Part shown: positions 1 to 28,632 of the stretch, piece by piece
Numbering within the stretch: position 1 is the first letter of the stretch
Layout of the letters: each line of letters starts with the position of its first letter
NCBI GenBank assembly: GCA_048882385.1
Contig: JBHLRQ010000015.1
Location: 1 to 28,632 of the forward strand
Reading direction: 5' to 3'
Length of the DNA stretch: 28,632 bases
Source: Candidatus Thorarchaeota archaeon
GTDB taxonomy: Archaea > Asgardarchaeota > Thorarchaeia > Thorarchaeales > Thorarchaeaceae
The notes under the pieces: generated by a model
Databases searched by the model: none
The model's input: the letters and a program-made list of their open reading frames with translations, nothing else
Told to the model about the DNA's origin: nothing
Translations under genes and position numbers: made by a program

Positions 1-180
1 GCTATTACTTCGAAGACACAGAGATTCCAAATTCTCGCACCAAATAATTGGTAGCAAATCAATCTCTGCAATATCACGAAGGTCTAGATTGATTGTCCTT
101 TCATCAGAACCAAAACGTGCACTCCGCTCTAATCCACTTGATGTCACATATCTGATATGAATCTCAGAAGTCACTCTCAC
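1..180 (-). CDS. Leucine-rich-repeat protein, N-terminal part (runs off the left edge; not in ORF track)
   Basis: GGAGGT RBS just before GTG at 180; open frame MRVTSEIHIRYVTSSGLERSARFGSDERTINLDLRDIAEIDLLPIIWCENLESLCLRSNS with LRR consensus LxxLxLxxN (LESLCLRSN) and the IxxIDLxP spacer. Confidence 0.75.
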   Translation of the reverse strand, partial: MRVTSEIHIRYVTSSGLERSARFGSDERTINLDLRDIAEIDLLPIIWCENLESLCLRSNS

Positions 181-298
181 TGACCTCCTAGTTTCTCGCC
201 TGAGTTACGATAAGAAAAGGCTTCCCTAAAAAACAATGGCCTATCATCAGTAGCGCAAATGAATATATTTAGAAAGGACATCAAAGGCGACCGACTCG

Positions 299-931
299 GT
301 GCATGTCTTGAATGTCCTATGGCCTGGTTCTGTCTACAGATTTCTCAAGATAATTGAAACGACCGAATTAGAGAGGAAGATTCTCGACTGTGGAGCAGGA
401 GGTCCTAGACCACCTCTCGCCTTGTTTCGAAGTCGCGGTTTTGAAACACATGGAATCGATATTTCGGAAGCTGCAATTACTGCTTCAGAGAAATTTGCCA
501 GTGAGTATGGTTTCAACCTACGCATAATGAAAGGCGATATGCGTGAGATTCCATTTGATGATTCGTCATTCAGTTTTGTGTTCTCACAAAACTCTGTCTG
601 CCACCTCACGAAGAAAGACACTATGAGAGCTATCAACGAGATGAGTCGTGTTTTGAGGCCAGGTGGATATATGATGGTGGATTTCATGTCCACAGATTCC
701 TCTTACTATGGCAGTCCCTCTCTTGGAGAAGAAGTTGGCTCTGGTGAGTATCAATACATTGACGATGATGGAGACAAAGTTTTGCATTGTTTTTACGATG
801 ATAATGAACCTGACAGGTTTTTTGCTGGACTGAAGATTATTCGCAAAGTGAAGACAATATCAGAGAACCTAACCAGAAGCTTCCCTGATGTTGACGTCAG
901 AGTGGATTACTATGTTACAAAACCAATCTAA
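299..931 (+). CDS. Class I SAM-dependent methyltransferase (Methyltransf_11/25-like)
   Basis: Motif I ILDCGAGG, GIDISE, GDMREIPFDDSSFSFVF, RVLRPGG. Confidence 0.9.
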   Translation: MHVLNVLWPGSVYRFLKIIETTELERKILDCGAGGPRPPLALFRSRGFETHGIDISEAAITASEKFASEYGFNLRIMKGDMREIPFDDSSFSFVFSQNSVCHLTKKDTMRAINEMSRVLRPGGYMMVDFMSTDSSYYGSPSLGEEVGSGEYQYIDDDGDKVLHCFYDDNEPDRFFAGLKIIRKVKTISENLTRSFPDVDVRVDYYVTKPI

Positions 932-992
932 TCGGATTGCCTAAATACAGGAAGATGTACTTATCGAATTTAGCTGTGTAAGGAGTTCAGAG

Positions 993-1886
993 ATGATGTC
1001 AGAGAAGAGTCATCCATCAACATTCTCAATTGTCGCTCGAGATCCAGAGAATGGGGACCTTGGTATCATTGTGCAATCCAAATTTCCAGCAGTTGGTTCT
1101 GTAGTTCCTTGGGCAAAAGCCAATGTCGGAGCTATTGCCACTCAGGCATGGGCTAATGTTGGATATGGGCCCAAAGGACTGGTATTGCTTCAAGAAGGGA
1201 GGAGCGCCTCCGAAACACTCAAGATTTTACTTGAAGCAGATGAAGGTCGAGAGCATCGACAGATCGGGATTGTTGATGCAAAGGGAATTGCTGTCTCACA
1301 CACTGGGAAAGAGTGTATGGAATGGGCTGGTCATATCATCGGGGAAGGATATGCTTGTCAAGGAAATATCCTTTCCAAGGATGCTGTTGTGGTCGATATG
1401 GCTGGTGCTTTTGAGAGGACTGAAGGTGATTTAATCGACAAACTCTTTGCAGGTCTTAAAGCTGGGCAAGTTGCAGGGGGCGATCGGAGAGGTATGCAAT
1501 CTGCAGCCATTTTCGTTGTTCGTGAAGAAGGTGGATATGAAGGTGGAAATGATCGATACGTTGATGTTCGGGTCGACGAACACCCTAGTCCTATAGAGGA
1601 GCTCGAACGTATATTCAAAATCTACGATATGACTATGCTTAGTAGAGAAGATCCAAATACCCTTCTCAAAGTAGAGGGCACTGTTTCTAAGTTGATTCAG
1701 AAGGCCTTGGTTACTTTGGGATATCTCGATACTGTAAGTGATGAGTTCTCAGAAAAAGTGAAAGACTCTCTAACAGAATGGACAAATACAAACAATTTCG
1801 AGAATAAAGCTCGAGATGATGGAACAATCTGGCCTAGTGTTTTAGAATACATGCTAAACGATGCTGGAATCTCAGAGCGATGGTAG
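993..1886 (+). CDS. DUF1028 family Ntn-hydrolase-like protein with C-terminal peptidoglycan-binding-like helical domain
   Basis: N-terminal TFSIVARD, GAIATQA, RQIGIVD, GGDRRGMQSAA, VRVDEHPSPIEEL; C-terminal IQKALVTLGYL...NNFE segment. Confidence 0.88.
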   Translation: MMSEKSHPSTFSIVARDPENGDLGIIVQSKFPAVGSVVPWAKANVGAIATQAWANVGYGPKGLVLLQEGRSASETLKILLEADEGREHRQIGIVDAKGIAVSHTGKECMEWAGHIIGEGYACQGNILSKDAVVVDMAGAFERTEGDLIDKLFAGLKAGQVAGGDRRGMQSAAIFVVREEGGYEGGNDRYVDVRVDEHPSPIEELERIFKIYDMTMLSREDPNTLLKVEGTVSKLIQKALVTLGYLDTVSDEFSEKVKDSLTEWTNTNNFENKARDDGTIWPSVLEYMLNDAGISERW

Positions 1887-1890
1887 TATC

Positions 1891-2646
1891 TTAATCAGCC
1901 TCTTCAAGTTTAGCTAAGTTCTTCCTCCATGCTCTCTCTATTTTCTTCTCTCTATTATAGTGACCCATCTCTCCCCTTGTGGAAGATGAGTTTCCACTCA
2001 GAACAACAATTCCTTCAAAGAGTAGAAGGACTACAGTAGGAATGAGTGCTGTATAATCTCCAGCCAGAATCATGCCTAATATCCACACCCACAAAGAAGT
2101 GATAACTGTCCAAAATCCTGCAAAAAAGAAAAACCACTTCCGTTTCCAAGCTGGAGCTTTGAGAAAGGTCACATAATCTATCTTAACCGTAGGTTCGTAG
2201 TACTGGTCTCTACACATTCCTTCAAGTCTGATTCCAGCCCACTTTCCTGCAAGGACTCTTCCTATCGGATAGAGGAAAGCAATGATAGCAAACACAAAGA
2301 TAAATCGAAGACCAAAGTTCAACAAATTCGATAAATTCCATGTAAGAATTTGCATCCAATCTAAGGGTGTTCCCAATGCCCAAATGTAACCCCAAAGTGA
2401 TAGCAGCCCCAAGATGGTTTCAAGCGCCAATATAGGCCAGAGTGCATAAGTTCTTCCCCTGTCTGCAATGAACAAAATATTTCTAATCTCGGATGCTTTG
2501 AGTACTTCTTGATCCTCTGGTCTTGGGTCCCTCTTGATTTGACGTACAACCTTCCAGAATTGTTTTCGTATGTGGCTTGGAACATCATTTGGATTCTGGA
2601 CAACTATAGAATGAATCTCGTCAAGCTCAGCTAAACGTTCAGACAT
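1891..2646 (-). CDS. Hypothetical integral membrane protein (about 4 TM)
   Basis: 251-aa ORF, GGAG RBS, four hydrophobic segments; no recognised motif. Confidence 0.7.
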   Translation of the reverse strand: MSERLAELDEIHSIVVQNPNDVPSHIRKQFWKVVRQIKRDPRPEDQEVLKASEIRNILFIADRGRTYALWPILALETILGLLSLWGYIWALGTPLDWMQILTWNLSNLLNFGLRFIFVFAIIAFLYPIGRVLAGKWAGIRLEGMCRDQYYEPTVKIDYVTFLKAPAWKRKWFFFFAGFWTVITSLWVWILGMILAGDYTALIPTVVLLLFEGIVVLSGNSSSTRGEMGHYNREKKIERAWRKNLAKLEEAD

Positions 2647-2741
2647 CTACAAATCTCCCTGAATTAGAGCATCAAATCAACATTTAATCACTTCGAGCTA
2701 GATGTGAAGGATACATAAGAAATTGAAAAGAAAGAAGAACA

Positions 2742-3533
2742 ATGGACTCCAAAGAGATTGCGAAACGCATCGGTACTCTTTCAAAGTTTGAATTGATTGT
2801 GAATGACTTCAGTACAGGTCTTAGAGGCAGTCCTGAACGACCAAGAATTGAATTCAATCATACTAGTTATCCCGGTGTTGAAGCACATCTATTCACAATC
2901 GCAGATGCTTCTTCGTGGCAACCCGAGCTCACTGATGCAAACGATGTGGTTCTCTTAGGGTCAATAAATGAATCTGAAAGAGAAAGATCTTGGGTCAAGC
3001 TTCTTTCAATATTATCAGATGTAATGAGTAGACTTGAACATTATCGGCAAGGCTTGAAACATGGAATCCTCCCGAGCTCTAATTGGATTTTTCATGAATT
3101 GACATGGTATCGAATGAATTGGGAACGTCATCCTCCTGAGTTACAATCTACTGAATCCTTTCTATATACTGTAGACGAATCAATAAAGCCTCACATCAAA
3201 GAATTGAACGATCTAGGGTTTTCAACCACTCAAAGCTGTTCAGGATTAGCAAAAGATCATGTAGATAGAAAACCCTACCAACCCTATGTTATGTTTGATG
3301 AGAGAATATACCCGAGATCAAGTGCTCACTTATTCACACTTGCTGATATCACTGGATGGATACCAAGTTATGGCCCTCATAATTTCGATGTTGAATTCAG
3401 ATTAACCAATTCAGAGGATGCTGAGCGGTTCTGGGACAATCTCGTATCTAACGCTAAAGTGATGGCATCCTTGATTCATAATTACCGAACAGAATTCAGT
3501 ATCTTTCCGGATTCTCTAAAAGGCACGTTGTAA
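2742..3533 (+). CDS. Hypothetical protein with internal tandem duplication; second copy has a TYW3/Taw3-like VDE..I..LN...TT.SCSG motif
   Basis: aa 1-102 align by eye with aa 144-249 (YPGVEAHLFTIADASSWQP vs YPRSSAHLFTLADITGWIP; ERSW vs ERFW; HYR vs NYR). Confidence 0.7.
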   Translation: MDSKEIAKRIGTLSKFELIVNDFSTGLRGSPERPRIEFNHTSYPGVEAHLFTIADASSWQPELTDANDVVLLGSINESERERSWVKLLSILSDVMSRLEHYRQGLKHGILPSSNWIFHELTWYRMNWERHPPELQSTESFLYTVDESIKPHIKELNDLGFSTTQSCSGLAKDHVDRKPYQPYVMFDERIYPRSSAHLFTLADITGWIPSYGPHNFDVEFRLTNSEDAERFWDNLVSNAKVMASLIHNYRTEFSIFPDSLKGTL

Positions 3534-3538
3534 GTAAC

Positions 3539-3892
3539 ATGCATGTGCCAATCGATAGAACTTTTCGTGTTAGTTGGAGAATTACAGGTCATCACGAAGG
3601 ACACCCTGTGTGGCAATCTTCCAATGATGACACAAGAGAGATACACGGACGTACAGTTGGAGTTGATTTATCATTATGTTTTGGTTGTGACAAGTGCATA
3701 ACTGCATGCCCAACGAATGTTTTTTCATATTGGACAGATAGTGATGAACGAGTTGTGGTAGATCCAATACGTGAATCCGATTGCATCCTTTGTCTGATTT
3801 GTGAAATTGTATGTCCAGTTGAAGCCATCAGTATTGAAAGAGAGGGCGGTTCAGAGGATACCCTCAAATCTTTATTGCGAGGCACTCAATAA
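3539..3892 (+). CDS. zfx: Zinc-containing dicluster ferredoxin (Sulfolobus/Thermoplasma Zfx type)
   Basis: N-terminal extension PIDRTF...HEGHPVW...IHGRTVGVD with Zn-ligand His residues and the Asp of VDP; two CxxCxxCxxxCP motifs (CFGCDKCITACP, CILCLICEIVCP). Confidence 0.85.
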   Translation: MHVPIDRTFRVSWRITGHHEGHPVWQSSNDDTREIHGRTVGVDLSLCFGCDKCITACPTNVFSYWTDSDERVVVDPIRESDCILCLICEIVCPVEAISIEREGGSEDTLKSLLRGTQ

Positions 3893-3913
3893 TTCGATAA
3901 TGGGGTCGAGAAT

Positions 3914-5173
3914 ATGTTTGACGTTTTACTCACCGACGAAGAAAAAAGGATTAGAGATGAAGTACGCGCTTTTGTTCGAAACAAAGTTGACAGAGATTTG
4001 ATTCTTGCCATGGACGGTAAGACCAAAGAATATCCGTATGAGTTCATCAAAGCTTTAGCCAAGGAGAACCTTCTGGGTCTACGATTTCCCAAGGAGTATG
4101 GTGGAAGACATCTAGGTTGGACCTCCGAAATGGTAGCACTTGAAGAGATTGGAGTCTTAGGAATCGCATTGGGATGTGCGTATTCTCTACCAAGTATAAT
4201 TGGAGAAGGCATAGAGAAGTATGGTTCAAACGAACAGAAGAAAGAGTATCTTCTCCCGACTCTACAAGGTAAGAAAATTGGTGGTGAAGGTCTTACTGAG
4301 CCACGAGGTGGTTCTGACTTCTTTGGAACCAACACAACAGCAGTAAAGAAAGGGGATTCTTTCATTATCAATGGTGAGAAGAGATTTGTTGCAGGCGGGA
4401 TTGGCGCTGACTATTTCTTGATCTATGCCAAGACTGATTTCAAAGCAAAACCGCACGAATCTCTTAGCGCATTCCTTGTGGATCGAGACATGGGCGTCAA
4501 AGTAGAAGAAGAGTATGATCTCATGGGTTGTCGTGGAATGGGTGCCGCACGCATTGTGATGAAGAATGTGGAGATTCCGGAATCGAATCTAGTCGGAGAG
4601 CTGAACGATGGAACTGCTGTTTTCAATGCTATGATGGTTCCTGAAAGAATGACCTCTGCAGCAGGTCCAATTGGTATGGGAAGGGCTGCAATAGAAATTG
4701 CTGTTAGATATGCTGACAAAAGAGAGGCCTTTGGGCGTGCAATAAAGCGTTTTGAGGGAATCAGTTTCAAAGTAGCAGATTGCACAACACAGCTTGATGC
4801 AGCAAGAGGCTTGGTCTATCGAGCTGCAAAGAAAGCTGATACTGGAGAGTGGTGCAGAAAGGAGGTTTCTCAGGCAAAGGTCTTTGCCACTGAAGCAGGT
4901 TTTCAAGCTGTTCATGAAGCCATGCAAATCCTTGGTGGTATCGGATACACTGACGTCTATCCAATAGAACGACTTTATCGTGATGCTCGATTAGCAACTA
5001 TTTGGACTGGTAGCAACGAGGTACAGAGACTCATCATCCAGAATGAAGTTTTTAGTGAGATATTATCAGAGGATCGATCTTTGAAAAGAGATGTCGAATT
5101 GGACACCCCTGGAGCTCACAAGACAGTTGAGAAGGTATTTACTGAAGCTCCCGACAAATATTACCCTAAATGA
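3914..5173 (+). CDS. Acyl-CoA dehydrogenase
   Basis: LTEPRGGSD, NGEKRFV, REAFGRAIKRFEGI, QILGGIGY, YRDARLATIWTGSNEVQR. Confidence 0.95.
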   Translation: MFDVLLTDEEKRIRDEVRAFVRNKVDRDLILAMDGKTKEYPYEFIKALAKENLLGLRFPKEYGGRHLGWTSEMVALEEIGVLGIALGCAYSLPSIIGEGIEKYGSNEQKKEYLLPTLQGKKIGGEGLTEPRGGSDFFGTNTTAVKKGDSFIINGEKRFVAGGIGADYFLIYAKTDFKAKPHESLSAFLVDRDMGVKVEEEYDLMGCRGMGAARIVMKNVEIPESNLVGELNDGTAVFNAMMVPERMTSAAGPIGMGRAAIEIAVRYADKREAFGRAIKRFEGISFKVADCTTQLDAARGLVYRAAKKADTGEWCRKEVSQAKVFATEAGFQAVHEAMQILGGIGYTDVYPIERLYRDARLATIWTGSNEVQRLIIQNEVFSEILSEDRSLKRDVELDTPGAHKTVEKVFTEAPDKYYPK

Positions 5174-5276
5174 TTTTGGCTGTCTGTGATGTTCATCATG
5201 GAACCATCAACAAAGTTAAATATCGTTAATACAAGAACAGACTGAAATCGAGCTCTGGCTCGAGAGGTGACTAGTA

Positions 5277-5444
5277 ATGGGAAAATTAGTTTGTCCAAAA
5301 TGTGGAGCTGAAGTTTCAGTACCTGTCCATTGTGGAAGAGAGATGCATATTGAAGATGGCCAGTTAGTTTGTTGGATGGGCGCCACCTGCGGACATCAAA
5401 ACATTCCTGAGCACTGTGGAACCGTGATGTCTATTAAAGAGTAG
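5277..5444 (+). CDS. 55-aa Cys/His-rich metal-binding protein with two desulforedoxin-like units (missed by ORF track)
   Basis: GAGGTGA RBS at 5264-5270, ATG 5277, TAG 5442-5444; MGKLVCPKCGAEVSVPVHCGREMHIEDGQLVCWMGATCGHQNIPEHCGTVMSIKE. Confidence 0.85.
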   Translation: MGKLVCPKCGAEVSVPVHCGREMHIEDGQLVCWMGATCGHQNIPEHCGTVMSIKE

Positions 5445-5459
5445 AGAGTTATTCTGATT

Positions 5460-6014
5460 GTGAGTTCATCTATGATTCTAGAGGAGATTATGAAAAGACG
5501 TAGTGGCAGAGCTTTTTCTAACAGACCTATTTCTGATGATATGCTTAATTCAATTTTGGAAGCAGGAAGGTGGGCTCCTTCCTGTATGAATGCTCAATCT
5601 TGGAACTTCATTGTCCTTCGTGATCCCGCTGTACTTTCCAAAGCACATGAAGCACTTACCAGAGGAAACGCTTATGCAAAAGCGGCACCAATCATGATTC
5701 TTGTGGCTGCGAAGGAAGATGGAGGTTGTGCATCGCATGGCTTGCCTTACTTTGCAATGGATGTTGGACTTGCAGTTGAGAACATGCTTCTACAAACAGT
5801 TCACTTGGGACTAATGGGCCATCCCACAGCAGGTTGGAATGAAGCCAAACTGAAGGAGATAACGGGGATTCCAGATGAGTATCGGATTGTAACTGTTGTC
5901 TTCATCGGATACGAAGGAGATCCTGAGCTACTCGATGATCGTTCGAGAGAGAAAGAAAAGGCACCACGAAGAAGAAGAGACCTAGCCGAGATTGTTCATT
6001 GGAATGGTTGGTAA
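5460..6014 (+). CDS. Nitroreductase family protein
   Basis: RRSGRAF, AGRWAPSCMNAQSWNF, DVGLAVENMLL, GLMGH, IGY, RRDLAEIVHWNGW. Confidence 0.93.
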   Translation: MSSSMILEEIMKRRSGRAFSNRPISDDMLNSILEAGRWAPSCMNAQSWNFIVLRDPAVLSKAHEALTRGNAYAKAAPIMILVAAKEDGGCASHGLPYFAMDVGLAVENMLLQTVHLGLMGHPTAGWNEAKLKEITGIPDEYRIVTVVFIGYEGDPELLDDRSREKEKAPRRRRDLAEIVHWNGW

Positions 6015-6076
6015 CAATATGAAACCTATGAAAGTATTAATGAGTTCAATATTCCTAAGTATCAACACTTGGAGGA

Positions 6077-6463
6077 ATGAAGATGCAAGTCGCGCCCACA
6101 CTTGATATGGCTGTTCTAGGAGTTCCCGGAGTGGTCATTGGTCTTATTCTAGGATATTATTTTGGAGGCTTTGAAAGATTTGGAGCGTTAGATCGAATTG
6201 TCATGGGCATCATATCCAGTATCTTTCTAGGAGTTATCTCAACTGTGGCTATGATGACATTCCTCGATTTGAGTACATTTGAAGCAGTATTCATCGTTCT
6301 ATCGTATTTTGGTGGATATGTCTTAGGCGCAGCCTCCAATTGGGCACCAACGCCTGAAAAACCACTGAAGCGACACATCATATATGAACCAGATGATGAT
6401 GAAGCATTTGATAGAGAAATCGAAGAAGCATTGAGTGGTAGTAACGAAGCCAACAACAGTTAA
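6077..6463 (+). CDS. Small hypothetical membrane protein (3 TM) with acidic C-terminal tail
   Basis: GGAGG RBS; hydrophobic Gly-rich helices then IIYEPDDDEAFDREIEE. Confidence 0.7.
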   Translation: MKMQVAPTLDMAVLGVPGVVIGLILGYYFGGFERFGALDRIVMGIISSIFLGVISTVAMMTFLDLSTFEAVFIVLSYFGGYVLGAASNWAPTPEKPLKRHIIYEPDDDEAFDREIEEALSGSNEANNS

Positions 6464-6517
6464 AGGCTATAACTTCCGTGGTTCTTCTGAATCGCGCCTA
6501 GAGGAGGTTCGAAATAA

Positions 6518-7756
6518 TTGCGAAGAACACTACCACATTTTCTTGTTATGATTACAATTACGTGTCTTCTATGGTCAACAATAATGATACCAGTCCACGC
6601 AGCTCCACCAGCAGATTGGAGTGGTGATGACAGTCTAGCCTTCCTTTTGGAAGTAAATGGTCAAAATGCTAAAGATTTGAATTCCTCAAATCCAATTAAT
6701 ATTCTAGATCTATCAACTGTTCTCACACTAGCGTTAACAATTACTACTGGAAATAGTCTCTATCTTCGTTCTGGATTATTCACGATGTCCTATCTGGGTG
6801 TACCAATAATCAATCAGCCATATGATTTTAGTTCCACACCTCTACTGCCAACGAATTACACTGATAATATACTAAATGCATCCATTCCTCTCGGGTCATT
6901 AATTGGTGTAGGGAACCTCAGTCTTATCTCTGGCACAATTACAGGAGCATTTTCTTTCACATATTCCAATGAAACGACACCGACTGTTAATGGCACAGTA
7001 TCCGAGAACTTTGTGCTTCAGATTGGACCTACCGGTCCAGCCGCAATCATGTCAGTCAGCGGGCTCATTACTGTTGGTTTCACAGTAATGTCTGCGTTCA
7101 CACTACTCATGTCGTTTGATGAATTTCAGCAAGGAATTGTGGCTGCTCGGAAAATGCGTGGAGCAAAAAGGGGCTCAGATGTTGGAATCTTTCCACGAGC
7201 AGTAGTGCTAAGAAGAAAACCCAAGAAAGGTGCAGAACAGATTGACAGGGATGAACTCACGAGAAGAGTGCGTGAAGCTGCTAATTCTTCTTGGGATGGA
7301 AAACGCTGTCCAAAATGTGGCAAGAAATGGAAACAGAACGCTCCAAGCTGTGGTAAATGCGGAATAGATACAGGTGCCGCAATACAGTTCTTCTCAGATA
7401 ACATTGCAGAATATGCTCCAAAAGCATTGAAAGTTATCAAACCTAAATCAAAAATCACGGTTGGTCAGTTGGGCAAGAAACTCCGACTCAAACCTGATAA
7501 AGCCGGAGCTTTGGCCGCAGCACTTGTTGACATGGGTGCACTACAGACCAAGACTGTCAAGATTCCTCTGAATAAAGTAGCCTTCTCAGGAATGACTATA
7601 GCCGGTGCTTACTGGTCATTCATGCAGATGTTTGGCGGTGCGACTCCTGATTTGGTAATCGTATTCCTTTCGACAGTCGTAGGACTAGTCGTTTCGGTCT
7701 TCATTGCGTACTTCATGGCATGGCTTGCTAGATTCGATCCTTTGGGATATGACTGA
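6518..7756 (+). CDS. Membrane protein: signal peptide, extracellular Ser/Thr/Asn-rich domain, TM helix, cytoplasmic Zn ribbon plus putative winged helix, 2 C-terminal TMs
   Basis: GGAGG RBS before TTG; VHA-A signal cleavage site; sequons NSS/NYT/NAS/NLS/NET/NGT; CPKC-x10-CGKC; ITVGQLGKKLRLKPDKAGALAAALVDMGAL. Confidence 0.72.
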   Translation: MRRTLPHFLVMITITCLLWSTIMIPVHAAPPADWSGDDSLAFLLEVNGQNAKDLNSSNPINILDLSTVLTLALTITTGNSLYLRSGLFTMSYLGVPIINQPYDFSSTPLLPTNYTDNILNASIPLGSLIGVGNLSLISGTITGAFSFTYSNETTPTVNGTVSENFVLQIGPTGPAAIMSVSGLITVGFTVMSAFTLLMSFDEFQQGIVAARKMRGAKRGSDVGIFPRAVVLRRKPKKGAEQIDRDELTRRVREAANSSWDGKRCPKCGKKWKQNAPSCGKCGIDTGAAIQFFSDNIAEYAPKALKVIKPKSKITVGQLGKKLRLKPDKAGALAAALVDMGALQTKTVKIPLNKVAFSGMTIAGAYWSFMQMFGGATPDLVIVFLSTVVGLVVSVFIAYFMAWLARFDPLGYD

Positions 7757-7771
7757 GAAGAGGAAGGAAAG

Positions 7772-7795
7772 GGTTGAGCGTTTCATGGCTCAACT
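7772..7795. terminator. Hairpin between convergent genes (possible terminator)
   Basis: GTTGAGC (7773-7779), 8-nt loop, GCTCAAC (7788-7794) in the 72-bp gap between convergent stops. Confidence 0.35.
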
Positions 7796-7828
7796 CAATC
7801 CATCCTTAATATCTAACTTCGTCCGAGG

Positions 7829-8377
7829 TTATATGACTGCTTTCCTGAGTTGATCGTAGATTATTTTCTCAAGTTCATACAATTCGTGACGTGAAGTTTC
7901 ATCGAGACCCACGATCAGCTTTCTTCTACAGGTTAGTACAAATTCTGTATCGGAATTTCCTTCTCGCACATCTCCAATCCCTATTTTTTTCTCTCCTACC
8001 TTCAACCGACCTGCAATTTTCCTCTTTGTACTGTCCTGTTTCCCTACGACCTCTAGCACATCGATATCTGCAAACCTAAATATCTCAGAATTGCTTTTGG
8101 GGTGTATCTCTTTGGGGACCTCATCCAAGCCGCAATATTCCAAACCCACCATGAGCTCCTTGATTGTTCGCGCATCAGTGTATGTGTCAAAGCTGCATCT
8201 GATGGACCTGGCCCAAGTGCCCCCAACGGCTTGAGAAGAAACCCATTCTCTGTCCAGCTGCTTGGATTCTGTGAGCTTTGACATCACTAGAATGATACGT
8301 TTGTAGTTCTCCTCATAGAACCCGTTTGCATCAAAGCAATCAATCAAGATTTGATTTGTTTTGGACAAATGTCTCAC
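7829..8377 (-). CDS. Hypothetical protein (weak CitX-like RxxDIDV motif)
   Basis: 182-aa ORF; TIKELMVGLE...RFADIDVL segment. Confidence 0.6.
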   Translation of the reverse strand: MRHLSKTNQILIDCFDANGFYEENYKRIILVMSKLTESKQLDREWVSSQAVGGTWARSIRCSFDTYTDARTIKELMVGLEYCGLDEVPKEIHPKSNSEIFRFADIDVLEVVGKQDSTKRKIAGRLKVGEKKIGIGDVREGNSDTEFVLTCRRKLIVGLDETSRHELYELEKIIYDQLRKAVI

Positions 8378-8501
8378 CCAAGCATGAGTACAAGATACTC
8401 ACTGCTATCAATCTGATTTGTACTCCCCAACAGATAAATCCAATGTTGAGTATGGTTGTCTGAATGGATTGCACAAATTATATCATAGGAGGTATGTCGA
8501 T

Positions 8502-9605
8502 ATGAGTTTTGGACGTTCAAAGAAAGCATCTTTCAAAGTCGAAGATATTGAATCATATTTACAGCAGAATCAAGTCATGGAATTTGCTGGCAGTGGTGAT
8601 CCCCACGAAGAAAAGGGGAAAGTAAGGTTACTCTTGGAGAACATTAAGAACTGCACTCCTGATATTCTGATTTTTGATGGTGATTACTTAGCTGAACCTG
8701 CTTACCTAAAGGCTGGAGCTGATTTATCTCTAATCGCCAAAGATAGCGTTGAAAAGTTAACTGATCTCCTTGGAACTCTGGAAGACTCTCCTGCTCCTAC
8801 AATCTGTGTGGCTGGCAATTATGAGATGTTTGGTACGACCAGTGATGCAATGGATGCTATAGGTCATGATCAGTTAAGTGATATTGGGTGTGACAAATCT
8901 TCCAACTCACGAATTGATAACATTCATCCTGATGAAATCTATATGAATCTCCAGAGTAAAAGAGAAACTTGGCCTGGAGGAAGATTTGAAGAGAAAGGCT
9001 TTGTGTATATTGGAGTGGAGGGGTCTAATCCAATCAATCACACATTCCCTGGCGAACGATCGGAAGAGAACCTTAGATGGGCTATAGATGATGCAATTTC
9101 CCGTACAAAAACAAAGCCGGAAAACACAATCATCGCCACACATAGTCCTCCATTTCAAATGAGAGACCGACTTGGTAGATTTGGAGTTCCTCCCCACCTA
9201 TGGGGTGAAAATAAAGGGAGCACAGCACTCCGTGAGTTTGTGGATGAGTATCGTCCGTTCCTAGTTTTGGTAGGTCACATCCACGAAGCTTTTGGAACGT
9301 ACATCAGTATCAAACGGCCTGACGAAAGCGGCCAGATTGTTGAAGAAACACATGATGTCGATTTTGGAAACCGTACAAAGGTCACAATTGGATATAACAC
9401 CTCAAAAACATCAATCTCAATCATACTAAACAAGGGCACACTTGAGTATTGGAACTGGTCCCGAGTACGTATCGCAGAAGAAGGAAATGACCGTATCATC
9501 GATATTGAAGGTGAATGGTTGGATAGGAAAGGAAAGAAGAAGAAGTTCAAGAAGGCTAATGAAATCATCGACTATGATGGTGTACTTGCTTCAAAGCTCG
9601 GATGA
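8502..9605 (+). CDS. Calcineurin-like metallophosphoesterase (Icc-like) with insertions; start revised from 8418 to 8502
   Basis: AGGAGGT RBS upstream of ATG 8502; motifs DPH, GDY, GNYE, THSPP, GS..LR, GHIHE. Confidence 0.85.
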   Translation: MSFGRSKKASFKVEDIESYLQQNQVMEFAGSGDPHEEKGKVRLLLENIKNCTPDILIFDGDYLAEPAYLKAGADLSLIAKDSVEKLTDLLGTLEDSPAPTICVAGNYEMFGTTSDAMDAIGHDQLSDIGCDKSSNSRIDNIHPDEIYMNLQSKRETWPGGRFEEKGFVYIGVEGSNPINHTFPGERSEENLRWAIDDAISRTKTKPENTIIATHSPPFQMRDRLGRFGVPPHLWGENKGSTALREFVDEYRPFLVLVGHIHEAFGTYISIKRPDESGQIVEETHDVDFGNRTKVTIGYNTSKTSISIILNKGTLEYWNWSRVRIAEEGNDRIIDIEGEWLDRKGKKKKFKKANEIIDYDGVLASKLG

Positions 9606-9635
9606 ATTGACATGGATGGCTACATGAACATCCAA

Positions 9636-10049
9636 CTAGTCCCTTCCACGACGTAGGTCTGGAAAGACATATCGCTCAGTCTGTTCTCGTTTCTCAGCCA
9701 TCTTTTGCTTTACGAACCAGCCAAGCAGCTGCTCAATCTTGTCTGTGGGAAGACCGAGTTCCTGCCGAACTGTTTCGACCTTAAGAGTACCTCCATGTTT
9801 TGATGCAATAACTATGATTGCCTCAGCACGCCTCATATCTCTAGTGGGAACCAGAAAGAGAAGCAGGATCGCAAAAGAGAGAAACGCACTTGATTGAATT
9901 CCTGCCCAACCTGCTTCAGTTGCACCATATACTGCGAATCCGACAATTCCCGCAAGAACAAGTGCAATGATTGTGATCGATCCAAATGTATAGTATCTAT
10001 ATCTACGTCTACGCACTTTTCTTGTGAGTAGCTCTAAACCCTGTGTCAT
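9636..10049 (-). CDS. Small 2-TM membrane protein with C-terminal winged-helix-like domain
   Basis: Two TM segments then HGGTLKVETVRQELGLPTDKIEQLLGWFVKQKMAEK. Confidence 0.65.
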   Translation of the reverse strand: MTQGLELLTRKVRRRRYRYYTFGSITIIALVLAGIVGFAVYGATEAGWAGIQSSAFLSFAILLLFLVPTRDMRRAEAIIVIASKHGGTLKVETVRQELGLPTDKIEQLLGWFVKQKMAEKREQTERYVFPDLRRGRD

Positions 10050-10100
10050 GTGCTATGAACATCCTAATCCTACTTAAAAAAAGGGGGGTATGTGGTTGTG

Positions 10101-10325
10101 TCACTGAGGGCGACGCAACCACATAATGTACAAGAACATGAAAAGTACGCCATATGTTAGAGTAAGGTCTAGAATGAATGAGATGGCAGCTCCTAGCTGT
10201 GCACCAATCATCATCATCCAAACTGCAAAGACCGCGCTGACTATTGCGACTAGAATCAAGATGATGAATCCACCTTTCATTCCAAATCGCTCATATGGGC
10301 CAAAAATGATGTCCATTAGTCCCAT
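10101..10325 (-). CDS. 74-aa 2-TM membrane protein, probable small accessory subunit of the NSS transporter
   Basis: Starts 2 bp after the NSS gene stop; almost entirely hydrophobic. Confidence 0.65.
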   Translation of the reverse strand: MGLMDIIFGPYERFGMKGGFIILILVAIVSAVFAVWMMMIGAQLGAAISFILDLTLTYGVLFMFLYIMWLRRPQ

Positions 10326-10327
10326 TC

Positions 10328-11815
10328 TTAGTCAACCCCCTTCAAACGCCATAATATAACCGCGAAAAACACACAGAGTGCAATCCATATCAATGGTGCC
10401 GCTAGCTCCAAGACACTTCCTACCGCATAGAATCCATTGAGAATAATGAATGAAAGCGCAATGATAATACCAATGGGTGAGATTACCTTAATCACCCATG
10501 TGTACCAGCTTGGTAATTTGAAGTCACCAGCTTCATTTGCTGCATCCAAAATCTTAGATCCTCCCCAGACCCAGCCCATGATTAACATCATGAACAGAGT
10601 TACTAGAACAAGACCAAAGTTCTCTACGTAGTAGTCGAAGATATCAAGGAGGAATAGACCCCACGTGACATCACCCAGCCCTCCATCCGCTGTTCCTACA
10701 TCCATCCACAATGTGAATGGGACCCCTCCTAGAAACAGGATGAGTGTGATTACAATTACTGTTCTCGATCGTGGCCATCCGAACTTATCCATCACAGCAG
10801 TGACTATAGCTTCCACTAATGAGATTGCGCTCGTCACACCAAGGAACACCATCATCAGGAAGAATACAAAGCCTAGGATGTTACCTCCTGGTATTGCCAT
10901 TCCTCCTGGCCATGCGACAAATGCAAAGCCCACACCGCCTCCACCGAGAAAACCAGCGGCGGCTGCGATTGTGAAAACTGCCATCCCTGCAGTAAATGCG
11001 AACGTAGTATCAAGCAGGCTTGTTGTTACTGCACTGTTCGTAAGTTCACCACGCCTCGGAAGGTAGCTCGCATACGCAGTTAACGCTCCCATTCCTGCAC
11101 TAAGTTTGAAGAAGCTCAATGAAACCGCAGTTGACCACATCTGTGGGTTTAGAAACTGTTCAACGTCCGGATTCAGGTAGAAATCTAATCCTTCATATGC
11201 ATTTGGCTGGGAAAGACCCCAAAATGCCATGAATATGATGATTATCCACATCAAGGGGAATAGAATCATGACTGATCGTTCAATGCCTCTTGTTCCAAAG
11301 TAGTCAATGATGAATACAACCAACCAGACCACAATGAGCCCTATTAGGACAATTGGTGACATTAACATGTTCACAAAGAAATCTGGTTGAGCAGTAAATG
11401 CAGCTGGCCCCATAGGTCCATCGAGTTGCAAACCAGTTATTGCATATCCAGCATAGACTGCAGCATACCCGATTAACACAGTGTAGAAGGCTGTAAGAAT
11501 TGCTGTATTTACAAGGCAGAACCATCCAAGGAATTCTCCCATGTTGGAGATCCTTTTGAGTGCGCCTGGAAAACCTCTCCTAAAGGTCGAACCTAGAACG
11601 AACTCTGTCAACACGACAGGAATTCCTACCAATAGTAGCATGATAAGATAGATGAGTACGAAAGGACCGCCACCCAAAACTGAAACTTTGAATGGCCAGT
11701 TCCAAACATTACCCAATCCTGTCATGGAACCCCAGACCGCGAATACGAAACCCATACGGGTAACCCAAGTTTCACGGGCTACTTCTAGTTCTACTGATGT
11801 TTCTTCTCCCATCAC
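10328..11815 (-). CDS. Sodium-dependent transporter, neurotransmitter:sodium symporter (NSS/SLC6) family
   Basis: RETW..RMGF, GSMTGLGNVWNWP, GGGPF, GIP....E, FFKLSAGMG...AYASY, about 11-12 TM. Confidence 0.93.
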   Translation of the reverse strand: MMGEETSVELEVARETWVTRMGFVFAVWGSMTGLGNVWNWPFKVSVLGGGPFVLIYLIMLLLVGIPVVLTEFVLGSTFRRGFPGALKRISNMGEFLGWFCLVNTAILTAFYTVLIGYAAVYAGYAITGLQLDGPMGPAAFTAQPDFFVNMLMSPIVLIGLIVVWLVVFIIDYFGTRGIERSVMILFPLMWIIIIFMAFWGLSQPNAYEGLDFYLNPDVEQFLNPQMWSTAVSLSFFKLSAGMGALTAYASYLPRRGELTNSAVTTSLLDTTFAFTAGMAVFTIAAAAGFLGGGGVGFAFVAWPGGMAIPGGNILGFVFFLMMVFLGVTSAISLVEAIVTAVMDKFGWPRSRTVIVITLILFLGGVPFTLWMDVGTADGGLGDVTWGLFLLDIFDYYVENFGLVLVTLFMMLIMGWVWGGSKILDAANEAGDFKLPSWYTWVIKVISPIGIIIALSFIILNGFYAVGSVLELAAPLIWIALCVFFAVILWRLKGVD

Positions 11816-12031
11816 GTTTACCTCACGCGAAGTGAAAATTGAAATATGGGATAGATACGGCGATATAAGGCGTTTTTGGTCGAATTTCTTCTGATTTCGA
11901 ACATTATTATTGGATTATTATTTTGAAATCAAAAATCTTCGAGACCAATTTCAATAGTTTATTCGTCTGGTTTTAACTCAATACATTTATTCAATATACT
12001 CACAACCAGAAACTTGGATAGGTCGAGTTAA

Positions 12032-12766
12032 TTGATGTATAAAGACTATGAATCACATTGGGCGAATGACGAAGTTCAGGTTGATATTCCATTCAGTGCA
12101 GCAGGAGTTGCCACTACTATTGTATTAACTTCGAAGTTCACTGGGAAGATGATGTTACTCGATGTTGGAGATGGTGTCCTAAGAGACCTCTTGATGTCTG
12201 GGAATACAGACTTTGCTCACGAGATTGATCCAATAGCAATTTCCCATGGTCATTTTGATCATGTAGGGGGGCTCCATTCCCTTCTTGGATTCATGCAAAT
12301 GATGGGCAGAACCAAACCTCTCAATATTCTGATTCCAATTGATTGCATCCAAGCCATTAGTATAATCAAAGGATTCCGAGATAACTACAAGGAGAGATTA
12401 CCATTCAAGATTTGGTATCATGAAATGTCTGAAGGTTCAGGATTTGATACTGACTTTTTCAAAGTGAATTCTTTTGAAGTAGAACACTACTCCCTTGAAT
12501 TTCATCCCGAGGAAGAAGTACTAGAACCTTCTCTAGGGTTTAGAGTCCAAATTGGTGCAACAGTGGTTGGTTACACAGGAGATACACGTTTGTGCATAGG
12601 TGCAGAAACCATAGTGCGTGATGTTGACCTAGCAATCATCGAAGCAACGAGGAAGGAAACTCCTACTGGACCCAGAGTCCATCTCTCAGAAGCAGAGGCA
12701 ACCGATCTTGGAAAACTTGCAAAGGCCTTCATTTTAATCCATAAAGTGCCAATTCCCACGAAGTAA
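12032..12766 (+). CDS. MBL-fold metallo-hydrolase, RNase Z/ElaC-like (lacks obvious exosite)
   Basis: LLDVGDG, SHGHFDHVGG (HxHxDH), YTGDTR, IIEAT, C-terminal His. Confidence 0.85.
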   Translation: MMYKDYESHWANDEVQVDIPFSAAGVATTIVLTSKFTGKMMLLDVGDGVLRDLLMSGNTDFAHEIDPIAISHGHFDHVGGLHSLLGFMQMMGRTKPLNILIPIDCIQAISIIKGFRDNYKERLPFKIWYHEMSEGSGFDTDFFKVNSFEVEHYSLEFHPEEEVLEPSLGFRVQIGATVVGYTGDTRLCIGAETIVRDVDLAIIEATRKETPTGPRVHLSEAEATDLGKLAKAFILIHKVPIPTK

Positions 12767-12807
12767 CACTAATTGACACAAACACTTTCATGAATTAAAA
12801 TCCATGA

Positions 12808-13836
12808 TCAGAAGAATGGTGTCATGATTGCAAAGATGATGACTCCGAACAATGCAGAAATTGGTACTGTTATTACCCAAGATATGAGGATATCTTTTAC
12901 TTGATTTGTCTGAACAGGTGTCTGCGCTACCCAACCTACTGCAATCAGAGCAGCCACCAAGACATGAGTCCCGCTGAGTGGAAAGCCCATGTATGTTCCA
13001 ATGAACATCACCAACGCAACAGATATCGATGCTGCTAGTGCAGATGTCGGGGTTAATGTTACAACCTCAGTTGCAAGCATCTTGATGACCTTCCGACCAA
13101 CAACTATCAGACCAATAGCCATTCCTAGACCTCCAACAAATAATGGGACCACAACTCCTGGCAAAACGAATGGACCTACATTTATTGTAAATTGAAAATC
13201 TGGCAATGCTATTAGAGGTGCAACCGCGTTAGCAACATCATTTCCGCCTCTACTCAAACTTGTGATGATCAGAAAAAGTGCTAAGCCATAGGCCGCAATC
13301 TGTTCTTGTCGCTCGCGTTCTCCCAGACCTGCAGCTCTTCTTTGTATCTTTCTGACAATCCAAAATACACCTGCAGCTATGAAGAATCCTATCACCGGAG
13401 AGATGATCCAACCCACAAAAATCTCCAATACAACTGACCAGGAAACAACTTCGATCCCCCATCCAGCCTCGCCGAAAAATGGAGCTATAATAGCCACTCC
13501 TATGACGGATCCAACAATACATTGAGTTGTACTTATTGGAAGCCCCTTTGTAATAGATGCAATTAGTAACCATATAGTCATGGCTACAAGAACAGCGAAT
13601 ACCATGACTGGCGTCATTGTCTGTTGGGATACCAGGTCAGATCCAACCTTTTCAGATACGCCCCCGCCCAGTGTAAGGGCTCCAACAATGCTCAATATAC
13701 CTCCTAGAATAACAGCCGTGTTTAATGAGAATATTCGAGCACCCACTGCTGGACTCATTGCCTCGTCGTTACCGCCTATTGCAAACGCAACAACAAAGCC
13801 AAGGAAAAGTACAGCTATGAGAATCAGAGGATCCAC
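12808..13836 (-). CDS. pit: Inorganic phosphate transporter, PiT family
   Basis: Two GGND signatures, LPISTTQCIVGS, GFPLSGTH, SWVITVP. Confidence 0.93.
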   Translation of the reverse strand: MDPLILIAVLFLGFVVAFAIGGNDEAMSPAVGARIFSLNTAVILGGILSIVGALTLGGGVSEKVGSDLVSQQTMTPVMVFAVLVAMTIWLLIASITKGLPISTTQCIVGSVIGVAIIAPFFGEAGWGIEVVSWSVVLEIFVGWIISPVIGFFIAAGVFWIVRKIQRRAAGLGERERQEQIAAYGLALFLIITSLSRGGNDVANAVAPLIALPDFQFTINVGPFVLPGVVVPLFVGGLGMAIGLIVVGRKVIKMLATEVVTLTPTSALAASISVALVMFIGTYMGFPLSGTHVLVAALIAVGWVAQTPVQTNQVKDILISWVITVPISALFGVIIFAIMTPFF

Positions 13837-13853
13837 TGAATTAGGTCCCCCTC

Positions 13854-14516
13854 TCAGGAGTACTTGACTGCAAGCTCTCTAAGGAAGTCTCCGGTGTCCT
13901 CCGCTTGAACAGCTACCTTGACCATCCAATGTGATACTTCACCAAAGAGATGCATTTCATGGTCAGGATACTTCGATTCCATGTATAGCTCTTCGAGAAT
14001 CTTGAATTGAAGATCTCTTGCCTCTTCTCGCAATCTATCAACTTCTCGAGTATATTCCACACACTTCTCAAAATCACTATAGAGATATTTGACCGCATCC
14101 TGAAGGAAATCAGTGCATTTCCAACACAGTTTTCCCAGTTTCTCAATGTCTTTTGGTGGTTTCATTTTCCGTCCAATCCACATCACACGTACAGCATGTT
14201 CCGATGTATCAATCACTGAGTCCATTAATCTAATCAGCTTGTGGCGTTCTTGAGTGTGTTGAGGAAGGTATGCATGTTTTGCTAGCACATTCTCTATCAG
14301 TTCCTCTTTCTTCTCATCCATTGTTCTTTCTAAATGAATGATCTCATTCTTGATCTCCTCTAGAACTTTGATGTTCCCCTCTACCCACTCTTTGGCTCCA
14401 ACACAAAGTTTTGCACTTGCGGATTGAAGCCCTTTACTGATTTCTAGCAGCAATTCATCTGCTCGTTCTTGAAGTTTCTTATCACCAGAACCAAAGAATC
14501 TAGAAAATGTACCCAT
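13854..14516 (-). CDS. DUF47 / PhoU-like phosphate transport regulator
   Basis: All-helical with LE..MD and EE..D/AED..D repeats; directly upstream of pit (canonical pairing). Confidence 0.88.
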   Translation of the reverse strand: MGTFSRFFGSGDKKLQERADELLLEISKGLQSASAKLCVGAKEWVEGNIKVLEEIKNEIIHLERTMDEKKEELIENVLAKHAYLPQHTQERHKLIRLMDSVIDTSEHAVRVMWIGRKMKPPKDIEKLGKLCWKCTDFLQDAVKYLYSDFEKCVEYTREVDRLREEARDLQFKILEELYMESKYPDHEMHLFGEVSHWMVKVAVQAEDTGDFLRELAVKYS

Positions 14517-14594
14517 TTATTTTCACCACTTATCCTAGATACGAGTACTTACAGTCTTTTACATTGTGAAACCCACATAAGAACTCTAGGCAAA

Positions 14595-16370
14595 TTAATC
14601 TTCAAGAACTGCTCTTATCCTAATAAGACCCGTTCCAATGCTTTTTTGCTTGACAATCCTGAATTTCTTCAGACCTCCTGTACGATTTACATGAGGACCT
14701 CCACAGAGTTCCATGCTGAAATCGCCCACTGAATATACAGATACTGTTTCTCCATAGTTTTCCTTGAAGAAAGCTAGAGCTCCAGTTTCAATCGCTTCAT
14801 CATAAGGCATGAATTGCTGTTTCACCTCAACATCCTTACTAATCACATCATTCACTAGATTCTCGACTTCTCTGATCTCATCTTGAGTCAGTTTCCTTGA
14901 GAAGGTGAAATCAAAACGCAAACGCTCTTCTGTGATGTTGCTCCCGTTCTGGGTTACCTCATTCCCTAGGACTCTTCTCAAAGCCGCCTGAAGAAGATGA
15001 GTTGCAGTGTGAAGCTTAACTATTTTCTCACTGTGTTCAGCCAAGCCGCCCTTGAACTTGCCTTGAGTTGCAGTTCTTGATATTTCACGATGTTCTTCGA
15101 ACTGCTTTGTAAACTCATCCATATCAATCTGTATTCCTTTCTCTTCCGCAAGATCCCTCGTCATTTCAAGTGGAAGACCGAAACTAGTGAAGAGAAGAAA
15201 GGCATCGCCTCCTGTAATGGTCCCTGTGTCATTGTAGATTTTTTCGAATCTCCTGATAGCTTTGGTGAGAGTCTTTCTGAACTTGACTTCTTCTGCTTTG
15301 AGACTGCTCATGATGAACTCCTTGTTACGCTTGACCTCACCATATAGGTCTTTGAACATATCAATAACAATGTCCGCAAGCGAATTCATGAAGCCTTGTC
15401 CGATTTCAAGTCTGTCTGCGCTATGAATTGCCTTTCTGAGTAGTCTTCTTACAATGTATCCCTGTTCCACATTGGAAGGTCCAATCTTCCTGTCATCTGC
15501 CATTATCATTACCGCTGACCTAACATGATCGACGATTATCCGAATGAGTCGATTGTCCTGTTCAGAGAACTCCTCTCTTCTTGAGAGATCCTTGACATGT
15601 TCAATCAGAGGAATGAAGAACTCGGTATCGAACACTGTTGGGACTCCCTGGAGCATAGCAAGAGTTCTCTCAACACCCATTCCAGTGTCAATACTATTCA
15701 TCTTCAAGGGCTCATAAGATCCGTCGTCGAGCTTTCTATAGCTCATAAATACGTCATTCCATACTTCAACAAAGTGGCCGCAGTTACACCCTGGCCGACA
15801 GTCTGGACCACATTTTGGAATCTCATCCACTTCAATGAACATCTCCGTGCAGGGTCCACATGGTCCTGAGTTTCCTGCAATCCACCAGTTGTCATCCTTT
15901 CCCAAGAAGTAGATCCTTTCATCTGGGATACCAACTTCTTGCCAAGCTTCTGCTGCTTCAATATCCCTAGGAGAGTCATCATCACCTGCAAAAACTGTGA
16001 CAGACAGCTTTTCCGGATCAAATCCGAGGTATTTCTTTGATGTGAGAAACTCATAGCTCCAGATGATTGCATCTTTCTTCCAGTAATCACCTAGACTCCA
16101 ATTTCCAAGCATCTCAAAGAATGTGAGGTGAGTTGTATCACCAACCTCTTCAATATCAGTTGTGCGAACGCATTTCTGAACATTGGTCAGTCGTTTTCCT
16201 TCAGGATGGGGTTGTCCCAATAGGTATGGCACTAACGGGTGCATACCTGCGGAGGTGAAGAGCACTGTAGGATCATCCTCTGGGAACAATGATGCTGAAG
16301 CTATGACTGAGTGTCCCTTGTCTTTGAAGTATTTCAAGTACATTTCTCTCAGTTCTTCAGCTTTCATCAA
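14595..16370 (-). CDS. alaS: Alanine--tRNA ligase, short (about 590 aa) form with editing motifs but no C-Ala domain
   Basis: LFTSAGMHPL, HLTFFEMLGNWSLGDY, GPCGPCTE, IDTGMGVER, DHVRS, HTATHLL, ELCGGPH; GAGGTGA RBS. Confidence 0.96.
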   Translation of the reverse strand: MMKAEELREMYLKYFKDKGHSVIASASLFPEDDPTVLFTSAGMHPLVPYLLGQPHPEGKRLTNVQKCVRTTDIEEVGDTTHLTFFEMLGNWSLGDYWKKDAIIWSYEFLTSKKYLGFDPEKLSVTVFAGDDDSPRDIEAAEAWQEVGIPDERIYFLGKDDNWWIAGNSGPCGPCTEMFIEVDEIPKCGPDCRPGCNCGHFVEVWNDVFMSYRKLDDGSYEPLKMNSIDTGMGVERTLAMLQGVPTVFDTEFFIPLIEHVKDLSRREEFSEQDNRLIRIIVDHVRSAVMIMADDRKIGPSNVEQGYIVRRLLRKAIHSADRLEIGQGFMNSLADIVIDMFKDLYGEVKRNKEFIMSSLKAEEVKFRKTLTKAIRRFEKIYNDTGTITGGDAFLLFTSFGLPLEMTRDLAEEKGIQIDMDEFTKQFEEHREISRTATQGKFKGGLAEHSEKIVKLHTATHLLQAALRRVLGNEVTQNGSNITEERLRFDFTFSRKLTQDEIREVENLVNDVISKDVEVKQQFMPYDEAIETGALAFFKENYGETVSVYSVGDFSMELCGGPHVNRTGGLKKFRIVKQKSIGTGLIRIRAVLED

Positions 16371-16574
16371 ATGTCACCTCATTGCAGTTACAAAAAGGAT
16401 GGAAATGCCAAATCCTGATTGATTTTAATCGTTTCGAAGAATCAATGTTTTAGTCACCGATGGTATTCCTAAACTTCTTCTCGTCATGGATTAATATCCA
16501 ATCCTATCTTTTATCCTCTATACTCTGAAGTCAATGACCATATCCAATCGATAACAGGTGGGAGAAGGTGAGGA

Positions 16575-17066
16575 CTAAACAAGAATAAGACCTGAGGGAG
16601 TCATCCTATATCGCTTCAGTCTAGAGCTAATCCATGGATACTTCTCGATCCAATCCAAGAATCTATCATTTGAAATGATGTTCGAATCAAGCTCCTTTGA
16701 AAGCTGAATGATTTTCAGATCATCACTTGTTCTTCGTGATGCTTCAATAACATTAGCATTCGACATGAACTCGTTAAGTGTGGTTGGTCTGTCGATTTTG
16801 TGAATCAGAGCTGCAGAAACAACAAAGATTGGCTCAAAACCTGTGCTTGTTAGACTACGGTAAGCAAGAATGAGATTTTGTGCTTTTGGCACTCCTTTGG
16901 ATGACATATAATACGCCACATTGTTTCCGTCAACAACTACGGTTTTCTTTGGAACCCCCACTGTACGAGTCCGCGTTTTTCGTAGATTACACTTCTGGAT
17001 ATGGTCGTCGAGAGTATCTCTACTAAATAGTCGATCGCAGTATGGACAACGGACTCGTTTTGGCAA
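16575..17066 (-). CDS. NYN/PIN-fold ribonuclease (Zc3h12a/Regnase-like) with N-terminal C2HC zinc finger
   Basis: CPYC-x11-HxxxC finger; VVVDGNNVA, SDDLKII, IISNDRFLDW catalytic Asp motifs; GAGGT RBS before TTG. Confidence 0.88.
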   Translation of the reverse strand: MPKRVRCPYCDRLFSRDTLDDHIQKCNLRKTRTRTVGVPKKTVVVDGNNVAYYMSSKGVPKAQNLILAYRSLTSTGFEPIFVVSAALIHKIDRPTTLNEFMSNANVIEASRRTSDDLKIIQLSKELDSNIISNDRFLDWIEKYPWISSRLKRYRMTPSGLILV

Positions 17067-17165
17067 GGATTCATACCTCAGATACCTAAACCTTCAGAAT
17101 TTTCATTTTCGTATAAAGATGCGGTTCTACATTTAAAAGGAAATAATTGGGGATAACTAAAGCTA

Positions 17166-17173
17166 TTTATCTA
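17166..17173 (+). promoter_or_regulatory. Putative TATA box for the candidate small RNA
   Basis: TTTATCTA beginning 27 nt upstream of G17193. Confidence 0.45.
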
Positions 17174-17192
17174 AATAAAGCAAAATTGATTT

Positions 17193-17258
17193 GGCGTTTC
17201 GTTTCCGCGGTGTCGTCCTCCCGGCGGCCGTAAGACGGAGGCGAACGCCTCCTTATTT
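17193..17258 (+). ncRNA. Candidate structured small RNA (about 60-65 nt), family unknown
   Basis: 70% GC island in an AT-rich intergenic gap; 5' and 3' ends pair (GGCGTTTCGTTTCCG / CGGAGGCGAACGCC, G-U pairs work on + strand only); inner hairpin with UCCUCC loop; followed by TTATTTTT. Confidence 0.55.
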
Positions 17259-18542
17259 TTACAAGACTAAGCCAAGTAGAATCAGCCAACCTGTAGCGAT
17301 TGCAAGCATGATTAAGGCAAGTGGCGAGGCAATCTTTGCAAAATCTTTCATTGTTATTGGTTTCCCTTCTTTTTCTGCAAAAACAAGAGCAAGTATATTT
17401 GCAGGAGCTCCTATTGGCAGAAGGAACCCACCAACATTAACAGCGAATATTAGAGCCACTGGAAGGATTGGACTCACTAAAGCAAACTCTGCTGCAATTG
17501 GAGCCAAAACAGCAGATACAGGTATGTTATCAATGACTGCAGAAAGAATAGCTGGCACCCATGTCATGAAGAATATACCAAGAATTAGATTTCCTCCAAT
17601 AAGACTGTCAATCCCTACTCCAATTGCATCAATAACGCCTGTGACGTCTAATGCTGCTACAAGGCCAAAGAGCCCAATGAGGAAGAAGATTGTTCCCCAG
17701 TTCACACGTTTGAGAATCTCATCCACCCATTCTCGAGCAAGTATCAAAAGCCCAGAGGCTACTGTGATGGCAATCAGAGCTGGTTGAAGTGGGAGCGGAG
17801 TTAATCCAGGACCTATCGTAAAACCAAGTACTAGGATTAACATTGCAACAATTGAAAGGTAGAAGTCTGTTCTGGATCGAATCATATATTGTGGATTTAT
17901 CAAAAGCATCTGTGAAACAAGATCTTCTTCTGAAGGCTGTAGCTGGTCCTTAAAGACTCGTAGAAGGAATGGAATTGAAACTATAAAGAGAATGATTGAG
18001 AGTGGTAGTAATGTTGCAAACAAGAACCCCGGATCGACACCTGCTTCGTTGGCAATGAGAAGATTGGGCACGGCACCAACAATTGATGAAACTGATGCAA
18101 AGTTACAGGTCACAGCCTCGGAAATCAAGAATGGTTTGAAATCAATATCAAGTGCTTTACAGAGTTCGATTGTCAATGGGCCCATTATTAACATAGTAGA
18201 AGTAGTATCAAAGAACAATGAAATTACAAACACAAACCCAAGTAAAGAAATGAATAACTTCTTTGTATGACCTTGAGTTGGCCTAGTTAAGCTCAATGCT
18301 AGGAATTGAAACATACCTGAGGAGGCTGCTATTGTTACAATGATGAACATTGATGTAACAAAGAGAATTGTTGGCCACTCGATGTGTTCCACAATAACAG
18401 AAAATGTACCCTGTCCAGTGACCCATAGTGCGAACCCGGCAGCCCCCATGCCCAGAAGAGCTGTAGCTGTTCTGTTTACTTTCTCGGATGATATTGCGAT
18501 GTAGGTGACCACAAATATGAGAATGATTATTTCTGCAGCCAA
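17259..18542 (-). CDS. ArsB/NhaD (IT superfamily, SLC13/P-protein-like) permease, paralog 2
   Basis: EKVNRT, IEWPTILF, SSGMFQFLA, VNWGTIFFLIGLF, SAVIDNIP, NVGG..LPIGAPAN. Confidence 0.88.
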   Translation of the reverse strand: MAAEIIILIFVVTYIAISSEKVNRTATALLGMGAAGFALWVTGQGTFSVIVEHIEWPTILFVTSMFIIVTIAASSGMFQFLALSLTRPTQGHTKKLFISLLGFVFVISLFFDTTSTMLIMGPLTIELCKALDIDFKPFLISEAVTCNFASVSSIVGAVPNLLIANEAGVDPGFLFATLLPLSIILFIVSIPFLLRVFKDQLQPSEEDLVSQMLLINPQYMIRSRTDFYLSIVAMLILVLGFTIGPGLTPLPLQPALIAITVASGLLILAREWVDEILKRVNWGTIFFLIGLFGLVAALDVTGVIDAIGVGIDSLIGGNLILGIFFMTWVPAILSAVIDNIPVSAVLAPIAAEFALVSPILPVALIFAVNVGGFLLPIGAPANILALVFAEKEGKPITMKDFAKIASPLALIMLAIATGWLILLGLVL

Positions 18543-18548
18543 TTCTCA

Positions 18549-19940
18549 TCAAATCCCAAATAAAACTTGAAGCAGCACAAGGTATCCACTTCCTATTGCT
18601 AGATGAATAACGCCAAGCAATGTACCAATCTTGACGAATTCTATGAATGGAATAGGATCATGTTGTTCCTCAGATAGTCCAATGGCTACCATATTTGCTG
18701 GAGACCCAAGAGGAGTGAAAATATACCCTCCGATGTTTACCGCAAAAATCAGTGCCAATGGATTTCCAAAAGTTGCAGCAATAGGCGCAAGAACAAGTGA
18801 AACAGGAAGGTTGTCGAGGAATGCTGACAGCATTGCAGGTATCCAGACAAGAAAAACAGTTGCAAATATTGATCCTTCTTCAATGAATCCCGAGATAGCA
18901 CCTCCAAGTGCATCAATCAAGCCCGTTATGTCTAATGCACCAACCAAACCGAAAAGCCCAACCAAGAAGAAAACTGTAGGCCAGCCAATTCTGTTAAGAA
19001 ATTCGTTCGCTCTTTCATGTGCTAGTAGCAGCAAGAAACCAGCTATTAGAAGTGCTACCATCGCAGGAGTCAGTCCTAGAGCTGGACCGAATGCAAAGCC
19101 CACAACAAGACTAATTATAGCTACTGATGAAATGTTGAAGTCCCATCTGTCTTTAATCATAGTTGCGGGATCAATTGAGAAGACTGCATCAGCTCTGTGC
19201 TCTTCAGTATATCCAAATGATGAACTATACCATCTTAGTAAGATTGGTAGACTGACCAGAAATAGAATTATTGAGAGCGGCATAAACGTAACGAATAGGA
19301 AGCCAACATCTAGATTAACATCTGGGTGACTGGCAATAACCAAGTTGGGTACTGCACCTACAATGGATGGAATCGATGAGAAATTACTAACTATCGCCTC
19401 TGAAACTAAGAATGGTTTGAAATCAACCTCGAGTGCTTTGCATATCTCAATTGTGAGAGGTGCAGCGATGAGCATTGTTGAAACGGTATCAAAGAATAGA
19501 CTGATTCCTGACACAAAAATAAGAAAGATAATGAAGAGTTCCTTGTGGTCTCCTTCGCTTCGCGCTGCGATTCGAAGAGCGATGTATTGGAAAAGACCTG
19601 ATGCGGCAGCGACTGAAACTATTACGCTCATCGCGATAATAAAGACAATAGTGTCCCACTCAACATGTTCAATGAGCGTTGCAAAAGTCACTCCACCAGG
19701 AATTTCAAGAGCAAGTGCAACGAATAACACTAAACCCGCTAAAGCTACTCCAAGAAGCGACATTGCAGTCCGATTTACCTTCTCTGTTGAAATTAGAAGA
19801 TATGTTCCGATGAAGATAACAATGACAGCTATTGGCAAATTTCGGTAGCTGATGACTAAGATGAGGGCAATTGTGGTCATTATCGCAATGAAGATAGTTG
19901 CAATGATTTCCCATCCAATCTTCCTCATATCAACAGTCAC
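18549..19940 (-). CDS. ArsB/NhaD (IT superfamily, SLC13/P-protein-like) permease, paralog 1
   Basis: EKVNRT, VEWDTIVF, ASGLFQYIA, IGWPTVFFLVGLF, SAFLDNLP, NIGG..TPLGSPAN. Confidence 0.88.
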   Translation of the reverse strand: MTVDMRKIGWEIIATIFIAIMTTIALILVISYRNLPIAVIVIFIGTYLLISTEKVNRTAMSLLGVALAGLVLFVALALEIPGGVTFATLIEHVEWDTIVFIIAMSVIVSVAAASGLFQYIALRIAARSEGDHKELFIIFLIFVSGISLFFDTVSTMLIAAPLTIEICKALEVDFKPFLVSEAIVSNFSSIPSIVGAVPNLVIASHPDVNLDVGFLFVTFMPLSIILFLVSLPILLRWYSSSFGYTEEHRADAVFSIDPATMIKDRWDFNISSVAIISLVVGFAFGPALGLTPAMVALLIAGFLLLLAHERANEFLNRIGWPTVFFLVGLFGLVGALDITGLIDALGGAISGFIEEGSIFATVFLVWIPAMLSAFLDNLPVSLVLAPIAATFGNPLALIFAVNIGGYIFTPLGSPANMVAIGLSEEQHDPIPFIEFVKIGTLLGVIHLAIGSGYLVLLQVLFGI

Positions 19941-20012
19941 ACCAAATCCTTCAGTTCTAGGAAATAGTCCATGTGAATGATTTGACTACTGTTCCTACTC
20001 ATTAATCTGTCG

Positions 20013-20921
20013 TCAATTTCTTGAAGAAAAGTATGGTAAACCTTCGCACAAATCACCCTTGACAAAGTTGTGTACTTCCACCTGCCCATCATCAAAATTA
20101 ATTTCAGCTACTGCGTTCTTCACAAAACTACTCCTATTTTCTTGACGTGGTCTACAATATCCCATTGGAACAGTGATTGATTTTATCTTACCATTATCAG
20201 CTATATTTCGAACATGACTATGCCCTGATATCGAAAGTCGCACCCTATTATCCGCACTGAGAATCTTTCCTGTGCTCACGGCTCCCATGAACGCGCTATG
20301 AAAATCCCATGGTAGTCTGTCCTTGTAAATCGTCAAATTTTGAAATGGCAGATGATGGGACGCATAGATAACATATCTGACATCTAATGGCAAAGTTTTG
20401 AGATCATACTCTAATTTCTTATTGAATAGTTCTGTGGCCTCGTAGTCAGTGAATCCCCAATCAACTCTGAATATATCATACCAAACTGCTCCTCGATATT
20501 CCTTCTGTTCGTAATTCTCTATTGGGATATCTAATTCTTCACGTCGAAAAGAATAATCGTACCAGCCAATACTACCGACAATGGCAACTTCGTCCTTGAT
20601 ATATGGCGAATCTGGAAGATGTTGGAATCCATTCTGCAAACACAAGTTTCCGATTACGTTAGAGTATTTCTCAAGTGTACCGGGTCCACCTTTCTCCTCA
20701 AACCAAATATCGTGATTCCCTGCCACATAGAGATTGACGCAATTCTTTGCCTTTAGTATGCTAAGTGAATCAGATAATACTGTTAAATCGTCACTAACAT
20801 CACCCACAATAACAAAAACATCAGGTTCAATCTCTTCAATACATTCCCTAATCGAATCTAGAATGGCTCCATCACTTCCATCAGGAATTACATGAATATC
20901 AGAGATTGCTGCGATTTTCAA
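20013..20921 (-). CDS. Metallophosphoesterase (calcineurin-like)
   Basis: ISDIH, GDVSD, AGNHDIW, GWYDYSF, SHHLP, SGHSH. Confidence 0.92.
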   Translation of the reverse strand: MKIAAISDIHVIPDGSDGAILDSIRECIEEIEPDVFVIVGDVSDDLTVLSDSLSILKAKNCVNLYVAGNHDIWFEEKGGPGTLEKYSNVIGNLCLQNGFQHLPDSPYIKDEVAIVGSIGWYDYSFRREELDIPIENYEQKEYRGAVWYDIFRVDWGFTDYEATELFNKKLEYDLKTLPLDVRYVIYASHHLPFQNLTIYKDRLPWDFHSAFMGAVSTGKILSADNRVRLSISGHSHVRNIADNGKIKSITVPMGYCRPRQENRSSFVKNAVAEINFDDGQVEVHNFVKGDLCEGLPYFSSRN

Positions 20922-21048
20922 TCTGATTTCCTCGGCTCAGAAAGGCCAGCTTGAATTCTCTTAAAAGAGATTACTTGACTAGACTAGTTTTGCCTCACCA
21001 AATCCTTGATATTATTGAACCGAAGTCACGAAAAGAGGAGAACGAACG

Positions 21049-22692
21049 ATGACTAACCGAATCATTGCTCAAGCATCAGAAAAAGTTGATCTCTCAAAGG
21101 TCAAGACTGTGTCAGATCAGAGCGAGATTACTGACACATATGCTCTGTATTTAGATGATGAGAGCCATTCTTTTGATGGAAAGGCTGACAAGATCATTTT
21201 TCCATCAACTGAAGCAGAAATCTCCACGATAATGAAACAAGCTTTTACTGATGGAGTTCCAATCACAGTTCAAGGCGGACGTACTGGTCTGACCGGTGCT
21301 GCAGTCCCACTAGGTGGAATTGCTCTAAATCTTGAGAAACTGACTGGTTTCAGCTACATGAAGTACAATGAATCTGAAGACCTCTATTCAATTGCCGCAG
21401 AAGCAGGTATGACCCTTGAAGATTTGGTGGATGCTGTAGTATCAAAGAGGCTTGACAAACTGAAGGGCAAAGGCACTGCTGAGCAACAGAAGGCTTTGGA
21501 TAGATTTCTAGCTGAATCTGAAGATTTCACTTTTCCAGTTGATCCTACAGAAATGAGTGCATGGCTAGGAGGAATTGTTGCTTGCAATGCATCGGGGGCA
21601 CGGACCTTCAAGTATGGAGCAGTACGACCTTGGGTCCGTCGTCTTCGTGTTGTTCTTGCTAATGGCGATATTTTAGATATTGAACGTGGCCTAGTCAACG
21701 CTGAAAATGGAAAGTTTCTCATCGAACTCAGTGATGGTTCTGAAATAGAGGTCAAGGTCCCGTCTTATTCAATGCCAAAGACAAAAAATGCAGCAGGACT
21801 CTATACAGCACCCAATATGGATCTCATTGATCTCTTTGTTGGATCTGAAGGAATTCTTGGTATTATTACAGAGGTGGAGCTCGGTCTCGTAAAACTGGAA
21901 GAGAATATCATGACTGTCATGGCTTTCTTCCCGAGCATTGATGATGCTGTCAATTTTGTGAATGATGTTCGATCGCCTGACTCCCCCATTAAGATGGATT
22001 TCCTCGAATATTTTGGTCCTAATGCAATCAAAATGATCAAGGAGAAGGCTAGTGACGCGGGAATAAAGGTCCCTGCAATGAAAGACGACACAAAGGCAAT
22101 CATATTCTTTGAGTTCTCATTCACTCCAGAGAACATGGAAAATTTGGTCATGGGTCTTGAAGAAATCCTCATGGAGAACAATACTTCTTCTGAGTCAAGC
22201 TGGGCAGGAATGGACCGATCCGAACTTGCTAAGATGAAGACGGTGAGACACTTTGTACCTGAAACTGTCAATGGTATAATTGCTATGAGAAAAGCTGAGT
22301 ATCCAGAGATTCACAAAATTGGCACAGATATGGCTGTACCTGATGAAGTTCTCAAAGAATATCTTGATTATTACATCAAGACTCTAGAAGAACAAGGAAT
22401 GGAGTATGTAATGTGGGGTCATATTGGTGACAATCACATTCATGTCAATATGCTCCCGCGAAACAATGAGGAAGTCCACCAAGGTATGGACAACTACATG
22501 ACATTTGCTAAGAAAGCTATTGAATTAGGTGGTACTGTGGCTGCTGAGCATGGAATTGGTAAACTCAAGAGAGCATTCTTAGAAGCAATGTATGGAGAGA
22601 GCGGTATCAAAGAGATGCAAGCGGTAAAGAAGGCTCTTGATCCGAAGTGGCTGATAAACAGAGAAAATATGATTCCTATACCTGCTGAGTAA
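21049..22692 (+). CDS. FAD-binding oxidoreductase, D-lactate dehydrogenase / glycolate oxidase GlcD family
   Basis: QGGRTGLTGAAVP, FPVDP, GGIVACNASG, KYG, FVGSEGILGIITE, GHIGDNHIH, AEHGIGKLK, LDPKWLIN. Confidence 0.92.
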   Translation: MTNRIIAQASEKVDLSKVKTVSDQSEITDTYALYLDDESHSFDGKADKIIFPSTEAEISTIMKQAFTDGVPITVQGGRTGLTGAAVPLGGIALNLEKLTGFSYMKYNESEDLYSIAAEAGMTLEDLVDAVVSKRLDKLKGKGTAEQQKALDRFLAESEDFTFPVDPTEMSAWLGGIVACNASGARTFKYGAVRPWVRRLRVVLANGDILDIERGLVNAENGKFLIELSDGSEIEVKVPSYSMPKTKNAAGLYTAPNMDLIDLFVGSEGILGIITEVELGLVKLEENIMTVMAFFPSIDDAVNFVNDVRSPDSPIKMDFLEYFGPNAIKMIKEKASDAGIKVPAMKDDTKAIIFFEFSFTPENMENLVMGLEEILMENNTSSESSWAGMDRSELAKMKTVRHFVPETVNGIIAMRKAEYPEIHKIGTDMAVPDEVLKEYLDYYIKTLEEQGMEYVMWGHIGDNHIHVNMLPRNNEEVHQGMDNYMTFAKKAIELGGTVAAEHGIGKLKRAFLEAMYGESGIKEMQAVKKALDPKWLINRENMIPIPAE

Positions 22693-22966
22693 ATCTTACT
22701 TGAGCTTGGACCTCAGCCTCAGTCATTTTGGTGCAGAGGTCCGGTTCCTCTTCACACAGCCTTTTCATATCACGTATCCCAATGGAATACCAATATTCAC
22801 GAAGTGCATCATCACGTTTAAGCGACACCTGGCACTCGCATTTCATGATGGCTTCTCTAATTCCATCAACAAGTTCCTTGATGGTTGATTTTCTTATTCT
22901 TACTCTACCCCAATAGTCGCACATCTTTCCACGACATGGACCCTTGACCATCACGCAATAAGCCAT
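22676..22966 (-). CDS. Small Cys-rich hypothetical protein
   Basis: GAGGT RBS before ATG; C-x6-C-x4-C N-terminus, CEC and C-x5-C; 17-bp convergent overlap with the oxidoreductase. Confidence 0.65.
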   Translation of the reverse strand: MAYCVMVKGPCRGKMCDYWGRVRIRKSTIKELVDGIREAIMKCECQVSLKRDDALREYWYSIGIRDMKRLCEEEPDLCTKMTEAEVQAQVRFTQQV

Positions 22967-23151
22967 GTATTGACCTCGTTTGAATTAGCGCAAGCGAAGT
23001 TCGAGATATCTTAAGGGTTGTCCTGTGGTGTTCATATTGACTGCTTTACAGCTTGGTAGAAAAAAACAAGAAAAATCCAATCGATTAGTCCCTATCCCAT
23101 GCTTGAAATACAGCAACCACTACCTAAACATAATTTCATGGTGACAATAGA

Positions 23152-23496
23152 ATGGATCAGTCAGAGAGTCCTGGACAAATAATTCGTAAGGAAAAAGCAA
23201 CAGTTGAGAAGATGATTCACATCTATTGCGAGAAGAAACACAATTCCTCTAAATCACAAATCTGCAATGCTTGTTATGCCTTACTACAATATTCTCACCA
23301 AAGACTGGACAATTGTCAATTTGGAGAAAATAAACCAACGTGCAGGAAATGCCCCGTTCATTGTTACAGACCTACTATGCGTAACGAAATTCGAAGAGTG
23401 ATGAGGTTCTCTGGTCCTCGATTGATATTTCGTGCTCCAGTTGAATGGATTCGACATAAACTCCATGATAGAGATGAAGCTGAAACTGAAAACTGA
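23152..23496 (+). CDS. ygbA: YgbA / 'nitrous oxide-stimulated promoter' family protein
   Basis: EK.TVEKMIHIYC, CxxC..LLQYS..RL..C.FG..KPTC.KCPVHCY, VMRFSGPR. Confidence 0.88.
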   Translation: MDQSESPGQIIRKEKATVEKMIHIYCEKKHNSSKSQICNACYALLQYSHQRLDNCQFGENKPTCRKCPVHCYRPTMRNEIRRVMRFSGPRLIFRAPVEWIRHKLHDRDEAETEN

Positions 23497-23535
23497 ATTA
23501 ATGTGAGTGTGGGATCCACACTCACAAGTCTGCTT

Positions 23536-24852
23536 TTATAATTTATACACAACTTCCACAAGATGTGCACTGCAGCTGATACAAGGATCATATGCACGTG
23601 CAATCATCTCAAACTGAAGTTCGATATTCTCTGTTTGGTTCTTAGCTAGTAGCTGCTCACCACCAGAACGGATGAATGCCTCAATGTCATCAAGGAACAT
23701 TGCTGTTGGAGTAATGAAATCTGCAGCTATGATTTTGCCATCTTGGATTTCATAGTGATGAATCAAAGTTCCTCGAGGGGCTTCTACAGCACCTGTTCCA
23801 ATACCAGCATCTCTTGTTGGTTGTGCAATCTTTGCATCCTCACTCTCTAGGATTTTATTTACAATATCGATGATAGCCTCAAGAGAATACACTTGCTCTA
23901 TTGCCTGCGCGTGATTATTGAACAGAGGATTTCTAGACCAACGTTCATTGACAAGCCCATCATATGCATCCTTTGCCCGGCCCTTGAATCGTTTTCCAAT
24001 CAAAAGGACTCTTGCGAGTGCACCAACACTGAATGGTCTCTCCTTGTACATACTTCTTTTAGCAAAACTGTGGCCAACAACCCGTTCTTTGATGACACTC
24101 TTGTAGTCTTCAACTGGATACTCCTGACCGTCAGAAGTGATGAAGATATCACCATGGTATCCATATTTGTCGCCAGGAGGTTTACAGCACAAGAACTGAG
24201 TATTTCGTTCCATATGGTCTGGAACCTCAAGGTCTCTTAAGAGATCAATCGTTGCCACAGCAAAGTCGAGAAGCTCAATCGCCTCGTTTCTGACGTCCTC
24301 AAGCATCTCTTTAGAGGGCAGTTTGCTAAACCCTCCAATAACAGGATTCTCTCCATGGATCATTCGACCCCCCATCATTCGCATTATTTTGTTCCCAAAC
24401 TTCTTCATCTGCAATGCTTTTACTACCGTATCACCGTATTTGTCAGCCATTGCTACAGCATGGTCATATCCAAGAAAGTCCGGTAATGCTAAGAAATAGA
24501 TGTGCAGACTATGGCTTTCAATCATTTCTCCATGATGCATCAATTCCCGAAATAGGTGAGTTGTTGTATCGACATTCACGCCGACTGCTTTTTCAAGCCC
24601 TCGAAGGGCTGCATATTTGTGAGAAAGATTACAGATGGCACAGATTCGTGGGACAATGCTTAGGTCTTCCTGAGGTGTCTTGCCAACAACAAGTTCTTCG
24701 AATAGGCGAGGCCCTTCAAGAATTCGGACTTCAACATTGCTGATTTTGTTGTTCTTTATCTCAACTCTAATTCCACCATGACCTTCTACTCTGGCCAATG
24801 GTTCAATTGTAATGTCCTTCTTGTCTGGCATTTTATTTTCCACCATCCTCAA
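23536..24852 (-). CDS. hydA: Group 3b [NiFe]-hydrogenase (sulfhydrogenase) alpha / large subunit
   Basis: ARVEGHG, L1 RICAIC, GRMIHG, EAPRGTLIH, L2 RAYDPCISCSAH plus cleavable tail; true start may be the Met at 24831. Confidence 0.95.
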   Translation of the reverse strand: MRMVENKMPDKKDITIEPLARVEGHGGIRVEIKNNKISNVEVRILEGPRLFEELVVGKTPQEDLSIVPRICAICNLSHKYAALRGLEKAVGVNVDTTTHLFRELMHHGEMIESHSLHIYFLALPDFLGYDHAVAMADKYGDTVVKALQMKKFGNKIMRMMGGRMIHGENPVIGGFSKLPSKEMLEDVRNEAIELLDFAVATIDLLRDLEVPDHMERNTQFLCCKPPGDKYGYHGDIFITSDGQEYPVEDYKSVIKERVVGHSFAKRSMYKERPFSVGALARVLLIGKRFKGRAKDAYDGLVNERWSRNPLFNNHAQAIEQVYSLEAIIDIVNKILESEDAKIAQPTRDAGIGTGAVEAPRGTLIHHYEIQDGKIIAADFITPTAMFLDDIEAFIRSGGEQLLAKNQTENIELQFEMIARAYDPCISCSAHLVEVVYKL

Positions 24853-25609
24853 TGTATTTGATGATTTTACTTCCTCCGAATCCTCTGATTCGCCTCATGA
24901 TCTCATCTTTTGTCATCCCAAAGCTCTCCAACAGTTTGATATGTTGGGTAAAGTTACCATCTGGGTTTGGACCCCAACAACCTACACATGGGACTCCATG
25001 GTTTGGACATGCTGAACCACAACCTCCCAATGTGAGTGGACCTATGCAGAATTTGTTGTCAAGAAGCATACACCGATTCTCATTGAGCTTGCACTCGTGA
25101 CACACTGGATGAGGATAGGGTTCTGGGGAAACTCCATGGATCAGTCTTGAAATCAGAGCGAATGTCTGTGGTTGACTGATGGGACATCCAGGTAGATAGA
25201 AATCTACATCAACAAAGACATCAATTGGTTTGGCTTCGAGTGGTTTAGTCACGAACTTGACGCCCTCTCCGTATACTTTCTTCAACCGTTTCTCATAATT
25301 TCCGTCCCCCGAGAACATGGCTTGGGGACCACCGTTCACTGCGCAGTTGCCTATTGCGACAAGAATTTTGGCTCGTTTTCGGATTTCGAGAAGATGTTCC
25401 TTTTCTTCTTCTGTGCTTACACTGCCTTCTATAAAGGCTACATCAAGCTCCGCTTCAATAGGGTTGCTTGATGCCATTACAAAGGACTGGATATCTACAG
25501 CACCAAACAGATTTAGAATCTCATCCTCGGTGTGAATGATGAGTAGTTGGTCTCCAGCGCAACCTGTGAAACCATAGATGCCAATTTTTGGTTTGTAAAT
25601 TACAGTCAT
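24833..25609 (-). CDS. hydD: Group 3b [NiFe]-hydrogenase delta / small subunit
   Basis: GCAGD, FIEGSV, GNCA..GG, LPGCP, VCHEC, CIGP, GCGSACP, CVGCWG. Confidence 0.93.
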   Translation of the reverse strand: MTVIYKPKIGIYGFTGCAGDQLLIIHTEDEILNLFGAVDIQSFVMASSNPIEAELDVAFIEGSVSTEEEKEHLLEIRKRAKILVAIGNCAVNGGPQAMFSGDGNYEKRLKKVYGEGVKFVTKPLEAKPIDVFVDVDFYLPGCPISQPQTFALISRLIHGVSPEPYPHPVCHECKLNENRCMLLDNKFCIGPLTLGGCGSACPNHGVPCVGCWGPNPDGNFTQHIKLLESFGMTKDEIMRRIRGFGGSKIIKYIEDGGK

Positions 25610-25610
25610 T

Positions 25611-26459
25611 CTAGATCAACTCCCTGAAGTGCAGAGTGTCCCAATAAGTGAACACAGGTCCATCCATGCATGTATAGAGATGTTCAATGGCACAGTGCCC
25701 GCACTTGCCAATACCACACTTCATTCTCCTTTCTAATGAGAGCTGTATCTGGTTCTTTGGTATCTTGAGCTTGAGGAACTCATCTATGACGAACTTGTAC
25801 ATCACAGGCGGTCCTACGACAACAGCTGTAGTTTCTCTCGGGTCTATTTTTGGAAGGTGCCTGAAGAGCTTAGTTACAACTCCGACATCTTCAGTCCATT
25901 TGCTATCTGCTTTGTCTACAGTAAAGAAACATTCAATGTCCTCTCGTTCCTTCAATTGGAAGAACTCTGTCTTGAAGAGAAAATCAGTAGGAGTCCTAGC
26001 TCCATAAAGGAAGAACACACGCTTGAACTGGTCTCTGTTGTCTAATACATAATAGAGGATAGATCGTAGAGGGATAACTCCTAGTCCGCCCGCTACTATA
26101 ATGAGGTCTTTGTCAACCATCTGATCCAGTTTGAATCCATTCCCATACGGTCCACGGATATAGATCACGTCATTATCCTTTTTCTTGAATAACGCCTCTG
26201 TTAGCTTACCAACCTTTCTTACACCCATTTCAAGAATACCTGGCCGACTCGGTGTAGATGAAATTGAGAATGGTGCTTCACCAACTCCAGGAATTGAGAG
26301 CATGATGAACTGACCTGGGTTGTATGTGAACGACATTGCTTTCTTCATGTCGATGTGTCTAATCTGAAAGAACCTGTGGTCTTCTATCAAGTCATAGTGT
26401 CTTACTATTCTTGCAGCCTTCGGTTTAAACGGATTCTGGACATTCTCAACTACAGTCAT
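25611..26459 (-). CDS. hydG: Group 3b hydrogenase gamma subunit (FAD/NAD(P)-binding, [2Fe-2S])
   Basis: PGQFIML..PGVGEAPFSISS, RGPYGNGF, AGGLG, GPPVM, ERRMKCGIGKCGHC, CMDGP. Confidence 0.94.
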   Translation of the reverse strand: MTVVENVQNPFKPKAARIVRHYDLIEDHRFFQIRHIDMKKAMSFTYNPGQFIMLSIPGVGEAPFSISSTPSRPGILEMGVRKVGKLTEALFKKKDNDVIYIRGPYGNGFKLDQMVDKDLIIVAGGLGVIPLRSILYYVLDNRDQFKRVFFLYGARTPTDFLFKTEFFQLKEREDIECFFTVDKADSKWTEDVGVVTKLFRHLPKIDPRETTAVVVGPPVMYKFVIDEFLKLKIPKNQIQLSLERRMKCGIGKCGHCAIEHLYTCMDGPVFTYWDTLHFRELI

Positions 26460-27487
26460 TGTTTAGGTACCTCCTTAGTTGTCAAAGCCTCAGATATTGT
26501 AAGGACATTGATGTCTACTGGACATGAGTCGATACATCTTCCACAGCCAACACAACCTGGGCGTCCATAGTCCGCACCGAATGTTTTCAGCTTGTGACTA
26601 TACCACAATCTTAAGCGGTCAGATCGGGACGCTCTGAAGTTGTGCCCTCCAGCAACAAGACTATAATCTACGAACATACAGCTATCCCAAAACCTATTCC
26701 TACGTCCAACAATTTCATTTGATACATCAAAGACATCGGTCACATTATAACAATTGCAAGTTGGACATATCATTGAACATTGCCCACAGGAGAGACACTT
26801 GTTACCAAAGTAGTCCCAAATCTCACTTTCGTGGCTTAGCTCCATAAGATCTGGCATGTTGTCGAACTCGATGCTCTTTTTGAACATACTATTTCGTTTG
26901 TGACGCCATTCGATATACATCTGAATGTCATCATGAGAAACGTCATCATCAAAGAACTCCTCTCTTTCATGTATCATATCATAACCAAGACTTGATCCCA
27001 CCCATACAAGATAGAACACGTTGAGGTTCACGAAGAAGAGGTCAAATCCTTCATTTACAATATCCGTATCTGTGGAATAGCAGAGAGAGTTCTCAGTTGG
27101 CAGACAAGAGAATCCGATGATTGCTGAGTTCTTTCTAAGCCCTCCATAGTACGGATCGACTGGTTCTCTCATGAATACATCATCTAATCTTAGAAGACTG
27201 TGAATCTCACACGGGTGCACTCCAATTATAACCCGTTTTTCAACAACAGAATACTCTGGATCGAAACCTCTCTCATTGAAATGCATCATAGTGAATTGCA
27301 TTGGGTGAAAGAGTTTCTTGATAGGAATCATAGGATGTTCGTCTGTTATGACCAATTCTGATATACTGTTCAGGCGGTCATAGGACAGAACACCATTCTT
27401 TTGTTTGGGTCCATATAAGGCACCAAACTTCTCCAGACTCTCGAGAAACACCTCAAAGAACTTTGATTGCATCTTTAATATGCGCAT
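26456..27487 (-). CDS. hydB: Group 3b hydrogenase beta subunit (2x[4Fe-4S]); start revised from 27574 to 27487
   Basis: GAGGT RBS before ATG 27487; GVHPCE, DPYY, CLSCGQCSMICPTCNC, WDSC, GGHNFR, CVGCGRCIDSCP; ATGA overlap with hydG. Confidence 0.93.
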   Translation of the reverse strand: MRILKMQSKFFEVFLESLEKFGALYGPKQKNGVLSYDRLNSISELVITDEHPMIPIKKLFHPMQFTMMHFNERGFDPEYSVVEKRVIIGVHPCEIHSLLRLDDVFMREPVDPYYGGLRKNSAIIGFSCLPTENSLCYSTDTDIVNEGFDLFFVNLNVFYLVWVGSSLGYDMIHEREEFFDDDVSHDDIQMYIEWRHKRNSMFKKSIEFDNMPDLMELSHESEIWDYFGNKCLSCGQCSMICPTCNCYNVTDVFDVSNEIVGRRNRFWDSCMFVDYSLVAGGHNFRASRSDRLRLWYSHKLKTFGADYGRPGCVGCGRCIDSCPVDINVLTISEALTTKEVPKQ

Positions 27488-27714
27488 TTTTCGAACCTCG
27501 CCTGTGAGAGAACTTGTTGAGCGGGCATCGCCCGAGATAATCTGCTTATAGTTTTTTTCAACTAGCGGCGTCAAAATAATCTGCTAGTTTTTTGAATTGT
27601 AAGAATATTGTAGATCAATTTCAGAGAGTACGATGCTTTTCTGACATATAGTGTTCGTTCATATTAAACATTGAGCACAAACTGGATAGTAGATGTTTTT
27701 TCCCTATTCACATC

Positions 27715-27749
27715 TTTTATATAGTGGATTACGTAATACTATTACGTGA
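27715..27749 (+). promoter_or_regulatory. TATA box plus palindromic operator upstream of the RHH gene
   Basis: TTTTATATA 27715-27723; perfect palindrome ATTACGTAAT 27728-27737; second copy ATTACGTGA 27741-27749. Confidence 0.55.
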
Positions 27750-27797
27750 AAAAGAATTATAAGTTCTAAAGTACTAACTAATCATGAGGTGAAATAG

Positions 27798-28127
27798 GTG
27801 CCCGATACTGAGAAATCCACAAGGACCGAGGCGGTTCAGTTGAGCCTTAGGGAACAGCTCCTAGGGCGACTTTCTGAGGAAGACGCTTCAAAGAAACGTG
27901 AAATATCAGTGATGACCAGAATGAGTGGCGACATTGTTGAAATTCTAGACGCTCTTGTGGAGCTTGAGATATTCAAGAGTCGATCTGAAGCAGTTTCTGC
28001 TTTTGTAGAGCAAGCCATCTCTTCACGTAGTCAGATGTTTGATGAAATAAAAGTTCAAGCTGCAGATATTCGCAAATTAAGAGATTCTGCTAAGAAACAT
28101 GCCTTTGAAGCATTCCAAGAAAAGTGA
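27798..28127 (+). CDS. Ribbon-helix-helix (CopG/Arc/MetJ-like) DNA-binding protein with coiled-coil tail
   Basis: GAGGTGA RBS before GTG; SVMTRMSGDIVEILDALVELEIFKSRSEAV matches the archaeal RHH pattern. Confidence 0.82.
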   Translation: MPDTEKSTRTEAVQLSLREQLLGRLSEEDASKKREISVMTRMSGDIVEILDALVELEIFKSRSEAVSAFVEQAISSRSQMFDEIKVQAADIRKLRDSAKKHAFEAFQEK

Positions 28128-28326
28128 ACAAGTTCTAGCCTGCTTTATAATAACGGGGCAGGTATTTGAAGAAGTAATGATGTACGCAATCTAATTCTCA
28201 ATATATATTGTCAATCTAGGAAGAGTGCTATTGTAATAATGAATGGAAAAAAACCAAGCGTTCTCCTTCTTTCGTTATTTTCCAGGGGCGGATACATGTC
28301 ATGTACTATGAATCTTCTTGGCAGTT

Positions 28327-28632
28327 TTAATCAACCATAGAAACTATCACTCTACGATCGACAGCGTTCTCGAAGTGGAGCCGATCGACCATCGAAACTG
28401 GTCCTTCGCGATCAATCGAATTCTCAAAGTGAAGTCGATCGACAGAATTTTCAAAGCAGCTTCGGTCAATCATAGATACAATCACTAGACGGTCAACAGC
28501 GTTCTCGAAGTGGAGCCGATCGACCATAGATACAATCACTATACGATCGACAGCATTCTCGAAGTAGACTAGACGGTCAACAGCGTTCTCGAAGTAGACT
28601 AGACGGTCAACAGCATTCTCGAAGTAGACTAG
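28327..28632 (-). CDS. C-terminal part of a tandem-repeat protein (9-10 aa units ending in DR); runs off the right edge
   Basis: Frame is open from 28632 to TAA at 28327: (LVYFENAVDR)x3 IVIVSMVDR LHFENAVDR LVIVSMIDR SCFENSVDR LHFENSIDR EGPVSMVDR LHFENAVDR RVIVSMVD*; most differences between like units are at third codon positions. Confidence 0.6.
   Translation of the reverse strand, partial: LVYFENAVDRLVYFENAVDRLVYFENAVDRIVIVSMVDRLHFENAVDRLVIVSMIDRSCFENSVDRLHFENSIDREGPVSMVDRLHFENAVDRRVIVSMVD
28330..28632. repeat. Tandem repeat array of 27-bp and 30-bp units
   Basis: Three near-identical 30-mers (28543-28572, 28573-28602, 28603-28632; acggtcaacagcRttctcgaagtagactag) preceded by about eight degenerate 27-mers. 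Confidence 0.92.

Follow-up and report, generated by a model that had tools for sequence, protein, structure and literature searches.

A conserved hairpin RNA beside a NYN RNase gene in Thorarchaeota, a candidate small RNA that masks ribosome-binding sites

CcsR ("cuckoo") of Rhodobacter and RsaE/RoxS of Firmicutes are small RNAs with C-rich loops (CCUCCUCCC, UCCC) aimed at G-rich Shine-Dalgarno regions. They carry several loops per RNA and often depend on Hfq or another chaperone. In archaea, the sRNA162 of Methanosarcina mazei is described as carrying an anti-ribosome-binding-site (anti-RBS) sequence in a single-stranded linker, with which it masks the RBS of its target in trans (PMC3510493). 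The accounts of sRNA154 and sRNA41 likewise present archaeal RBS-masking small RNAs, with sRNA154 pairing via its loop (PMC5867862). A full-text search of a limited literature collection returned no regulatory small RNA with targets described in Asgard archaea.

Here we describe a short RNA gene in a 28,632-nucleotide stretch of Thorarchaeota DNA (the window). The initial annotation of this DNA had read it as a stand-alone small RNA of the + strand, displaying CCUCC and acting in trans, or alternatively as a new class of structured RNA, and our analysis supports that interpretation. Because a few conserved genes have ribosome-binding regions that the tip of the RNA exactly complements, switching off their translation is its most likely role. 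We give a probability of roughly 0.6 to a small RNA acting in trans that masks ribosome-binding sites and so represses translation, as do Methanosarcina sRNA154, sRNA41, and sRNA162. The family is new; the kind to which it is assigned, the RBS-masking archaeal small RNA, is already known. The features of the locus are as follows.

14595 to 16370, - strand: alaS, lying downstream of the NYN gene and encoding a short alanine-tRNA ligase of bacterial type (NCBIfam NF002436, 819 bits)
16575 to 17066, - strand: divergent neighbor, whose 163-aa product combines a C2HC zinc finger with an NYN RNase domain resembling that of Zc3h12a (Pfam PF11977, 8.3e-14; PF13913)
17160 to 17173, + strand: predicted small-RNA promoter, comprising a BRE-like, purine-rich stretch (AACTAAAG, beginning just upstream) and a TATA-like box, CTATTTATC
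17193 to 17255, + strand: small RNA (type A), 63 nt, matched over its full length by covariance models R1 and R2 (82.2 and 73.1 bits)
17193 to 17207, + strand: 5′ strand of basal stems P1 (17193 to 17198) and P2 (17200 to 17207), with a bulged U at 17199; pairs with 17236 to 17249
17215 to 17227, + strand: conserved tip or "seed," GUCCUCCCGGCGG, with the loop CUCCC at 17218 to 17222; invariant or nearly so in 58 loci
17236 to 17249, + strand: 3′ strand of P2 and P1, from the fold and covariation
17250 to 17260, + strand: 3′ tail and T-run, a likely oligo-U terminator; the tail is UCC here and mostly ACC or GCC in relatives
17259 to 18542, - strand: convergent CitMHS-family permease gene, a frequent, non-obligatory neighbor

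A recount of positions 17193 to 17252 gave the GC content that had been annotated for this island (42 of 60 nucleotides), and composition in 60-nt windows was 0.52 to 0.63 at the RNA gene versus 0.27 to 0.30 just upstream. The TATA-like box previously placed about 27 nt upstream is TTTATCTA at 17166 to 17173, 27 nt before 17193, and the sequence noted downstream is TTATTTTT at 17253 to 17260. Comparison of 58 loci revealed an A/T-rich box at about -33 to -23 relative to the first G in the majority (at least 9 of 11 positions were A or T in 31 loci) and a pyrimidine- or T-rich stretch after the stem in most; within the genus, ACTAAAnCTATTTAA is conserved at the promoter. A dispersed REP- or MITE-like repeat had been raised as a contrary possibility, and the gene was found in one copy per genome. 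No credible + strand gene lies downstream and both flanking genes are on the - strand, in agreement with the earlier view that the element is not a 5′ leader. With a TATA-like box at fixed spacing in most of the 58 loci, a single copy, and a wide distribution in the family, the + strand segment 17193 to 17255 is a gene of its own, which the promoter and T-run suggest is independently transcribed.

The + strand was predicted to fold at -29.9 kcal/mol into 6 bp, a bulged U, 8 bp, and an inner hairpin, reproducing the 14-bp stem with one bulged U that had been drawn from the sequence. This fold had a z score of -2.5, and 2 of 200 shuffled sequences folded as well; for the - strand, the z score was -0.7 and 43 of 200 shuffles were as good. 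The strand asymmetry is thus real. Among 53 distinct sequences, 94.2% of pairing cells were compatible with the structure, against 33 to 65% when the partners were slid, and 11 of 20 pairs had changed on both sides, a count reached by none of 500 shuffles. All of these two-sided changes fell in the basal stems (4 of 7 pairs in P1 and 7 of 7 in P2). In the genus alignment alone, 95.7% of cells were paired and four pairs had changed on both sides. Many pairs are U-G and would become C-A on the opposite strand, so the structure is valid on the + strand only. The annotated claim that the G-U pairs work on one strand was therefore borne out by both the fold and the covariation, and the call for conservation and covariation was answered by finding both. 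An inner hairpin is indeed present, but the proposed GUCG/CGGC stem with a UCCUCC loop was not favored: comparison across sequences preferred a GUCGUC/GGCGGC stem with the 5-nt loop CUCCC. The GGCGGC repeat makes both registers of the tip possible.

The same data bear on whether a trans-acting RNA exists at all. The element is intergenic and near the promoter of the NYN gene, whose TATA-like box lies near 17111 to 17118, and to a DNA-binding protein CCGGGAGG and its complement are alike; it might serve the divergent NYN-alaS promoter as a DNA site or cis element, or serve the permease as its terminator. Compensatory changes and G-U pairs that fit one strand only, a TATA box of its own at fixed spacing, and a - strand that folds no better than shuffles and has no T-run after the element make such a reading highly improbable. 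The permease gene is absent at nine loci that retain the RNA and the NYN gene, which also answers the suggestion that the RNA functions only as the permease terminator. In the genes proposed as targets below, moreover, it is the spacing of the complementary motif from the start codon that is maintained, not that from the TATA box.

Covariance models matched 57 of 86 genomes of the family, in 12 of 16 genera. In a sample of the phylum, 20 of 26 family genomes were positive and 0 of 124 others. Diverged copies missed by the model were recovered in two more genera (G062 and G065). A sibling RNA of about 100 nt, with another scaffold and at another locus (G000:C7:12767-12867), carries a near-identical tip, GUCCCUCCCGGCGG, and was found in 50 of 86 genomes; this sharing indicates that the tip is kept rather than the scaffold. 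The sibling and the versions in genera g33 and g6 bear the same tip at loci without a NYN gene. Lineages at first taken to be without the RNA proved to have diverged or sibling versions bearing the same tip, and a strict co-loss test, in which the motif would disappear with the RNA, therefore dissolved.

Searches for known families returned no match that would account for the RNA. Scanning the whole window against Rfam 15, whose families include C/D and H/ACA small RNAs, Hgc RNAs, CcsR, and RsaE, at gathering thresholds gave no matches, as the Rfam scan proposed with the initial annotation would have it for a new RNA. With E values up to 10, positions 17000 to 17400 gave a lone chance match to a coronavirus 5′UTR model (17.4 bits against a gathering threshold of 124.9). 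ARAGORN predicted no tRNA or tmRNA gene in the window. C/D box small RNAs carry RUGAUGA (the C box) close to the 5′ end and CUGA (the D box) close to the 3′ end; 17193 to 17255 contains neither box and matched no Rfam snoRNA. H/ACA small RNAs have a pseudouridylation pocket within a hairpin, a K-turn or K-loop, and, 3′ of the stem, an ACA box. Across the 58 loci the tail here is RCC rather than ACA, no tandem G-A/A-G motif was seen, and the 3′ linker differs between loci in both sequence and length. Substitution of the RNA with the NYN protein for RNase P, an idea taken from protein-only RNase P, was set aside, as an ordinary RNase P RNA of archaeal type (164 bits) is encoded elsewhere in the genome; SRP RNA was found there as well.

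The 7-bp basal stem followed by NCC, together with the adjacent alaS gene, led us to consider a tRNA-like minihelix charged by alanyl-tRNA synthetase. The resemblance consists of that stem, mostly a purine base plus CC after it, and the presence of alaS, the sole PF01411 match in the genome, in the neighboring operon. Unlike a tRNA, however, the small RNA has no D, anticodon, or T arms and hence no cloverleaf; the 3:70 pair is C-G, U-A, or U-G, never the G3-U70 pair; and the A of CCA is not encoded, with tails that vary (ACU, UUU, and CCA in some). A minihelix acting with the neighboring synthetase was rejected.

The tip is near-invariant across the 58 loci, while the stems and 3′ linker vary. 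In the consensus fold, the CUCCC loop lies open; it is the only exposed part, with 8 of the 13 seed bases paired inside the RNA's own tip stem, a point against a pairing role. The initial annotation had compared the 3′ end, CGCCUCCUUA, to the anti-Shine-Dalgarno tail of 16S rRNA. That tail is present in this sequence, but it is not a conserved anti-Shine-Dalgarno element: most relatives have GCCACC or GCCGCC, and only a few others share it. The 3′ end of 16S rRNA in the genus is GGAUCACCUCCU (no assembled 16S gene was found in this genome), and it has only CCUCC in common with the small RNA; the idea of an rRNA fragment or mimic was set aside.

Complements of the tip were exact over 11 to 13 nt at the TPR-protein, zinc-ribbon, and thioredoxin-like genes and in another conserved hairpin RNA (C105), which displays the complement in its loop. 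The extended target motif, (C)CGCCGGGAGGAC, is carried by a handful of genes and not by Shine-Dalgarno sites generally. The earlier proposal of trans action on Shine-Dalgarno regions is thereby narrowed to the RBS regions of these conserved genes. Outside the RNA gene, CGCCGGGAGGAC occurs three times in the genome, where 0.12 would be expected. Two of the three sites lie 7 to 10 nt before the ATG of the TPR-protein and zinc-ribbon genes, and the third overlaps the start region of the thioredoxin-like gene, whose start codon is uncertain.

The complementarity extends to orthologues of these genes. Over the Shine-Dalgarno region of the TPR gene, whose protein has a Cys-rich tail, GCCGGGAGGAC was seen by eye in 27 of 29 readable orthologue leaders from two genera, and the full 13-mer CCGCCGGGAGGAC was counted in the same way in 22 of the 29. 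Pattern matches at most 80 nt upstream of a TPR orthologue occurred in genera g7, g8, g31, and g6. For the 67-aa zinc-ribbon protein, the leaders of 60 orthologues from 14 genera were inspected by eye, and 46 have CCGGGAG; of the 14 that do not, 9 differ just by a C-to-U change that still pairs with a G of the RNA. The thioredoxin-like gene has ACGCCGGGAGGA in eight genomes of the genus and CCGCCGGGAGGAC in G067. Before the hypothesis was formed, blastn with the RNA sequence had already flagged several of these leaders in antisense (e.g., G013:C4:113362 and G006:C149:3345). Counts of CGCCGGGAGGA, which include the RNA genes themselves, were about 230 across the family against 79 for the backwards control and 98 in the genus against 14. 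RNAduplex on full-length sequences was uninformative since shuffles gave similar energies, and differences from co-folding were used instead. The net gain was -18.8, -16.1, and -8.4 kcal/mol for the three leaders and -2.1 and -3.1 kcal/mol for the NYN and alaS leaders, respectively.

Several properties of these sites speak against RBS masking. Complementary sites are only modestly in excess within this one genome, and scattered 11- to 12-mer matches arise with reversed-sequence controls too, in other windows. The GGAGG part of the target motif is simply the Shine-Dalgarno site. Both RNA and targets are near-invariant, and the RNA-target changes seen are wobble-compatible only, with no true compensatory ones.

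A further reading takes the RNA to bind protein and not mRNA, as a decoy of the CCUCC-bearing 16S 3′ end or a titrator of a C-rich-binding protein, with the leader motifs otherwise employed, for example in local hairpins that tune translation. The tip does hold the anti-Shine-Dalgarno core CCUCC of the genus 16S 3′ end, its invariance over 13 to 19 nt goes beyond the needs of many base-pairing seeds, and the TPR leader motif GUCCGCCGGGAGGAC is partly self-complementary (GUCC/GGAC). Left unexplained, however, are the exact leader complements beyond GGAGG, whose flanks are unlike 16S rRNA, the mostly wobble-compatible C-to-U exceptions in zinc-ribbon leaders, and the occurrence of the same tip on two different scaffolds. 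We regard protein binding as very unlikely.

RBS masking, the preferred reading, is consistent with a conserved, partly exposed putative seed complementary to Shine-Dalgarno and start regions of genes elsewhere. Transcription would run from a G some 27 nt past an archaeal TATA box to the oligo-U tract. The product would be a single long imperfect hairpin whose basal stems serve as scaffold only and whose tip presents GUCCUCCCGGCGG. First contact would be made by the C-rich loop with GGGAG of a target mRNA, and pairing may then spread to 11 to 13 bp as the tip stem, which is short and contains G-U pairs, is opened. The resulting duplex would cover the Shine-Dalgarno sequence (GGAGG) in competition with the 3′ end of 16S rRNA and so block translation initiation of a small conserved regulon, predicted to comprise the TPR protein with its Cys-rich tail, the 67-aa zinc-ribbon protein, and the thioredoxin-like protein. 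We assume repression rather than activation.

The genomic setting of the RNA is also conserved. The RNA adjoins the NYN gene in 55 of 58 loci from 12 genera, divergently and 130 to 240 nt upstream of NYN. This near-constant adjacency to the NYN RNase-alaS operon, a link absent from the initial annotation, is not accounted for by the RBS-masking model.

The RNA could instead be a dedicated partner of the NYN/zinc-finger RNase, as substrate, antitoxin-like inhibitor, or guide, with its complementarity to mRNA serving cleavage and not ribosome exclusion. Besides the adjacency, which is kept while the permease comes and goes and which holds for the diverged copies of G062 and G065, such a partnership fits the NYN protein itself: its catalytic D/N residues and Cys/His zinc ligands are invariant in 14 orthologues, and the solved structures closest to it are those of KHNYN and ZC3H12A/C (E = 0.0015 to 0.07), proteins that act on stem-loop RNAs. 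Yet NYN orthologues without an adjacent RNA occur at at least nine Thorarchaeota loci and at 10 of 10 Heimdall/Hod homologue loci; the sibling RNA and the g33 and g6 versions bear the same tip where NYN is lacking; and locus L052 has the RNA and no NYN gene within the 640 nt examined. Common ancestry and a shared divergent promoter region could, moreover, hold the genes together. On balance we judge a dedicated partnership unlikely. In type III toxin-antitoxin systems, the RNA gene usually consists of repeats, is cotranscribed with the endoribonuclease gene, and always accompanies it. A pair of that type was rejected, as this RNA is a single-copy non-repeat in divergent orientation and NYN orthologues occur without it.

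One could also combine pairing and cleavage in an Asgard module for RNA-guided mRNA decay, in which the tip would select mRNAs by 11- to 13-nt pairing at the RBS and the NYN RNase, akin to ZC3H12A and KHNYN of eukaryotes, would cleave the bound transcript. This proposal is speculative and quite unlikely; if true, it would represent an archaeal forerunner of eukaryote-type silencing of mRNA dependent on stem-loops or guides, and the sibling RNA would widen its targets.

No known relatives of eukaryotes are closer than the Asgard archaea, and the fixed pairing of this RNA with a gene for a Regnase-like RNase may point to a link between small RNAs and nucleases of eukaryotic type. RBS masking is testable in vitro without a cultured host: the RNA is short, it has a sibling, and three conserved mRNAs, each a candidate target, carry an exact 11- to 13-nt site. 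More broadly, regulators can be mined from GC-rich islands within the AT-rich intergenic DNA of Asgard archaea, and conservation across genera works for target prediction in metagenome-assembled genomes.

As described in the reports on sRNA154, sRNA41, and sRNA162, the M. mazei RNAs are transcribed on their own in an archaeal host, act in trans, and have an exposed anti-RBS region (PMC3510493, PMC5867862). The Thorarchaeota RNA is likewise archaeal, and for it such transcription, action in trans, and function are predicted. The two differ in that no sequence or model similarity joins them (no Rfam match with E up to 10) and in their hosts, an Asgard archaeon versus a member of the Methanosarcina phylum. 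The Thorarchaeota RNA is also much smaller, a single hairpin with a partly buried seed, fixed beside a NYN RNase gene. With CcsR and RsaE/RoxS it has in common a C-rich loop motif and the occurrence of siblings that share this motif. As no Rfam family matches it, it does not belong to those families. Unlike those bacterial RNAs, the Thorarchaeota RNA has a predicted pairing that spans 11 to 13 specified bases.

The type A small RNA gene (plus strand, positions 17193 to 17255 of the window, 63 nt) is flanked by minus-strand genes on both sides.

14595-16370, minus strand, alaS, behind the NYN gene
16575-17066, minus strand, NYN RNase gene (163 aa, C2HC zinc finger and Zc3h12a-like NYN domain), one flank of the RNA
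17259-18542, minus strand, CitMHS permease gene, ending at 17259 on the other flank

The initial annotation had described 17160 to 17260 as a candidate stand-alone plus-strand small RNA with anti-Shine-Dalgarno CCUCC motifs, and the sequence itself bears out that description. By manual count, 42 of the 60 residues in 17193 to 17252 are G or C; in 60-nt composition windows, G+C content is 0.52 to 0.63 in the RNA region versus 0.27 to 0.30 immediately upstream. The TATA-like TTTATCTA is present 27 nt upstream of 17193, and TTATTTTT is present from 17253. The 16S-like 3′ tail, CGCCUCCUUA, holds for the window's copy but is not general, as the tails of relatives are mostly ACC or GCC. The plus-strand fold (−29.9 kcal/mol; z-score of −2.5; 2 of 200 shuffles equally stable) consists of stems of 6 and 8 bp, separated by a bulged U, and then an inner hairpin. 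The minus-strand fold was not above shuffles (z = −0.7). The RNA matched no Rfam family at gathering scores, nor did 17000 to 17400 at E values up to 10, and no tRNA was called.

Standard pairs fill 94.2% of cells among 53 distinct sequences, versus 33 to 65% with the 3′ partners slid one to three columns, and double-sided changes occur at 11 of the 20 pairs, which 0 of 500 shuffles attained; this alignment was fitted to the covariance model, which biases it toward the structure. An independent MAFFT alignment of the genus was 95.7% paired (slid controls, 33 to 60%), with double changes at 4 pairs. Only the two basal stems, P1 and P2, show covariation. Changes in the tip helix, GUCGUC/GGCGGC, are all one-sided (U-G to C-G), and the 3′ linker from the tip to basal stem P2 varies in length and sequence. 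Because many of the pairs are U-G, the fold is possible on the plus strand only. In most of the 58 aligned loci, positions of about −33 to −23 hold a TATA-like A/T box, and the stem is followed by a stretch rich in pyrimidine or T.

An 83-nt stretch at the RNA locus is single copy in the window's genome and was found by blastn at 79 to 92% identity in most same-genus genomes. With a covariance model derived from 21 copies, full-length matches were obtained in 57 of the 86 family genomes, covering 12 of 16 genera, one copy each except for one genome with two; many of the family genomes that gave no match are incomplete. A second model, derived from 58 copies, detected the RNA in 20 of the 26 family genomes searched and in none of 124 genomes from 26 other families of the phylum. 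Two genera that scored zero by covariance model (g5 and g31) nevertheless carry diverged copies with the same tip (genomes G062 and G065).

In 55 of 58 loci, the NYN gene lies on the opposite strand, 130 to 240 nt from the RNA. The exceptions are two loci that are cut off at contig boundaries and one (L052) that has no NYN gene within the 640 nt there. Fifty public Thorarchaeota records show the same arrangement (model E value of 0.00023 or better). Most loci have alaS behind the NYN gene, and the permease is absent from nine. The NYN protein retains its catalytic Asp/Asn residues and zinc ligands, and its closest solved structures are KHNYN and ZC3H12A/C. This linkage is unaccounted for by a trans-acting small RNA and so keeps alive the alternative that the RNase acts on or together with the type A RNA; at least nine Thorarchaeota NYN loci, and all loci of Heimdall and Hod homologues, lack the RNA.

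Public records encoding the protein are from Candidatus Thorarchaeota, some labelled Promethearchaeota or Hermodarchaeota. The protein, which no NCBIfam model names, is restricted to Thorarchaeota, with remoter homologues (26 to 39% identity) in Heimdall and Hod archaea and one weak match in Rhodopila. The alaS gene, the genome's sole alanine-tRNA ligase gene, is in an apparent operon with the NYN gene; its 591-aa product is of the short bacterial type (NF002436, 819 bits) and lacks the archaeal C-terminal part. Elsewhere, the genome encodes an RNase P RNA and an SRP RNA. The CitMHS/ArsB-like permease paralogues stand in tandem on the minus strand (17259-18542 and 18549-19940), and in a relative (L046) the position behind the NYN gene is occupied by a second permease instead of alaS.

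Complements of the invariant tip were sought across the window's genome (G000). Three copies of CGCCGGGAGGAC lie outside the RNA gene versus 0.12 expected from base composition, an excess that is statistically modest within one genome. The sites lie at the starts of three genes.

G000, contig C37, 17380-17895, minus strand, 171-aa TPR protein gene, tip complement 7 to 10 nt upstream of the ATG
G000, contig C102, 8218-8421, minus strand, 67-aa zinc-ribbon protein gene, tip complement 7 to 10 nt upstream of the ATG
G000, contig C36, 5026-5334, minus strand, thioredoxin-like protein gene, tip complement spanning the start region

Sequences flanking the three sites fit the small RNA and not the 16S 3′ end, GGAUCACCUCCU. 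Of the 29 readable TPR orthologue leaders, which come from two genera, 27 contain GCCGGGAGGAC and 22 the complete 13-mer, as counted by eye; in four further genera the pattern matches at most 80 nt upstream of the orthologue. CCGGGAG was likewise seen by eye in the leaders of 46 of 60 zinc-ribbon orthologues (14 genera), and 9 of the 14 exceptions differ solely by C-to-U changes, which would leave pairing with G intact. The thioredoxin-like gene has ACGCCGGGAGGA in eight genus genomes and CCGCCGGGAGGAC in G067. Counting RNA genes, the 11-mer gave about 230 matches versus 79 for its backwards control in the whole family and 98 versus 14 in the genus. Several target leaders were already among the antisense matches in the initial blastn with the RNA. 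Co-folding predicts tip-leader duplexes with a net gain of −8 to −19 kcal/mol; the corresponding gain for the leaders of NYN and alaS is −2 to −3.

The TPR leader (C37, about 17920-17960, minus strand; leaders L236 to L251) has a second conserved hairpin, UGGUUGUC...GACAACCA, directly upstream of the target motif, which can itself form a GUCC/GGAC mini-hairpin. In another genus, G066 contig C113 (42560-42675) carries a tandem array of the target motif, with eight exact CGCCGGGAGGA copies, one per 15 bases, which may be a coding repeat or a decoy array.

A fourth conserved site is the 13- to 15-nt loop of a noncoding hairpin on contig C105 (about 3600-3660, minus strand, L318), with stem covariation across 10 genus genomes; C105-type loci are L318, L299, L302, L306, L307, L309, L311, L312, L314, and L316. 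The region has a GGGAGC...GCUCCC hairpin and then a second one with the loop CGCCGGGAGGAGC, the complement of the small RNA tip. It has no Rfam match and could be a target, sponge, or partner RNA.

An apparent target site at C7:12799 turned out to lie antisense to another small RNA gene.

G000, contig C7, 12767-12867, minus strand, sibling small RNA of about 100 nt (locus L326:768-868), outside the window, with its own TATA box

By blastn, the sibling (fold of −33 kcal/mol; tip GUCCCUCCCGGCGG) occurs in 50 of the 86 family genomes, covering 7 of 16 genera, and distant genera share a 21-nt segment of the tip at 100% identity. Genera g33 and g6, in which the type A RNA was not found, have RNAs bearing the sibling tip on another scaffold, away from NYN. 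Together these RNAs indicate that the tip, carried by two or more scaffolds, is what Thorarchaeota keep. An exact complement of the sibling tip lies in the leader of a gene for an 89-aa product (C25:20086).

The simplest account of these sequence data is that the type A RNA is a putative trans-acting small RNA that blocks ribosome access to a small regulon. Its C-rich loop would start pairing at GGGAG in the target mRNA, pairing would spread across the Shine-Dalgarno region of the regulon's mRNAs, and the duplex would keep the ribosome out. The seed is partly buried, and since RNA tip and target sites are both invariant, there is no true intermolecular covariation. No such RNA was described in the text available from literature searches on Thorarchaeota and Asgard small and noncoding RNAs. 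The same mode of action is described for Methanosarcina sRNA162 (PMC3510493) and for sRNA154 and sRNA41 (PMC5867862), to which the type A RNA has no sequence relationship. The type A RNA constitutes a new RNA family, apparently with a mode of action like a known kind.
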